This document shows positions 1 through 64,000 of a stretch of DNA of 64,000 bases, one piece after another. The translations under genes and the position numbers were made by a program. The stretch comes from Escherichia coli. GTDB lineage: Bacteria > Pseudomonadota > Gammaproteobacteria > Enterobacterales > Enterobacteriaceae. The stretch is taken from NCBI RefSeq assembly GCF_013315695.1, contig NZ_CP054353.1. One strand, written 5' to 3'. The notes under the pieces are model-generated. The model had not been told where the DNA came from. It searched no databases and saw nothing but the letters and a program-made list of their open reading frames with translations. The first letter of the stretch is position 1; the number at the start of each line of letters is the position of its first letter.

Positions 1-149
1 TGATTACGCCATGCTTCCAGAATACGACGGAAGTGCGCCAGCTGGGCTTCATTCATATACTCTTCGCCCGGCTTCTCCTGATATGGCTCCACCCCAGCGA
101 TGGCGAGAATACTCAGGGACGATGTTTTACGGTTTTGCCCTTCTTGCAT
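1..149 (-). CDS. dksA: RNA polymerase-binding transcription factor DksA, N-terminal part only (gene runs off the window start)
   Basis: Reverse-complement of 1-149 translates MQEGQNRKTSSLSILAIAGVEPYQEKPGEEYMNEAQLAHFRRILEAWRNQ, the DksA N-terminus; ATG is complement of 147-149. Confidence 0.85.
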   Translation of the reverse strand, partial: MQEGQNRKTSSLSILAIAGVEPYQEKPGEEYMNEAQLAHFRRILEAWRN

Positions 150-326
150 GTTGCTTCTCCTTAACACGCACTATCGATCCCCATGTTCGGGGGAAAAATG
201 AGGCCGCTATAAATAGCAGATGCTTTTCCGGATAGCAATTATCTAAACGTAACACTTGACAACTGTGTGAGGAAAAGCGTATTTGCGCACGCGACCAGAA
301 TGTAAATTAACCAGTTACTTACTCTA

Positions 327-1576
<1,250 letters not shown>

Positions 1577-1649
1577 GTGAGGCACTCGGTTATGAATTAC
1601 CGCGATGCTACAATGTGGCGCGAAGAATGTTAACCCTCTGGAGCGTTTT

Positions 1650-4079
1650 GTGTCGTCGTTGCCCGTTGCTGCCGTCTTACCTGAGTTACTTGCTGCCCTC
1701 GATGGTGCATCGCAGGTGTTATTAAGTGCGCCGACCGGGGCCGGGAAATCAACCTGGCTGCCGCTGCAACTGCTGGCGCATTCAGCTATTCACGGGAAAA
1801 TCATTCTGCTGGAGCCGCGTCGTCTGGCGGCGCGTAACGTTGCGCAACGGCTGGCGGAGCTGCTTAACGAAAAGCCAGGCGATACCGTTGGCTACCGGAT
1901 GCGTGCGCAAAACTGCGTCGGGCCGAATACCCGCCTGGAAGTGGTTACCGAAGGCGTGCTGACGCGCATGATCCAGCGTGACCCGGAACTGAGCGGTGTT
2001 GGATTGGTGATCCTCGATGAGTTTCATGAGCGCAGTTTGCAGGCGGATTTGGCGTTGGCGCTGTTACTCGATGTGCAACAAGGTCTGCGTGATGACCTTA
2101 AACTGCTGATTATGTCGGCTACGCTGGACAACGACCGCTTGCAGCAAATGCTGCCAGAAGCGCCCGTCATCATCTCAGAAGGGCGCTCGTTTCCGGTTGA
2201 ACGCCGTTATTTACCACTGCCCACGCATCAGCGTTTTGACGAAGCCGTTGCGGTAGCCACCGCCGAAATGCTGCGTCAGGAAAGCGGATCATTACTGTTA
2301 TTTTTACCTGGCGTCGGAGAAATTCAGCGTGTGCAGGAACAACTGGCTTCGCGCATCGGCAGTGATGTGTTGCTCTGCCCGCTGTATGGCGCGTTGTCGC
2401 TGAACGATCAGCGAAAAGCGATCCTCCCGGCACCGCAAGGGATGCGCAAAGTGGTGCTGGCGACCAATATTGCTGAAACCAGTTTAACCATCGAAGGTAT
2501 TCGTCTGGTGGTGGATTGTGCTCAGGAACGTGTGGCGCGCTTTGATCCGCGCACGGGGCTAACGCGGCTGATTACTCAACGCGTTAGTCAGGCATCAATG
2601 ACGCAGCGTGCCGGGCGCGCCGGGCGTCTGGAGCCGGGGATCTGTTTACATTTAATCGCCAAAGAACAAGCAGAACGCGCCTCCGCGCAAAGTGAACCAG
2701 AAATATTACAAAGCGATCTCTCCGGTTTGCTGATGGAATTACTGCAATGGGGATGCAGCGATCCGGCGCAGATGAGCTGGCTGGATCAACCGCCAGCCGT
2801 GAATTTACAGGCCGCGAAACGCCTGTTGCGGATGCTGGGGGCGATGCACGGTGACCGGCTTAGTGCGCAAGGGCAAAAAATGGCGGCGCTGGGTAACGAT
2901 CCGCGTTTAGCGGCAATGCTGGTTAGCGCGAAGAACGACGACGAAGCTGCTACCGCGGCAAAAATTGCCGCCATTCTCGAAGAGCCGCCACGGATGGGCA
3001 ATAGTGACCTGGGCGTGGCGTTTTCGCGCAATCAACCCGCCTGGCAGCAACGTAGTCAGCAACTGTTAAAACGCTTAAACGTACGCGGCGGTGAGGCAGA
3101 CAGTTCGCTTATCGCGCCGCTACTTGCCAGAGCGTATGCCGATCGCATTGCTCGTCGCCGTGGGCAAGATGAACGCTATCAACTGGCGAACGGCATGGGG
3201 GCGATGCTCGATGCCGACGATGCGCTAAGCCGCCACGAATGGTTGATCGCACCGTTATTATTGCAGGGCAGCGCCTCGCCGGATGCGCGGATTTTACTGG
3301 CGCTACCGGTCGATATTGATGAGTTAGTACAACGCTGCCCGCAGCTGGTACAGCAATCGGACACCGTGGAGTGGGATGATGCGCAAGGTACGCTGAAAGC
3401 TTGGCGTCGGCTGCAAATCGGTCAGTTGACGGTAAAAGTGCAACCGCTGGCGAAACCCTCGGAAGACGAGTTGCATCAGGCGATGCTTAACGGCATTCGT
3501 GATAAAGGTTTAAGCGTGCTCAACTGGACGGCGGAAGCGGAACAGCTACGCTTGCGTTTGTTATGCGCCGCAAAGTGGTTGCCGGAATATGACTGGCCAG
3601 CGGTTGATGATGAGAGTTTGTTGGCGACGCTGGAAACGTGGCTACTGCCGCATATGACAGGCGTACATTCGCTACGCGGCTTGAAATCACTCGATATTTA
3701 TCAGGCACTGCGTGGATTACTTGATTGGGTAATGCAGCAACGTCTGGATAGTGAATTGCCTGCGCATTACACTGTGCCGACGGGAAGCCGGATCGCCATT
3801 CGTTATCATGAAGATAACCCGCCCGCGCTGGCGGTGAGAATGCAGGAGATGTTTGGCGAGGCCACCAATCCGACGATCGCCCAGGGGCGCGTGCCGCTGG
3901 TGCTGGAGTTACTTTCCCCTGCCCAAAGGCCGCTGCAAATCACGCGTGATTTGAGCGCCTTCTGGAAAGGAGCGTACCGTGAGGTGCAAAAAGAGATGAA
4001 AGGGCGTTATCCCAAACATGTCTGGCCGGACGACCCGGCAAACACCGCACCAACGCGACGAACGAAAAAGTATTCGTGA
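1650..4079 (+). CDS. hrpB: ATP-dependent RNA helicase HrpB (DEAH-box)
   Basis: Track ORF 1605-4079; start set to GTG giving VSSLPVAAVLPELL; Walker A APTGAGKST, DEFH box. Confidence 0.92.
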   Translation: MSSLPVAAVLPELLAALDGASQVLLSAPTGAGKSTWLPLQLLAHSAIHGKIILLEPRRLAARNVAQRLAELLNEKPGDTVGYRMRAQNCVGPNTRLEVVTEGVLTRMIQRDPELSGVGLVILDEFHERSLQADLALALLLDVQQGLRDDLKLLIMSATLDNDRLQQMLPEAPVIISEGRSFPVERRYLPLPTHQRFDEAVAVATAEMLRQESGSLLLFLPGVGEIQRVQEQLASRIGSDVLLCPLYGALSLNDQRKAILPAPQGMRKVVLATNIAETSLTIEGIRLVVDCAQERVARFDPRTGLTRLITQRVSQASMTQRAGRAGRLEPGICLHLIAKEQAERASAQSEPEILQSDLSGLLMELLQWGCSDPAQMSWLDQPPAVNLQAAKRLLRMLGAMHGDRLSAQGQKMAALGNDPRLAAMLVSAKNDDEAATAAKIAAILEEPPRMGNSDLGVAFSRNQPAWQQRSQQLLKRLNVRGGEADSSLIAPLLARAYADRIARRRGQDERYQLANGMGAMLDADDALSRHEWLIAPLLLQGSASPDARILLALPVDIDELVQRCPQLVQQSDTVEWDDAQGTLKAWRRLQIGQLTVKVQPLAKPSEDELHQAMLNGIRDKGLSVLNWTAEAEQLRLRLLCAAKWLPEYDWPAVDDESLLATLETWLLPHMTGVHSLRGLKSLDIYQALRGLLDWVMQQRLDSELPAHYTVPTGSRIAIRYHEDNPPALAVRMQEMFGEATNPTIAQGRVPLVLELLSPAQRPLQITRDLSAFWKGAYREVQKEMKGRYPKHVWPDDPANTAPTRRTKKYS

Positions 4080-4172
4080 AGATCAAAGTAAATTTGAGAG
4101 ATATCTTCTTCTGTCTTGCAACAGAAGAACAGAAAATCGGGCTTTTGCGCCTGAATATTGCGGAGAAAAAGC

Positions 4173-6707
4173 ATGGCCGGGAATGACCGCGAGCCAATTG
4201 GACGCAAAGGGAAACCGACGCGTCCGGTCAAACAAAAGGTAAGCCGTCGTCGTTACGAAGATGACGATGATTACGACGATTATGATGACTATGAGGATGA
4301 AGAACCGATGCCGCGCAAAGGTAAGGGCAAAGGCAAAGGGCGTAAGCCTCGTGGCAAACGCGGCTGGCTATGGCTGCTGCTAAAACTGGCTATCGTTTTT
4401 GCCGTGCTGATCGCCATTTACGGCGTTTATCTCGATCAAAAAATTCGCAGCCGTATTGATGGCAAGGTCTGGCAATTGCCCGCGGCAGTTTATGGTCGAA
4501 TGGTCAACCTTGAGCCAGACATGACCATCAGCAAGAACGAGATGGTGAAGCTGCTGGAGGCGACCCAGTATCGCCAGGTGTCGAAAATGACCCGTCCTGG
4601 TGAGTTTACCGTACAGGCCAACAGCATTGAGATGATCCGCCGTCCGTTTGATTTCCCGGACAGCAAAGAAGGGCAGGTGCGCGCGCGTCTGACCTTTGAT
4701 GGCGATCATCTGGCGACGATCGTCAATATGGAGAACAACCGTCAGTTCGGTTTCTTCCGTCTTGATCCGCGCCTGATCACTATGATCTCTTCACCAAACG
4801 GTGAGCAGCGTCTGTTTGTGCCGCGCAGTGGTTTCCCGGATTTGCTGGTGGATACTTTGCTGGCGACAGAAGACCGTCATTTCTACGAGCATGATGGGAT
4901 CAGTCTCTACTCAATCGGACGTGCGGTGCTGGCAAACCTGACTGCCGGACGCACGGTGCAGGGGGCGAGTACGCTGACGCAACAGTTGGTTAAAAACCTG
5001 TTCCTCTCCAGCGAGCGTTCTTACTGGCGTAAAGCGAACGAAGCCTACATGGCGCTGATCATGGACGCGCGTTACAGCAAAGACCGTATTCTTGAGCTGT
5101 ATATGAACGAGGTGTATCTCGGTCAGAGCGGCGACAACGAAATCCGCGGCTTCCCGCTGGCGAGCTTGTATTACTTTGGTCGCCCGGTAGAAGAGCTAAG
5201 CCTCGATCAGCAGGCGCTGTTAGTCGGTATGGTGAAAGGGGCGTCCATCTACAACCCGTGGCGTAACCCGAAACTGGCGCTGGAGCGACGTAATCTGGTG
5301 CTGCGTCTGCTGCAACAGCAACAGATTATTGATCAAGAACTCTATGACATGTTGAGTGCACGTCCGCTGGGTGTTCAGCCGCGCGGTGGGGTGATCTCTC
5401 CTCAGCCAGCCTTTATGCAACTGGTGCGTCAGGAGCTGCAGGCGAAATTAGGCGATAAGGTAAAAGATCTCTCCGGCGTGAAGATCTTCACTACCTTTGA
5501 CTCGGTGGCCCAGGACGCGGCAGAAAAAGCCGCCGTGGAAGGCATTCCGGCACTGAAAAAACAGCGTAAGTTGAGCGATCTTGAAACTGCGATTGTGGTT
5601 GTTGACCGCTTTAGCGGTGAAGTTCGTGCGATGGTCGGTGGTTCTGAGCCGCAGTTTGCGGGCTACAACCGTGCGATGCAGGCGCGTCGTTCGATTGGTT
5701 CCCTTGCAAAACCAGCGACTTATCTGACTGCCTTAAGCCAGCCGAAAATCTATCGCCTGAACACGTGGATTGCCGATGCGCCCATTGCGCTGCGTCAGCC
5801 GAATGGCCAGGTCTGGTCACCGCAGAACGATGACCGTCGTTATAGCGAAAGTGGCAGAGTGATGCTGGTGGATGCGTTGACCCGTTCGATGAACGTGCCG
5901 ACGGTGAATCTGGGGATGGCGCTGGGGCTGCCTGCGGTTACGGAGACCTGGATTAAACTGGGCGTACCGAAAGATCAGCTGCATCCGGTTCCGGCGATGC
6001 TGCTGGGGGCGTTGAACTTAACGCCAATCGAAGTGGCGCAGGCATTCCAGACTATCGCCAGCGGCGGTAACCGTGCACCGCTTTCTGCGCTGCGTTCGGT
6101 AATTGCGGAAGATGGCAAAGTGCTGTATCAGAGCTTCCCGCAGGCGGAACGCGCGGTTCCGGCGCAGGCGGCGTATCTGACACTATGGACCATGCAGCAG
6201 GTGGTACAACGCGGTACGGGGCGTCAGCTTGGGGCGAAATACCCGAACCTGCATCTGGCAGGGAAAACAGGAACTACCAACAATAACGTAGATACCTGGT
6301 TTGCGGGCATTGACGGCAGCACGGTGACCATCACCTGGGTAGGCCGTGATAACAACCAACCGACCAAACTGTATGGAGCCAGCGGGGCAATGTCGATTTA
6401 TCAGCGTTATCTGGCTAACCAGACGCCAACACCGCTGAATCTTGTTCCGCCAGAAGATATTGCAGATATGGGCGTGGACTACGACGGCAACTTTGTTTGC
6501 AGCGGTGGCATGCGTGTCTTGCCGGTCTGGACCAGCGATCCGCAATCGCTGTGCCAGCAGAGTGAGATGCAGCAGCAGCCGTCAGGCAATCCGTTTGATC
6601 AGTCTTCTCAGCCGCAGCAACAGCCGCAACAGCAACCTGCTCAGCAAGAGCAGAAAGACAGCGACGGTGTAGCCGGTTGGATCAAGGATATGTTTGGTAG
6701 TAATTAA
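4173..6707 (+). CDS. mrcB: Penicillin-binding protein 1B (bifunctional glycosyltransferase/transpeptidase)
   Basis: Track ORF 4158-6707; start trimmed to [14 protein letters not shown]; acidic/basic cytoplasmic tail, TM helix, GT and TP domains. Confidence 0.95.
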
Positions 6708-6723
6708 CGTCTAAGCGTGACAT

Positions 6724-6748
6724 ACCGGATGGCGAGTAGCCATCCGGT
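6724..6748 (+). terminator. Stem-loop downstream of mrcB (ACCGGATGGC-gagta-GCCATCCGGT)
   Basis: 10-bp perfect inverted repeat 17 nt after mrcB stop; weak U-tract. Confidence 0.45.
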
Positions 6749-6870
6749 AAAATAACATCCCACCCAAAGTATTAACCCTTTCTTTTCATCTGGTTGTTTA
6801 TTAACCCTTCAGGAACGCTCAGATTGCCTACCGCTTGCGAACCCGCCAGCGTTTCGAATATTATCTTATA

Positions 6871-6889
6871 TTTATAATAATCATTCTCG
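6871..6889 (+). promoter_or_regulatory. Fur box overlapping fhuA promoter -10 region
   Basis: TTATAATAATCATTCTC resembles Fur consensus GATAATGATAATCATTATC; ~40 bp upstream of fhuA start; fhuA is a known Fur-regulated gene. Confidence 0.6.
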
Positions 6890-6926
6890 TTTACGTTATC
6901 ATTCACTTTACATCAGAGATATACCA

Positions 6927-9185
6927 ATGGCGCGTTCCAAAACTGCTCAGCCAAAACACTCACTGCGTAAAATCGCAGTTGTAGTAGCCACAGCGGTTAG
7001 CGGCATGTCTGTTTATGCACAGGCAGCGGTTGAACCGAAAGAAGACACTATCACCGTTACCGCTGCACCTGCGCCGCAAGAAAGCGCATGGGGGCCGGCT
7101 GCAACTATTGCGGCGCGACAGTCTGCTACCGGCACTAAAACCGATACGCCGATTCAAAAAGTGCCACAGTCTATTTCTGTTGTGACCGCCGAAGAGATGG
7201 CGCTGCATCAGCCGAAGTCGGTAAAAGAAGCTCTTAGCTACACTCCTGGCGTTGCCGTGGGAACTCGTGGCGCATCCAACACTTACGATTACCTGATCAT
7301 CCGCGGATTCGCCGCTGACGGCCAAAGCCAGAACAACTATCTGAATGGCCTGAAGATGCAGGGCAACTTCTATAACGATGCAGTTATCGATCCGTATATG
7401 CTGGAGCGCGCTGAAATCATGCGTGGTCCGGTATCCGTGCTGTACGGGAAAAGCAGCCCTGGCGGCCTGTTGAACATGGTCAGCAAGCGCCCGACTACAG
7501 AACCGCTGAAAGAAATTCAGTTTAAAGCCGGTACTGACAGCCTGTTCCAGACTGGTTTTGACTTCAGTGATGCGCTGGATGATGACGGCGTTTACTCTTA
7601 TCGTCTGACTGGTATTGCGCGTTCAGCCAATGCTCAGCAGAAGGGGGCAGAAGAGCAGCGTTATGCTATTGCTCCAGCGTTCACCTGGCGCCCGGATGAT
7701 AAAACCAATTTCACTTTCCTTTCTTACTTCCAGAACGAACCGGAAACCGGTTATTACGGCTGGTTGCCGAAAGAGGGAACCGTTGAGCCGCTGCCGAACG
7801 GTAAGCGTCTGCCGACAGACTTTAATGAAGGGGCGAAGAACAACACCTATTCTCGTAATGAGAAGATGGTGGGCTACAGCTTCGATCACGAATTTAACGA
7901 CACCTTTACTGTGCGTCAGAACCTGCGCTTTGCGCAAAATAAAGTCTCGCAAAAGAGCGTATATGGCTACGGCATGTGCTCGGATCCGCTGTATACCAAA
8001 GACGACGATGCACTCAAGGCGAGTCCATGTTTAAGTATCCCGCAGTCAGAATGGAATCATACACTGACTCGTCAGTACGTTATCGATAATGAGAAATTAG
8101 AAAACTTCTCTGTTGATACTCAGTTGCAAAGTAAATTCGCAACCGGCTCGGTTGAACACACTCTGCTGACCGGCGTTGACTTTATGCGTATGCGTAATGA
8201 TATTGACTCCTGGTTCGGTTACGCCGGTTCCGTTGCACCGTCTGATATCTATAATTTAGACCGTAGTGACTTTGATTTTGGTGCTCACCCGGATCCGTCT
8301 GGCCCATACCGCGTTTTGCTTAAACAGAAACAAACCGGTCTGTATGTTCAGGATCAGGCGCAGTGGGATAAGGTGCTGGTGACTCTGGGTGGTCGCTATG
8401 ACTGGGCGGAACAGTCATCTTTCAACCGTGATTACGGTAATAAATCCGATCGTGATGACAAACAGTTCACCTGGCGTGGTGGCGTAAACTACCTGTTCGA
8501 CAACGGGGTAACGCCTTACTTCAGCTACAGTGAGTCGTTTGAGCCAGCATCTTTGACAGATGCAAACGGTGATCTGTTTGCACCTTCGAAAGGCAAACAG
8601 TATGAAGTTGGTGTGAAATATGTGCCGGAAGATCGCCCAATTGTGCTGACGGGCGCACTGTATCAGCTTACCAAAACCAACAACCTGATGGCGGATCCGA
8701 ATAATCCCAATTTCTCGATTGAAGGCGGTGAGATTCGCGCTCGTGGTGTAGAACTGGAAGCAAAAGCGGCGCTGTCGGCGAGTGTTAACGTAGTAGGTTC
8801 TTATACTTACACCGATGCGGAATACACCACCGACACTACCTATAAAGGCAATACGCCTGCACAGGTGCCAAAACACATGGCTTCGCTGTGGGCTGACTAT
8901 ACCTTCTTTGACGGTCCGCTTTCAGGTCTGACGCTGGGCACCGGTGGTCGTTATACTGGCTCCAGCTATGGTGATCCGGCTAACTCCTTTAAAGTGGGAA
9001 GTTATACGGTCGTGGATGCGTTAGTGCGTTATGATCTGGCGCGAGTCGGCATGGCTGGCTCCAACGTGGCGCTGCATGTCAACAACCTGTTCGATCGTGA
9101 ATACGTCGCCAGCTGCTTTAACACCTATGGCTGCTTCTGGGGCGCAGAACGTCAGGTCGTTGCAACCGCAACCTTCCGTTTCTAA
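6927..9185 (+). CDS. fhuA: Ferrichrome outer-membrane transporter FhuA (TonB-dependent receptor); loop-variant allele
   Basis: 752-aa ORF with signal peptide MARSKTAQPKHSLRKIAVVVATAVSGMSVYA, TonB box region, C-terminal ATFRF; internal loop segments differ from K-12 (see findings). Confidence 0.95.
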   Translation: MARSKTAQPKHSLRKIAVVVATAVSGMSVYAQAAVEPKEDTITVTAAPAPQESAWGPAATIAARQSATGTKTDTPIQKVPQSISVVTAEEMALHQPKSVKEALSYTPGVAVGTRGASNTYDYLIIRGFAADGQSQNNYLNGLKMQGNFYNDAVIDPYMLERAEIMRGPVSVLYGKSSPGGLLNMVSKRPTTEPLKEIQFKAGTDSLFQTGFDFSDALDDDGVYSYRLTGIARSANAQQKGAEEQRYAIAPAFTWRPDDKTNFTFLSYFQNEPETGYYGWLPKEGTVEPLPNGKRLPTDFNEGAKNNTYSRNEKMVGYSFDHEFNDTFTVRQNLRFAQNKVSQKSVYGYGMCSDPLYTKDDDALKASPCLSIPQSEWNHTLTRQYVIDNEKLENFSVDTQLQSKFATGSVEHTLLTGVDFMRMRNDIDSWFGYAGSVAPSDIYNLDRSDFDFGAHPDPSGPYRVLLKQKQTGLYVQDQAQWDKVLVTLGGRYDWAEQSSFNRDYGNKSDRDDKQFTWRGGVNYLFDNGVTPYFSYSESFEPASLTDANGDLFAPSKGKQYEVGVKYVPEDRPIVLTGALYQLTKTNNLMADPNNPNFSIEGGEIRARGVELEAKAALSASVNVVGSYTYTDAEYTTDTTYKGNTPAQVPKHMASLWADYTFFDGPLSGLTLGTGGRYTGSSYGDPANSFKVGSYTVVDALVRYDLARVGMAGSNVALHVNNLFDREYVASCFNTYGCFWGAERQVVATATFRF

Positions 9186-9196
9186 TTTCTCTTTTG

Positions 9197-9216
9197 GGGC
9201 ACGGATTTCCGTGCCC
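9197..9216 (+). other. Intercistronic stem-loop between fhuA and fhuC (GGGCACGGA-tt-TCCGTGCCC)
   Basis: 9-bp perfect inverted repeat followed by GTTT, 12 nt after fhuA stop. Confidence 0.4.
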
Positions 9217-9235
9217 GTTTCACAAGTTGGCTGTT

Positions 9236-10033
9236 ATGCAGGAATACACGAATCATTCCGATACCACTTTTGCACTGCGTAATATCTCCTTTCGTGTGCC
9301 CGGGCGCACGCTTTTGCATCCGCTGTCGTTAACCTTTCCTGCCGGGAAAGTGACCGGTCTGATTGGTCACAACGGTTCTGGTAAATCCACTCTGCTCAAA
9401 ATGCTTGGTCGTCACCAGCCACCGTCGGAAGGGGAGATTCTCCTTGATGCCCAGCAGCTGGAAAGCTGGAGCAGCAAAGCGTTTGCCCGCAAAGTGGCTT
9501 ATTTGCCGCAGCAGCTTCCTCCGGCAGAAGGGATGACGGTGCGTGAACTGGTGGCGATTGGTCGTTACCCGTGGCATGGCGCACTAGGGCGCTTTGGTGC
9601 GGCAGATCGCGAAAAGGTCGAGGAAGCTATCTCGCTGGTTGGCTTAAAACCGCTGGCGCATCGGCTGGTCGATAGTCTCTCTGGCGGCGAACGTCAGCGG
9701 GCGTGGATCGCCATGCTGGTGGCGCAGGATAGCCGTTGTCTGTTGCTCGACGAACCGACCTCGGCGCTGGATATCGCCCACCAGGTTGATGTGCTGGCGC
9801 TGGTGCATCGTTTAAGTCAGGAGCGTGGCCTGACGGTCATTGCCGTGCTGCACGATATCAATATGGCTGCGCGTTACTGTGATTATCTGGTCGCCCTGCG
9901 CGGCGGTGAAATGATTGCTCAGGGAACGCCTGCGGAAATTATGCGCGGCGAAACCCTCGAAATGATTTATGGCATCCCGATGGGTATTTTGCCGCATCCG
10001 GCGGGTGCTGCACCTGTGAGTTTTGTTTATTGA
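9236..10033 (+). CDS. fhuC: Ferric hydroxamate ABC transporter ATP-binding protein FhuC
   Basis: Track ORF 9194-10033; start trimmed to MQEYTNHSDTTFALRN; Walker A GHNGSGKST, signature LSGGERQR. Confidence 0.95.
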   Translation: MQEYTNHSDTTFALRNISFRVPGRTLLHPLSLTFPAGKVTGLIGHNGSGKSTLLKMLGRHQPPSEGEILLDAQQLESWSSKAFARKVAYLPQQLPPAEGMTVRELVAIGRYPWHGALGRFGAADREKVEEAISLVGLKPLAHRLVDSLSGGERQRAWIAMLVAQDSRCLLLDEPTSALDIAHQVDVLALVHRLSQERGLTVIAVLHDINMAARYCDYLVALRGGEMIAQGTPAEIMRGETLEMIYGIPMGILPHPAGAAPVSFVY

Positions 10034-10923
10034 TGAGCGGCTTACCTCTTATTTCGCGCCGTCGACTGTTAACGGCGATGGCGCTTTCTCCGTTGTTATG
10101 GCAGATGAATACCGCCCACGCGGCGGCTATTGATCCCAATCGTATTGTGGCGCTGGAGTGGTTGCCGGTGGAATTACTGCTGGCGCTCGGCATCGTGCCT
10201 TACGGCGTGGCGGATACCATCAACTATCGCCTGTGGGTCAGCGAACCGCCATTGCCGGACTCAGTGATTGACGTTGGTTTGCGTACAGAACCTAACCTTG
10301 AACTGCTGACCGAAATGAAACCATCGTTTATGGTCTGGTCGGCAGGATATGGCCCTTCACCAGAAATGCTGGGACGTATTGCGCCGGGTCGCGGATTTAA
10401 CTTCAGTGACGGCAAACAGCCGCTGGCGATGGCGCGTAAATCGCTGACGGAAATGGCAGATTTACTTAACCTGCAAAGCGCAGCAGAAACGCATTTAGCG
10501 CACTATGAAGACTTTATCCGCAGCATGAAACCCCGCTTTGTGAAGCGTGGTGCACGCCCGTTATTGCTGACGACGCTTATCGATCCGCGCCATATGTTGG
10601 TCTTCGGTCCAAACAGCTTGTTCCAGGAAATTCTCGATGAGTACGGCATCCCAAATGCCTGGCAAGGGGAAACCAACTTTTGGGGCAGTACCGCCGTCAG
10701 TATCGATCGTCTGGCAGCGTATAAAGACGTTGATGTGCTCTGTTTTGATCACGACAACAGCAAAGACATGGATGCGCTAATGGCAACCCCGCTGTGGCAG
10801 GCCATGCCGTTTGTCCGCGCCGGACGCTTTCAGCGCGTTCCGGCGGTCTGGTTCTATGGTGCGACGCTTTCTGCAATGCACTTTGTGCGTATTCTGGATA
10901 ACGCCATCGGAGGTAAAGCGTGA
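10033..10923 (+). CDS. fhuD: Ferric hydroxamate periplasmic binding protein FhuD
   Basis: MSGLPLISRRRLLTAMALSPLLWQMNTAHAAAIDP (Tat-like signal); ATG overlaps fhuC stop. Confidence 0.94.
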   Translation: MSGLPLISRRRLLTAMALSPLLWQMNTAHAAAIDPNRIVALEWLPVELLLALGIVPYGVADTINYRLWVSEPPLPDSVIDVGLRTEPNLELLTEMKPSFMVWSAGYGPSPEMLGRIAPGRGFNFSDGKQPLAMARKSLTEMADLLNLQSAAETHLAHYEDFIRSMKPRFVKRGARPLLLTTLIDPRHMLVFGPNSLFQEILDEYGIPNAWQGETNFWGSTAVSIDRLAAYKDVDVLCFDHDNSKDMDALMATPLWQAMPFVRAGRFQRVPAVWFYGATLSAMHFVRILDNAIGGKA

Positions 10924-12902
10924 GTAAACGAATTGCGCTTTTTCCGGTGCTATTGCTGGTGCTGCTGGTGGTTGCTGCTGCGGCGTTGACCTGGATGAAC
11001 TTCTCGCAGGCGCTGCCGCGCAGCCAGTGGGCGCAGGCCGCCTGGTCGCCGGATATTGACGTCATCGAGCAGATGATTTTTCACTACAGCTTGTTGCCGC
11101 GTCTGGCGATTTCGCTGCTGGTGGGCGCGGGCCTGGGGCTGGTGGGCGTGCTGTTTCAGCAAGTGCTGCGTAACCCGCTGGCGGAACCGACGACGTTGGG
11201 CGTTGCAACAGGCGCGCAACTGGGGATTACCGTCACCACGCTCTGGGCGATCCCAGGTGCTATGGCGAGCCAGTTTGCTGCGCTGGCAGGGGCTTGTGTT
11301 GTTGGCTTAATCGTCTTTGGCGTCGCGTGGGGGAAACGGCTTTCGCCGGTAACGCTGATCCTCGCGGGGCTGGTAGTGAGCCTTTATTGCGGCGCAATCA
11401 ATCAGTTACTGGTTATCTTCCATCATGACCAACTGCAAAGCATGTTCCTGTGGAGCACCGGAACGCTGACGCAAACCGACTGGGGCGGCGTTGAGCGTTT
11501 ATGGCCGCAGCTGCTGGGCGGCGTGATGCTGACGTTATTGCTACTTCGCCCGTTAACTCTGATGGGGCTTGATGATGGCGTGGCGCGCAATCTCGGGCTG
11601 GCCTTGTCGCTCGCGCGTCTGGCGGCGTTGTCGCTGGCGATTGTCATCAGTGCGCTGCTGGTGAACGCGGTGGGGATTATCGGCTTTATCGGGTTGTTCG
11701 CGCCACTGCTGGCGAAAATGCTGGGGGCGCGGCGTTTGTTGCCACGGTTGATGCTGGCATCGCTGATTGGTGCGTTAATTCTGTGGCTTTCTGATCAAAT
11801 CATCCTCTGGCTGACTCGCGTGTGGATGGAAGTTTCCACCGGTTCGGTGACGGCGTTGATCGGTGCGCCGCTGTTACTGTGGCTGCTGCCGCGTTTACGT
11901 AGCATTAGCGCGCCGGATATGAAGGTCAACGATCGTGTCGCGGCTGAACGCCAACACGTGCTGGCGTTTGCCCTCGCGGGCGGCGTGCTGCTGTTGATGG
12001 CTGTGGTGGTGGCGCTGTCGTTTGGTCGTGATGCGCACGGCTGGACGTGGGCGAGCGGGGCGTTGCTCGAGGATTTGATGCCCTGGCGCTGGCCGCGAAT
12101 TATGGCGGCGCTGTTTGCGGGCGTCATGCTGGCGGTGGCGGGCTGTATTATTCAGCAGCTGACCGGAAACCCGATGGCAAGCCCGGAAGTGCTGGGGATT
12201 AGCTCCGGCGCGGCGTTTGGCGTGGTGTTAATGCTGTTTCTGGTGCCGGGTAATGCCTTTGGCTGGCTGTTACCCGCAGGCAGTCTCGGGGCGGCGGTGA
12301 CGCTGTTGATCATTATGATCGCCGCCGGACGCGGTGGATTTTCCCCACACCGCATGTTACTGGCGGGGATGGCGTTAAGTACCGCGTTCACCATGCTTTT
12401 GATGATGTTGCAGGCAAGTGGTGACCCGCGAATGGCGCAAGTTCTGACCTGGATTTCCGGTTCGACCTACAACGCGACCGAGGCGCAGGTCTGGCGTACT
12501 GGAATTGTGATGGTGATTTTGCTGGCGATTACCCCGCTGTGCCGCCGCTGGCTGACCATTTTACCGCTGGGAGGTGATACCGCACGAGCCGTGGGGATGG
12601 CGCTGACGCCGACGCGAATTGCGCTGCTGCTGTTAGCGGCTTGCCTGACAGCGACTGCGACAATGACCATTGGACCGTTGAGTTTTGTTGGTTTAATGGC
12701 ACCGCATATTGCGCGGATGATGGGCTTTCGACGGACGATGCCACACATCGTAATTTCGGCGCTGGTGGGTGGTTTACTGTTGGTGTTCGCTGACTGGTGT
12801 GGGCGGATGGTGCTGTTTCCATTCCAGATCCCGGCGGGGCTGCTGTCGACCTTTATCGGCGCGCCATATTTTATCTATTTGTTGAGAAAGCAGAGCCGTT
12901 AA
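10920..12902 (+). CDS. fhuB: Ferric hydroxamate ABC transporter permease FhuB (duplicated permease domain)
   Basis: 660-aa polytopic membrane ORF MSKRIALFPVLLLVLL...; overlaps fhuD stop. Confidence 0.94.
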   Translation: MSKRIALFPVLLLVLLVVAAAALTWMNFSQALPRSQWAQAAWSPDIDVIEQMIFHYSLLPRLAISLLVGAGLGLVGVLFQQVLRNPLAEPTTLGVATGAQLGITVTTLWAIPGAMASQFAALAGACVVGLIVFGVAWGKRLSPVTLILAGLVVSLYCGAINQLLVIFHHDQLQSMFLWSTGTLTQTDWGGVERLWPQLLGGVMLTLLLLRPLTLMGLDDGVARNLGLALSLARLAALSLAIVISALLVNAVGIIGFIGLFAPLLAKMLGARRLLPRLMLASLIGALILWLSDQIILWLTRVWMEVSTGSVTALIGAPLLLWLLPRLRSISAPDMKVNDRVAAERQHVLAFALAGGVLLLMAVVVALSFGRDAHGWTWASGALLEDLMPWRWPRIMAALFAGVMLAVAGCIIQQLTGNPMASPEVLGISSGAAFGVVLMLFLVPGNAFGWLLPAGSLGAAVTLLIIMIAAGRGGFSPHRMLLAGMALSTAFTMLLMMLQASGDPRMAQVLTWISGSTYNATEAQVWRTGIVMVILLAITPLCRRWLTILPLGGDTARAVGMALTPTRIALLLLAACLTATATMTIGPLSFVGLMAPHIARMMGFRRTMPHIVISALVGGLLLVFADWCGRMVLFPFQIPAGLLSTFIGAPYFIYLLRKQSR

Positions 12903-12908
12903 TAGGAT

Positions 12909-12929
12909 GCCTCGCCCGGTGGGCGAGGC
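12909..12929. terminator. Hairpin between convergent fhuB and hemL (GCCTCGCCC-ggt-GGGCGAGGC)
   Basis: 9-bp perfect inverted repeat in the 34-bp convergent spacer; no clean U-tract. Confidence 0.45.
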
Positions 12930-12936
12930 AAAATCA

Positions 12937-14217
12937 TCACAACTTCGCAAACACCCGACGTGCAGCATCGATGGTGTTATTGATATCTTCCATGCTGTGC
13001 GCCACGGACATAAAGCCCGCTTCAAACGCTGACGGTGCCAGATAAACACCTTCATCCAGCATCATATGGAAGAAACGCTTAAAGCGTTCCACGTCACAGG
13101 CCATTACATCCTGATAGCACGTCACGGACTCGGCGTCGGTAAAGAAAATACCGAACATGCCGCCAACGTGGTTAACGACCAGCGGAATTCCGGCTTCTTC
13201 TGCCGCTTCCAGCAGACCTTCTGCCAGACGTGTTGTCAGCTCATCCAGCGTTTCGTGAACGCCCGGCTGTGCGACTTCATTCAGACAGGCGAAACCGGCC
13301 GCCATCGCAATCGGGTTACCGGAAAGCGTACCCGCCTGATAGACCGGACCAGTCGGGGCCAGCGCATCCATTACATCACGACGACCACCGAATGCGCCTA
13401 CCGGCATTCCACCGCCGATGATTTTGCCGAGGCAGGTTAAATCTGGCACTACGCCGTAATAATCCTGTGCGCCAGCTAGCGCTACGCGGAAACCGGTCAT
13501 CACTTCATCGATGATCAGCAACGCGCCAAATTCGTCACACAGCGCACGCAGACCTGGCAGGAACTCTGGCAGCGGCGGAACACAGTTCATATTGCCTGCC
13601 ACCGGCTCGACGATAATACAGGCAATCTCTTGCGGGTATTGCTCAAACGCGGCGCGTACAGAAGCCAGATCGTTATAAGTACAGGTTAAGGTATGTTTGG
13701 CGAAATCTGCCGGAACGCCCGGCGAATTTGGCTGGCCTAACGTGAGTGCGCCAGAACCGGCTTTCACCAGCAGGCAGTCAGCGTGACCGTGGTAACAACC
13801 TTCAAATTTAATGATTTTGTCGCGACCGGTAAAACCACGGGCCAGGCGGATGGCGCTCATCGTCGCTTCAGTGCCGGAGTTCACCATGCGCACCATATCC
13901 ATGGTCGGGACCAGTTCGGTCACCAGTTGCGCCATTTTCACTTCCATTTCGGTTGGTGCACCAAAGCTTAAACCACGCTCGGCGGCTTCAATCACGGCAT
14001 TGCGGATCGCCGGATGGTTATGGCCCAGCACCATCGGCCCCCAGGAACCGACATAATCGATATAGGCTTTGCCATCAACATCGTACAGATAAGCGCCGTC
14101 CGCTTTTTCGATAAACAGTGGAGTGCCGCCCACGCCAGTAAAGGCGCGAACAGGGGAGTTCACACCGCCAGGGATCAGCTCGCGCGCTGCGCTGTAAAGA
14201 TTTTCAGACTTACTCAT
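12937..14217 (-). CDS. hemL: Glutamate-1-semialdehyde 2,1-aminomutase
   Basis: 426-aa [29 protein letters not shown]...; PLP aminotransferase class III. Confidence 0.96.
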
Positions 14218-14423
14218 GGAGGGTTCCTGATTCGTAGAAAAAGTGAATGGCTGCTATTCTATGTTATTCATAACAAGTTAAATACTCGTCAAACATCAGG
14301 CTGCTTGTACTGGTGCAATCCTGATTTCTTAGAGTATAAAAGTTTTGTGCATTTGAAACATTACGCTTTGCAAAGGATTTTCATGGAACGTGCGAGTAAA
14401 ATGCCGTCATCTTATTTGTATGA

Positions 14424-15863
<1,440 letters not shown>

Positions 15864-15944
15864 ACGAAATACCAGGGTATTAGATAATGGCGATTATTAT
15901 TGGGTTAGAATTTGCCCAATTGCCGATGTCGTTTGGAGCAAAAT

Positions 15945-16289
15945 ATGAGTGATGACGTAGCACTGCCGCTGGAGTTTACCGACGCAGCAGCCAACAAAGT
16001 TAAAAGCCTGATCGCTGACGAAGATAACCCGAATCTGAAATTACGCGTGTATATCACCGGTGGCGGTTGCAGCGGCTTCCAGTATGGTTTCACCTTTGAT
16101 GATCAGGTGAACGAAGGCGATATGACCATCGAAAAACAGGGCGTTGGCCTGGTGGTTGATCCGATGAGCCTGCAATATCTGGTCGGCGGTTCCGTTGACT
16201 ATACCGAAGGTTTGGAAGGTTCTCGTTTCATCGTGACCAACCCGAACGCGAAAAGTACCTGCGGTTGCGGTTCTTCCTTTAGTATCTAA
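15945..16289 (+). CDS. erpA: Iron-sulfur cluster insertion protein ErpA (A-type carrier)
   Basis: Track ORF 15912-16289; start trimmed to [13 protein letters not shown]; C-terminal CGCGSSF motif. Confidence 0.93.
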
Positions 16290-16300
16290 TCTGCTGTTCA

Positions 16301-16325
16301 TGTGCCGGATAAACTATCCGGCACA
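16301..16325. terminator. Hairpin between convergent erpA and yadS (TGTGCCGGATA-aac-TATCCGGCACA)
   Basis: 11-bp perfect inverted repeat followed by a T/C-rich tract. Confidence 0.55.
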
Positions 16326-16335
16326 TCTTCTCTCT

Positions 16336-16959
16336 TCAACGACCATTCTCATCCAGCGCAAACGTCGGTAGCTTAAGATGCCAACGAATAGCCGCCAGCC
16401 GAATCAATAGCGTCACGACCATGCCCATCATACTGGCTGTTTCCAGTGGTACGGAAAATGTGTAATAAGCCGTAGCGTGGACAATACCGCCGATAATACA
16501 GGCAGTTGCGTAGATTTCTGTACGTAAAATCATGGGGATTTCGCGGGCCAGTACATCACGAATGATCCCGCCGCCAACGCCAGTAATGACGCCCATACAA
16601 ACCGCGATTAACGGACCGGCTTCCGCATTAAAGGCTTTATTCACGCCAATGCCGACAAACACCGCCAGACCAACGGCGTCCAGCACCGGCAACATCCATT
16701 TTGGTAAGCGTCTTGGCTGGCGCACCAGCACGATGGTCAGCATGCTGGTGACCATTGCAACGACCAGATCGGTGGGATCTTTCACCCAAAATACCGGGCC
16801 GTGATCCAGCGCCATGTCGCGAATTGTTCCGCCGCCTACTGCGGTAACCACGCCCAGTACCAGAACACCAAAAGGGTCCATACGCAATTTTCCGGCTAAC
16901 AAAACGCCAGAGATAGCAAATACCGCTGTGCCGACTATATCCAGCCAATAGACGAGCAT
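16336..16959 (-). CDS. yadS: UPF0126 family inner-membrane protein YadS
   Basis: 207-aa hydrophobic ORF with duplicated GGGxIRD motifs. Confidence 0.9.
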   Translation of the reverse strand: MLVYWLDIVGTAVFAISGVLLAGKLRMDPFGVLVLGVVTAVGGGTIRDMALDHGPVFWVKDPTDLVVAMVTSMLTIVLVRQPRRLPKWMLPVLDAVGLAVFVGIGVNKAFNAEAGPLIAVCMGVITGVGGGIIRDVLAREIPMILRTEIYATACIIGGIVHATAYYTFSVPLETASMMGMVVTLLIRLAAIRWHLKLPTFALDENGR

Positions 16960-16996
16960 TGTTCAATCCCCACTGAGCACCTGAAAAGGTCAGGCA

Positions 16997-17797
16997 CTAA
17001 TCTACCTGTGAAAGCGCATTACAGAGCTGTTGTGCAGCGAGGATAATACGTGGGCTTGCACGTTCAAACCAGTCACTCGTGAGAGGAATAACGGGAATTT
17101 TGAGCTGTTCACCCCAGTATTGTTTGATTTTAGGAATTTGGTCCGGTCCGCCTGTAATGACAATCGCCTGTGGCGAGCGTGCTAACACCTGTTCGCGGCT
17201 AACTTGCGGCCAGGGAACCCGGCTATCTTTAAAGATGTTTTCTCCGCCACAAACTTCGAGTACCTGGTTTTGAATCGACTCTTTTCCACTGGTAAATGGC
17301 GGATTAATGCCGAATTGCAGAAAAACACGTTTTTTAGGTTTATCAGCATATTGCGCTTTCAATTGCGCGTACTGATCCAGCAGGGATTGCGCGGCTTGTT
17401 CGGCCTTATCCGGTTGCGGACTCCAGGGGGCCAGTTGACGTAACGCATTGGCAATTTGTTCAATGCTTGTCGCATCGACCCACATCACTTTTATTCCCAG
17501 CGAAGCCAGCTGGTCAACCTGCCGCTCGGCATTACCTCCACGCCAGGCAATCACCAGATCGGGTTTCAGCGCGACAATGCGTTCCAGATTCATCCCCTGC
17601 CAGGTGGAAACCTGCTCAATCTTTTGCGCTTGTGGAGGATAGTCGGAATAGCTGCTGACCCCAACCGGCGTGATCCCGGCGGCAAAGGCAAGTTCAGTGT
17701 TGGCGGGAGAAAGCGTGATGACGCGCGGCGCGGCATTGAGCCACAGCGGCGCGAGAAAAGACAGGGCGACCAGCGCCCTGAACAGTGACTTAGCCAT
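16997..17797 (-). CDS. btuF: Vitamin B12 periplasmic binding protein BtuF
   Basis: Track ORF 16997-17824; start trimmed to [22 protein letters not shown] signal peptide; start overlaps mtn 3' end by 8 nt. Confidence 0.93.
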
Positions 17798-18488
17798 GTG
17801 CCAGTTTCTGCACCAGTGACTCAACCATCAGGCTGGACTGTTTAGCGGCAACAGCCAGGAACTCATCGAAGCTAAGATGAGACTGTTGATCGGCCACGTC
17901 GGAGATGGCGCGTACTACGACAAACGGGACGTTGAAATTGTGGCAGACATGGGCGATTGCCGTCGCTTCCATCTCTACAGCAATGGCCTGTGGGAAGTTG
18001 TGGCGGATTTTCGCCAGACCAACAGAACCGTTGATGAATGCGTCGCCGCTAACAATCAGGCCACGTACAGCGTTAAGATTCAGTTCGGCAATGCAGGCCT
18101 CAGCGGCAGCGATCAGTTTATCGTCAGCTTTAAAGCCTGCCGGGCAGCCTGGTAACTGGCCGTATTCATAACCAAATGCCGTGACATCCGCGTCGTGATA
18201 ACGCGCTTCGTCCGAGACAACGATATCGCCCACTTTCAGCGTTGGTGCCAGGCCACCGGCAGAACCGGTGTTAATAATCACATCTGGCTTGCAGTGTTCC
18301 AACAGCAGAGTGGCACCCAGCGCCGCAGCGACTTTACCGATGCCCGATTTCAGAAGCGCAACCTCGGTTCCATTCAGTTGGCCGGTATAGATTTCGCAAC
18401 CGCCCAGACTGATAGTTTGACGGTTTTCGATTTTGTCACGCAGCAGCGTAACTTCTTCTTCCATTGCACCAATGATGCCGATTTTCAT
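17790..18488 (-). CDS. mtn: 5'-methylthioadenosine/S-adenosylhomocysteine nucleosidase
   Basis: 232-aa [23 protein letters not shown]... Confidence 0.96.
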
Positions 18489-18571
18489 AGATTTACTCGC
18501 GATAAGCCCGATTTGAAGGCATAGTTTACCATGCGCTTACGGGGAAGCGTATTTCTCACGCGGGAGAGGAC

Positions 18572-20089
18572 ATGGCACAGATTGATTTCCGAAAAAAAAT
18601 AAACTGGCATCGTCGTTACCGTTCACCACAGGGCGTTAAAACCGAACATGAGATCCTGCGGATCTTCGAGAGCGATCGCGGGCGTATCATCAACTCTCCG
18701 GCAATTCGTCGTCTGCAACAAAAGACCCAGGTTTTTCCACTGGAGCGCAATGCCGCCGTGCGCACGCGTCTTACCCACTCGATGGAAGTCCAGCAGGTGG
18801 GGCGTTATATCGCTAAAGAGATTTTAAGCCGCCTGAAAGAGCTTAAATTACTGGAGGCGTATGGTCTCGATGAACTGACCGGGCCCTTTGAAAGCATTGT
18901 TGAGATGTCATGCCTGATGCACGATATCGGCAATCCGCCGTTTGGTCATTTTGGCGAAGCGGCGATAAATGACTGGTTTCGCCAGCGTTTGCACCCGGAA
19001 GATGCCGAAAGCCAGCCTCTGACTGACGATCGCTGCAGCGTGGCAGCACTACGTTTACGGGACGGGGAAGAACCGCTTAACGAGCTGCGGCGCAAAATAC
19101 GTCAGGACTTATGTCATTTTGAGGGGAATGCACAAGGCATTCGTCTGGTGCATACATTGATGCGGATGAATCTCACCTGGGCACAGGTTGGCGGTATTTT
19201 AAAATATACTCGTCCGGCGTGGTGGCGTGGTGAAACGCCTGAGACACATCACTATTTAATGAAAAAGCCGGGTTATTATCTTTCTGAGGAAGCCTATATT
19301 GCCCGGTTGCGTAAAGAACTTAATTTGGCGCTTTACAGTCGTTTTCCATTAACGTGGATTATGGAAGCTGCCGACGACATCTCCTATTGTGTGGCAGATC
19401 TTGAAGATGCGGTAGAGAAAAGAATATTTACCGTTGAGCAGCTTTATCATCATTTGCACGAAGCGTGGGGCCAGCATGAGAAAGGTTCGCTCTTTTCGCT
19501 GGTGGTTGAAAATGCCTGGGAAAAATCACGCTCAAATAGTTTAAGCCGCAGTACGGAAGATCAGTTTTTTATGTATTTAAGGGTAAACACTCTAAATAAA
19601 CTGGTACCCTACGCGGCACAACGATTTATTGATAATCTGCCTGCGATTTTCGCCGGAACGTTTAATCATGCATTATTGGAAGATGCCAGCGAATGCAGCG
19701 ATCTTCTTAAGCTTTATAAAAATGTCGCTGTAAAACATGTGTTTAGCCATCCAGATGTCGAGCAGCTTGAATTGCAGGGCTATCGGGTCATTAGCGGATT
19801 ATTAGAGATTTATCGCCCTTTATTAAGCCTGTCGTTATCAGACTTTACTGAACTGGTAGAAAAAGAACGGGTGAGACGTTTCCCTATTGAATCGCGCTTA
19901 TTCCACAAACTCTCGACGCGCCATCGACTGGCCTATGTCGAGGCTGTCAGTAAATTACCGTCAGATTCTCCTGAGTTTCCGCTATGGGAATATTATTACC
20001 GTTGCCGCCTGCTGCAGGATTATATCAGCGGTATGACCGACCTCTATGCGTGGGATGAATACCGACGTCTGATGGCCGTAGAACAATAA
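18572..20089 (+). CDS. dgt: dGTP triphosphohydrolase (HD domain)
   Basis: 505-aa [23 protein letters not shown]...; HD motif [12 protein letters not shown]. Confidence 0.96.
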
Positions 20090-20145
20090 CCAGGCTTTTG
20101 TAAAGACGAACAATAAATTTTTACCTTTTGCAGAAACTTTAGTTC

Positions 20146-20173
20146 GGAACTTCGCGCTATAAAACGAATCTGA
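20146..20173 (+). promoter_or_regulatory. Sigma-E (RpoE) promoter of degP
   Basis: GGAACTT at 20146-20152 and TCTGA at 20169-20173 with a 16-nt spacer, ~45 nt upstream of degP ATG; matches sigma-E consensus and the known envelope-stress regulation of degP. Confidence 0.8.
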
Positions 20174-20218
20174 AGAACACAGCAATTTTGCGTTATCTGT
20201 TAATCGAGACTGAAATAC

Positions 20219-21643
20219 ATGAAAAAAACCACATTAGCACTGAGTGCACTGGCTCTGAGTTTAGGTTTGGCGTTATCTCCGCTCTCTGCAACGGCGGCTG
20301 AGACTTCTTCAGCAACGACAGCCCAGCAGATGCCAAGCCTTGCACCGATGCTCGAAAAGGTGATGCCTTCAGTGGTCAGCATTAACGTAGAAGGTAGCAC
20401 AACCGTTAATACGCCGCGTATGCCGCGTAATTTCCAGCAGTTCTTCGGTGATGATTCTCCGTTCTGCCAGGAAGGTTCTCCGTTCCAGAGTTCTCCGTTC
20501 TGCCAGGGTGGCCAGGGCGGTAATGGTGGCGGCCAGCAACAGAAATTCATGGCGCTGGGTTCCGGCGTCATCATTGATGCCGATAAAGGCTATGTCGTCA
20601 CCAACAACCACGTTGTTGATAACGCGACGGTGATTAAAGTCCAACTGAGCGATGGTCGTAAGTTCGACGCGAAGATGGTTGGCAAAGATCCGCGCTCTGA
20701 TATCGCGCTGATCCAGATCCAGAACCCGAAAAACCTGACCGCAATTAAGATGGCGGATTCTGATGCGCTGCGCGTGGGTGATTACACCGTAGCAATTGGT
20801 AACCCGTTCGGCCTGGGCGAGACAGTAACTTCCGGGATTGTCTCTGCGCTGGGACGTAGCGGCCTGAACGCTGAAAACTACGAAAACTTCATCCAGACCG
20901 ATGCAGCGATCAACCGGGGTAACTCAGGTGGTGCGTTGGTTAACCTGAACGGCGAACTGATTGGTATCAACACCGCGATTCTCGCACCGGACGGCGGAAA
21001 CATCGGTATCGGTTTTGCTATCCCGAGCAACATGGTGAAAAACCTGACCTCGCAGATGGTGGAATACGGCCAGGTGAAACGTGGTGAGTTGGGTATTATG
21101 GGCACTGAGCTGAACTCCGATCTGGCGAAAGCGATGAAAGTTGACGCCCAGCGCGGTGCTTTCGTAAGCCAGGTTCTGCCGAATTCTTCCGCCGCGAAAG
21201 CGGGTATTAAAGCGGGTGATGTGATCACCTCACTGAACGGTAAGCCAATCAGCAGCTTTGCCGCACTGCGTGCTCAGGTGGGCACTATGCCGGTAGGTAG
21301 CAAACTGACCCTGGGCTTACTGCGCGACGGGAAGCAGGTTAACGTGAACCTGGAACTTCAGCAGAGCAGCCAGAATCAGGTTGATTCCAGCACCATCTTC
21401 AACGGCATTGAAGGCGCTGAGATGAGCAACAAAGGCAAAGATCAGGGCGTGGTGGTGAACAACGTGAAAACGGGCACTCCGGCTGCGCAGATCGGCCTGA
21501 AGAAAGGTGATGTGATTATTGGCGCGAACCAGCAGGCAGTGAAAAACATCGCTGAACTGCGTAAAGTTCTCGACAGCAAACCGTCTGTGCTGGCACTGAA
21601 CATTCAGCGCGGCGACAGCACCATCTACCTGTTAATGCAGTAA
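20219..21643 (+). CDS. degP: Periplasmic serine endoprotease/chaperone DegP (HtrA), two PDZ domains
   Basis: 474-aa ORF with signal peptide, catalytic GNSGGAL, Q-rich LA loop. Confidence 0.96.
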   Translation: MKKTTLALSALALSLGLALSPLSATAAETSSATTAQQMPSLAPMLEKVMPSVVSINVEGSTTVNTPRMPRNFQQFFGDDSPFCQEGSPFQSSPFCQGGQGGNGGGQQQKFMALGSGVIIDADKGYVVTNNHVVDNATVIKVQLSDGRKFDAKMVGKDPRSDIALIQIQNPKNLTAIKMADSDALRVGDYTVAIGNPFGLGETVTSGIVSALGRSGLNAENYENFIQTDAAINRGNSGGALVNLNGELIGINTAILAPDGGNIGIGFAIPSNMVKNLTSQMVEYGQVKRGELGIMGTELNSDLAKAMKVDAQRGAFVSQVLPNSSAAKAGIKAGDVITSLNGKPISSFAALRAQVGTMPVGSKLTLGLLRDGKQVNVNLELQQSSQNQVDSSTIFNGIEGAEMSNKGKDQGVVVNNVKTGTPAAQIGLKKGDVIIGANQQAVKNIAELRKVLDSKPSVLALNIQRGDSTIYLLMQ

Positions 21644-21651
21644 TCTCCCTC

Positions 21652-21679
21652 AACCCCTTCCTGAAAACGGGAAGGGGTT
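21652..21679 (+). terminator. degP terminator hairpin (AACCCCTTCC-loop-GGAAGGGGTT)
   Basis: 10-bp perfect inverted repeat 9 nt after degP stop, followed by CTCCTT. Confidence 0.6.
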
Positions 21680-21797
21680 CTCCTTACAATCTGTGAACTT
21701 CACCACAACTCCATACATCTTCATCATCCTTTGGGCATTTGCACAATGCCGTACGTTACGTACTTCCTTATGCTAAGCCGTGCATAATGGAGGACTT

Positions 21798-22955
21798 ATG
21801 GCTGGCTGGCATCTTGATACCAAAATGGCGCAGGATATCGTGGCACGTACCATGCGCATCATCGATACCAATATCAACGTAATGGATGCCCGCGGGCGAA
21901 TTATCGGCAGCGGCGATCGTGAGCGTATTGGTGAATTGCACGAAGGAGCATTGCTGGTACTTTCACAAGGACGAGTCGTCGATATCGATGACGCGGTGGC
22001 ACGTCATCTGCACGGTGTGCGGCAGGGGATTAATCTACCGTTACGGCTGGAAGGTGAAATTGTCGGCGTAATTGGCCTGACAGGTGAACCAGAGAATCTG
22101 CGTAAATATGGCGAACTGGTCTGCATGACGGCTGAAATGATGCTGGAACAGTCGCGGTTGATGCACCTGTTGGCGCAGGATAGCCGTTTGCGGGAAGAAC
22201 TGGTGATGAACCTGATTCAGGCTGAGGAGAATACTCCCGCACTTACTGAATGGGCGCAACGGCTGGGGATCGATCTCAATCAACCGCGAGTGGTGGCTAT
22301 TGTTGAGGTCGACAGCGGTCAGCTTGGCGTGGACAGCGCAATGGCGGAGTTACAGCAACTGCAAAACGCGCTGACTACGCCCGAGCGTAATAATCTGGTG
22401 GCGATTGTCTCGCTAACCGAAATGGTGGTGTTGAAACCGGCGTTGAACTCTTTTGGGCGCTGGGATGCAGAAGATCATCGTAAGCGAGTTGAACAACTGA
22501 TTACCCGCATGAAAGAGTACGGCCAGCTGCGTTTTCGCGTTTCGCTGGGCAACTATTTTACCGGTCCTGGCAGTATTGCCCGATCCTATCGTACGGCGAA
22601 AACGACGATGGTGGTGGGTAAACAGCGGATGCCAGAAAGTCGCTGCTATTTTTATCAGGATCTGATGTTGCCTGTGTTACTCGACAGTTTGCGTGGCGAC
22701 TGGCAGGCCAACGAACTGGCGCGACCGCTGGCGCGGCTGAAAGCGATGGACAATAATGGTTTACTGCGGCGAACGTTGGCGGCGTGGTTTCGTCACAATG
22801 TGCAACCGCTGGCAACGTCAAAGGCGCTGTTTATTCATCGTAATACTCTGGAGTATCGGCTTAATCGTATATCGGAACTGACCGGGCTTGATTTGGGCAA
22901 TTTTGATGACAGGTTGCTGCTGTATGTGGCGTTACAACTGGATGAAGAGCGGTAG
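21798..22955 (+). CDS. cdaR: Carbohydrate diacid regulator CdaR (SdaR)
   Basis: Track ORF 21780-22955; start trimmed to MAGWHLDTKMAQDIVART; C-terminal HTH. Confidence 0.92.
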   Translation: MAGWHLDTKMAQDIVARTMRIIDTNINVMDARGRIIGSGDRERIGELHEGALLVLSQGRVVDIDDAVARHLHGVRQGINLPLRLEGEIVGVIGLTGEPENLRKYGELVCMTAEMMLEQSRLMHLLAQDSRLREELVMNLIQAEENTPALTEWAQRLGIDLNQPRVVAIVEVDSGQLGVDSAMAELQQLQNALTTPERNNLVAIVSLTEMVVLKPALNSFGRWDAEDHRKRVEQLITRMKEYGQLRFRVSLGNYFTGPGSIARSYRTAKTTMVVGKQRMPESRCYFYQDLMLPVLLDSLRGDWQANELARPLARLKAMDNNGLLRRTLAAWFRHNVQPLATSKALFIHRNTLEYRLNRISELTGLDLGNFDDRLLLYVALQLDEER

Positions 22956-22973
22956 GTCGATGACAAAATTACA

Positions 22974-22995
22974 GCCGGGTGAGACTTTACCCGGC
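22974..22995. terminator. Hairpin between convergent cdaR and yaeH (GCCGGGT-gagacttt-ACCCGGC)
   Basis: 7-bp inverted repeat in the 53-bp convergent spacer. Confidence 0.45.
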
Positions 22996-23008
22996 CCACA
23001 GAATGACA

Positions 23009-23395
23009 TTATTTACGCGTCAGTTTTTCCAGATCGGCTTCAATCTCGCTGATCTTATTGGTTACTACTGACTCCAGGTGACGTAAGTCGTCGAGGATCT
23101 TACGCTTAAGATCAACTTCGCTGCGGTCACGCTGGCAGATTTGATCAAGCTCATCAATGATATACCGTAGATTCGGGCTGATTTCCTGGACTTCTTTATA
23201 ACCCTGACCCACACCATCAGCGACGACCGTTTTACGCTGACGCGGATATTTAAACTTCACGCTCTTGGCGAAAAACTCGCCTTTGTCTTTCTGGAAATAG
23301 ATTTTCAGAATATCGTTGTTGGCTTCCTGCCGGAGGCTGTAACGATCAATTTCTTCAGGATTGGTAATACCCAGACTTTTCAGATTGTCGTACAT
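23009..23395 (-). CDS. yaeH: UPF0325 protein YaeH
   Basis: 128-aa [30 protein letters not shown]... Confidence 0.92.
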
Positions 23396-23709
23396 AGCGT
23401 TACCTCAAAATGAGTCAGTAAATTGTGCTTATTTTAGCATTTGGCCTGGCCCGCCCGGCTCGACTGTGATCGCAGAAAGCCTTTTTCTTCCAGACTTCTA
23501 TCATGGCGTAAAAATCAAAAAATTACCTGCTTTATTGTGGCGATATTCCATGGGATGGATTAGCACATTTATCTTCGTTTTGCGAATTACATGACAGTCC
23601 GAAACAAGATGAAAAAGTATTTAAAAAAGGGGGGAGGAAGAATGAGCAGGACGAATTATTCTGAACCAGAAAGCAATCGGGCAGCGTCGTGCTGCCCGTG
23701 TACATACTT

Positions 23710-41670: not shown

Positions 41671-42818
41671 TGACTGAACAGCGTCCATTAACGATTGCCC
41701 TGGTCGCCGGAGAAACCTCCGGCGATATCCTGGGGGCCGGTTTAATCCGTGCTCTGAAAGAACGTGTGCCCAATGCCCGCTTTGTTGGTGTTGCCGGGCC
41801 ACGAATGCAAGCCGAAGGCTGCGAAGCCTGGTACGAAATGGAAGAGCTGGCGGTGATGGGCATTGTTGAAGTGCTCGGGCGTCTGCGTCGCTTACTGCAT
41901 ATTCGTGCCGATCTGACAAAGCGTTTTGGCGAACTGAAGCCAGATGTTTTTGTCGGTATTGATGCGCCAGACTTCAATATTACTCTTGAAGGTAACCTCA
42001 AAAAGCAGGGTGTCAAAACCATTCATTACGTTAGTCCGTCCGTCTGGGCGTGGCGACAGAAACGCGTTTTCAAAATAGGCAGAGCCACCGATCTGGTGCT
42101 CGCATTTCTGCCTTTCGAAAAGGCGTTTTATGACAAATACAACGTACCGTGCCGCTTTATCGGTCATACCATGGCTGATGCCATGCCATTAGATCCAGAT
42201 AAAAATGGTGCCCGTGATGTGCTGGGTATCCCTTACGATGCCCACTGTCTGGCATTGTTGCCGGGCAGCCGTGGTGCAGAAGTCGAAATGCTTAGTGCCG
42301 ATTTCCTGAAAACGGCCCAGCTTTTGCGTCAGACATATCCCGATCTCGAGATCGTGGTGCCGCTGGTGAATGCCAAACGCCGCGAGCAGTTTGAGCGTAT
42401 CAAAGCTGAAGTCGCACCGGACCTTGCTGTTCATCTGCTGGATGGAATGGGCCGTGAGGCGATGGTCGCCAGTGATGCGGCGCTACTGGCGTCGGGTACG
42501 GCAGCCCTGGAGTGCATGCTGGCGAAATGCCCGATGGTGGTGGGATATCGCATGAAGCCTTTTACCTTCTGGCTGGCGAAGCGGCTGGTGAAAACCGAGT
42601 ATGTCTCGCTGCCAAATTTGCTGGCGGGCAGAGAGTTAGTCAAAGAGTTATTGCAGGAAGAGTGTGAGCCGCAAAAACTGGCTGCGGCGCTGTTACCGCT
42701 GTTGGCGAACGGGAAAACCAGTCACGCGATGCACGATACCTTCCGTGAACTGCATCAGCAGATCCGCTGCAATGCCGATGAGCAGGCGGCACAAGCCGTT
42801 CTGGAGTTAGCACAATGA
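41670..42818 (+). CDS. lpxB: Lipid-A-disaccharide synthase
   Basis: 382-aa [33 protein letters not shown]; ATG overlaps lpxA stop. Confidence 0.97.
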
Positions 42819-43411
42819 TCGAATTTGTTTATCCACACACGCAGCTGGTTGCGGGTGTGGATGAAGTTGGACGCGGGCCGTTGGTTGGCGCGGTGGTTAC
42901 CGCTGCTGTAATCCTTGACCCGGCGCGCCCAATTGCCGGGCTGAATGATTCCAAAAAGCTGAGCGAAAAACGCCGTCTGGCGCTCTGTGAAGAGATCAAA
43001 GAGAAAGCGTTGAGCTGGAGTCTGGGCCGCGCGGAACCTCACGAAATCGACGAACTGAATATTTTACATGCGACCATGCTGGCGATGCAGCGTGCCGTCG
43101 CTGGACTGCATATTGCGCCGGAATATGTGTTGATTGATGGTAACCGCTGCCCGAAATTACCGATGCCTTCGATGGCTGTGGTGAAAGGCGATAGCCGCGT
43201 ACCGGAAATCAGTGCCGCGTCTATCCTGGCGAAAGTGACGCGTGACGCCGAAATGGCGGCGCTGGATATTGTTTTCCCGCAATATGGTTTTGCCCAACAC
43301 AAAGGGTATCCAACCGCTTTTCATCTGGAAAAACTGGCTGAACACGGCGCGACCGAACACCATCGGCGCAGCTTTGGGCCTGTCAAACGCGCACTGGGAC
43401 TTGCGTCCTGA
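42815..43411 (+). CDS. rnhB: Ribonuclease HII
   Basis: 198-aa [31 protein letters not shown]; overlaps lpxB stop. Confidence 0.97.
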
Positions 43412-43447
43412 TTCTTGTGTCGAGATTAAGTAAACCGGAATCTGAAG

Positions 43448-46400
43448 ATGTCTGAACCACGTTTCGTACACCTGCGGGTGCACAGCGACTACTCGATGAT
43501 CGATGGCCTGGCCAAAACCGCACCGCTGGTAAAAAAGGCGGCGGCGTTGGGTATGCCAGCACTGGCGATCACCGATTTCACCAACCTTTGCGGTCTGGTG
43601 AAGTTCTACGGAGCGGGACATGGCGCAGGGATTAAGCCCATCGTCGGGGCGGATTTTAACGTCCAGTGCGACCTGCTGGGTGATGAGTTAACCCACCTGA
43701 CGGTGCTGGCGGCGAACAATACCGGCTATCAGAATCTGACGTTGCTGATCTCAAAAGCGTATCAGCGCGGGTACGGTGCCGCCGGGCCGATCATCGATCG
43801 CGACTGGCTTATCGAATTAAATGAAGGGTTGATCCTTCTTTCCGGCGGGCGCATGGGCGACGTTGGACGCAGTCTTTTGCGTGGTAACAGCGCGCTGGTA
43901 GATGAGTGTGTCGCGTTTTATGAAGAACACTTCCCGGATCGCTATTTTCTCGAGCTGATCCGCACCGGCAGGCCGGACGAAGAAAGCTATCTGCACGCGG
44001 CGGTGGAACTGGCGGAAGCGCGCGGTCTACCCGTCGTGGCGACCAACGACGTGCGCTTTATCGACAGCAGCGACTTTGACGCACACGAAATCCGCGTCGC
44101 GATCCACGACGGCTTTACCCTCGACGATCCTAAACGCCCGCGTAACTATTCGCCGCAACAATATATGCGTAGCGAAGAGGAGATGTGTGAGCTGTTTGCC
44201 GACATCCCCGAAGCCCTTGCCAACACCGTTGAGATCGCCAAACGCTGTAACGTGACCGTGCGCCTTGGTGAATACTTCCTGCCGCAGTTCCCGACCGGGG
44301 ACATGAGCACCGAAGATTATCTGGTCAAGCGTGCAAAAGAAGGCCTGGAAGAGCGTCTGGCCTTTTTATTCCCTGACGAGGAAGAACGTGTTAAGCGCCG
44401 CCCGGAATATGACGAACGTCTGGAGACTGAACTTCAGGTTATCAACCAGATGGGCTTCCCGGGCTACTTCCTCATCGTTATGGAATTTATCCAGTGGTCG
44501 AAAGATAACGGCGTACCGGTAGGGCCAGGCCGTGGCTCCGGTGCGGGTTCACTGGTGGCCTACGCGCTGAAAATCACCGACCTCGATCCGCTGGAATTTG
44601 ACCTGCTGTTCGAACGTTTCCTTAACCCGGAACGTGTCTCCATGCCTGACTTCGACGTTGACTTCTGTATGGAGAAACGCGACCAGGTTATCGAGCACGT
44701 AGCGGACATGTACGGTCGTGATGCGGTATCGCAGATTATCACCTTCGGTACGATGGCGGCGAAAGCGGTGATCCGCGACGTAGGCCGCGTGCTGGGGCAT
44801 CCGTACGGCTTTGTCGACCGTATCTCGAAACTGATCCCGCCCGATCCGGGGATGACGCTGGCGAAAGCGTTTGAAGCCGAGCCGCAGCTGCCGGAAATCT
44901 ACGAAGCGGATGAAGAAGTTAAGGCGCTGATCGACATGGCGCGCAAACTGGAAGGGGTCACCCGTAACGCCGGTAAGCACGCCGGTGGGGTGGTTATCGC
45001 GCCGACCAAAATTACTGATTTTGCGCCGCTTTATTGCGATGAAGAGGGCAAACATCCGGTCACCCAGTTTGATAAAAGCGACGTTGAATACGCCGGGCTG
45101 GTGAAGTTCGACTTCCTCGGTTTGCGTACGCTCACCATCATCAACTGGGCGCTGGAGATGATCAACAAGCGGCGGGCGAAGAATGGCGAGCCGCCTCTGG
45201 ATATCGCCGCGATCCCGCTGGATGACAAGAAAAGCTTCGACATGCTGCAACGCTCGGAAACCACGGCGGTATTCCAGCTTGAATCGCGCGGCATGAAGGA
45301 CCTGATCAAGCGTCTGCAACCTGACTGCTTCGAAGATATGATCGCACTGGTGGCACTGTTTCGCCCCGGTCCGTTGCAATCAGGGATGGTGGATAACTTT
45401 ATCGACCGTAAACATGGTCGCGAAGAGATCTCCTATCCGGACGTGCAGTGGCAGCATGAAAGCCTGAAACCGGTACTGGAGCCAACCTACGGCATCATCC
45501 TGTATCAGGAACAGGTCATGCAGATTGCCCAGGTGCTTTCTGGTTATACCCTCGGTGGCGCGGATATGCTGCGTCGTGCGATGGGTAAGAAAAAGCCGGA
45601 AGAGATGGCTAAGCAGCGTTCTGTATTTGCTGAAGGTGCAGAAAAGAACGGAATCAACGCCGAACTGGCGATGAAAATCTTCGACCTGGTGGAGAAATTC
45701 GCGGGTTACGGATTTAACAAATCGCACTCTGCGGCCTATGCTTTGGTGTCATATCAAACGTTATGGCTGAAAGCGCACTATCCGGCGGAGTTTATGGCGG
45801 CGGTAATGACCGCCGATATGGACAATACCGAGAAGGTGGTGGGCCTGGTGGATGAGTGCTGGCGGATGGGGCTGAAAATCCTACCGCCGGATATAAACTC
45901 CGGTCTTTACCATTTCCACGTCAACGACGACGGCGAAATCGTGTATGGTATTGGCGCGATCAAAGGGGTAGGTGAAGGTCCGATTGAGGCGATCATTGAA
46001 GCCCGTAATAAAGGCGGCTATTTCCGTGAATTGTTTGATCTCTGCGCCCGTACAGACACCAAAAAGTTAAACCGGCGAGTGCTGGAAAAACTGATCATGT
46101 CCGGGGCGTTTGACCGTCTTGGGCCACACCGCGCGGCGCTGATGAACTCGCTGGGCGATGCGTTAAAGGCGGCTGATCAACACGCGAAAGCAGAAGCCAT
46201 CGGTCAGGCCGATATGTTCGGCGTGCTGGCAGAAGAGCCGGAACAAATTGAACAATCCTACGCCAGTTGCCAACCGTGGCCGGAGCAGGTGGTATTAGAT
46301 GGGGAACGTGAAACGTTAGGTCTGTACCTGACGGGACACCCTATCAACCAGTATTTAAAAGAGATTGAGCGTTATGTCGGAGGCGTAAGGCTGAAAGACA

Positions 46401-46930
46401 TGCACCCGACAGAACGTGGTAAAGTCATCACGGCTGCGGGGCTCGTTGTTGCCGCGCGGGTTATGGTCACCAAGCGCGGCAATCGTATCGGTATCTGCAC
46501 GCTGGATGACCGTTCCGGGCGGCTGGAAGTGATGTTGTTTACTGACGCCCTGGATAAATACCAGCAATTGCTGGAAAAAGACCGCATACTTATCGTCAGC
46601 GGACAGGTCAGCTTTGATGACTTCAGCGGTGGGCTTAAAATGACCGCTCGCGAAGTGATGGATATTGACGAAGCCCGGGAAAAATATGCTCGCGGGCTTG
46701 CTATCTCGCTGACGGACAGGCAAATTGATGACCAGCTTTTAAACCGACTCCGTCAGTCTCTGGAACCCCACCGCTCTGGGACAATTCCAGTACATCTCTA
46801 CTATCAGAGGGCGGATGCACGCGCGCGGTTGCGTTTTGGCGCGACGTGGCGTGTCTCTCCGAGCGATCGTTTATTAAACGATCTCCGTGGCCTCATTGGT
46901 TCGGAGCAGGTGGAACTGGAGTTTGACTAA
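43448..46930 (+). CDS. dnaE: DNA polymerase III alpha subunit
   Basis: 1160-aa [29 protein letters not shown] (PHP domain) ... Confidence 0.98.
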
Positions 46931-46942
46931 TACAGGAATACT

Positions 46943-47902
46943 ATGAGTCTGAATTTCCTTGATTTTGAACAGCCGATTGCAGAGCTGGAAGCGAAAATCG
47001 ATTCTCTGACTGCGGTTAGCCGTCAGGATGAGAAACTGGATATTAACATCGATGAAGAAGTGCATCGTCTGCGTGAAAAAAGCGTAGAACTGACGCGTAA
47101 AATCTTCGCCGATCTCGGTGCATGGCAGATTGCGCAACTGGCACGCCATCCACAGCGTCCTTATACCCTGGATTACGTTCGCCTGGCATTTGATGAATTT
47201 GACGAACTGGCTGGCGACCGCGCGTATGCAGACGATAAAGCTATCGTCGGTGGCATCGCCCGTCTCGATGGTCGTCCGGTGATGATCATTGGTCATCAAA
47301 AAGGTCGTGAAACCAAAGAAAAAATTCGCCGTAACTTTGGTATGCCAGCGCCAGAAGGTTACCGCAAAGCACTGCGTCTGATGCAAATGGCTGAACGCTT
47401 TAAGATGCCAATCATCACCTTTATCGACACCCCGGGGGCTTATCCGGGCGTGGGCGCAGAAGAACGCGGTCAGTCTGAAGCCATTGCACGCAACCTGCGT
47501 GAAATGTCTCGCCTTAGCGTACCGACTATTTGTACCGTTATCGGTGAAGGTGGTTCTGGCGGCGCGCTGGCGATTGGCGTGGGCGATAAAGTGAATATGC
47601 TGCAATACAGCACCTATTCCGTTATCTCGCCGGAAGGTTGTGCGTCCATTCTGTGGAAGAGCGCCGACAAAGCGCCGCTGGCGGCTGAAGCGATGGGTAT
47701 CATCGCTCCGCGTCTGAAAGAGCTGAAACTGATCGACTCCATCATCCCGGAACCGCTGGGCGGCGCTCATCGTAACCCGGAAGCGATGGCGGCATCGTTG
47801 AAAGCGCAACTGCTGGCGGATCTGGCCGATCTCGACGTGTTAAGCACTGAAGATTTAAAAAATCGTCGTTATCAGCGCCTGATGAGCTACGGTTACGCGT
47901 AA
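46943..47902 (+). CDS. accA: Acetyl-CoA carboxylase carboxyltransferase alpha subunit
   Basis: 319-aa [28 protein letters not shown]... ending LMSYGYA. Confidence 0.97.
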
Positions 47903-47927
47903 TTCGCAAAAGTTCTGAAAAAGGGTC

Positions 47928-47938
47928 ACTTCGGTGGT
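47928..47938. repeat. Left copy of 11-bp target-site duplication CACTTCGGTGG flanking IS4
   Basis: Identical 11-mer directly abuts both ends of the IS4 element. Confidence 0.8.
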
Positions 47939-47988
47939 AATGCCGATCAGTTAAGGATCAGTTGACCGATCCAGTGGCTGTGTAAGAA

Positions 47989-48022
47989 TCCGGAAACGCT
48001 CACTTGTTTCCGGATTTTTTTA
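47989..48022 (+). terminator. IS4-internal hairpin + T-tract immediately upstream of the transposase ATG
   Basis: ATCCGGAAAC-gctcactt-GTTTCCGGAT followed by TTTTTTT, ending at the insG start codon. Confidence 0.55.
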
Positions 48023-49350
48023 TGCACATTGGACAGGCTCTTGATCTGGTATCCCGTTACGATTCTCTGCGTAACCCACTGACTTCTCTGGGGGATTACC
48101 TCGACCCCGAACTCATCTCTCGTTGCCTTGCCGAATCAGGTACTGTAACGCTACGCAAGCGCCGTCTTCCCCTCGAAATGATGGTCTGGTGTATTGTTGG
48201 CATGGCGCTTGAGCGTAAAGAACCTCTTCACCAGATTGTGAATCGCCTGGACATCATGCTGCCGGGCAATCGCCCCTTCGTTGCCCCCAGTGCCGTTATT
48301 CAGGCCCGCCAGCGCCTGGGAAGTGAGGCTGTCCGCCGCGTGTTCACGAAAACAGCGCAGCTCTGGCATAACGCCACGCCGCATCCGCACTGGTGCGGCC
48401 TGACCCTGCTGGCCATCGATGGTGTGTTCTGGCGCACACCGGATACACCAGAGAACGATGCAGCCTTCCCCCGCCAGACACATGCCGGGAACCCGGCGCT
48501 CTACCCGCAGGTCAAAATGGTCTGCCAGATGGAACTGACCAGCCATCTGCTGACGGCTGCAGCCTTCGGCACGATGAAGAACAGCGAAAATGAGCTTGCT
48601 GAGCAACTTATAGAACAAACCGGCGATAACACTCTGACGTTAATGGATAAAGGTTATTACTCACTGGGACTGTTAAATGCCTGGAGCCTGGCGGGAGAAC
48701 ACCGCCACTGGATGATACCTCTCAGAAAGGGAGCGCAATATGAAGAGATCAGAAAACTGGGTAAAGGCGATCATCTGGTGAAGCTGAAAACCAGCCCGCA
48801 GGCACGAAAAAAGTGGCCGGGACTGGGAAATGAAGTGACAGCCCGCCTGCTGACCGTGACGCGCAAAGGAAAAGTCTGCCATCTGCTGACGTCGATGACG
48901 GACGCCATGCGCTTCCCCGGAGGAGAAATGGCGGATCTGTACAGTCATCGCTGGGAAATCGAACTGGGATACAGGGAGATAAAACAGACGATGCAACTGA
49001 GCAGGCTGACGCTGAGAAGTAAAAAACCGGAGCTTGTGGAGCAAGAGCTGTGGGGTGTCTTACTGGCTTATAATCTGGTGAGATATCAGATGATTAAAAT
49101 GGCGGAACATCTGAAAGGTTACTGGCCGAATCAACTGAGTTTCTCAGAATCATGCGGAATGGTGATGAGAATGCTGATGACATTGCAGGGCGCTTCACCG
49201 GGACGTATACCGGAGCTGATGCGCGATCTTGCAAGTATGGGACAACTTGTGAAATTACCGACAAGAAGGGAAAGGGCCTTCCCGAGAGTGGTAAAGGAGA
49301 GGCCCTGGAAATACCCCACAGCCCCGAAAAAGAGCCAGTCAGTTGCTTAA
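48022..49350 (+). CDS. insG: IS4 transposase (DDE family)
   Basis: Track ORF 48004-49350; start trimmed to [27 protein letters not shown]; 442 aa; matches my recollection of IS4 InsG. Confidence 0.92.
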
Positions 49351-49364
49351 CTGACTGGCATTAC

Positions 49365-49375
49365 ACTTCGGTGGC
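49365..49375. repeat. Right copy of 11-bp target-site duplication CACTTCGGTGG flanking IS4
   Basis: Identical to 47928-47938; followed by CCCTTTTTT, the 3' half and U-tract of the split accA terminator. Confidence 0.8.
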
Positions 49376-49437
49376 CCTTTTTTATCGCCACGGTTTGAGC
49401 AGGCTATGATTAAGGAAGGATTTTCCAGGAGGAACAC

Positions 49438-51579
49438 ATGAACATCATTGCCATTATGGGACCGCATGGCGTCTTTTATAAAGATGAGCCCATCAAAGAA
49501 CTGGAGTCGGCGCTGGTGGCGCAAGGCTTTCAGATTATCTGGCCACAAAACAGCGTTGATTTGCTGAAATTTATCGAACATAACCCTCGAATTTGCGGCG
49601 TGATTTTTGACTGGGATGAGTACAGTCTCGATTTATGTAGCGATATCAATCAGCTTAATGAATATCTCCCGCTATATGCCTTCATCAACACCCACTCGAC
49701 GATGGATGTCAGCGTGCAGGATATGCGGATGGCGCTCTGGTTTTTTGAATATGCGCTGGGGCAGGCGGAAGATATCGCCATTCGTATGCGTCAGTACACC
49801 AACGAATATCTTGATAACATTACACCGCCGTTCACGAAAGCCTTGTTTACCTACGTCAAAGAGCGGAAGTACACCTTTTGTACGCCGGGTCATATGGGCG
49901 GCACCGCATATCAAAAAAGCCCGGTTGGCTGTCTGTTTTATGATTTTTTCGGCGGGAATACTCTTAAGGCTGATGTCTCTATTTCGGTTACCGAGCTTGG
50001 TTCGTTGCTCGACCACACCGGGCCACACCTGGAAGCGGAAGAGTACATCGCGCGGACTTTTGGCGCGGAACAGAGTTATATCGTTACCAACGGAACATCG
50101 ACGTCGAACAAAATTGTGGGTATGTACGCCGCGCCATCCGGCAGTACGCTGTTGATCGACCGCAATTGTCATAAATCGCTGGCGCATCTGTTAATGATGA
50201 ACGATGTAGTGCCAGTCTGGCTGAAACCGACGCGTAATGCGTTGGGGATTCTTGGTGGGATCCCGCGCCGTGAATTTACTCGCGACAGCATCGAAGAGAA
50301 AGTCGCTGCTACCACGCAAGCACAATGGCCGGTTCATGCGGTGATTACCAACTCCACCTATGATGGCTTGCTCTACAACACCGACTGGATCAAACAGACG
50401 CTGGATGTCCCGTCGATTCACTTCGATTCTGCCTGGGTGCCGTACACCCATTTTCATCCGATCTACCAGGGTAAAAGTGGTATGAGCGGCGAGCGTGTTG
50501 CGGGAAAAGTGATCTTCGAAACGCAATCGACCCACAAAATGCTGGCGGCGTTATCGCAGGCTTCGCTGATCCACATTAAAGGCGAGTATGACGAAGAGGC
50601 GTTTAACGAAGCCTTTATGATGCATACCACCACCTCGCCCAGTTATCCCATTGTTGCTTCGGTTGAGACGGCGGCGGCGATGCTGCGTGGTAATCCGGGC
50701 AAACGGCTGATTAACCGTTCGGTGGAGCGGGCGCTGCATTTTCGCAAAGAGGTCCAGCGGCTGCGGGAAGAGTCTGACGGTTGGTTTTTCGATATCTGGC
50801 AACCGCCGCAGGTGGATGAAGCCGAATGCTGGCCCGTTGCGCCTGGCGAACAGTGGCACGGCTTTAACGATGCGGATGCCGATCATATGTTTCTCGATCC
50901 GGTTAAAGTCACTATTTTGACACCGGGGATGGACGAGCAGGGCAATATGAGCGAGGAGGGGATCCCGGCGGCGCTGGTGGCAAAATTCCTCGACGAACGT
51001 GGGATCGTAGTAGAGAAAACCGGCCCTTATAACCTGCTGTTTCTCTTTAGTATTGGCATCGATAAAACCAAAGCAATGGGATTATTGCGTGGGTTGACGG
51101 AATTTAAGCGCTCTTACGATCTCAACCTGCGGATCAAAAATATGCTGCCCGATCTCTATGCAGAAGATCCCGATTTCTACCGCAGTATGCGTATTCAGGA
51201 TCTGGCGCAAGGGATCCATAAGCTGATTCGTAAACACGATCTTCCCGGTTTGATGTTGCGGGCATTTGATACCTTGCCGGAGATGATCATGACGCCACAT
51301 CAGGCATGGCAGAGACAGATTAAAGGTGAAGTAGAAACCATTGCGCTGGAACAACTGGTCGGTAGAGTATCGGCAAATATGATCCTGCCTTATCCACCCG
51401 GCGTACCGCTGTTGATGCCTGGAGAAATGCTGACCGAAGAGAGCCGCACGGTACTCGATTTTCTACTGATGCTTTGTTCCGTAGGGCAACATTACCCCGG
51501 TTTTGAAACGGATATTCACGGCGCGAAACAGGACGAAGACGGCATTTACCGCGTACGAGTCCTAAAAATGGCGGGATAA
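49438..51579 (+). CDS. ldcC: Constitutive lysine decarboxylase
   Basis: 713-aa ORF MNIIAIMGPHGVFYKDEPIKELESAL...; preceded by AGGAGG. Confidence 0.96.
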   Translation: MNIIAIMGPHGVFYKDEPIKELESALVAQGFQIIWPQNSVDLLKFIEHNPRICGVIFDWDEYSLDLCSDINQLNEYLPLYAFINTHSTMDVSVQDMRMALWFFEYALGQAEDIAIRMRQYTNEYLDNITPPFTKALFTYVKERKYTFCTPGHMGGTAYQKSPVGCLFYDFFGGNTLKADVSISVTELGSLLDHTGPHLEAEEYIARTFGAEQSYIVTNGTSTSNKIVGMYAAPSGSTLLIDRNCHKSLAHLLMMNDVVPVWLKPTRNALGILGGIPRREFTRDSIEEKVAATTQAQWPVHAVITNSTYDGLLYNTDWIKQTLDVPSIHFDSAWVPYTHFHPIYQGKSGMSGERVAGKVIFETQSTHKMLAALSQASLIHIKGEYDEEAFNEAFMMHTTTSPSYPIVASVETAAAMLRGNPGKRLINRSVERALHFRKEVQRLREESDGWFFDIWQPPQVDEAECWPVAPGEQWHGFNDADADHMFLDPVKVTILTPGMDEQGNMSEEGIPAALVAKFLDERGIVVEKTGPYNLLFLFSIGIDKTKAMGLLRGLTEFKRSYDLNLRIKNMLPDLYAEDPDFYRSMRIQDLAQGIHKLIRKHDLPGLMLRAFDTLPEMIMTPHQAWQRQIKGEVETIALEQLVGRVSANMILPYPPGVPLLMPGEMLTEESRTVLDFLLMLCSVGQHYPGFETDIHGAKQDEDGIYRVRVLKMAG

Positions 51580-51635
51580 CTTGCCAGAGCGGCTTCCGGG
51601 CGAGTAACGTGCTGTTAACAAATAAAGGAGACGTT

Positions 51636-52025
51636 ATGCTGGGTTTAAAACAGGTTCACCATATTGCGATTATTGCGACGGATTATGCGGTGAGCAAAGC
51701 GTTTTACTGCGATATTCTTGGTTTCACGCTGCAAAGCGAAGTCTATCGCGAAGCGCGCGATTCGTGGAAAGGGGATTTGGCGCTTAATGGGCAATATGTG
51801 ATTGAGCTTTTCTCATTTCCGTTCCCGCCGGAGCGCCCCAGCCGACCGGAAGCTTGCGGCCTGCGTCATCTGGCTTTTAGCGTTGATGATATCGATGCGG
51901 CAGTGGCGTACCTTGAAAGCCATAACGTGAAGTGTGAAGCCATCCGTGTCGATCCCTACACGCAAAAACGCTTCACGTTCTTTAACGATCCGGACGGACT
52001 GCCGTTGGAACTGTATGAGCAGTAA
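51636..52025 (+). CDS. yaeR: Glyoxalase/VOC-family protein YaeR
   Basis: Track ORF 51609-52025; start trimmed to MLGLKQVHHIAIIATDYAVSKAF. Confidence 0.9.
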   Translation: MLGLKQVHHIAIIATDYAVSKAFYCDILGFTLQSEVYREARDSWKGDLALNGQYVIELFSFPFPPERPSRPEACGLRHLAFSVDDIDAAVAYLESHNVKCEAIRVDPYTQKRFTFFNDPDGLPLELYEQ

Positions 52026-52089
52026 GGCTTGTCATCGCCATATTTGCCCGGTAACGTGCCGGGCATTGCTACTGTAAAATCGCATCATC

Positions 52090-53403
52090 ATGACACTCAC
52101 GCTCAATAGACAACTTCTCTCCTCACGCCAGATTCTGGTGGCCTTTAGCGGCGGGCTTGACTCCACCGTTCTGCTGCATCAGTTGGTGCAGTGGCGGACG
52201 GAAAATCCGGGCGTCACTCTACGCGCTATCCATGTGCATCACGGTTTAAGTGCCAATGCCGATGCCTGGGTTACGCATTGCGAAAACATCTGCCAACAGT
52301 TGCAGGTGCCGCTGGTGGTCGAGCGCGTGCAACTTGCGCAAGAAGGACTGGGCATTGAGGCCCAGGCGCGGCAGGTGCGTTATCAGGCATTTGCTCGTAC
52401 CCTGTTACCCGGTGAAGTGCTGGTCACCGCGCAACATCTCGACGATCAATGTGAAACCTTTCTGCTGGCGCTAAAACGCGGTAGCGGCCCTGCCGGGCTT
52501 TCGGCTATGGGGGAAGTTTCGGAGTTTGCCGGAACACAGCTTATCCGCCCGTTGCTCGCCCGCACGCGGGGGGAACTGGAGCAGTGGGCATTGGCGCATG
52601 GTTTACGCTGGATTGAAGACGAAAGTAATCAGGACGACTCATACGATCGTAACTTTCTGCGCCTGCGCGTAGTGCCGTTATTGCAGCAGCGTTGGCCGCA
52701 TTTTGCCGAAGCAACGGCCCGCAGCGCTGCACTTTGTGCTGAGCAAGAGAGCCTGCTGGATGAACTGCTGGCAGATGATTTAGCACACTGCCAAACGCCG
52801 CAGGGGACGCTGCAGATTGCGCCAATGCTGGCGATGAGTGATGCCCGTCGCGCGGCGATTATCCGCCGCTGGCTGGCAGGGCAGAATGCACCGATGCCTT
52901 CCCGCGACGCGTTGGTGCGGATCTGGCAGGAAGTGGCGCTGGCGCGAGAAGATGCTTCCCCCTGTTTACGTTTGGGGGCGTTTGAAATCCGCCGCTATCA
53001 ATCGCAACTGTGGTGGATTAAATCCGTCACTGGGCAAAGCGAAACCATTCTGCCGTGGCAGACGTGGCTACAACCGCTGGAATTACCGGCGGCGCTGGGA
53101 AGTGTACAGCTTACTGCAGGAGGCGATATTCGCCCTCCGCGTGCAGACGAAGCGGTCAGCGTGCGTTTCAAAGCGCCTGGATTGCTACATATTGTCGGGC
53201 GCAATGGTGGGCGTAAGTTAAAGAAAATCTGGCAAGAGTTAGGCGTTCCGCCGTGGCTACGTGACACCACGCCACTGCTGTTTTATGGCGAAACGCTGAT
53301 TGCGGCGGCAGGGGTATTTGTGACGCAAGAAGGTGTGGCTGAAGGTGAGAATGGCATAAGTTTTGTCTGGCAGAAAACGCTTAGTCAAGTGAAAGCCGGA
53401 TAA
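52090..53403 (+). CDS. tilS: tRNA(Ile)-lysidine synthetase
   Basis: 437-aa [32 protein letters not shown] (PP-loop SGGLDS). Confidence 0.95.
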
Positions 53404-53436
53404 GACGCATCAAACGTCGCATCCGGCGAAAGTCAA

Positions 53437-53691
53437 TCAGGACTCGCTCACCACCACCGTACCGATTTCCGGGTGGCTAAAGCTGGTAATTTTATCCAGA
53501 CGCAGCTCGCGGGTTGTACCAGCGGCCTCGACGACCAGATACTCCACATTTTTGCGGGAGACTAAATTGCTGGCCTTCGCCTGCAATTTTTCGCCATCTT
53601 TCAGCTCAAGTGTCAGCATTAAATGATGCTGGCAGGCGAGCTCAAGATTATCGTAATCATCACAATTGATTGGTTGATACGTATCATTCAT
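53437..53691 (-). CDS. rof: Rho-specific inhibitor of transcription termination Rof
   Basis: Track ORF 53437-53697 (MSMNDTYQ...); start trimmed to [23 protein letters not shown] (84 aa). Confidence 0.9.
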
Positions 53692-53884
53692 TGACATAAT
53701 CGCTCACCAGTAAGTTTGCCGCAGCGTATGCTGCTTTTTCCCTGACAGCCTCAGAAAGGGCGTCGTCGGCAGCCATTTCATTCAGCACTTTCAAAACGCA
53801 GCCCAGCGCGTCCGGAACGTATCCTAAGTCTCCGCTGGCGATTTCCGCGTACCGCTTGCGTATTAACTCACAATATTTTTCCAC
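53684..53884 (-). CDS. yaeP: UPF0253 protein YaeP
   Basis: Track ORF 53684-53902; start set to the GTG giving (M)[27 protein letters not shown]; overlaps rof start by 8 nt. Confidence 0.85.
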
Positions 53885-54049
53885 ATGCCCTCCTGTCAGC
53901 ACTCTGACTTAACCGTGGATGCAAGTCTAAGCCTACGAAGATAAACTCTGTTTCGCAAGGTGACTATACCACACTCATTTCTGCAATATCAGCGTCGCAA
54001 CTGCACGTATTCCGTTACAATGGCCTCCTGATTCGAAAGGAGTTTTCTT

Positions 54050-54595
54050 ATGGCGCTTAAAGCGACAATTTATAAAGCGACGGTTAATGTGGCCGATCTC
54101 GACCGCAACCAGTTTCTCGATGCCTCTCTGACGCTGGCGCGCCATCCTTCAGAAACCCAGGAGCGTATGATGCTGCGCCTGCTGGCGTGGCTAAAATATG
54201 CCGATGAACGTCTGCAATTTACCCGTGGTTTGTGTGCCGATGATGAGCCGGAAGCGTGGCTGCGTAACGATCATTTGGGTATTGATTTGTGGATTGAGCT
54301 GGGGCTGCCGGATGAGCGACGGATTAAGAAAGCCTGCACCCAGGCCGCAGAAGTGGCGCTGTTTGCCTATAATAGTCGGGCGGCGCAAATCTGGTGGCAG
54401 CAAAATCAGAGCAAATGTGCGCAGTTTGCCAATCTTTCCGTCTGGTATCTGGACGATGAACAACTGGCGAAAGTGAGCGCCTTTGCCGATCGTACCATGA
54501 CGCTGCAGGCAACGATTCAGGATGGCGTGATCTGGTTATCAGATGATAAGAATAATCTGGAAGTGAACTTAACCGTCTGGCAACAACCTTCATGA
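54050..54595 (+). CDS. yaeQ: YaeQ family protein
   Basis: 181-aa [38 protein letters not shown]. Confidence 0.92.
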
Positions 54596-55014
54596 TTGTG
54601 ATTTCCCGACATGTTGCTATCCCCGATGGTGAGCTTGAGATCACCGCCATTCGTGCGCAGGGCGCGGGCGGGCAGCATGTTAATAAGACCTCAACGGCTA
54701 TTCATCTGCGTTTTGACATTCGGGCGTCCAGCCTGCCAGAGTATTACAAAGAGCGTCTGCTCGCCGCCAGCCATCATTTGATCAGCAGTGACGGAGTGAT
54801 TGTCATTAAGGCACAGGAATACCGCAGTCAGGAACTGAACCGCGAAGCGGCGCTGGCCCGGCTGGTGGCAGTGATTAAAGATTTAACAACAGAACAAAAA
54901 GCCCGACGACCTACGCGGCCCACCCGTGCATCGAAAGAGCGCAGGCTGGCATCGAAAGCACAAAAATCAAGCGTGAAGGCGATGCGCGGCAAAGTGCGCA
55001 GCGGTCGGGAATAA
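54592..55014 (+). CDS. arfB: Peptidyl-tRNA hydrolase ArfB (alternative ribosome-rescue factor B)
   Basis: 140-aa ORF with GGQ motif ([16 protein letters not shown]) and basic C-terminal tail; overlaps yaeQ stop. Confidence 0.95.
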
Positions 55015-55027
55015 AAAGAAGGAATGG

Positions 55028-55738
55028 ATGGTGAAAAAAGCGATAGTGACAGCGATGGCTGTAATCAGCCTCTTTACTCTGATGGGATGTAATAATCGGG
55101 CCGAAGTCGACACGCTTTCTCCGGCGCAGGCTGCCGAACTGAAACCGATGCCGCAAAGTTGGCGCGGCGTGCTGCCGTGTGCCGATTGCGAAGGGATCGA
55201 AACCTCTTTGTTCCTCGAAAAAGATGGAACCTGGGTGATGAATGAACGCTATCTTGGTGCGCGTGAAGAGCCTTCCTCTTTCGCTTCCTACGGTACATGG
55301 GCGCGAACCGCTGACAAGCTGGTATTAACCGACAGCAAAGGTGAAAAGTCATATTATCGGGCGAAAGGAGATGCGCTGGAGATGCTCGATCGTGAAGGTA
55401 ATCCGATTGAATCGCAGTTCAACTATACGCTGGAACCGGCACAATCCAGTTTACCCATGACGCCGATGACCCTGCGGGGCATGTATTTTTATATGGCTGA
55501 TGCGGCGACCTTCACTGATTGCGCGACCGGAAAACGTTTCATGGTAGCGAATAACGCAGAGCTGGAGCGTGGCTACCTGGCTGCGCGCGGTCATAGTGAA
55601 AAACCGATGTTACTGTCATTAGAAGGGCACTTTACGCTTGAGGCTAATCCGGATACCGGTGCGCCAACCAAAGTATTAGCGCCCGATACGGCAGGTAAAT
55701 TTTACCCGAACCAGGAATGCAGTAGTTTGGAGCAGTAA
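55028..55738 (+). CDS. nlpE: Outer-membrane lipoprotein NlpE (Cpx-activating)
   Basis: 236-aa ORF MVKKAIVTAMAVISLFTLMGCNNRAEV (lipobox LMGC), CxxC motif. Confidence 0.95.
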   Translation: MVKKAIVTAMAVISLFTLMGCNNRAEVDTLSPAQAAELKPMPQSWRGVLPCADCEGIETSLFLEKDGTWVMNERYLGAREEPSSFASYGTWARTADKLVLTDSKGEKSYYRAKGDALEMLDREGNPIESQFNYTLEPAQSSLPMTPMTLRGMYFYMADAATFTDCATGKRFMVANNAELERGYLAARGHSEKPMLLSLEGHFTLEANPDTGAPTKVLAPDTAGKFYPNQECSSLEQ

Positions 55739-55744
55739 TTGAAC

Positions 55745-55766
55745 GCCGGAGCATTCTCCGGCTTTT
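55745..55766. terminator. Hairpin between convergent nlpE and yaeF (GCCGGAG-cattc-TCCGGC + TTTT)
   Basis: Inverted repeat with T4 on the plus strand in the 29-bp convergent spacer. Confidence 0.6.
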
Positions 55767-55767
55767 A

Positions 55768-56592
55768 TCACCGAGTCAGCCCAACAAAGCGGCCTGCCTT
55801 GATATAAATCCCAGGCTTCATGTGCCCAACATACTGTAACTGCGTTTCTGGCTTAAACGCAGAGATATCGCCAGTACGCATATGCATCAGATCGGCAGGG
55901 CTAATCCAGCCTGATTGCGCCAGCGTAAGCGGATGCCCGGCTTTGGCAAATGCATCAGTGACAAATTCCGAACAAAACCACGACTTTTTGTCTCCTTCGC
56001 CCATACTGCTTAACTGCGCTTTCGCCAGGCCGCTGACGCACTGTTGACGAAAATCCTCGGAGAATGGATTTAGTGAGCACATCTGGCGAGTCACCATAAA
56101 TGGAATAAATTCGACAATGCCGCGATAGTTGTAACCGCTATCTTTAATTTTGTTGGCGAACGCGGTGATTTCTGTGGCTTGTTGCGGGGTAAGATCCGGG
56201 ACTCGTAAGACGAAAAGCTTATCACTATGCTTTATGGCTTTTTTAAGGGAAACAATCTGGACGCCAGCGCCTGTCGCTTCGGCAACGTTGTTATCTCCCA
56301 AATAGATTGCAACGTGACTCACAGAGGAAGTGCTGAATACGCGGATACCAAATGAGGTTACCCCAAGGCTTGAGGAGAAAAGCAAATCGCCGGGTTTGAG
56401 ATCTGGTTCCGTTATTTCTTTTATTGATTGTTCGGTGAAAGAGCTTTGATGCTGGAATTTAACAGCCCATGTTTTCGCCTCGGCATTTACCACTGTGGCT
56501 GATGAGTCTGGCTGGCTGATATCAACGGTACAGGCCGAAAGTACAAGAAAGCAGGGGAAAAGCAGGCGGCAGTACGCCTTTGGTTTATCCAT
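55768..56592 (-). CDS. yaeF: Lipoprotein YaeF (permuted papain-like/NlpC-P60-type fold family)
   Basis: Track ORF 55768-56601; start trimmed to MDKPKAYCRLLFPCFLVLSACTV (lipobox LSAC). Confidence 0.88.
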   Translation of the reverse strand: MDKPKAYCRLLFPCFLVLSACTVDISQPDSSATVVNAEAKTWAVKFQHQSSFTEQSIKEITEPDLKPGDLLFSSSLGVTSFGIRVFSTSSVSHVAIYLGDNNVAEATGAGVQIVSLKKAIKHSDKLFVLRVPDLTPQQATEITAFANKIKDSGYNYRGIVEFIPFMVTRQMCSLNPFSEDFRQQCVSGLAKAQLSSMGEGDKKSWFCSEFVTDAFAKAGHPLTLAQSGWISPADLMHMRTGDISAFKPETQLQYVGHMKPGIYIKAGRFVGLTR

Positions 56593-56644
56593 TTTATACA
56601 ATCCATGTAAAAAAGGGCCCCGAAATTCAGGACCCTTTCTGGCA

Positions 56645-58363
56645 TCAGCCTTTAATCTGTTTCACCAGATAATCGACGATGTCACCAGTCTTAATTAACT
56701 GTTTCTCGCCGTTACGACGATATTTATATTCGATATCATCGTTGTCGAGGTTACGGTCGCCCAGCACAATAGTGTGCGGAATACCGATCAGTTCCATATC
56801 AGCAAACATCACGCCCGGACGCTCTTTGCGGTCATCCAGCAGCACTTCGATACCTTGTGCGCGCAGTTCGCTGTACAGTTTCTCAGCAAGTTCCTGTACG
56901 CGGAAGGATTTGTGCATGTTCATTGGCAGAATCGCCACCTGGAACGGCGCGATAGCGTCAGGCCATACGATGCCGCGTTCGTCGTAGTTCTGCTCAATCG
57001 CCGCTGCTACCACACGCGTTACACCGATACCGTAGCAACCCATCGTCAGGATTTGGTTACGGCCATCTTCACCCTGTACGGAGGCTTTCAGTGCTTCGGA
57101 GTACTTGGTACCCAGCTGGAAGATGTGACCGACTTCGATACCACGTTTGATCAGCAGCGTACCCTGACCATCCGGGCTTGGATCGCCAGCCACCACGTTG
57201 CGGATATCAGCAATTTCCGGGGTAGCGACATCGCGATCCCAGTTGATACCGAAGTAGTGTTTACCATCGATGTTAGCACCAGCAGCGAAATCACTCATCG
57301 CCGCAACGGTACGGTCAATCACCACCGGAATCGGCATGTTTACCGGACCCAGTGAACCCGGACCGGCTTTAACCACGGCACGAATTTCTTCTTCGGTCGC
57401 AAAAGTCAGTGGGCTGGCAACCTGCGGCAGTTTTTCTGCTTTAACTTCGTTCAGCTCGTGGTCACCACGCACCAGCAGCGCAACCAGCGGGAAGCTACTG
57501 CCTTCAACCGCTTTAACCAGCAGAGTCTTCACCGTTTTCTCAATCGGCAGATTGAACTGTTCAACCAGTTCCGCGATGGTTTTCGCGTTCGGCGTATCAA
57601 CCAGCGTCATTTCCTGGGTAGCAGCAGCGCGCGGTTCTTTCGGCGCGATAGCTTCTGCCAGCTCAATGTTCGCTGCATAGTCAGAGGTGTCGGAGAAGAC
57701 CACATCGTCTTCACCGCTCTGCGCCAGCACCTGGAATTCGTGAGAGGCGCTACCGCCGATAGAACCGGTGTCGGCCTGTACGGCGCGGAAATCCAGCCCC
57801 ATGCGGCTGAAGATTTTGCTGTAGGCCGCATACATTGCATCGTAGGTTTCCTGCAGGGATTCCTGAGAAGTATGGAAAGAGTAAGCATCTTTCATCAGGA
57901 ATTCGCGGGAACGCATGACGCCGAAACGCGGACGCACTTCGTCGCGGAACTTGGTCTGGATCTGATAGAAGTTCAGCGGCAGCTGTTTGTAAGAGCTCAG
58001 CTCGTTACGAATCAGGTCAGTGATAACTTCTTCATGAGTTGGGCCGAGTACGAACGGACGCTCGCCACGGTCAACAAAACGCAGCAGTTCCGGACCGTAC
58101 TGTTCCCAACGACCACTCTCTTGCCACAAATCGGCTGGCTGAACCACCGGCATTAACACCTCGATCGCACCGGCGTTGTTCATCTCTTCACGCACGATGT
58201 TTTCGACTTTTTTCAGAACGCGCACGCCGGTCGGCAGCCAGGTATATAACCCGGAGGCCAGCTTGCGGATCATCCCGGCGCGCAGCATCAGCTGATGGCT
58301 GATCACCTCGGCGTCGGCAGGTGTCTCCTTGAGAGTGGAGAGCAGGTATTGGCTAGTACGCAT
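56645..58363 (-). CDS. proS: Proline--tRNA ligase
   Basis: Track ORF 56645-58417; start trimmed to [34 protein letters not shown] (572 aa). Confidence 0.96.
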
Positions 58364-58473
58364 GTTGTTACGGTTCCAGTTGGAAGGTAGAACAGGCTCA
58401 AGGCGAGCCTGGGACAAAAAAAGTGATTTAGTTTACCAGTGCAAAAGAAATGTCAAAAGAGAAGGGCGTGAAT

Positions 58474-59181
58474 TTAACGCGGTTCCAGCGCAAAGACTTC
58501 AAAACCTGCGTCGGTGACGCGCCAGCGAACATTAAAATCATGCAGCCAGACGGCATAGGTTTTGCCCGTTTCCTCACCTTTACGATAGGCCGGGCGCGGG
58601 TCCTGCGCCAGTACTTCGCGGATAAACAGCGTTAACTGCGGATAACGCTTCTCCAGCGTCAAAAGCTGCTTTTCGACCTCTGCGGTAAAACACACCGCCA
58701 TTTCTGCCGCTGGCGCACTTTGCGCATAGCTGGCACTGGCATCGGGAAGCGATTCGGCAAAGGGGAGATACGGTTTGATATCCACTACCGGCGTACCATC
58801 GACCAGATCCAGACTGCCGAGCTTCAGAATCACGCTGTCTTTATGGCAAACAACCTCTTTCAGCTCTACCAGCGACATACCAATTGGGTTAGGGCGAAAA
58901 GTGGAGCGCGTAGCGAAAACACCCATTCTGGCATTACCGCCAAGACGAGGCGGACGCACAGTCGGACGCCAGCCGCCTTCCATCGTTTGATGAAAGACGA
59001 AAAGGATCCATAAATGGCTGAATGCTTCCAGGCCGCGAACGGCGTCGGCCTGGTTGTAGGGAGCAATGAGATGTAGTTCGCCGTTGGCGCTTTTTACCAG
59101 ACCTGGCTGGCGCGGAACGGCGAATTTTTCTTTATAGGGCGAGCGAATAACGCCTATTTGCTCGAACTGGAAACTGCTCAT
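58474..59181 (-). CDS. tsaA: tRNA (adenine37-N6)-methyltransferase TsaA/TrmO
   Basis: 235-aa ORF MSSFQFEQIGVIRSPYKEKFAVPRQPGL. Confidence 0.94.
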   Translation of the reverse strand: MSSFQFEQIGVIRSPYKEKFAVPRQPGLVKSANGELHLIAPYNQADAVRGLEAFSHLWILFVFHQTMEGGWRPTVRPPRLGGNARMGVFATRSTFRPNPIGMSLVELKEVVCHKDSVILKLGSLDLVDGTPVVDIKPYLPFAESLPDASASYAQSAPAAEMAVCFTAEVEKQLLTLEKRYPQLTLFIREVLAQDPRPAYRKGEETGKTYAVWLHDFNVRWRVTDAGFEVFALEPR

Positions 59182-59582
59182 TTCGCCGTGATGTTAAGCG
59201 CAGAACCGATACATACAGCCTGACGATAGCAGCCTGGCGTACCGCTGGTGACTTCGCAGCTATGCAGTAATACCGCATTGGCTTTCATTTTCGAGGCGTT
59301 GATTTGCATCCGCTTACGTGCGGTTGGAATGCTCGGCGGAGAGTCCTGATTAGAGGCCTGGCAAGAGTCGCCACTGACTTCACCGAGATCGCGGAACGGT
59401 TTGCCGACTAATTCTTCTGCATTGGTATAAATTCGGACCGGCGTGGCGCGCGGCGCTTTCGGTTTTGCAGGCTCCGCTTTCGGCTGGGGTGCAGTGCTTT
59501 GAACGGGTTCGACAGGGGATCTGCTTAACATGGAACAGCCGCTTAGCATGAGTGCTACTAAACAGATCGGTAAAGCACGCAT
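59178..59582 (-). CDS. rcsF: Outer-membrane lipoprotein RcsF (Rcs phosphorelay sensor)
   Basis: 134-aa ORF MRALPICLVALMLSGCSMLSRSP (lipobox LSGC), Pro-rich linker, four Cys. Confidence 0.95.
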   Translation of the reverse strand: MRALPICLVALMLSGCSMLSRSPVEPVQSTAPQPKAEPAKPKAPRATPVRIYTNAEELVGKPFRDLGEVSGDSCQASNQDSPPSIPTARKRMQINASKMKANAVLLHSCEVTSGTPGCYRQAVCIGSALNITAK

Positions 59583-59645
59583 AGTATTTCCTCAATGTAT
59601 GATCAAAACGTCAATATTGAATCAGGCGCTTGTAAAAATGACAAG

Positions 59646-59663
59646 ACGGGCAAGCGCCCGTCC
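59646..59663 (-). terminator. metNIQ operon terminator (GACGGGC-gcuu-GCCCGUC followed by U-rich tract on the minus strand)
   Basis: 7-bp stem just downstream of metQ stop; minus-strand transcript continues UUGUCAUUUUUAC. Confidence 0.6.
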
Positions 59664-59699
59664 TGAATGATATTACAAATTGTGGAAACAGCCTAAATA

Positions 59700-60515
59700 T
59701 TACCAGCCTTTAACAGCGCCGCCGTTAAACACTTTGTTTGCTGCTTCGTAAACTTCGTCAGACTGATAAGCCTGAACGAATTTCTTCACGTTTTCGGCGT
59801 CTTTGTTGTCTTCACGCGTTACGATCAGGTTTACGTACGGGGACTCTTTATCTTCGACAAAGATACCGTCTTTCGCTGGAGTCAGGCCAATCTGGCTGGC
59901 ATAGGTGGTATTGATAACTGCCAGAGCGATTTGCGCGTCGTCCAGAGAGCGCGGCAGCTGCGGTGCTTCCAGTTCAACAATTTTCAGATTTTTTGGGTTC
60001 TCAACAACATCAAGAACGGTCGGCAGCAGGCCAACGCCATCTTTCAGTTTGATCAAGCCCACTTTTTGCAGCAGCAGCAGTGAACGACCAAGGTTAGTTG
60101 GGTCGTTTGGCACGGCAACCTGCGAACCATCCTGCAGTTCATCCAGTGATTTGATTTTCTTGGAGTAACCTGCAATCGGATAAACAAAAGTGTTGCCTAC
60201 TGCGACCAGTTTGTAGCCACGATCTTTCAGTTGCTGATCAAGGTACGGTTTATGCTGGAAGGCGTTGGCGTCGATATCGCCTTTGCTCAATGCTTCGTTT
60301 GGCAGAACATAGTCGTTGAAGGTTACCAGCTCAACGTCCAGGCCATATTTGTCTTTCGCAACTTTCTGCGCGACTTCTGCAACCTGCTGTTCGGCACCAA
60401 CAATCACGCCGACTTTAATGTGGTTTGGATCTTTTTCATCCTGACCGCAGCCTACCAGTGCCAGTGATCCAATCAGGGCTCCCACTGCCGCAAAGGTTTT
60501 GAATTTGAACGCCAT
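59700..60515 (-). CDS. metQ: D-methionine ABC transporter substrate-binding lipoprotein MetQ
   Basis: 271-aa ORF MAFKFKTFAAVGALIGSLALVGCGQDEK. Confidence 0.96.
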   Translation of the reverse strand: MAFKFKTFAAVGALIGSLALVGCGQDEKDPNHIKVGVIVGAEQQVAEVAQKVAKDKYGLDVELVTFNDYVLPNEALSKGDIDANAFQHKPYLDQQLKDRGYKLVAVGNTFVYPIAGYSKKIKSLDELQDGSQVAVPNDPTNLGRSLLLLQKVGLIKLKDGVGLLPTVLDVVENPKNLKIVELEAPQLPRSLDDAQIALAVINTTYASQIGLTPAKDGIFVEDKESPYVNLIVTREDNKDAENVKKFVQAYQSDEVYEAANKVFNGGAVKGW

Positions 60516-60554
60516 ACCTTATTCCTTCTTCAATTATTTATGTTGTGTTGAACG

Positions 60555-61208
60555 TTACTTGCGAGTGACTGCCCGGACGATGCGGTCGCCTGCGAACTGA
60601 ATTAAATAAACCAGAATGACCAGCAATACCAGTACCGTATTCATCACCGTCGCGTTATAGCCGATGTAGCCATACTGATAGCCAATCTGACCTAAACCAC
60701 CGGCACCGACTGCACCACCCATCGCGGAATAACCGACCAGGGTAATCAGGGTGATAGTTGCCGCATTCACCAGACCCGGCAAAGCTTCCGGTAACAGCAC
60801 TTTACGGACGATCTGCATTGGCGTGGCACCCATTGCGCGGGAAGCTTCAATTAACCCGGTTGGGATCTCCAGCAGAGCGTTCTCGACCATACGGGCAATA
60901 AACGGTGCTGCACCAACGGTTAACGGAACAATCGCTGCCTGCAAACCAATCGATGTACCGACAATAACGCGGGTAAACGGAATCATCCATACCAGCAAGA
61001 TAATGAACGGGATGGAACGGAAAATGTTCACAATCGCAGAAACGGTACGATACAGCTTCGCGTTAGCAATAATTTGCCCCGGACGCGTGACATAAAGCAG
61101 GACGCCAACCGGCAGACCAATCACAAACCCAAAAAATCCGGATACGAAGGTCATTGCCAGCGTTTCCCATACGCCACGAACCAGCAGCCACATCATCGGC
61201 TCAGACAT
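60555..61208 (-). CDS. metI: D-methionine ABC transporter permease MetI
   Basis: 217-aa membrane [30 protein letters not shown]. Confidence 0.96.
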
Positions 61209-62232
61209 AACCCAGTACCTCTACTTTTACATGGTGTTCCTGCAGCCAGGCAATGGCGGCTTGCGTATCTTGTTGTGTGCCGTGCATTTCAGTCAGCATG
61301 ATGCCGAACTTAACGCCACCGGCGTAATCCATCTGCGCGCTAATAATGTTGTTGTTGACGTTGAAACGACGCGCGGTTTCAGAAAGCAGTGGGGCATCGA
61401 CCGATTGACCGGTAAACTCCAGACGCAGCATCGGCACGCAGTCAGTGAATGGCTCCGCTTGCAGACGCTCCTGATAATCTTCCGGGATATCCAGATGCAG
61501 GGTCGACTGAATAAACTTCTGCGCCAGCGGCGTTTTCGGATGCGAGAACACTTCACTTACCGTGTCCTGCTCGATCAGTTCGCCATTACTGATAACCGCC
61601 ACGCAATCACAAATGCGCTTCACAACGTCCATTTCGTGGGTGATCAACAGAATCGTCAAACCCAGACGGCGGTTAATGTCTTTCAGCAGTTCGAGAATAG
61701 AACGTGTCGTTGCCGGGTCCAGCGCGCTGGTGGCTTCATCACACAGCAATACTTTGGGATTGCTGGCTAATGCACGGGCAATCGCCACACGTTGTTTCTG
61801 CCCACCGGAAAGATTCGACGGGTAGCTATCATGCTTATCGCCAAGACCAACCAATGACAGCAATTCCGTCACGCGACGTTTGATCTCGTCTTTCGGTGTA
61901 TTGTCCAGCTCCAGCGGCAGAGCCACGTTGCCAAAAACAGTACGCGAAGAGAGCAGGTTAAAATGCTGGAAAATCATACCAATCTGGCGACGAGCTTTGG
62001 TCAACTCGGATTCTGACAGCGTGGTCAGTTCCTGGCCATCGACCAGCACGCTACCCTCGGTTGGGCGCTCCAGCAGGTTTACACAACGTATAAGCGTACT
62101 CTTACCCGCGCCTGAGGCACCGATAACGCCATAAATTTGTCCAGCTGGCACATGCAGGCTGACGTTGTTCAACGCCTGGATGGTGCGGGTGCCCTGGTGG
62201 AACACTTTGGTGATATTCGAAAGTTTTATCAT
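61201..62232 (-). CDS. metN: D-methionine ABC transporter ATP-binding protein MetN
   Basis: 343-aa [49 protein letters not shown]; C-terminal NIL domain. Confidence 0.96.
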
Positions 62233-62314
62233 TGATTATTTATTATCGTCATTAAGTTAGTCGTGGCATTTCGAATGCCTAGAACGGGCAACGCCGTCAA
62301 TGAAATGGATGTTA

Positions 62315-62338
62315 AGGCATCCAGACGTCTAAATCAAT
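62315..62338 (-). promoter_or_regulatory. MetJ operator (met boxes) in the metN promoter region
   Basis: Perfect met box AGACGTCT at 62323-62330 flanked by degenerate 8-mers (AGGCATCC, AAATCAAT), ~90 bp upstream of metN start. Confidence 0.6.
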
Positions 62339-62419
62339 CAGGTTTATGCGAAGAGCACTTTCTTGCAGGTCGAAACATGCGATACTAGCGTCACATGCCT
62401 TATTAAGGAGCTATAAAAG

Positions 62420-62992
62420 GTGGCGAAGAGCGTACCCGCAATTTTTCTTGACCGTGATGGCACCATTAATGTCGATCACGGCTATGTCCATGAGATCGAC
62501 AACTTTGAATTTATCGACGGTGTTATTGACGCCATGCGCGAGCTAAAAAAAATGGGCTTTGCGCTGGTGGTAGTAACCAACCAGTCTGGCATTGCTCGCG
62601 GTAAATTTACTGAAGCACAGTTTGAAACGCTGACCGAGTGGATGGACTGGTCGCTGGCGGACCGCGATGTCGATCTGGATGGTATCTATTATTGCCCGCA
62701 TCATCCGCAGGGTAGTGTTGAAGAGTTTCGCCAGGTCTGCGACTGCCGCAAACCACATCCGGGGATGCTTTTATCGGCACGCGATTATTTGCATATTGAT
62801 ATGGCCGCTTCTTATATGGTGGGCGATAAATTAGAAGATATGCAGGCAGCGGCTGCGGCGAACGTGGGAACAAAAGTGCTGGTGCGTACGGGTAAACCTG
62901 TTACGCCTGAAGCAGAAAACGCGGCGGATTGGGTGTTAAATAGCCTGGCAGACCTGCCGCAAGCGATAAAAAAGCAGCAAAAACCGGCGTAA
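62420..62992 (+). CDS. gmhB: D-glycero-beta-D-manno-heptose-1,7-bisphosphate 7-phosphatase
   Basis: 190-aa ORF (GTG start) [25 protein letters not shown] (HAD DxDGT motif). Confidence 0.95.
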
Positions 62993-63010
62993 TGATTAAA
63001 AGATGAGCGG

Positions 63011-63063
63011 TTGAAATAAAAATGCATTTTTCCGCTTGTCTTCCTGAAACGACTCCCTATAAT
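63011..63063 (+). promoter_or_regulatory. rrnH P1 promoter with A/T-rich UP element
   Basis: UP-like AAATAAAAATGCATTTTTCC, -35 TTGTCT (63036-63041), 16-nt spacer, -10 TATAAT (63058-63063), GC-rich discriminator GCGCC. Confidence 0.8.
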
Positions 63064-63145
63064 GCGCCTCCATCGACACGGCGGATGTGAATCACTTCAC
63101 ACAAACAGCCGGTTCGGTTGAAGAGAAAAATCCTGAAATTCAGGG

Positions 63146-63173
63146 TTGACTCTGAAAGAGGAAAGCGTAATAT
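63146..63173 (+). promoter_or_regulatory. rrnH P2 promoter
   Basis: -35 TTGACT (63146-63151), 16-nt spacer, -10 TAATAT (63168-63173), followed by CGCC discriminator. Confidence 0.75.
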
Positions 63174-63213
63174 ACGCCACCTCGCGACAGTGAGCTGAAA
63201 GCCGCGTCGCAAC

Positions 63214-63226
63214 TGCTCTTTAACAA
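63214..63226 (+). promoter_or_regulatory. rrn leader antitermination boxA
   Basis: TGCTCTTTAACAA matches the rRNA operon boxA consensus. Confidence 0.8.
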
Positions 63227-63357
63227 TTTATCAGACAATCTGTGTGGGCACTCGAAGATACGGATTCTTAACGTCGCAAGACGAAAAATGAATACCAAGT
63301 CTCAAGAGTGAACACGTAATTCATTACGAAGTTTAATTCTTTGAGCATCAAACTTTT

Positions 63358-64000
<643 letters not shown>

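Follow-up and report, generated by a model that had tools for sequence, protein, structure and literature searches.

Does the fhuA gene in this 64,000-nucleotide stretch of Escherichia coli DNA (hereafter the window), whose product departs from the K-12 protein in several internal segments, encode a receptor of altered specificity, and how did those segments come to differ? We propose that it is very probably the intact fhuA of a long-standing allele family of the Enterobacteriaceae, a mosaic gene in which the loops have changed and ferrichrome uptake would be kept. The ends of the gene are those of ordinary E. coli (~98-100% identical to K-12), a ~900-bp tract from a deep lineage has been recombined into it, and smaller patches are nested at loops L4 and L8.

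Identity and genomic context of fhuA

The gene and its upstream region were delimited as follows.

6927..9185, plus strand: fhuA coding sequence for a 752-aa precursor, taken from the open reading frame list; E. coli MS 21-1 carries a fhuA with 100% nucleotide identity
6708..6926, plus strand: mrcB-fhuA intergenic region, which contains the fhuA promoter and, by pairwise alignment, is conserved relative to K-12

As originally predicted, this reading frame encodes a FhuA of 752 aa. It scores 1448 bits over aa 1-752 with the NCBIfam equivalog NF007465 ('ferrichrome porin FhuA'), whose cut-off is 803, while the next-best equivalog, FoxA, scores far under its own cut-off. Pfam identifies a Plug domain (aa 76-180) and a TonB_dep_Rec_b-barrel domain (aa 254-721), and the PDB FhuA chains (8A60/1BY3) match with E = 0 over aa 34-752. 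The domain layout is that of FhuA: a signal peptide (aa 1-33), a plug extending to ~aa 193, and a 22-strand barrel to aa 752. An identical protein is present in RefSeq as WP_000124395.1. The gene order mrcB-fhuACDB-hemL is syntenic with K-12, fhuA being the first gene of fhuACDB, and the upstream region differs from K-12 at 9 of 219 nt, seven of them within the first 62 nt and distant from the start codon. Antisense open reading frames within fhuA, such as that at 8415-8876 on the minus strand, are regarded as chance occurrences.

Mosaic structure of the coding sequence

Alignment with K-12 divides the gene into segments of very different divergence.

7934..8834, plus strand: central divergent recombination tract (aa ~337-636), comprising the strand 7 extension, L4-L8 and the intervening strands
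7232..7739, plus strand: second divergent tract, mostly synonymous, covering the plug and first barrel strands, found by sliding identity

Most of the nucleotide differences from K-12 (253 of 315) lie in one run at 7934-8900, becoming sparser after ~8785. Identity per 100 nt is 40-87% in the central tract and ~98% in the flanks. The breakpoints of the central tract are at 7934 and ~8834. The recombinant allele UID_H9 differs from that of the window at 251 positions inside 7934-8834 and at two elsewhere, and in the natural allele NZ_CM142667 a single base (7124) departs from the window sequence as far as 7933, beyond which the K-12 tract follows. The second tract is a run of 56 differences at 86-92% nucleotide identity (dS 0.55, dN/dS 0.04) with only eight conservative amino acid changes.

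Placement of the amino acid differences

The K-12 references were the PDB 8A60/1BY3 chains and MG1655 FhuA. Overall amino acid identity is 88%, with 90 differing alignment columns, and 82 of these fall within aa 337-610 (82 of 274 positions; the rest of the protein has 8 in 478; Fisher p = 8e-31). There is no difference in the signal peptide, the TonB-box region or aa 611-752, and aa 110-241 carry eight conservative substitutions, four of them in the plug. The original prediction had read the signal peptide, the plug and the C-terminal strands as K-12-like; the first and last are identical, while the plug is altered by these four substitutions. The span for which it had claimed divergence, 7890-8760, corresponds well to the central tract. 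Its K-12 L4 string (GYGVCSDPANAYSKQCAALAPADKGHYLARKYVVDDEKLQNF) is exact, and the K-12 alignment reproduces every segment quoted.

Loops and strands were mapped with AlphaFold2 on an alignment of 56 enterobacterial FhuA sequences. The model is of low confidence (mean pLDDT 48) with aa 1-323 unmodelled, and strand limits were taken from it solely for aa ~360-630, where they agree with the published limits of L5, L7 and L8. On this map and the K-12 alignment, 74 of the 82 central columns are extracellular, belonging to loops L4-L8 or outward strand extensions, in agreement with the earlier placement of the differences in external loops rather than membrane strands or plug. Within aa 322-620, loops L4, L5, L6, L7 and L8 account for 60 columns, and a further 14 belong to strands at a distance of more than 10 positions from a periplasmic turn; the other eight, in the membrane part or periplasmic turns, are all conservative (Fisher p = 3e-13).

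The loops considered individually are listed below.

7977..8060, plus strand: L4 tip (aa 351-378), between and just past the disulfide cysteines C351/C368, from the alignments
8217..8312, plus strand: L5 (aa 431-462), from the alignment, with strand limits from the model that match the published loop limits
8544..8585, plus strand: L7 (aa 540-553; K-12 mature 502-515), from the alignment
8694..8714, plus strand: L8 (aa 590-596; K-12 mature 552-558), from the alignment

An insertion within the disulfide loop makes L4 6 aa longer than in K-12, and K-12 Y325 is replaced by K. Its tip, KDDDALKASPCLSIPQSEWN, is the most divergent 100-nt bin of the gene, at 40% identity to K-12. In L5, 16 columns differ, a 1-aa deletion among them, and the loop is otherwise full length; L6 and L7 are of K-12 length. 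In L7, SSQVGKDGNI of K-12 is replaced by ASLTDANGDL, changing the EL7 tip residue D509 to N (EL7 limits from 10.1101/2022.06.28.497910). In L8, DPEGSFF is replaced by DPNNPNF, changing the EL8 tip residue F557 to N (L8 deletion limits D552-F558 from PMC10373560).

Relationship to published allele clusters

K-12 FhuA (P06971; PDB 1BY3, 2FCP, 8A60, 8A8C) belongs to cluster E1 of Wang et al. 2018 (10.1101/320069). Compared with it, the window protein has L4-L8 largely replaced, with a longer L4 and a shorter L5, and the named changes are Y325K, K344Q, D509N and F557N. That paper describes cluster E2 by an insertion in L4 (Indel 3), which is longer than that of E1/S1, an L5 (Indel 4) that is present, and an unelongated L6 and L7. 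The window FhuA has these lengths in all four loops, and so fits cluster E2 by this indel description.

The E2 examples used here, from ST131 strain ZH193, O145:H28 and FDAARGOS_1293, are 96-97% identical in amino acid sequence to the window FhuA. They share with it an L4/L5 family (CSDPLY...SPC...PQS.W.HTLTRQYVID; GYAGSVAPSDIYNLDR) and the same mosaic architecture. They differ at the loop tips. The L4 tip of FDAARGOS_1293 is KDQEALKASPCLSIPQSQWG, and that of ZH193 and O145:H28, SSNP-SSSPCANVPQSQWG, is 3 aa shorter than that of the window. In all of them L7 starts with Q, where the window has L, and the L8 tip is NGSLF, where the window has NNPNF; DNA identity across the tract is only 88.6-91.3%. 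The window allele is thus a sub-variant combining a long acidic L4 tip (KDDDALK), an L7 starting with L and the L8 tip NNPNF.

Mosaic evolution of fhuA, ompA, ompC, ompF and lamB in E. coli has been described previously (10.1101/2021.09.21.461324; 10.1101/2024.10.30.621157), with a scaffold conserved by purifying selection and highly variable loop apexes reshuffled by local recombination into few sequence types. The clusters and the indels at loop apexes reported there and by Wang et al. are those seen here. The window locus is an instance of this pattern and shows no substantive difference from it. As a catalogued RefSeq protein that fits a published cluster, the allele is already known and not unusual.

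Conservation of the ferrichrome site

R81, G99, Q100, F115, Y116, Y244, W246, Y313, Y315, F391 and F693, ferrichrome-site residues of the plug apices, L3, strands 7 and 9 and L11 that were reportedly described by Ferguson and by Locher in 1998, are the same as in K-12. Both FhuA disulfides are kept. K344 of K-12, which presumably lines the ligand pocket, is Q in the window allele, and this counts against full conservation of the site. F702 was dropped as a ligand-site residue since K-12 itself has alanine there. Y244 and W246 are confirmed as part of the ligand site, as are L3, L11, strand 7 and strand 9 (PMC10373560).

Strain CB7453 carries an allele with 14 nucleotide differences from that of the window and the same protein, and these synonymous-only differences point to purifying selection inside the allele class. 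TonB-dependent uptake of ferrichrome and albomycin should be kept by the window allele, because the barrel strands, plug and ferrichrome pocket are preserved by purifying selection.

Predicted phage and bacteriocin susceptibility

Four of the changes fall in residues or loops that have been linked to phage binding: Y325K (L4), D509N (EL7 tip), F557N (EL8 tip) and the replacement of PADKGH by QSEWNH. L8 matters for T5, phi80 and SO1-like phages, and L4 for T1 (PMC10373560). Judging from Y325K, D509N, F557N and the 6-aa extension of L4, a changed sensitivity to phages and bacteriocins is plausible. Loops that face outward and differ in both sequence and length would most likely alter the set of FhuA-dependent phages and bacteriocins able to bind. 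Some sensitivities may nevertheless be unchanged, since the interface between T5 pb5 and FhuA is large and tolerant. T5 binding withstands many changes in FhuA (10.1101/2022.09.22.509047); single-loop deletions other than that of L8 change T5 sensitivity only modestly, and the FhuA of S. bongori still supports T5 despite altered contact residues. A literature search on how natural FhuA allele families respond to phages yielded nothing specific to the cluster of the window allele.

More tentatively, the sub-variant might resist agents that depend on L8 or L4 of K-12 (T5, phi80, T1, SO1-like phages, possibly colicin M and microcin J25) with ferrichrome uptake kept. It would then represent a distinct specificity with phages of its own under frequency-dependent selection, its L4 patch currently moving between Escherichia species. 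We consider this extended reading possible but doubtful.

Distribution and maintenance of the allele

Of 5,426 complete E. coli genomes, 181 (3.3%) carry the central tract at 99% identity or more, SMS-3-5 among them. The L8 patch is unlike that of all other sampled alleles, the closest relatives included. A 131-nt query (8670-8800) finds at least 95% identity in the same number of genomes only, and the tip NNPNF occurs only in the 181 genomes with the window allele. A protein homologue search with the 291-aa tract returned almost exclusively partial proteins, and the search for a donor was made on genome contigs instead, using one genome per species. In that scan the same L4/L5 type was found in Escherichia sp. 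E1V33, Citrobacter, Kosakonia, Enterobacter vonholyi, Phytobacter and Atlantibacter, and the K-12 loop type in E. whittamii, Leclercia and S. enterica arizonae. Frequency-dependent selection by phages and bacteriocins is the likely cause of such coexisting loop types.

The families might instead be neutral relics, kept by drift and by hitch-hiking with clones, their loop differences having no consequence for phages or bacteriocins. Such a history would be in keeping with the tolerance of T5 binding and with dN/dS values below 1. Three loop families, however, extend across many genera, and neutral polymorphism is not expected to be so long-lived. Tract alleles within E. coli (88.6-91.3% nucleotide identity) are also slightly more diverged from each other than the window tract is from that of a sister species (92.8%), and among the altered residues are the loop tips in L8 and L4 that are experimentally important for the phages named above. 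We therefore consider neutral persistence unlikely.

Recent import of the tract into the E. coli lineage from another genus, for example Citrobacter or Salmonella, is less probable still. The loop type is common to Citrobacter, Kosakonia and others at 78-85% amino acid identity, and exchange among genera is proposed by Wang et al. (10.1101/320069). At the DNA level, though, no close donor was found outside Escherichia in the scan of one genome per species: the best non-Escherichia tracts reach 78% nucleotide identity, under the 84-88% that the same genomes show in fhuC and in the fhuA sequence on either side of the tract. The closest relative's tract belongs to another Escherichia species, at 92.8%, which equals its background divergence. 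The sole recent exchange detected is a short patch within the genus.

7917..8137, plus strand: L4 patch of 221 nt, with no difference from the fhuA of Escherichia sp. E1V33

This relative (NZ_RHJI01000003) also encodes a FhuA of 752 aa, with 98% amino acid identity to the window protein overall and 97% in the tract. It is unlike the window in showing 7% nucleotide divergence outside the L4 patch and in carrying the common E2 tips of L7 and L8 (QTDANGDL, NGSLF). Against such divergence in the remaining gene, the chance of zero differences over 221 nt is ~1e-7, and the patch is evidence for a recent exchange of L4 between Escherichia species.

Age of the central tract

Our preferred reading, of a long-standing allele family, is borne out by synonymous divergence. 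Against K-12, dS is 1.22 over the whole central tract and 0.01-0.10 in the flanks. The conserved membrane and periplasmic codons of the tract have dS 0.92 and dN/dS 0.04, and its loop codons dN/dS 0.20. Because dS is near saturation throughout the tract and low in the flanks, the central tract is an old diverged lineage that has been exchanged by homologous recombination, and the allele carries that lineage as an import.

Positive selection was sought by pairwise dN/dS. Whichever of the three alleles served for comparison, every site class gave a value below 1; this measure is insensitive at such divergence and ignores indels, and values below 1 give diversifying selection no positive support. 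The loop-focused divergence had originally been taken as a signature of receptor diversification, but read as local mutation this does not accord with the tract-wide dS or the loop dN/dS. Recent diversifying selection, in which phage pressure made a K-12-like fhuA accumulate point mutations specifically in its loop codons, is thus highly improbable despite the strong concentration of amino acid changes in loops and the listing of fhuA as positively selected in the genome scans of Chen 2006 and Petersen 2007, as reported by papers citing them, given a conserved-strand dS that fits very old lineages, the sharp tract breakpoints, a natural recombinant with the alternative tract and the presence of the same loop type in other genera.

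Implications

The locus reveals no new principle; it illustrates the published mosaic pattern cleanly. It makes two small additions: the frequency of the allele among complete genomes, and the evidence that an L4 patch has recently crossed between species. FhuA loop type is one determinant of the siphophages and bacteriocins able to attack an E. coli strain, so knowledge of the fhuA allele family aids the prediction of phage host range and the design of phage cocktails or siderophore-linked antibiotics.

The fhuA allele and its surroundings

The fhuA gene of the window encodes an intact product with the Plug and TonB-dependent barrel domain layout, which scores 1448 bits against the NCBIfam equivalog "ferrichrome porin FhuA" (cut-off 803). 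It lies between mrcB and fhuCDB-hemL, in the same order as in K-12, and the promoter-bearing intergenic region upstream is near-identical to that of K-12. The fhuA of E. coli MS 21-1 has 100% DNA identity to the window gene, its product being RefSeq WP_000124395.1.

6927-9185, + strand: fhuA, intact 752-codon ORF
7232-7739: first divergent tract, 86-92% nt identity to K-12, nearly all changes synonymous
7934 to ~8834: second (central) divergent tract, 40-87% identity to K-12 per 100 nt

Alignment with the solved K-12 FhuA chains and MG1655 fhuA revealed 90 differing columns (88% identity). None lies in aa 1-109, 242-336 or 611-752; eight, all conservative, lie in aa 110-241 (four of them in the plug), and the remaining 82 in aa 337-610 (Fisher p = 8e-31 for clustering). 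The fhuA flanks are ~98% DNA-identical to K-12. The original prediction had placed the substituted segments at 7890-8760, a good match to the second tract; all were recovered in these alignments, and the K-12 sequence it quoted proved exact. Its statement that the signal peptide, cork and C-terminal barrel read as in K-12 holds for aa 1-109 and 611-752, but fails at the four plug changes.

The convergent fhuB-hemL spacer (12903-12936) is 34 nt long and contains one GC-rich hairpin, GCCTCGCC-CGGT-GGGCGAGGC, as against 157 nt of REP/BIME-like palindromic units in K-12 (L001:13446-13602). In E. coli ZH193 (ST131; L005:1-1281), genes for a fimbrial usher and a fimbrial protein replace mrcB directly upstream of fhuA, so the mrcB-fhuA junction also varies in gene content. 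The window mrcB (4158-6707) begins at TTG 4158 in the ORF list, giving 849 aa, and is annotated as 844 aa in MS 21-1, whose record is identical; the discrepancy comes from ORF calling and is not real.

Position of the differences in the protein

An AlphaFold2 model based on 56 FhuA sequences from enterobacteria was of low quality as a whole (pLDDT 48) but fairly confident for aa ~360-630. Endriss and Braun reportedly placed L5 at about 394-419 in 2004, and the strand limits of the model agree with this. They also agree with the published limits (mature numbering) of L7, 502-515 (10.1101/2022.06.28.497910), and of the EL8 tip, 552-558 (PMC10373560). By these strand limits, 60 of the 82 differing columns of aa 337-610 fall in loops L4, L5, L6, L7 and L8 and 14 in outward extensions of strands. 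The other eight, such as V/I, V/L, I/L, D/E, N/Q and D/S, fall in periplasmic turns or the membrane-embedded part, defined as residues no more than 10 positions from a periplasmic turn. This extracellular-side concentration (odds ratio 10.8, p = 3e-13) bears out the prediction that the substitutions sit in external loops.

Relative to K-12, L4 carries six additional residues, inserted within the conserved C318-C329 disulfide loop, and L5 lacks one residue. The two disulfide pairs are kept, as are the ferrichrome-site residues R81, G99, Q100, F115, Y116, Y244, W246, Y313, Y315, F391 and F693; K344 is replaced by Q. Sites singled out by published structures and loop-deletion studies are altered: Y325 (L4) to K, D509 (EL7 tip) to N, F557 (EL8 tip) to N, and the L4 peptide PADKGH to QSEWNH.

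Origin of the central tract

Loop-focused divergence had been read as the signature of receptor diversification. The location in loops is real, but the tract is old: dS against K-12 is 1.22 over aa 322-620, and dN/dS in its loop codons is 0.20. Recent loop-focused mutation is contradicted, since dS reaches 0.92 even in membrane and periplasmic codons (dN/dS 0.04), as against 0.01-0.10 in the ends of the gene. The central tract is an old lineage under purifying selection, set in otherwise ordinary E. coli sequence, a pattern that marks homologous replacement. That the tract can be exchanged is shown by the natural allele NZ_CM142667, which matches the window up to 7933 save one base (7124) and then carries the K-12 tract to ~8834.

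The tract protein was also searched against one genome per bacterial species. Escherichia sp. E1V33 carries the window L4/L5 family at 97% aa identity, and Citrobacter, Kosakonia, Enterobacter vonholyi, Phytobacter, Lelliottia and Atlantibacter carry it at 78-85%. E. whittamii, Leclercia, several species of Enterobacter and Salmonella enterica arizonae have the K-12 family; the E. coli species representative, Superficieibacter and Pseudocitrobacter have a third, which lacks L4 and has longer L6 and L7. Recent import of the tract from another genus is argued against: none of these one-per-species genomes outside Escherichia gave a close DNA match, and the best of them reaches 78% nt in the tract, under its own 84-88% in the flanks.

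The fhuA mosaic, a product of homologous replacement, is nested. The closest E. coli relatives, FDAARGOS_1293, O145:H28 and ZH193 (96-97% aa), are ~93% identical over most of the tract and 88.6-91.3% over the whole. Identity falls to 82-83% in the L8 region against all three, and to 72% at the L4 tip against the shorter-L4 relatives O145:H28 and ZH193. E1V33 fhuA is ~93% identical to the window throughout, its background divergence, except for an identical 221-nt L4 stretch (7917-8137; L009:2501-2721 in E1V33). At 7% divergence the chance of 221 identical nt is ~1e-7, which suggests that the L4 patch recently passed from one Escherichia species to another. The tract at 7232-7739, covering the plug and first barrel strands, has a dS of 0.55 against K-12 with only the eight conservative changes. 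NZ_CM142667 has exactly this tract and the O145:H28 allele has part of it, which gives the 5' half of fhuA a recombination history of its own. CB7453 differs from the window by 14 nt and encodes an identical protein, consistent with purifying selection inside the allele class.

Frequency among E. coli genomes

Among 5,426 complete E. coli genomes, 181 (3.3%), including the reference strain SMS-3-5, carry the central tract at at least 99% identity; they come from humans, poultry, dog, wildlife and water, and the window L8 patch is limited to them. A further 266-267 carry it at 90-95% and 620-650 at 80-90%, while ~3,670-3,700 have the K-12-type tract. No megablast match to the tract was found in ~660 genomes. 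In a gene-wide search 563 genomes fell in the 60-80% band, whose representative is a 729-aa allele without L4; that class probably accounts for most of the tract-negative genomes. In 0H18 (NZ_CP081767.1 4030619-4034195) fhuA is broken by an ISAs1-family transposase, and in the laboratory strain Origami2-DE3 it is truncated. Three matches are located on plasmids, and two genomes have no fhuA match whatever.

Phage sensitivity and relation to known FhuA variation

L4 is needed by T1, and L8 by T5, phi80 and SO1-like phages (PMC10373560). By inducing movement of EL7 and EL8, Llp blocks T5 and makes cells resistant to phi80 and colicin M as well (PMC10373560; 10.1101/2022.06.28.497910). From this loop work, altered phage or bacteriocin sensitivity of the window allele is plausible, as originally proposed; a literature search for functional effects found no test of this allele. 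Sensitivity to T5 may stay unchanged, because pb5 contacts FhuA over a large, tolerant interface (10.1101/2022.09.22.509047). Overall, the observation is confirmed and its structural reading supported, the evolutionary reading needs correcting, and the functional reading is plausible.

Wang et al. 2018 (10.1101/320069) sorted E. coli FhuA into four clusters, K-12 falling in E1, which are distinguished by indels at the apexes of L3, L4, L5, L6, L7 and L10. E2 has an L4 insertion relative to E1; the window allele agrees with that description, an assignment by indel pattern. The authors report clusters common to several genera and fhuA trees in conflict with fhuB and species trees, attribute the pattern to recombination, and propose phage pressure as the driver. 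The group later extended it to mosaic evolution of outer-membrane protein genes (10.1101/2021.09.21.461324; 10.1101/2024.10.30.621157). The window allele, whose protein is already catalogued, is thus a known kind of variation and a textbook case of this published pattern.

Follow-up and report, generated by a model that had tools for sequence, protein, structure and literature searches.

The pattern of compensatory base changes indicates that the GC-rich hairpin encoded between fhuA and fhuC, in the fhuACDB operon of Escherichia coli, is a conserved, functional RNA stem-loop and not a product of chance. The reading that we favour, with a probability of about 0.6, is that the hairpin defines the 3′ end of an fhuA-only message within the fhuACDB unit, acting in E. 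coli mainly as a barrier to exonucleases and at most as a weak, leaky terminator. This would give a simple account of how one Fur-controlled promoter can yield far more of the receptor in the outer membrane than of the transporter in the inner one. Such a route to an excess of receptor from a single promoter is ordinary and already familiar, and nothing here is surprising to the specialist. The window, i.e. the whole stretch of DNA analysed, comprises 64,000 nucleotides of contig NZ_CP054353.1 (assembly GCF_013315695.1), and the features of the operon are collected in Table 1.

Table 1. Positions in the window of the fhu genes and of the elements flanking and forming the fhuA–fhuC junction.
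Feature	Coordinates	Strand	Basis
fhuA promoter region	6835–6888	+	consensus scan, exact match
sigma-70-like hexamers TTGCGA-18-TATTAT	6835–6864	+	consensus scan
Fur-box-like sequence TATAATAATCATTCTC	6873–6888	+	exact match
fhuA, ferrichrome outer-membrane receptor, 752 aa	6927–9185	+	ORF list; NCBIfam equivalog NF007465, 1448 bits
pyrimidine-rich spacer TTTCTCTTTTG, 11 nt, stop codon to stem	9186–9196	+	sequence
fhuA–fhuC hairpin	9197–9216	+	folds, covariation, identity compared with neutral sites
5′ arm of hairpin, GGGCACGG	9197–9204	+
loop of hairpin, AUUU	9205–9208	+
3′ arm of hairpin, CCGUGCCC	9209–9216	+
tail GTTTCAC, degenerate U-tract (K-12: ATTTCAC)	9217–9223	+	sequence; T-tract score
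AAGTTGG, conserved, weak Shine-Dalgarno-like element 5 nt upstream of fhuC ATG	9224–9230	+
fhuC, ATP-binding subunit, 265 aa, start ATG 9236	9236–10033	+	NCBIfam NF007863 equivalog, full length 1–265; RefSeq start in K-12 and other strains
fhuD	10030–10923	+	ORF list; NCBIfam equivalog
fhuB	10920–12902	+	ORF list; NCBIfam equivalog

FhuA, FhuC, FhuD and FhuB all gave full-length matches to NCBIfam equivalogs, in agreement with the RefSeq annotation of matching genomes. Since fhuD and fhuB each overlap the upstream neighbour, the 50-nt fhuA–fhuC gap is the sole spacer in the operon. Classical genetics places all four fhu genes in one operon, and the fhuA promoter is under Fur regulation. The Fur-box-like sequence of this promoter is also kept at a locus where a natural deletion has removed fhuA, and there it precedes fhuC. 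A consensus promoter scan returned promoter-like sites at chance level (7 found, 5.0 expected) and lent no support to an internal fhuC promoter. Because fhuCDB is left without another evident promoter, read-through past the hairpin must occur.

The receptor of this strain is 88% identical to FhuA of K-12 (747 aa). Most of the divergence and of the indels falls in the mid-barrel region (residues about 335–600), both ends and the downstream spacer being nearly identical, a pattern that fits the allelic replacement reported for fhuA in E. coli lineages (PMC6715731).

The hairpin has the sequence GGGCACGGATTTCCGTGCCC and is followed by GTTTCACAAG; position, sequence and tail had been given correctly in the original prediction. 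The perfect 9-bp stem described there exists as a DNA palindrome (9+2+9); in RNA, where a 2-nt loop cannot close, the fold is a stem of 8 bp, 7 of the pairs being G-C, with a 4-nt loop. The spacing first given, 12 nt after the fhuA stop and about 20 nt before fhuC, was confirmed: 11 nt lie between the stop codon TAA (9183–9185) and the stem, which begins at the 12th nucleotide, and 19 nt separate the end of the stem, position 9216 here and 169758 in K-12, from the ATG. The whole gap reads TAA-TTTCTCTTTTG-GGGCACGG-ATTT-CCGTGCCC-GTTTCACAAGTTGGCTGTT-ATG. In stem length, loop size and GC content the element lies within the range of terminator-type hairpins (GC-rich, stem of about 5–14 bp, loop of 3–8 nt). 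A change of the 5′ arm from GGGCACGG to GGGCTGCC, for example, would disrupt the stem.

The energy of the hairpin within the 50-nt spacer was −17.5 kcal/mol (z = −2.76, 2 of 200 shuffles equal or better), that of the 20-mer alone −15.9 kcal/mol (z = −5.9, none of 200 equal or better), and the structure still formed when folded with 171 nt of context. The 64-kb window was also scanned for perfect GC-rich hairpins with 8 bp or more in the stem and 3–8 nt in the loop, and 13 hits, representing about 9 distinct hairpins, were found compared with 1.5 ± 1.3 in dinucleotide shuffles. This roughly six-fold enrichment shows that such hairpins form a real class of feature; the chance expectation in any single 50-nt spacer is about 0.001. 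With up to 3 mismatches allowed, the sequence matched the window once. No covariance model of Rfam 15 matched positions 6000–14000 on either strand at E ≤ 1, and K-12 RefSeq has no feature annotated at the hairpin.

In the minimum free energy fold of the 171-nt segment an outer helix enclosed the hairpin, pairing CUAAUUU (9182–9188, stop codon included) with AAGUUGG (9224–9230). Neither the centroid nor the RNAalifold consensus contained this helix, and beyond UAA/UUG it was not kept in relatives; it was treated as coincidental. The AAGTTGG element itself is almost as conserved as the stem, with column identities of 0.65–1.0 in 65 relatives, and matches the Shine-Dalgarno consensus AAGGAGG poorly. 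Its position suggests a role in ribosome binding. If it were a deliberately weak, conserved ribosome-binding site, it would add a translational layer to a low output of FhuC.

Of 5426 complete E. coli genomes, 5423 had the hairpin, each at a single place even when the search was relaxed to an E-value of 10 with 11-nt words. Across five sampled E. coli haplotypes the stem was invariant, the differences lying in the upstream T/C run, in the loop (ATTT or ATTA) and in the first base after the stem. The last of these is G in this strain and A in K-12. Five haplotypes are too few for the invariance of the stem to be significant alone.

Comparison of one genome per species gave 80 Enterobacteriaceae loci with fhuC. 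At all 77 loci with an intact fhuA directly upstream the hairpin was found in the same position, with energies of −12.5 to −19.6 kcal/mol. The distance from stop codon to stem was 7–13 nt (mode 9 in the 65 distinct relatives) and that from stem to ATG 16–24 nt. An alignment of 65 distinct Enterobacteriaceae spacers was used for the covariation analysis. Standard pairs occupied 99% of the stem cells and changes on both sides were seen in 5 of the 8 pairs. These values were reached in none of 500 shuffles, and sliding the 3′ partner by 1–3 columns reduced pairing to 33–64%. A hand-anchored count, which corrects the loop-closing pair and agrees with the tool counts, so that the covariation is not an alignment artefact, gave A-U 48 times and G-C 17 times for pair 5, and G-C 46, C-G 10, A-U 3, G-U 2 and U-G 2 times for the loop-closing pair 8. 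The hairpin was the only conserved structure predicted in the spacer by RNAalifold.

The mean pairwise identity of the stem positions was 0.88, as against 0.50 at 71 four-fold degenerate fhuC sites of the same genomes, where no site reached 0.9. Only pairs 5 and 8 varied much, and their variation was mainly compensatory. The loops occurred in 17 variants, the stable tetraloops UUCG and CUUG accounting for 38 of 65. Since the pairs compensate and the loops vary freely with a preference for stable tetraloops, selection acts on the stability of the helix and not on a sequence motif or DNA operator.

Conservation of the element spans more than 25 genera. The original prediction had proposed a search for compensatory changes across enterobacterial fhu operons, and that search bears it out within the Enterobacteriaceae and also in Erwinia and Ewingella. 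Erwinia aphidicola carries GGGCGCGG-UACG-CUGCGCCC 10 nt after the receptor stop, and Ewingella americana GGGCACG-CUGGU-CGUGCCC; the GC hairpin at this place in Serratia marcescens is a different one. One contig labelled 'Chryseobacterium sp. 18061' (L055) showed a typical Enterobacteriaceae fhuA–fhuC junction with 94% FhuC identity (residues 12–265) and is probably a contaminated or mislabelled assembly.

The exceptions connect the hairpin with the upstream gene. In Enterobacter sp. BIGb0383 (L031) fhuA is deleted, mrcB and the Fur-box promoter being followed by fhuC, and what is left of the hairpin is a wreck of −6.6 kcal/mol. Kosakonia arachidis (L075) retains 73 aa of fhuA, a remnant joining signal peptide and C-terminus, and its stem has two mismatches (−7.8 kcal/mol), while in Enterobacter sp. 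R1(2018) (L076) an insertion of about 86 nt lies between fhuA stop and stem, which has one mismatch (−11.3 kcal/mol). These are the three weakest stems of the 80 loci, and by simple combinatorics the chance that exactly those three would be lowest is 1 in 82,160. Moreover, no such hairpin was found in Symbiopectobacterium (L090), where mrcB and the promoter are followed by fhuC without fhuA. In all four lineages with fhuA lost or its adjacency to the hairpin broken fhuCDB is kept while the hairpin is weakened, decayed or absent; therefore fhuCDB does not need the hairpin once fhuA is gone. Both the conservation and this tracking of fhuA fit a 3′-end element of the fhuA message, and the hairpin would thus belong to fhuA.

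Two observations concern these loci themselves. Three independent losses of fhuA with retention of fhuCDB are recorded (L031:1279–1500, L075:1028–1500 and L090:487–700), which could reflect loss of the receptor under phage or colicin pressure, transport being retained for other hydroxamate receptors. The insertion in Enterobacter sp. R1(2018) (L076:1368–1455) contributes two further hairpins, GGAAAATCAA...TTGGTTTTC and AAAGAGGGAAAGC...GCTTTTCCTTCTTT.

The nature of the tail bears on the function of the stem. The E. coli tail GTTTCACA has 3 T in 8 nt, compared with the 5 or more U (approximately) in 8 nt that make a U-tract, its T-tract score is 1.35, and a consensus terminator scan did not call the E. 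coli hairpin as a terminator. The d'Aubenton-Carafa-type score, computed with modern energy parameters and the original coefficients so that its zero line is approximate, was −15.6 for E. coli, about −11 for Citrobacter and Salmonella and about −26 for Klebsiella and Raoultella. It exceeded zero in 35 of the 65 distinct spacers, many of which have TTTTTATTT after the stem, and reached +17 to +52 in Enterobacter, Leclercia, Pluralibacter, Superficieibacter and Pseudescherichia with tails of that kind. A usable U-tract is missing in E. coli, Citrobacter, Salmonella, Klebsiella, Raoultella, Erwinia and Serratia, where the stem is still under strong selection. Because selection keeps the stem in these lineages, termination cannot be its only job, and a stable 3′ hairpin that stops exonucleases would be the simplest common denominator. 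A bidirectional terminator was ruled out, the minus strand having CAAAAGAG after the stem.

The proximity of the stop codon is a further factor. The 11-nt spacer is about as long as the mRNA covered by a terminating ribosome downstream of the A site (footprint figures in PMC4824070). The lambda tR2 terminator is almost fully repressed when placed a few bp from a stop codon, with less than 10% efficiency at 5 bp, and at 17–18 bp its efficiency ranges from about 0.12 to 0.8 depending on spacer sequence, the trailing ribosome hindering the folding (Li et al. 2016, PMC4824070). Since the stop-to-stem gap at fhuA falls in the ribosome-repressed range, leakiness is predicted even with a good U-tract.

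The partial terminator or 3′ stabiliser originally proposed is thus, in part, supported, and it is the best interpretation available. The terminator half is weak in E. coli in view of the 3 T in 8 nt, the lack of a scan call and the negative score. The stabiliser half is favoured: the stem-loop is stable, it stands directly 3′ of fhuA in the only spacer of the operon, and it is the structure, not the sequence, which is selected and linked to the upstream gene, as covariation and decay upon fhuA loss show. That selection retains the stem irrespective of gain or loss of the U-tract bears on the more general matter of termination as opposed to RNA protection by 'terminator' hairpins.

The layout recurs in the fec system. 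In the K-12 fecA–fecB spacer (L085:5310–5353, minus strand) TGA is followed by 9 nt, the hairpin GCCCGG-CUUG-CCGGGC (stable tetraloop, −11.2 kcal/mol), UUUUAG and the fecB ATG 19 nt further on. As in fhu, the outer-membrane receptor gene comes first and the ABC-transport genes after, and stop codon and GC hairpin are followed by 19 nt to the ATG. In work of 1995 by Enz, Braun and Crosa, fecA-only mRNA reportedly stood far above full-length mRNA, which was attributed to that stem-loop. The two junctions are, however, non-homologous: in fec the next gene encodes the binding protein FecB and not an ATPase such as FhuC, a stem of only 6 bp is combined with a better U run, and the promoter is FecI-dependent, whereas that of fhu is a plain Fur-regulated sigma-70 promoter. 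It is tempting to speculate that terminating ribosome, hairpin and initiating ribosome in this order may be a general design for operons encoding a receptor plus an ABC transporter.

Hairpins located 3′ of a more highly expressed upstream cistron, such as the malE–malF REP element, the Rhodobacter puf hairpins and that of papB–papA, block 3′-to-5′ exonucleases, so that the upstream segment accumulates. The fhuA–fhuC element resembles them as a stable hairpin just 3′ of the upstream cistron in a polycistronic message, and the action proposed for it is of the same kind. The mal element, however, is a multi-copy REP whereas the fhu hairpin is single-copy, and protection and differential stability were measured in the mal, puf and pap systems, while for fhu they are predicted from sequence. 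With intrinsic terminators, including the lambda tR2 series of Li et al. (2016), the hairpin shares a GC-rich stem of 7–10 bp, a loop of 3–6 nt and a position just after the stop codon; it differs from the canonical ones in that the E. coli copy lacks a U-tract (GUUUCAC) and that the stem is selected even without any U-tract.

Transcript data in the literature provide some hints. Adams et al. 2021 (PMC7815308) list, in their complete Term-seq tables for LB and M63 glucose, i.e. for iron-replete cells with the operon Fur-repressed, neither a 3′ end nor a Rho region at fhuA or fhuC, which speaks weakly against a strong 3′ end there. In the study by Maes et al. (PMC5389530), accumulation of an approximately 700-nt fragment from the 3′ part of fhuA was seen only in the absence of poly(A) polymerase (pcnB mutant), fhuC and fhuD responded more strongly than fhuA, and dependence on PAP I is described as typical of RNAs whose ends form stable terminator or REP structures. 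The behaviour of the fragment hints, indirectly, at an RNA ending in a stable hairpin, being that expected of one. Upon a microaerobic shift the log2 changes in RNA were −3.84 for fhuA, −2.87 for fhuC, −2.45 for fhuD and −2.01 for fhuB (PMC8910356). The changes shrink along the operon, and the levels of the cistrons are therefore not strictly proportional; the gradient could come from transcripts that cover fhuA alone, from a basal promoter downstream or from a detection floor. The SMRT-Cappable-seq supplements did not mention fhuA. A literature search, which did not extend to the early fhuA and fhuC sequence papers (1986–87), found no direct statement on a terminator or stem-loop between the two genes.

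On the preferred reading, most polymerases in E. coli would read through the hairpin, there being no real U-tract, and a closely following ribosome would hinder folding of a stem 11 nt from the stop codon. Transcripts ending at the stem, or trimmed back to it, would be protected from 3′-to-5′ exonucleases, and fhuA RNA would outlast and outnumber fhuCDB RNA. In relatives with TTTTTATTT after the stem (Enterobacter, Leclercia, Pluralibacter and others) the same stem would be a canonical, though probably still leaky, intrinsic terminator. The net effect would be more message for the receptor than for the ABC transporter from a single Fur-controlled promoter.

A leaky intrinsic (Rho-independent) terminator in E. 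coli as well, at which a fixed fraction of polymerases stops after the stem and stabilisation is incidental, is a doubtful though reasonable alternative. T residues do adjoin the GC-rich base of the stem, a full T-tract is present in half of the relatives, a location right after the stop codon is typical of terminators, and the layout is shared with fecA–fecB, which has UUUUAG. The strong selection on the stem in E. coli and several other genera without a usable U-tract speaks against it, as do the absence of a scan call and of a listed Term-seq 3′ end (in iron-replete cells) and the closeness of the stop codon, in the range where ribosomes repress termination. A translation-gated attenuator, the hairpin being placed at the front of the ribosome that terminates on the fhuA stop, is unlikely, if conceivable. 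Read-through into fhuCDB would then be set by how closely the lead ribosome trails the polymerase, and whenever translation of fhuA faltered, e.g. upon sRNA repression or secretion stress, the stem would fold and transcription or stability of the transporter message would fall, so that the supply of transporter would be coupled to receptor synthesis. The geometry relevant to this is the short stop-to-stem distance seen in all relatives (7–13 nt) and, similarly, at fecA–fecB.

Quite improbable is a role for the downstream genes, the hairpin acting as a 5′-terminal stabiliser of a processed fhuCDB message or as an insulator that separates terminating from initiating ribosomes and sets fhuC translation. 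The stem ends at a constant 16–24 nt before the fhuC ATG, just outside the 30S footprint, the conserved but weak Shine-Dalgarno-like AAGTTGG follows it, and an endonuclease could cut in the pyrimidine/U-rich spacer upstream; but where fhuA is deleted and fhuCDB kept (L031, L075 and L090) the hairpin is decayed or absent, and in the folds neither ribosome-binding site nor start codon is occluded. Very improbable, in spite of its perfect symmetry as DNA, is a reading of the element as something other than an RNA structure, be it a palindrome bound by a protein or one copy of a repeat such as REP, since its arms co-vary with pairing kept and its loops differ, which a sequence-specific operator would not tolerate, and it is single-copy in genome and window, without Rfam match or K-12 annotation. 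A palindrome arisen by chance or neutrally, without function, has next to nothing to recommend it except that the functional role is predicted from sequence comparison; the expectation of about 0.001 per 50 nt, the identity of 0.88 against 0.50 at neutral sites, the compensatory changes over more than 25 genera and the decay of the stem upon fhuA loss all oppose it.

Two specific candidates were rejected. A dispersed REP/BIME palindrome would not occur at one place per genome in the 5423 E. coli genomes and once in the window. A CsrA site (ACGGAU at the loop) is not upheld by the relatives, GGA being found only in Escherichia and Kluyvera loops, and the effect of CsrA on fhu has been reported as mostly indirect.

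Other hairpins were observed close to the operon. Beyond the mrcB stop, at a distance of 18 nt, there is a perfect GC hairpin, CCGGATGGCGAGTAGCCATCCGG (6725–6747), with TAAAATAAC behind it and, as at fhuA, no U-tract. The convergent fhuB–hemL spacer (12903–12936) is 34 nt long and contains the perfect hairpin TGCCTCGCCCGGTGGGCGAGGCA at 12908–12930, in place of which the 157-nt spacer of K-12 carries REP-like palindromes.

Follow-up and report, generated by a model that had tools for sequence, protein, structure and literature searches.

The 314-bp dapD-yaeH interval of an Escherichia coli chromosome as the probable scar of a lost yaeI-orfX cassette

Results and Discussion

The window, by which we mean the whole 64-kb stretch of E. 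coli DNA that was analysed, carries degP (20219-21643, plus strand), cdaR (about 21780-22955, plus strand), yaeH (23009-23395, minus strand), dapD (23710-24534, minus strand) and glnD (24565-27237, minus strand). The resulting order, glnD-dapD-[ ]-yaeH-cdaR-degP, is common to the window and to all of the cassette loci that are described below. The yaeH ORF encodes a DUF3461 protein of 128 aa (Pfam PF11944, E = 2.4e-55), for which the identical RefSeq protein WP_000272188.1 carries the name yaeH, and the dapD ORF encodes 274 aa, the homologous gene being annotated dapD in RefSeq. Both genes lie on the minus strand, with the yaeH start codon reaching up to 23395 and the dapD stop codon beginning at 23710; these ORF positions bear out the 314-bp non-coding gap at 23396-23709 that an earlier note on this DNA had pointed out. 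The note had further claimed that the gap lacks an ORF of about 270 codons, and indeed the ORF list holds none that is comparable: the plus-strand ORFs that touch the gap have 77, 40 and 40 aa, and a 139-aa minus-strand ORF (23532-23951) lies mostly within dapD in a different frame. When the whole 64 kb were searched by tblastn with K-12 YaeI, the check that had been proposed, the best match reached E = 2, i.e. there is no YaeI-like sequence; neither between yaeH and dapD nor elsewhere in the 64 kb did this query reveal an ORF of the Metallophos family PF00149, which K-12 YaeI itself matches at 5e-13. The identical 314-bp interval of strain ECCNB12-2 is annotated without any feature in RefSeq, and a 12-kb piece across the locus (20000-32000) is 100% identical to five complete E. 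coli genomes, including MS 21-1 and MSB1_4I. As far as the annotation of the window is concerned, the interval is rightly left non-coding and no gene was missed.

The K-12 order yaeH-yaeI-dapD, which the note had given, is indeed found in the K-12-like strain DSM 498 (RefSeq). There, an 813-bp yaeI, annotated "phosphodiesterase YaeI", sits in a yaeH-dapD interval of 1027 bp; its product is a metallophosphoesterase with a Tat (twin-arginine export) signal. The flanking genes of the K-12 locus (b0163-b0166), their order and their strand are the same as in the window. Pairwise comparison of the window with K-12 gave two shared pieces, namely the 150 bp adjoining yaeH (23396-23545), which are 98.7% identical, and the 35 bp after the dapD stop codon (23675-23709), hairpin included. 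Between these pieces the window has 129 bp (23546-23674, GC 39%), whereas K-12 has 842 unrelated bp that contain yaeI. Since 842 bp and 129 bp of unrelated sequence face each other, the two layouts differ by a non-homologous replacement and not by a clean deletion of yaeI. Loss or gain had been left as the two alternatives; loss is the one that agrees with the data, although not in the simple form of an excised yaeI.

The full form of the locus, dapD-yaeI-orfX-yaeH, is present in Escherichia sp. MOD1-EC7003, E. coli GF43, some E. albertii strains and Pseudocitrobacter cyperus. In MOD1-EC7003 the second gene, which we call orfX, is a 236-aa ORF (L014, 2672-3382) that starts 14 bp after yaeI on the same strand; in GF43 (L083, 3015-3725) it is annotated "hypothetical protein". 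In these four the cassette occupies the same position as the interval, and both of its outer intergenic ends are homologous to the window. An nhmmer profile built from five full cassettes matched the window at 23396-23565 (E = 3e-58, profile positions 1543-1709) and at 23666-23712 (E = 3e-9, positions 1-47), the latter match covering the dapD stop codon, the terminator and the early dapD-yaeI spacer, while nothing matched between 23565 and 23666. Relative to the full cassette, the window is without about 1.5 kb, i.e. yaeI and 93% of orfX, and has 100 bp of unrelated sequence instead.

What is left of orfX is its 3' end at 23515-23565 (minus strand), detected by tblastn and nhmmer as the last 16 codons plus the stop codon. 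The window reads C*SIPWNIATIKQVIF* where orfX reads CEPVPWGIARIKQVIF* (asterisks denote stops); one codon has been changed to an internal stop (tblastn E = 7e-6), and the match is the same for 10 members of the family. Counted in ungapped blocks of 10 nt upstream of the anchor TATCGCC..., the identity to GF43 is 7/10 and 7/10 and then falls to 0/10 and 2/10, which places the right-hand breakpoint at 23565/23566. At this junction the relic is ~70% identical over 20 nt, compared to >95% in the adjoining spacer, a divergence that calls for a source allele already diverged or for rapid decay. A coding remnant of yaeI was found in the interval neither by tblastn with YaeI, nor by blastn with the yaeI alleles of K-12 and four other Escherichia, nor with the nhmmer profile of the five cassettes. 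The suggestion that the gap might hold the gene ends of yaeI was therefore not confirmed; the actual remnants are the upstream spacer of the cassette and the orfX 3' end.

The orfX family is rare, with 19 clusters at E <= 0.001 among 5.8 billion proteins, and it gave zero matches to Pfam, NCBIfam, PADLOC, PHROGs and PDB sequences. The closer OrfX proteins, those with 55% or more identity to the query, all end in CEPVPWGIA(R/K)IKQVIF, two of them with slight departures. The invariant residues include C31 and C34 (TCSxC), H176, C180 and H181 (FHxxHCH) and a near-C-terminal V-P-W, and this pattern of Cys and His residues suggests a metal site. The AlphaFold2 model of OrfX is confident (pLDDT 89.8); a match of the predicted structure to a solved structure or fold was not found. 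The ends of OrfX are conserved and its middle is highly variable. The E. albertii proteins (L084-L087, 4001-4708) are only 59% identical to that of MOD1-EC7003; YaeH and DapD are 98-100% identical there. Remote homologues with 34-38% identity (L109 and the metagenome contigs L110 and L111) show no linkage to yaeI. Some of them lie just upstream of WapI-like (PF24716) genes and one lies beside relaxase and NikA-like genes, so for these remote homologues we rejected the idea that orfX is always paired with yaeI.

We surveyed 5426 complete E. coli genomes, in which each allele occurs in one copy per genome. The 129-bp segment, which marks what we call the short allele, was found in 3338 genomes with 93-100% identity to the query, and it was covered to at least 80% in 3337 of them, which means that they have the same junctions. 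yaeI was found in 2084 genomes with 87-100% DNA identity to the query, at least 99% in 1381, 95-99% in 367, 90-95% in 261 and 80-90% in 75. The two counts sum to 5422. The full dapD-yaeI-orfX-yaeH cassette occurs in just 1 of the 5426 genomes, that of GF43. About 38% of complete E. coli are of the K-12 type, in which yaeI is kept and orfX is lost except for its last 9 codons, while about 61.5% are of the window type, in which yaeI is lost and orfX is lost except for its last 16 codons. Strains with the short allele include O157:H7, O104:H4, HS, 536, an ST69 strain and the ST131 strain uk_P46212; yaeI-positive strains include K-12, DH1, BL21(DE3) with a 94% allele, O111:H11 and O80:H26. The yaeI-less state is thus the majority allele and is spread over unrelated lineages. 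The deletion of yaeI that had been proposed for this lineage holds as a loss, but with 3338 of 5426 genomes carrying the short allele it is not specific for the lineage. The short allele is ordinary gene-content variation, and the variability of yaeI is already on record: in a passage of Leimbach et al. 2017 (PMC5422975), yaeI is listed among the variable orthologous groups, with an enrichment in phylogroup A. This agrees with the presence/absence polymorphism that we see, while the same passage is silent on the anatomy of the locus, the orfX partner and the scar.

Two single genomes show further changes. In E. coli strain 1506 (NZ_CP059288.1) yaeI is split by an IS1-like element of the IS1X2 family, which is another route of inactivation. 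The short allele of E. coli BS-04 has a 28-bp deletion at the position of window 23546-23674, with most of the orfX relic gone. An A/G-rich stretch is rearranged as well, and assembly noise may be the reason for these changes.

On the other side of yaeH, the convergent cdaR-yaeH spacer of the window (22956-23008) has 53 bp with the hairpin CAGCCGGGTGAGACTTTACCCGGC, compared to 88 unrelated bp in K-12. The combinations that we observed are short allele with 53 bp, short allele with 88 bp, yaeI-only allele with 88 bp and full cassette with 53 bp, and these four combinations argue for recombination within or around yaeH.

The piece next to dapD, 23666-23709 on the minus strand, holds a predicted intrinsic dapD terminator of the cassette type, with its hairpin at 23678-23698, and the first bases of what would be the former dapD-yaeI spacer. 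The terminator scan gave CGGGCAGCACGACGCUGCCCG followed by AUUGCUUUCU, with an 8-bp stem that contains 7 GC pairs and with the tail ATTGCTTTCT; the fold has -21 kcal/mol (z = -3.7). The T run after the stem is unbroken in K-12 (ATTTTTTTG / AUUUUUUUG) but is interrupted by the junction in the window (AUUGCUUUCU). The predicted dapD terminator probably still works in the window.

The piece next to yaeH, 23396-23514 on the minus strand, is homologous in short, yaeI-only and full-cassette alleles; it would be the former orfX-yaeH spacer and is now the yaeH upstream region. Among the short alleles it is nearly invariant, with a pairwise diversity of 0.004 (11 E. coli short alleles) versus 0.046 in the adjoining 100 bp. 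A site for RNA polymerase-sigma70 (RpoD holoenzyme) in the homologous K-12 yaeI-yaeH spacer is given in a passage of a genomic SELEX study (PMC3946193). By eye we read an extended -10-like TGCTAAAAT at 23431-23439, and a consensus promoter scan of the interval found none. The conserved 119 bp probably hold a putative yaeH promoter, whose location we infer, together with the leader. The deletions of the K-12 type, of the short type and of Superficieibacter (see below), which are independent of each other, end inside the last 30-50 nt of orfX. These ends hint at a yaeH control region that begins at this point, and the shared end zone would fit a need to keep the yaeH upstream region.

For the comparison with other genera we scanned for YaeH with one genome per species, which gave 80 loci, E. 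fergusonii, Shigella and Salmonella not among them. In 69 of the 80 loci, nearly all from other genera, the dapD-yaeH spacer measures 109-125 bp and has no yaeI; the genera with this compact spacer include Citrobacter, Klebsiella, Enterobacter, Lelliottia, Kluyvera, Raoultella, Cedecea, Kosakonia and Atlantibacter. Like the window, the compact spacer is free of genes and consists of a dapD terminator followed by the yaeH upstream region. However, its hairpin AAAAAGCGGGC...GCCCGCTTTTTTT and its yaeH upstream sequence differ from those of the window, and it has no orfX relic. The window is not in the empty-site state of these genera.

The Escherichia loci in the scan are all longer than 109-125 bp. 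yaeI, with 82-89% protein identity to K-12, is present in E. albertii, E. whittamii and the E. coli species representative, Escherichia sp. MOD1-EC7003 has an interval of 1710 bp, and Escherichia sp. E1V33 has a short allele of 313 bp that is 94% identical to the window. Superficieibacter electus (L112, 3829-4034) has dapD-yaeI-yaeH, with a yaeI product 65% identical to K-12 YaeI and with a short orfX end, ...CTAAGATAAAACAGGTAATTTT, remaining in the spacer. Because yaeI sits at the same site and is accompanied by an orfX 3' relic, neither the cassette nor the loss of orfX is confined to Escherichia. Finally, an Enterobacter-like contig (L089) has dapD-orfX-yaeH without yaeI.

orfX is lost in the K-12 allele and in the window allele alike, but the extent of what is kept differs. 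The last 9 codons (ITRIKQVIF*) remain in the K-12 type, and likewise where E. albertii, E. whittamii or the E. coli representative have a yaeI-only allele; all of these share one right-hand breakpoint at TATC(G/A)CCAGAATAAAG. The window keeps 16 codons. As the short allele has about 20 nt of orfX that are absent from the K-12 type, it cannot be derived from that type; judged by their junctions, the two must be independent derivatives of an orfX-bearing form.

Taken together, we consider it likely that the 314 bp are the scar left by the loss of a yaeI-orfX cassette between dapD and yaeH. In its full form, which is found within the genus Escherichia and a few other Enterobacteriaceae, the site consists of the dapD terminator, yaeI, orfX (236 aa), a spacer of about 118 bp and yaeH. 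A single event, independent of the one that gave the K-12 type, would then have removed this two-gene accessory cassette, taking yaeI and leaving no more than the last 16 codons of orfX, with 100 bp of unrelated AT-rich DNA in their place. yaeI was presumably present in the direct ancestor of the short allele, since the upstream terminator and spacer are retained and since yaeI lies upstream of orfX in every intact cassette that we saw. Both the succession of events and the part played by recombination are read from the junction sequences only. Observations that speak against the scar are the missing yaeI coding remnant, the stronger divergence of the orfX relic than of the spacer beside it, and the filler of 100 bp, which a plain deletion would not create.

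Alternatively, the short allele could stem from a dapD-orfX-yaeH locus that never had yaeI, so that only orfX was deleted and the 100 bp are the decayed upstream region of orfX. A locus of this kind does exist (L089), and the sole coding relic in the window is from orfX. The 100 bp are, however, unlike the dapD-orfX spacer of L089, in which just the orfX end and the yaeH spacer match, and yaeI is present at every Escherichia locus that has an intact orfX. Moreover, the sequence CATCAGGGATAG that follows the terminator in L089 resembles, by eye, the ribosome-binding region of the cassette yaeI, GCAGGGATG, and due to this likeness L089 looks like a yaeI deletion itself. We thus regard this origin as quite unlikely.

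This leads us back to the scar and to the nature of its filler, the 100 bp at the deletion junction (23566-23665, GC 36%). In each of the 3338 short-allele genomes the filler has a single copy, always at this locus; it is absent from the yaeI genomes at blastn sensitivity, and a second copy does not exist in the 64-kb window. We rejected a diverged or inverted piece of the cassette as its source: the Smith-Waterman score against the five cassettes on both strands is 24, compared to 22.2 +/- 2.2 for shuffled sequences, with 24 of 100 shuffles reaching the same score, and nhmmer gave zero matches of the filler to the cassette profile. It showed no match to the dapD-orfX spacer of L089 or to the Superficieibacter loci. 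Plasmid DNA was also rejected, because the seven "plasmid" matches are records of 0.4-4.9 Mb that are evidently chromosomal and contain the same locus, as was phage DNA, for which the sole matches are 27-nt chance ones to Enterococcus phages. Between 23380 and 23720 we searched for signs of IS, MITE or REP elements and found no direct repeats and merely weak inverted repeats; nothing convincing pointed to a repeat-mediated deletion or to the ends of a mobile element.

The pairwise diversity among the 11 E. coli short alleles is 0.046 in the filler, 0.074 at the third-codon positions of dapD and 0.021 in the orfX relic, besides the low value of the 119-bp orfX-yaeH spacer given above. The filler varies roughly like silent sites. 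It would be DNA that was captured at the junction and has no function. The diversity peaks among the short alleles with 0.107 in the 44 bp of the dapD terminator and spacer start (23666-23709). O104:H4 and Escherichia sp. E1V33 have a terminator haplotype of their own, with a GCATCATGC loop and a plus-strand TAA for TAG. This peak and the shared haplotype suggest mosaic recombination tracts.

A functional replacement would be a different explanation of the 129-bp segment, which would then code for a small protein (plus strand, 23642-23713) or for an RNA, small or antisense, transcribed convergently with dapD. The candidate is a mini-ORF of 23 codons at 23642-23713, whose ATG at 23642 is preceded by GGGGGGAGGAAGA with a GGAGG-like motif 4 nt ahead. 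Between the window and Escherichia sp. E1V33, 5 of 8 codon differences are silent, and the segment has been kept in a second Escherichia species as well as in 3338 genomes. When ten short alleles were aligned, we nevertheless saw indels in the Shine-Dalgarno-like tract, which delete the GGAGG in ST131 and other strains, as well as the amino-acid changes N to I, T to S, T to A, C to Y, T to M and F to S. The 3' half of the mini-ORF is the complement of the dapD terminator, and it is for this reason that half of the reading frame is conserved. The filler diversity of 0.046 versus 0.074 at silent sites also speaks against a function, and the consensus scan found no promoter-like site. For an RNA, the best Rfam match in the interval, sroE, is below threshold with 22.7 bits versus a cut-off of 51 and falls on the terminator hairpin. 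We judge that the mini-ORF is not a gene and rejected a small RNA; a functional replacement appears very unlikely to us.

Hardly credible, finally, is a reading along the lines of the second alternative of the earlier note, a gain in the K-12 lineage, by which the window would be the ancestral empty site and yaeI a horizontal gain of the K-12 lineage or of phylogroup A: outside Escherichia YaeI has no close relatives (>80% identity), and Verrucomicrobia are among the next ones, so that the whole cassette looks acquired at some depth, and the enrichment in phylogroup A stated in the passage of PMC5422975 points the same way, but the true empty site elsewhere is about 110 bp of unrelated sequence, the window has an orfX relic and a cassette-type terminator, yaeI is present in 2084 E. 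coli genomes, including BL21(DE3), O111:H11 and O80:H26 outside the K-12 lineage, with alleles diverged down to 87% DNA identity, and it occupies the same site in E. albertii, E. whittamii and remoter Enterobacteriaceae.

Conclusion

In summary, we find that the 314 bp between dapD and yaeH contain the dapD terminator of a yaeI-orfX cassette, a 100-bp filler, the last 16 codons of orfX and the yaeH upstream region, and we interpret the interval as the probable scar of the lost cassette. In the passages returned by a full-text literature search, yaeI appears in mentions from pangenome studies and screens only, and a description of the locus anatomy or of the orfX partner was not found there. 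According to a passage on a K-12 INSeq screen (PMC7414163), yaeI transposon mutants are among those enriched after phage T7 challenge, which might bear on why the yaeI-less allele is common. One may speculate further that the dapD-yaeH site is a long-lived three-state polymorphism (yaeI and orfX, yaeI only, neither) across Escherichia species that is kept by selection and not by drift, possibly on the basis of an envelope/phage trade-off of the Tat-exported phosphodiesterase YaeI, with OrfX possibly being of an immunity or defence type; as a whole we hold this idea to be unlikely. The item of wider potential is orfX, although the gene itself lies outside the window.

The data correct an expectation that was centred on K-12. 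Most E. coli do without yaeI, which belongs to the accessory genes, and K-12, having lost orfX, is a deletion derivative too. With its three states, readable from the junction sequences, the scar provides a clean marker by which recombination around dapD and yaeH could be followed.

Follow-up and report, generated by a model that had tools for sequence, protein, structure and literature searches.

A complete IS4 copy in the terminator-like hairpin downstream of accA in an IS4-rich Escherichia coli clone

Which element separates accA from ldcC in the 64-kb stretch of Escherichia coli DNA studied here (all 64,000 nucleotides of it are called the window below), how did it reach this place, and what would it change for its two neighbors? 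In the clone that carries it, the accA-ldcC spacer measures 1.5 kb against 98 bp, and the accA 3' UTR and ldcC upstream region of K-12 are not transferable to it. The reading that we favor, with a probability of about 0.9, is an ordinary cut-and-paste insertion of IS4 into an intrinsic-terminator-like hairpin downstream of accA, during which a staggered cut would have duplicated 11 bp at the hairpin top. The coordinates of the features involved are collected in Table 1.

Table 1. Features of the accA-ldcC region, with positions numbered along the window
Feature	Position	Strand	Basis and remarks
accA, 319 aa, intact	46943..47902	+	ORF list; stop TAA 47900-47902
Left terminator remnant: A-run, 5' arm GGGTCAC, loop TTCG, GTGG of the 3' arm	47918..47937	+	
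IRL, TAATGCCGATCAGTTAAG	47938..47955	+	Exact string search
Promoter-like site TTGACC-16-AAGAAT, TG before the -10	47962..47989	+	Candidate transposase promoter (putative role)
Internal terminator-like hairpin: 11-bp stem AATCCGGAAAC/GTTTCCGGATT, 8-nt loop, T7	47987..48021	+	RNA fold
IS4 transposase (InsG-type), 442 aa	48022..49350	+	ORF list, translation; single ORF without frameshift, ATG at 48022, stop at 49350
11-bp hairpin overlapping IRR, then TCTTTTT on the minus strand	49334..49359	-	Consensus scan, folds
IRR, CTTAACTGACTGGCATTA	49346..49363	+	Exact string search
Right duplication copy (49364-49374), then CCC and T6 tract of the former terminator	49364..49383	+	
ldcC, 713 aa, intact	49438..51579	+	ORF list; starts 74 bp past the IS4 end

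The element and its empty site

An exact string search of the window placed a complete IS4 of 1426 bp at positions 47938-49363 on the + strand. Its 18-bp terminal inverted repeats are imperfect (TAATGCCGATCAGTTAAG against TAATGCCAGTCAGTTAAG, with 16/18 positions matching), both ends open with TAATG, the end signature -AATR of the IS4 subgroup, and its length falls inside the size range of that subgroup, 1400-1650 bp (PMC2266710, Table 1 therein for size). Besides the ATG given in Table 1, RefSeq annotators sometimes choose an upstream TTG at 48004, which yields a transposase of 448 aa. The protein carries at residue 307 the YREK signature, Y(2)R(3)E(6)K, defined for the family in PMC2266710, and scores 304.5 bits against the NCBIfam model of IS4 family transposases (NF033592; cutoff 115). 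Compared with the MG1655 feature annotated 'insertion sequence:IS4', the element is 99.7% identical (1422/1426 bases, 4 substitutions, no indels). This K-12 copy (insG, b4278; MG1655 4502090-4503515) likewise measures 1426 bp and has 18-bp ends and a single 442-aa transposase, but it occupies another chromosomal site, and two of the four base differences change amino acids of InsG, at residues 304 and 326. Full-length copies 100% identical to the one in the window, annotated 'IS4-like element IS4 family transposase', are present in many complete E. coli genomes; IS4 is carried by 2686 of the 5426 complete genomes of the species that were searched, with a median of 1 and a maximum of 32 copies. 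An Rfam scan returned no RNA family match inside or adjoining the element. At the level of sequence, this is an ordinary and complete IS4 and no new kind of element. A sequence-only reading that preceded this analysis had described a complete IS4 of 1426 bp, with 16/18 inverted repeats and a 442-aa transposase, and the string search, the ORF list and the matches to MG1655, to other E. coli copies and to the NCBIfam model bear it out. The features that it listed are real, although every position was one base too high, and IS4 does lie upstream of ldcC, but by 74 bp to the ATG and not by 73 bp.

The window contains exactly two copies of the 11-bp repeat CACTTCGGTGG (47927-47937 and 49364-49374), each abutting an IS4 end. 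The repeat is perfect, its extension to 12 bp is impossible, and its length falls in the 10-13 bp range expected for IS4. Removal of IS4 and of one repeat copy restores the site AAAAAGGGTCACTTCGGTGGCCCTTTTTT. In the alignment with MG1655, the window is collinear with positions 160456-224413, with no large insertion other than IS4; the block to its left extends to K-12 position 209615 and the one to its right begins at 209605, so that the two share exactly the 11 duplicated bases, and MG1655 reads at that place GAAAAAGGGTCACTTCGGTGGCCCTTTTTTAT, identical to the reconstructed site. The alignment confirms both that the direct repeat is a target duplication and that K-12, which has the empty site with an identical hairpin, lacks an IS here, as had been proposed in the sequence-only reading. 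The reconstructed empty site of 400 bp was found at a coverage of at least 80% in 5414/5426 complete E. coli genomes, whereas a 64-bp query centered on the hairpin was uninterrupted (at least 80% covered) in 5420 of them, split in 4 and absent in 2; the accA-ldcC spacer of related genomes does contain the terminator sequence reconstructed earlier. With the 400-bp query, 10 genomes fell below 80% coverage, namely the 4 with a split hairpin and 6 others that differ elsewhere in the 400 bp. All four split hairpins are due to IS4, and nothing else splits the hairpin in this collection.

The restored hairpin reads GGGTCAC-TTCG-GTGGCCC followed by T6, and its stem starts 20 nt past the accA stop. 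As RNA, it folds with -23.5 kcal/mol (z -4.7), a stability reached by 0/200 shuffled sequences, and its A-run pairs with the U-run; the hairpin followed by a U-tract that had been drawn from the sequence is thus recovered by folding. Even a strain with only 96.8% identity over the 400-bp region has the same hairpin, and the stem is invariant, which leaves no covariation to assess. In matching loci, the accA protein has the same accession (WP_000055746.1). The interpretation of the restored hairpin as a predicted intrinsic terminator is well supported by its form, position and conservation; a literature search found no paper with measured transcript 3' ends at the U-tract of the accA hairpin. 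The last 11 bases of the left remnant (47927-47937) are the left copy of the duplication. The insertion did split the hairpin, as previously claimed, but it did not leave one clean arm per side: because the loop and portions of the two arms were duplicated, a residual mini-hairpin is found on each side.

Two insertions into one hairpin and the target preference of IS4

Among the 5426 genomes, the same junction in the same orientation occurs only in AF3 (NZ_OZ547117.1; UK, blood culture) and MSB1_4I (NZ_LR898874.1; Australia, rectal swab), each with about 18 IS4 copies. Comparison over 36.2 kb gave 2 mismatches between the window and MSB1_4I, and 5 mismatches plus 1 gap between the window and AF3; so few differences place the window in the clone of these two strains and, by this measure, the three sequences are one clone. 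The insertion had been regarded as strain-specific. It is indeed rare, but not unique, since two RefSeq genomes share it, in which it is already annotated as IS4 transposase, and it represents a rare strain marker of one IS4-rich E. coli clone. The literature search returned no relevant paper linking IS4 with accA or ldcC and none discussing the insertion.

Two other strains, NN5 and ZH177 (both from China), also carry IS4 in the accA hairpin. Their insertion is like that of the window in the hairpin concerned, in the type of element and in the duplication of overlapping bases, but it is unlike it in its opposite orientation, in a duplication of 12 bp (TCACTTCGGTGG) instead of 11 bp, in an IS4 variant that is 98.6% identical, and in the host lineage, with flanks 97.9-98.6% identical to those of the window. 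Over 6168 bp, a single difference separates NN5 from ZH177. Judging from these comparisons, the IS4 copies in the accA hairpin are the outcome of two independent events.

Two other explanations of the locus bear on the element itself and on its flanks. The two residues (304 and 326) at which the K-12 InsG protein differs could be taken as a sign that the window holds a decayed, immobile relic of IS4, but the transposase ORF is full-length and has its YREK motif, both ends are intact, 100% identical copies exist in many genomes, and the perfect target duplication points to a young insertion, all of which makes a relic very improbable. The identical copies and the roughly 18 copies per carrier genome, against a median of 1, suggest recent IS4 activity, and they are indirect support that the copy in the window may be able to transpose. 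Practically no credit is due to the idea that the flanking repeat pre-existed or is an assembly artefact, instead of being the footprint of transposition: a UK and an Australian genome, assembled to completion independently of each other, have the same junction, and the overlap of the K-12 alignment blocks by exactly 11 bp, the uninterrupted hairpin region in 5420 genomes and the 12-bp duplication left by the second event at the same site led us to reject it.

Under the preferred reading, an ordinary IS4 insertion, the target preference of the element would explain that the same hairpin was hit twice independently: IS4 would favor symmetric targets made of an A-run, a GC-rich palindrome and a T-run, which intrinsic terminators would offer by nature. 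A strong site selectivity of IS4, with insertions at galT and in the pheST attenuator, was reportedly noted by Klaer and Starlinger and by Mayaux et al. in 1984, the latter being said to have proposed AAA-N20-TTT as the target consensus; one characterized insertion, the one in the pheST attenuator, reportedly lay in a terminator or attenuator structure. The galT and pheST insertions are laboratory-selected mutations, whereas the one in the window is natural and lies downstream of accA. By direct reading, AAA-N20-TTT is present at the window site as well as at the site of the resident K-12 copy (AAACACCAGAACCAAGATGCCTATTT); the K-12 site has A and T flanks and no hairpin, in contrast with the terminator-like hairpin of the window. 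This motif occurs 29 times in the window, which implies that it is not by itself the whole determinant, and its frequency, together with the non-hairpin site of K-12, indicates that the preference must also involve a symmetric GC-rich core.

To quantify the preference, the exact 30-base right end of IS4 was scanned in one genome per bacterial species, which yielded 67 loci spread over many Enterobacterales (loci L003-L069, with no E. coli locus among them and most copies at contig ends). IS4 copies of other Enterobacterales supplied 60 distinct right flanks with a length of 40 nt or more, and these were compared with 20,000 control positions drawn at random from the same loci. A T-run, taken as 5 or more T in 6 bases beginning at positions 11-22, was present in 44/60 flanks, against 6% of the controls, and a small hairpin top at the start of the flank in 43/60, against 23%; the two together characterized 31/60 flanks, against 1.6% of the controls. 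Position 1 is C in 47/60 flanks, and positions 18-20 are T in 46-52 of the 60. Three complete copies with both flanks lie in an A-run/hairpin/T-run arrangement or close to it (for example, AAAAAAAACACCCGCTTCAGGCGGGTGTTTTTT in L057), and the right flank in the window, CACTTCGGTGGCCCTTTTTT, matches the pattern of T-run and hairpin top. As judged from these flanks, IS4 targets terminator-like palindromes, a preference in agreement with which De Palmenaer et al. can be cited. The site selectivity invoked in the sequence-only reading gains support from the opposite-orientation event on the same hairpin as well as from the 60 flanks in other species. The biology of the insertion is known, and the recurrent hit and the flank statistics confirm a known preference: the survey (44/60 flanks with a T-run) is a quantitative confirmation of an old observation and not a discovery, and the accA insertion provides a clean natural example of the preference of IS4 for terminator-like palindromes. 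What the transposase recognizes is probably a symmetric sequence or DNA shape, incidentally present in terminators, and not terminators as such. In the same IS4 family, IS231A has as its target a GC-rich symmetric core, GGG-N5-CCC, between A- and T-tracts. This preference is similar, but it belongs to another element with a Bacillus host, and the spacing within the core differs; at accA, the sequence is AAAAA-GGG-N12-CCC-TTTTTT. A passage of PMC2266710 cites Hallet et al. 1994 for the target preference of IS231A.

Outside E. coli, some Enterobacterales have the IS4 right end at a high copy number, with 16 loci in Kosakonia oryziphila, 8 in Budvicia, 6 in Silvania, 6 in Buttiauxella sp. A111 and 5 in Dryocola. 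IS4 ends also turned up in a contig assigned to an Oscillospiraceae MAG (L054) and in one assigned to Chryseobacterium sp. 18061 (L060); the flank of the latter is identical to that in Citrobacter sp. 18056 (L058), from the same study, which suggests contamination or mis-binning for L054 and L060 rather than true hosts. Three Pectobacterium species (L039, L042 and L063) have nearly the same IS4 right flank, TTCAGAAAATGATTTTCTTGCTAGAAAA…, which is A/T-rich and off the pattern of hairpin and T-run; it may reflect an old orthologous insertion or a different type of target.

Transcription signals of IS4 and expected effects on accA and ldcC

IS4 carries terminator-like structures of its own near both ends. 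That of the left end, about 50-85 nt inside the element, finishes with a T7 tract directly before the transposase ATG and folds, together with its U7, with -22.8 kcal/mol (z -7.1). The consensus scanner, applied to 47600-49600, called no + strand terminator-like site in IS4, the left-end hairpin included, a miss that we attribute to the maximal stem absorbing part of the T-run. The hairpin overlapping IRR is an inward-facing terminator-like site at the right end, devoid of a U-tract on the + strand. The candidate transposase promoter is the only + strand promoter-like site called by the consensus scan in 47600-49600; it matches at 9/12 positions, and 2 such sites were found against 1.3 expected in shuffled sequence. 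A transcript from 47996 does not form the left hairpin (-7.3 kcal/mol, z +1.7).

These signals allow the fate of accA transcripts to be predicted. In the left copy, the 5' arm, the loop and GTGG are retained while CCC and the U-tract are lost, and the native accA terminator is therefore gone. The transcripts would then meet the IS4 hairpin and U7 (47987-48021) and end about 75 nt later with a stable 3' hairpin; because IS4 carries this hairpin and U7, the effect of the insertion on accA 3' end formation is predicted to be probably small. With IS4 oriented as in NN5, a terminator-like structure would lie in the path of accA transcripts after no more than about 40 nt. With both accA and ldcC intact and a replacement terminator supplied by IS4, a small overall impact is to be expected. 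The left internal terminator may also shield the transposase gene from outside read-through, while the IS4 transcript itself, if it starts near 47996, inside the 5' arm of the hairpin, would escape termination, so that the expression of the transposase would not be blocked.

Terminator-like sequences upstream of transposase genes, inside or just outside ISs, have been described as a general pattern in a 2025 preprint (10.1101/2025.07.22.666184). We tentatively propose, at somewhat less than even odds, that IS4 might be a 'terminator-swapping' element that homes to terminator-like palindromes, which are safe intergenic sites, and brings inward terminators at both ends, thereby restoring termination of the upstream gene in either orientation and insulating its transposase from outside transcription. 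If this were true, the accA hairpin would be a natural hotspot to which IS4 returns, with two hits among 5426 genomes, one per orientation. Each piece of this proposal (the IS4 target consensus, the polarity of IS4, and terminators inside ISs) is known from the literature; their combination into a terminator-swapping principle, with its quantification across Enterobacterales, may be unstated for IS4.

Concerning ldcC, the net effect of the insertion is predicted to be probably modest. On the + strand, no hairpin with a U-tract follows the transposase stop and folding of the residual 3' arm gives no terminator; weak transcription of the transposase may run into ldcC, and accA read-through into ldcC would now be blocked by the internal hairpin of IS4. 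A real regulatory effect on ldcC, either upwards via read-out from the transposase promoter or downwards via the loss of upstream transcription or promoter elements, and for which the insertion was perhaps retained, would be consistent with these two features of the + strand (the consensus scan also called no terminator-like site on it from the transposase stop to ldcC), with the block to accA read-through, with the position of the IS4 end 74 bp before the ldcC ATG, and with the reported RpoS dependence of ldcC in stationary phase (PMC6257575, citing Kikuchi 1998). We nevertheless find such an effect unlikely, since the insertion is found in only two clones out of 5426 genomes and in opposite orientations, a distribution more easily accounted for by neutral insertion into a favored target than by selection for a single regulatory result. 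Moreover, the consensus scan called no outward promoter-like site at the right end and no promoter between the IS4 end and ldcC, and a -10-like CTATGAT at 49404-49410, recognized by eye only, lies downstream of the insertion, so that the core ldcC promoter may be untouched.

A short complementarity links the two sides of the right junction: CCTGGAAA (49304-49311), near the right end of IS4, is complementary over 8 nt to TTTCCAGG (49422-49429), which lies just upstream of the ldcC Shine-Dalgarno sequence and overlaps it. The two segments pair in the minimum-energy fold of a hypothetical read-through RNA from IS4 to ldcC, probably by chance.

Other differences between the window and MG1655

Elsewhere in the window, the alignment with MG1655 revealed several smaller differences. 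At 23546-23674, the window lacks yaeI (MG1655 184257-185069): 129 bp of unrelated sequence take the place of about 842 bp found in K-12 between yaeH and dapD. Five intergenic segments of MG1655, of 110-196 bp, are absent at window positions 4081-4090 (hrpB-mrcB), 12903-12936 (fhuB-hemL), 29192-29203 (rpsB-tsf), 31094-31098 (pyrH-frr) and 55738-55764 (nlpE-yaeF); they are probably presence/absence polymorphisms of REP/BIME sequences. Identity to MG1655, about 98-99.5% elsewhere in the window, is only 94.5% in the mrcB-fhuACDB block (4090-12903), where the alignment has 30 gap openings; this suggests a recombined or fast-evolving segment around fhuA, a phage and colicin receptor gene. The Rfam scan found, as expected, the HtrA 5' UTR thermometer upstream of degP (20179-20224) and the t44 RNA upstream of rpsB (28347-28433), and a partial 16S rRNA starts at 63358.

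Follow-up and report, generated by a model that had tools for sequence, protein, structure and literature searches.

The window, by which we mean the whole 64,000-nucleotide stretch of Escherichia coli DNA that was analysed (contig NZ_CP054353.1), carries an insertion element between two host genes on the + strand. Upstream lies accA (46943-47902), identified from its open reading frame, with the RefSeq annotation of the identical locus in strain MSB1_4I, with dnaE likewise upstream alongside it; downstream lies ldcC (49438-51579), taken from the open reading frame list and the RefSeq annotation. The element itself occupies 47938-49363 (+ strand, 1426 bp), as delimited by its 18-bp terminal inverted repeats (47938-47955 and 49346-49363) and by comparison with the IS4 copy of MG1655, where it is annotated as a mobile element. 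The two copies are identical at 1422 of 1426 positions, and the 4 differences all lie outside the left end, which is identical. An 11-bp target duplication, CACTTCGGTGG, flanks the insertion (copies at 47927-47937 and 49364-49374), and the encoded transposase matches the Pfam domains Nterm_IS4 (3e-33) and DDE_Tnp_1 (9e-32). As criteria for IS4 we used a length of about 1.4 kb, terminal inverted repeats, a 10-13-bp target duplication and one DDE transposase; with its size, repeats, duplication and single DDE transposase bearing an IS4 N-terminal domain, the element is IS4 (family IS4, subgroup IS4).

The transposase gene (InsG, 442 aa) runs from 48022 to 49350 on the + strand as a 442-codon open reading frame opened by the ATG at 48022-48024. 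RefSeq places the start at an in-frame TTG at 48004, giving 448 aa, while MG1655 insG uses ATG. The TTG is not conserved among relatives, and was rejected as the true start.

IS4 disrupts the accA terminator

The empty site in K-12 reads AAAAAGGGTCAC-TTCG-GTGGCCCTTTTTT (more fully, gaaaaaGGGTCACttcgGTGGCCCttttttatcgcc). This is the accA terminator hairpin, so that in the window IS4 sits in the top of that hairpin, with a remnant on either side. The left remnant (47918-47937, +) comprises an A-run (47918-47922), the 5' stem GGGT (47923-47926) and the first duplication copy, and the right remnant (49364-49383, +) the second duplication copy, CCC (49375-49377) and TTTTTT (49378-49383). Terminator strength was scored throughout with the d'Aubenton-Carafa discriminant d. 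Considered as simple hairpins, both remnants were rejected as terminators, with d = -94 for the left one and -24 to -37 for the right.

An earlier note on this DNA had held that the insertion destroyed the accA terminator, and that a hairpin carried by IS4 is now the first terminator-like signal met by accA read-through transcripts. We find both to be the case, as the K-12 site is split, neither junction remnant scores as a terminator, and no other hairpin followed by a T-run was found by a terminator scan or by our own scan between the accA stop (47902) and the beginning of the IS4 hairpin (47988). The same accA-IS4 junction occurs in 2 of 5426 complete E. coli genomes (MSB1_4I, NZ_LR898874.1, and NZ_OZ547117.1), with 18 matching places in each. 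The Term-seq tables of Adams et al. 2021 (PMC7815308) list no 3' end after accA.

A hairpin and U-tract adjoin the transposase start codon

The IS4-borne hairpin occupies IS positions 51-84 of 1426, between the left end and the transposase start, and faces inward; the sequence across it is gtgtaagaATCCGGAAACgctcacttGTTTCCGGATttttttATG. Its 5' arm (47984-47998, +) consists of a perfect core, ATCCGGAAAC (47988-47997), preceded by an A-rich extension (47984-47987), and its 3' arm (48005-48019, +) contains the matching core GTTTCCGGAT (48006-48015), together with the only Shine-Dalgarno-like sequence, GGA (48012-48014). Between them lies the loop (47998-48005, +), gctcactt, which is 8 nt long with a 10-bp stem and 6-8 nt overall. 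A run of 7 T (48015-48021, +), a U-tract in RNA, directly adjoins the ATG at 48022; its first T is also the last base of the stem, leaving 6 unpaired T after a 10-bp stem. The earlier note's description of a hairpin followed by seven T running into the transposase ATG is thus accurate, and the position given there, 47985-48025, is correct to within 3 nt.

Intrinsic terminators were taken to have a G+C-containing stem of ~5-14 bp, a loop of 3-8 nt and a U-rich tract directly after the stem. The core stem, with 10-11 perfect pairs of which 5 are G-C, lies within this range, and 14-15 pairs can form if it is extended through AAGAAU/AUUUUU, which includes one G·U. RNA folding of the hairpin, which the earlier note had suggested as a check, was carried out on the 51 nt from 47980 to 48030 and gave -22.8 kcal/mol (z = -7.1), a value equalled by 0 of 200 shuffles. 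The core hairpin alone folds at -14.6 kcal/mol, and the native accA terminator at -11.2 kcal/mol. On the + strand the hairpin scores d = +16 to +24, next to +25 for the native accA terminator, while the minus-strand reading (d = -34) was rejected. When nascent read-through RNA is folded (47880-48021), each of the ten pairs of the core has a predicted probability of 0.98-1.0, and the 5' arm has no upstream competitor. Even so, A·U and G·U make up half of the core stem, and a loop of 6-8 nt exceeds the typical tetraloop, so termination at the left end may be only partial.

We scanned both strands of the 64-kb window for 9 or more perfect pairs with a loop of 3-10 nt and 6 or more T among the 8 positions that follow, trying shorter stems as well, and obtained just 2 sites, the left-end hairpin and a hairpin at the right end of IS4; 30 first-order Markov simulations yielded none. 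The standard terminator scan did not call the left-end hairpin on the + strand, the likely reason being that its greedy stem extension uses up the T-run. No Rfam family matches 47700-49600. For the left-end hairpin, the tables of Adams et al. 2021 (PMC7815308) hold no 3' end at the MG1655 copy (45034xx-45035xx), a copy that probably receives little read-in, since its neighbour nanX is divergent.

The hairpin is conserved in distant relatives, probably as an RNA structure

We surveyed IS4-like elements using one genome per species, which gave 67 loci with 51-96% protein identity and 21 distinct left ends, from Klebsiella, Pectobacterium, Rosenbergiella, Photorhabdus, Yersinia, Buttiauxella, Budvicia, Kosakonia and a marine gammaproteobacterium. 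All 21 left ends (51-96% aa identity) have a hairpin followed by 6-8 T and ATG. The core stem is ~100% paired, compared with 24-52% for slid controls, while the sequence and length of the loop vary freely among relatives. Changes on both sides were seen at 4 core-stem pairs and at 6 in the whole tested structure, and the covariation measures were reached by 0-1 of 500 shuffles, although these represent few independent events in sequences that are related to one another. Examples are the change from CCGG/CCGG to CCAG/CTGG in three Rosenbergiella/Erwinia copies, and that from CCGGAAAC/GTTTCCGG to CCATAATC/GGTTATGG in the relative at 51% identity.

More distant copies on plasmids have different stems in the same layout. 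The Proteus relative (52% aa identity) has the stem ATCCGATGAC/GTCATCGGAT followed by T7 and ATG; the Photobacterium relative (47%) has ATCCAAGtG/CtCTTGGAT, again with T7 and ATG; an E. coli plasmid relative (39%) has AACGGCTTCC/GGGAGCCGTT with TTCTT and ATG; and the Vibrio tapetis relative (35%) has AATCGGTCGTAAC/GTTACGGCCGATT with T and ATG. When the close set was used to build a covariance model, this recovered the Photobacterium (E = 2e-12) and Proteus (E = 1e-5) structures and matched that of V. tapetis marginally (E = 0.16). In all, hairpin, T-run and ATG stood in this order in each of the 25 gammaproteobacterial relatives examined, the most distant of them at 35% protein identity. In Burkholderia and Ralstonia relatives (36-37%), the left inverted repeat is itself a palindrome followed by T5, and there is no hairpin before the ATG.

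Compensating changes alone do not tell a DNA palindrome from an RNA hairpin, and the structure lies 50-80 bp from the left tip, where other elements have subterminal sites for transposase or host factors. In that case it might act in the DNA itself, bound by a dimeric protein (transposase or host factor) or forming a cruciform used in transposition. The types of pair found make this very improbable. Read on the + strand, the core-stem cells of the alignment comprise 278 Watson-Crick pairs, 33 of G·U and 3 of other kinds, with 0 A·C, yet a DNA palindrome should give both G·U and A·C. The T-run is one-sided, the minus strand scores as no terminator, and distant relatives replace the stem sequence wholesale but keep the structure and its 3' T-run. 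With G·U present, A·C missing and the T-run on one side only, the evidence favours a structure formed by RNA of the transposase (+) strand over a palindrome in DNA. The left-end feature is real, and very probably functional.

A predicted promoter is nested in the hairpin

The only promoter-like site on the + strand in 47600-49700 is a predicted resident transposase promoter at 47962-47989, with a -35 element TTGACC (47962-47967), a 16-nt spacer and an extended -10, TGtAAGAAT (-10 at 47984-47989). The last two -10 bases are the first two of the perfect stem, and transcription is predicted to start near 47996, within the 5' arm of the hairpin and ~26 nt short of the ATG. Every gammaproteobacterial relative, to a limit of 35% aa identity, has this geometry, with the -35 at -57 to -61, a spacer of 16-17 nt and a predicted start at -23 to -26 from the ATG, within the 5' arm. 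As a prediction from consensus promoter sequences, the nested promoter would produce a native mRNA that lacks the 5' arm. No insG entries are present in the available portions of the Cappable-seq and SMRT-Cappable-seq supplements.

The -35-like TTGACC also forms part of a near-palindrome, GGATCAG-TTGA-CCGATCC (47955-47972), which includes two Dam GATC sites, and the succession of TTGAC/AC and GATC is conserved among relatives. A third GATC is found at 47945-47948.

The position of the resident start bears on whether the hairpin might act on the element's own transcript. Were that start upstream of the hairpin, the structure would be a constitutive attenuator, ending most native transcripts and keeping transposase low regardless of outside transcription. 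The hairpin does score well as a terminator, the nested start is a prediction, and low transposase expression is a general rule for insertion sequences (PMC4513863). Nevertheless, we consider an attenuator unlikely, since the stretch from the left inverted repeat to the ATG has a single promoter-like site, whose predicted start lies inside the 5' arm in a geometry conserved to 35% aa identity. In addition, an efficient attenuator might be expected to give a 3' end at the single MG1655 copy, where none is listed, although insG expression is perhaps too low for this.

An inward-facing hairpin at the right end coincides with an in vivo 3' end

The second site returned by our scan, which the standard terminator scan also matches, is an inward-facing terminator at the right end of IS4 on the minus strand (49327-49359), GCCAGTCAGTT-AAGC-AACTGACTGGC (49359-49334) followed by TCTTTTT (49333-49327). 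On this strand the right inverted repeat forms half of an 11-bp palindrome. In MG1655, Term-seq identified a 3' end at 4502127 (+), antisense to insG (Adams et al. 2021, PMC7815308), with two entries in the 3'-end file. This position corresponds to 49326 in the window, directly after the right-end T-run. The hairpin scores d = +0.9. Gammaproteobacterial relatives have it down to 47% identity; it is absent from the E. coli plasmid relative (39%) and from the two betaproteobacterial relatives examined (Burkholderia and Ralstonia, 36-37%), and the right end of the V. tapetis element was not found.

Read-through RNA is predicted to conceal the translation start

In folded read-through RNA the Shine-Dalgarno-like GGA is paired with a probability of ~1.0, and the probability that it and the AUG are unpaired is <=0.24. 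An outer 5' strand of the extended fold (47970-47982, +) pairs with 48021-48033 and covers the AUG in read-through RNA only. Pairing of the AUG with 47980-82 in the extended stem is kept in 20-21 of 21 sequences, and the outer part of this stem is poorly kept across the same 21. A longer outer helix (47964-47977 with 48025-48040) was rejected as a conserved feature, as many of its alignment cells are unpaired. The predicted native transcript, beginning at 47996, folds weakly (-7.3 kcal/mol), leaving the U-tract and the A of the AUG open, with GGA largely paired in a weak alternative fold. The compensating changes, the one-strand wobble and the pairing of GGA and AUG in read-through RNA support the earlier note's proposal that the structure could insulate the transposase from external promoters, on comparative and folding evidence.

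Such occlusion could in principle be the whole of the hairpin's function, as in IS10 and IS50, with the Shine-Dalgarno sequence and AUG hidden by fold-back, no useful release of polymerase, and the T-run kept for its complementarity to the -10 or as an A/U-rich translation enhancer. This would account for the location of GGA in the 3' arm and for the well-kept pairing of the AUG, and in IS4 proper the T-run is indeed complementary to the AAGAAT -10. We regard a purely translational role as quite unlikely, however, for three reasons. The T-runs of the E. coli plasmid and V. tapetis elements exceed any pairing partner, yet are kept beside the ATG; the d score equals that of the native accA terminator; and in vivo a 3' end is seen at the right-end hairpin, where there is no start codon to conceal.

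IS4-like elements target host terminators

From IS4-like insertions, 33 distinct empty sites were rebuilt, 12 of them from near-identical IS4 copies in Kosakonia oryziphila. An A-run, hairpin and T-run with the duplication at the hairpin top was found at 22 of the 33, against 0.2% of random windows from the same flanks, and 27 of the 33 were terminator-like in at least one direction, against 2.8% of such windows. Insertion in terminators is a systematic target choice of IS4-like elements, and the position of the copy behind accA is no accident. A target consensus AAA-N20-TTT and an insertion in the pheST attenuator were reportedly described in the 1980s. A review of the IS4 family mentions target-arm specificity but never transcription, promoters or terminators (PMC2266710).

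Discussion

Taken together, these data make it probable, in our judgement, that the left end of IS4 carries a terminator against read-in, which doubles as a cover for the ribosome-binding site and has the resident promoter nested within it. The hairpin and U-tract would constitute an IS4-encoded, inward-facing intrinsic (Rho-independent) terminator, whose role would be to keep left-end read-in off the transposase gene. RNA polymerase arriving from accA would run through what is left of the accA terminator, then the left inverted repeat, and on through both arms; the 10-15-bp hairpin would form, and most complexes would be released in the U7 tract, just before or at the AUG, so that the released RNA could not encode transposase. 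In transcripts that escaped termination, the Shine-Dalgarno-like GGA and the AUG would be base-paired, and translation would consequently be poor. The resident promoter, nested in the structure, would start near 47996, at the end of the 5' arm, and its own short-leader mRNA, lacking that arm, would therefore not be terminated and would have its U-rich leader and AUG open. Because elements of the IS4 type prefer host terminator hairpins, read-in from an upstream gene would be their normal situation, and the left terminator and its right-end twin may stand in for the host terminator that insertion destroys.

We would put it at about an even chance that this holds for the IS4 subgroup as a whole, such that its members are terminator-seeking one-way valves, with inward replacement terminators at both ends and a nested promoter that frees only resident transcripts. 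The left layout extends to 35% identity and the right hairpin to 47% in gammaproteobacteria; the betaproteobacterial left terminator would be the inverted repeat itself, and the two examined lack a right-end hairpin.

Several known systems share parts of this arrangement. Ordinary E. coli terminators, such as that of accA, have a stem, loop and U-tract of similar energy and score, but the IS4 hairpin differs from them in lying at the 5' end of a gene, adjoining its start codon and overlapping a promoter-like site. In the fold-back inhibition of IS10 and IS50, an inverted repeat near the left end has a distal arm that lies over the translation start; resident transcripts carry the distal arm only, whereas transcripts from outside carry both arms and fold. 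To our knowledge, no U-tract follows these structures, and they have not been described as terminators. IS4 would share with them the logic of a start between the arms, in its case a predicted one. That mRNA structures sequester initiation signals in both elements has been described (bioRxiv 10.1101/2025.01.24.634351), and no subgroups of the family lie further from subgroup IS4 than theirs (PMC2266710).

IS200 has a Rho-independent terminator at its left end (nt 12-34), which "protects against impinging transcription", and a stem-loop in the tnpA 5' UTR by which the Shine-Dalgarno sequence is masked (PMC4513863). By analogy, an element-borne hairpin terminator between the left end and the transposase start, combined with hiding of the ribosome-binding site, would be common to IS200 and IS4. 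IS200, however, is from a family unrelated to that of IS4, its transposase is of the Y1 HUH type, and it uses two separate hairpins, with a terminator described as bidirectional and a start (~nt 40) downstream of it; in IS4 a single hairpin would serve both purposes and scores as a terminator in one direction, with the start predicted inside the 5' arm. ISPpu9 likewise inserts in host hairpin-forming sequences, and its transposase is regulated through 5' UTR structure (PMC8450116), as that of IS4 would be. It belongs to another IS family, targets REP sequences rather than terminators, and has small RNAs in its regulation.

Only very few IS4-family elements (IS231A, IS10R and IS50R) have been studied in detail (PMC2266710), and we found nothing specific in the literature within our reach on an IS4 hairpin, promoter or terminator targeting. 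The IS4 hairpin would thus represent a known type of transposon self-insulation in an instance that is new, or at least undocumented in the literature reached. The wider pattern of terminator seeking, terminators at both ends and a nested promoter has some added value, and would not surprise specialists; none of these findings overturns the current understanding of insertion-sequence regulation.

For annotation, the ends of IS4 should be treated as terminators and the transposase start set at ATG 48022, not TTG 48004, and IS4 insertions can be used as markers of terminator hairpins. The nested layout of a promoter in a terminator is compact, and is a candidate for a one-way insulator part. If the proposed mechanism is correct, the boundary between accA and ldcC is probably kept here despite the loss of the accA terminator. 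The hairpin would also explain why IS4 does not fuse adjoining transcription units, and how an element that lands in terminators behind expressed genes avoids activation by its neighbours.

Target sites and genomic copies of IS4-like elements

Intrinsic-terminator-like sites are the overwhelming target of IS4-like elements. When empty sites were rebuilt from IS4-like loci (L001-L076) and, in the window, from 47918-47937 and 49364-49383, a site consisting of an A-run, a hairpin and a T-run was found at 22 of 33 insertions, as against 0.2% of random flank windows, with the target duplication located at the top of the hairpin.

Of the 5426 complete E. coli genomes searched, just two carry the junction between accA and IS4 (query 47800-48150): MSB1_4I and NZ_OZ547117.1. 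As the query had 18 matching places in each of them, the IS4 load of this lineage is unusually high. In Pectobacterium aroidearum L6, two IS4-like copies at about 0.95 and 1.06 Mb (L004 and L005) have exchanged target duplications: each copy's left flank matches its counterpart's right flank. This indicates that recombination between the copies rearranged about 110 kb, probably by inversion.

The left end of the element

Three Dam GATC sites (47945, 47956 and 47968) lie within 47945-47972, where a -35-like TTGACC is enclosed by the near-palindrome GGATCAG-TTGA-CCGATCC and GATCAGTT forms a direct repeat (47945-52 and 47956-63). In IS4 relatives, TTGAC/AC followed immediately by GATC is kept down to 35% amino acid identity. 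Together, this arrangement and its conservation suggest methylation-sensitive promoter control, or transposase binding, at 47945-47972, resembling IS10.

For the transposase of an identical locus, RefSeq places the start at an in-frame TTG (48004; 448 aa), which falls inside the loop and 3' arm of the left-end hairpin (47988-48015), while MG1655 insG has an ATG start (442 aa) that corresponds to 48022 in the window. Since the TTG is not conserved among relatives, most of which have CCG, the ATG is the likelier start.

Two betaproteobacterial relatives with 36-37% amino acid identity, from a Burkholderia multivorans plasmid (L072) and Ralstonia solanacearum (L073), had no hairpin before the ATG and none at the right end. 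Their left inverted repeat makes up one half of a palindrome with T5 after it (TAATGCCGTTCAGTT-gctt-AACTGAACGGCATTTTT), a predicted inward terminator at the extreme tip.

The right end of the element

At the junction on the ldcC side (49321-49383; -29.8 kcal/mol, z = -3.8), the IS4-internal GCCCCGAA is able to form a helix with UUCGG-UGGC in the target duplication, enclosing the right-repeat hairpin and ending 2 nt short of the U6 left over from the accA terminator. This modelled fold, a chance composite, might partially restore a terminator before ldcC.

The right inverted repeat and an internal inverted copy form an inward-facing hairpin on the minus strand (49327-49359), followed by TCTTTTT and kept among the gammaproteobacterial relatives compared. 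When mapped to the window, an MG1655 Term-seq 3' end antisense to insG at 4502127 (+) (Adams et al., PMC7815308) falls exactly past this hairpin and TCTTTTT. Supplementary file 2 of that study has an additional significant entry, likewise antisense to insG, at 4502176 (+). Its counterpart in the window is at about 49277 (minus strand), slightly interior to the right-end terminator. If this entry comes from the Rho-inhibitor comparison, Rho would serve as a back-up for transcripts escaping the right-end hairpin.
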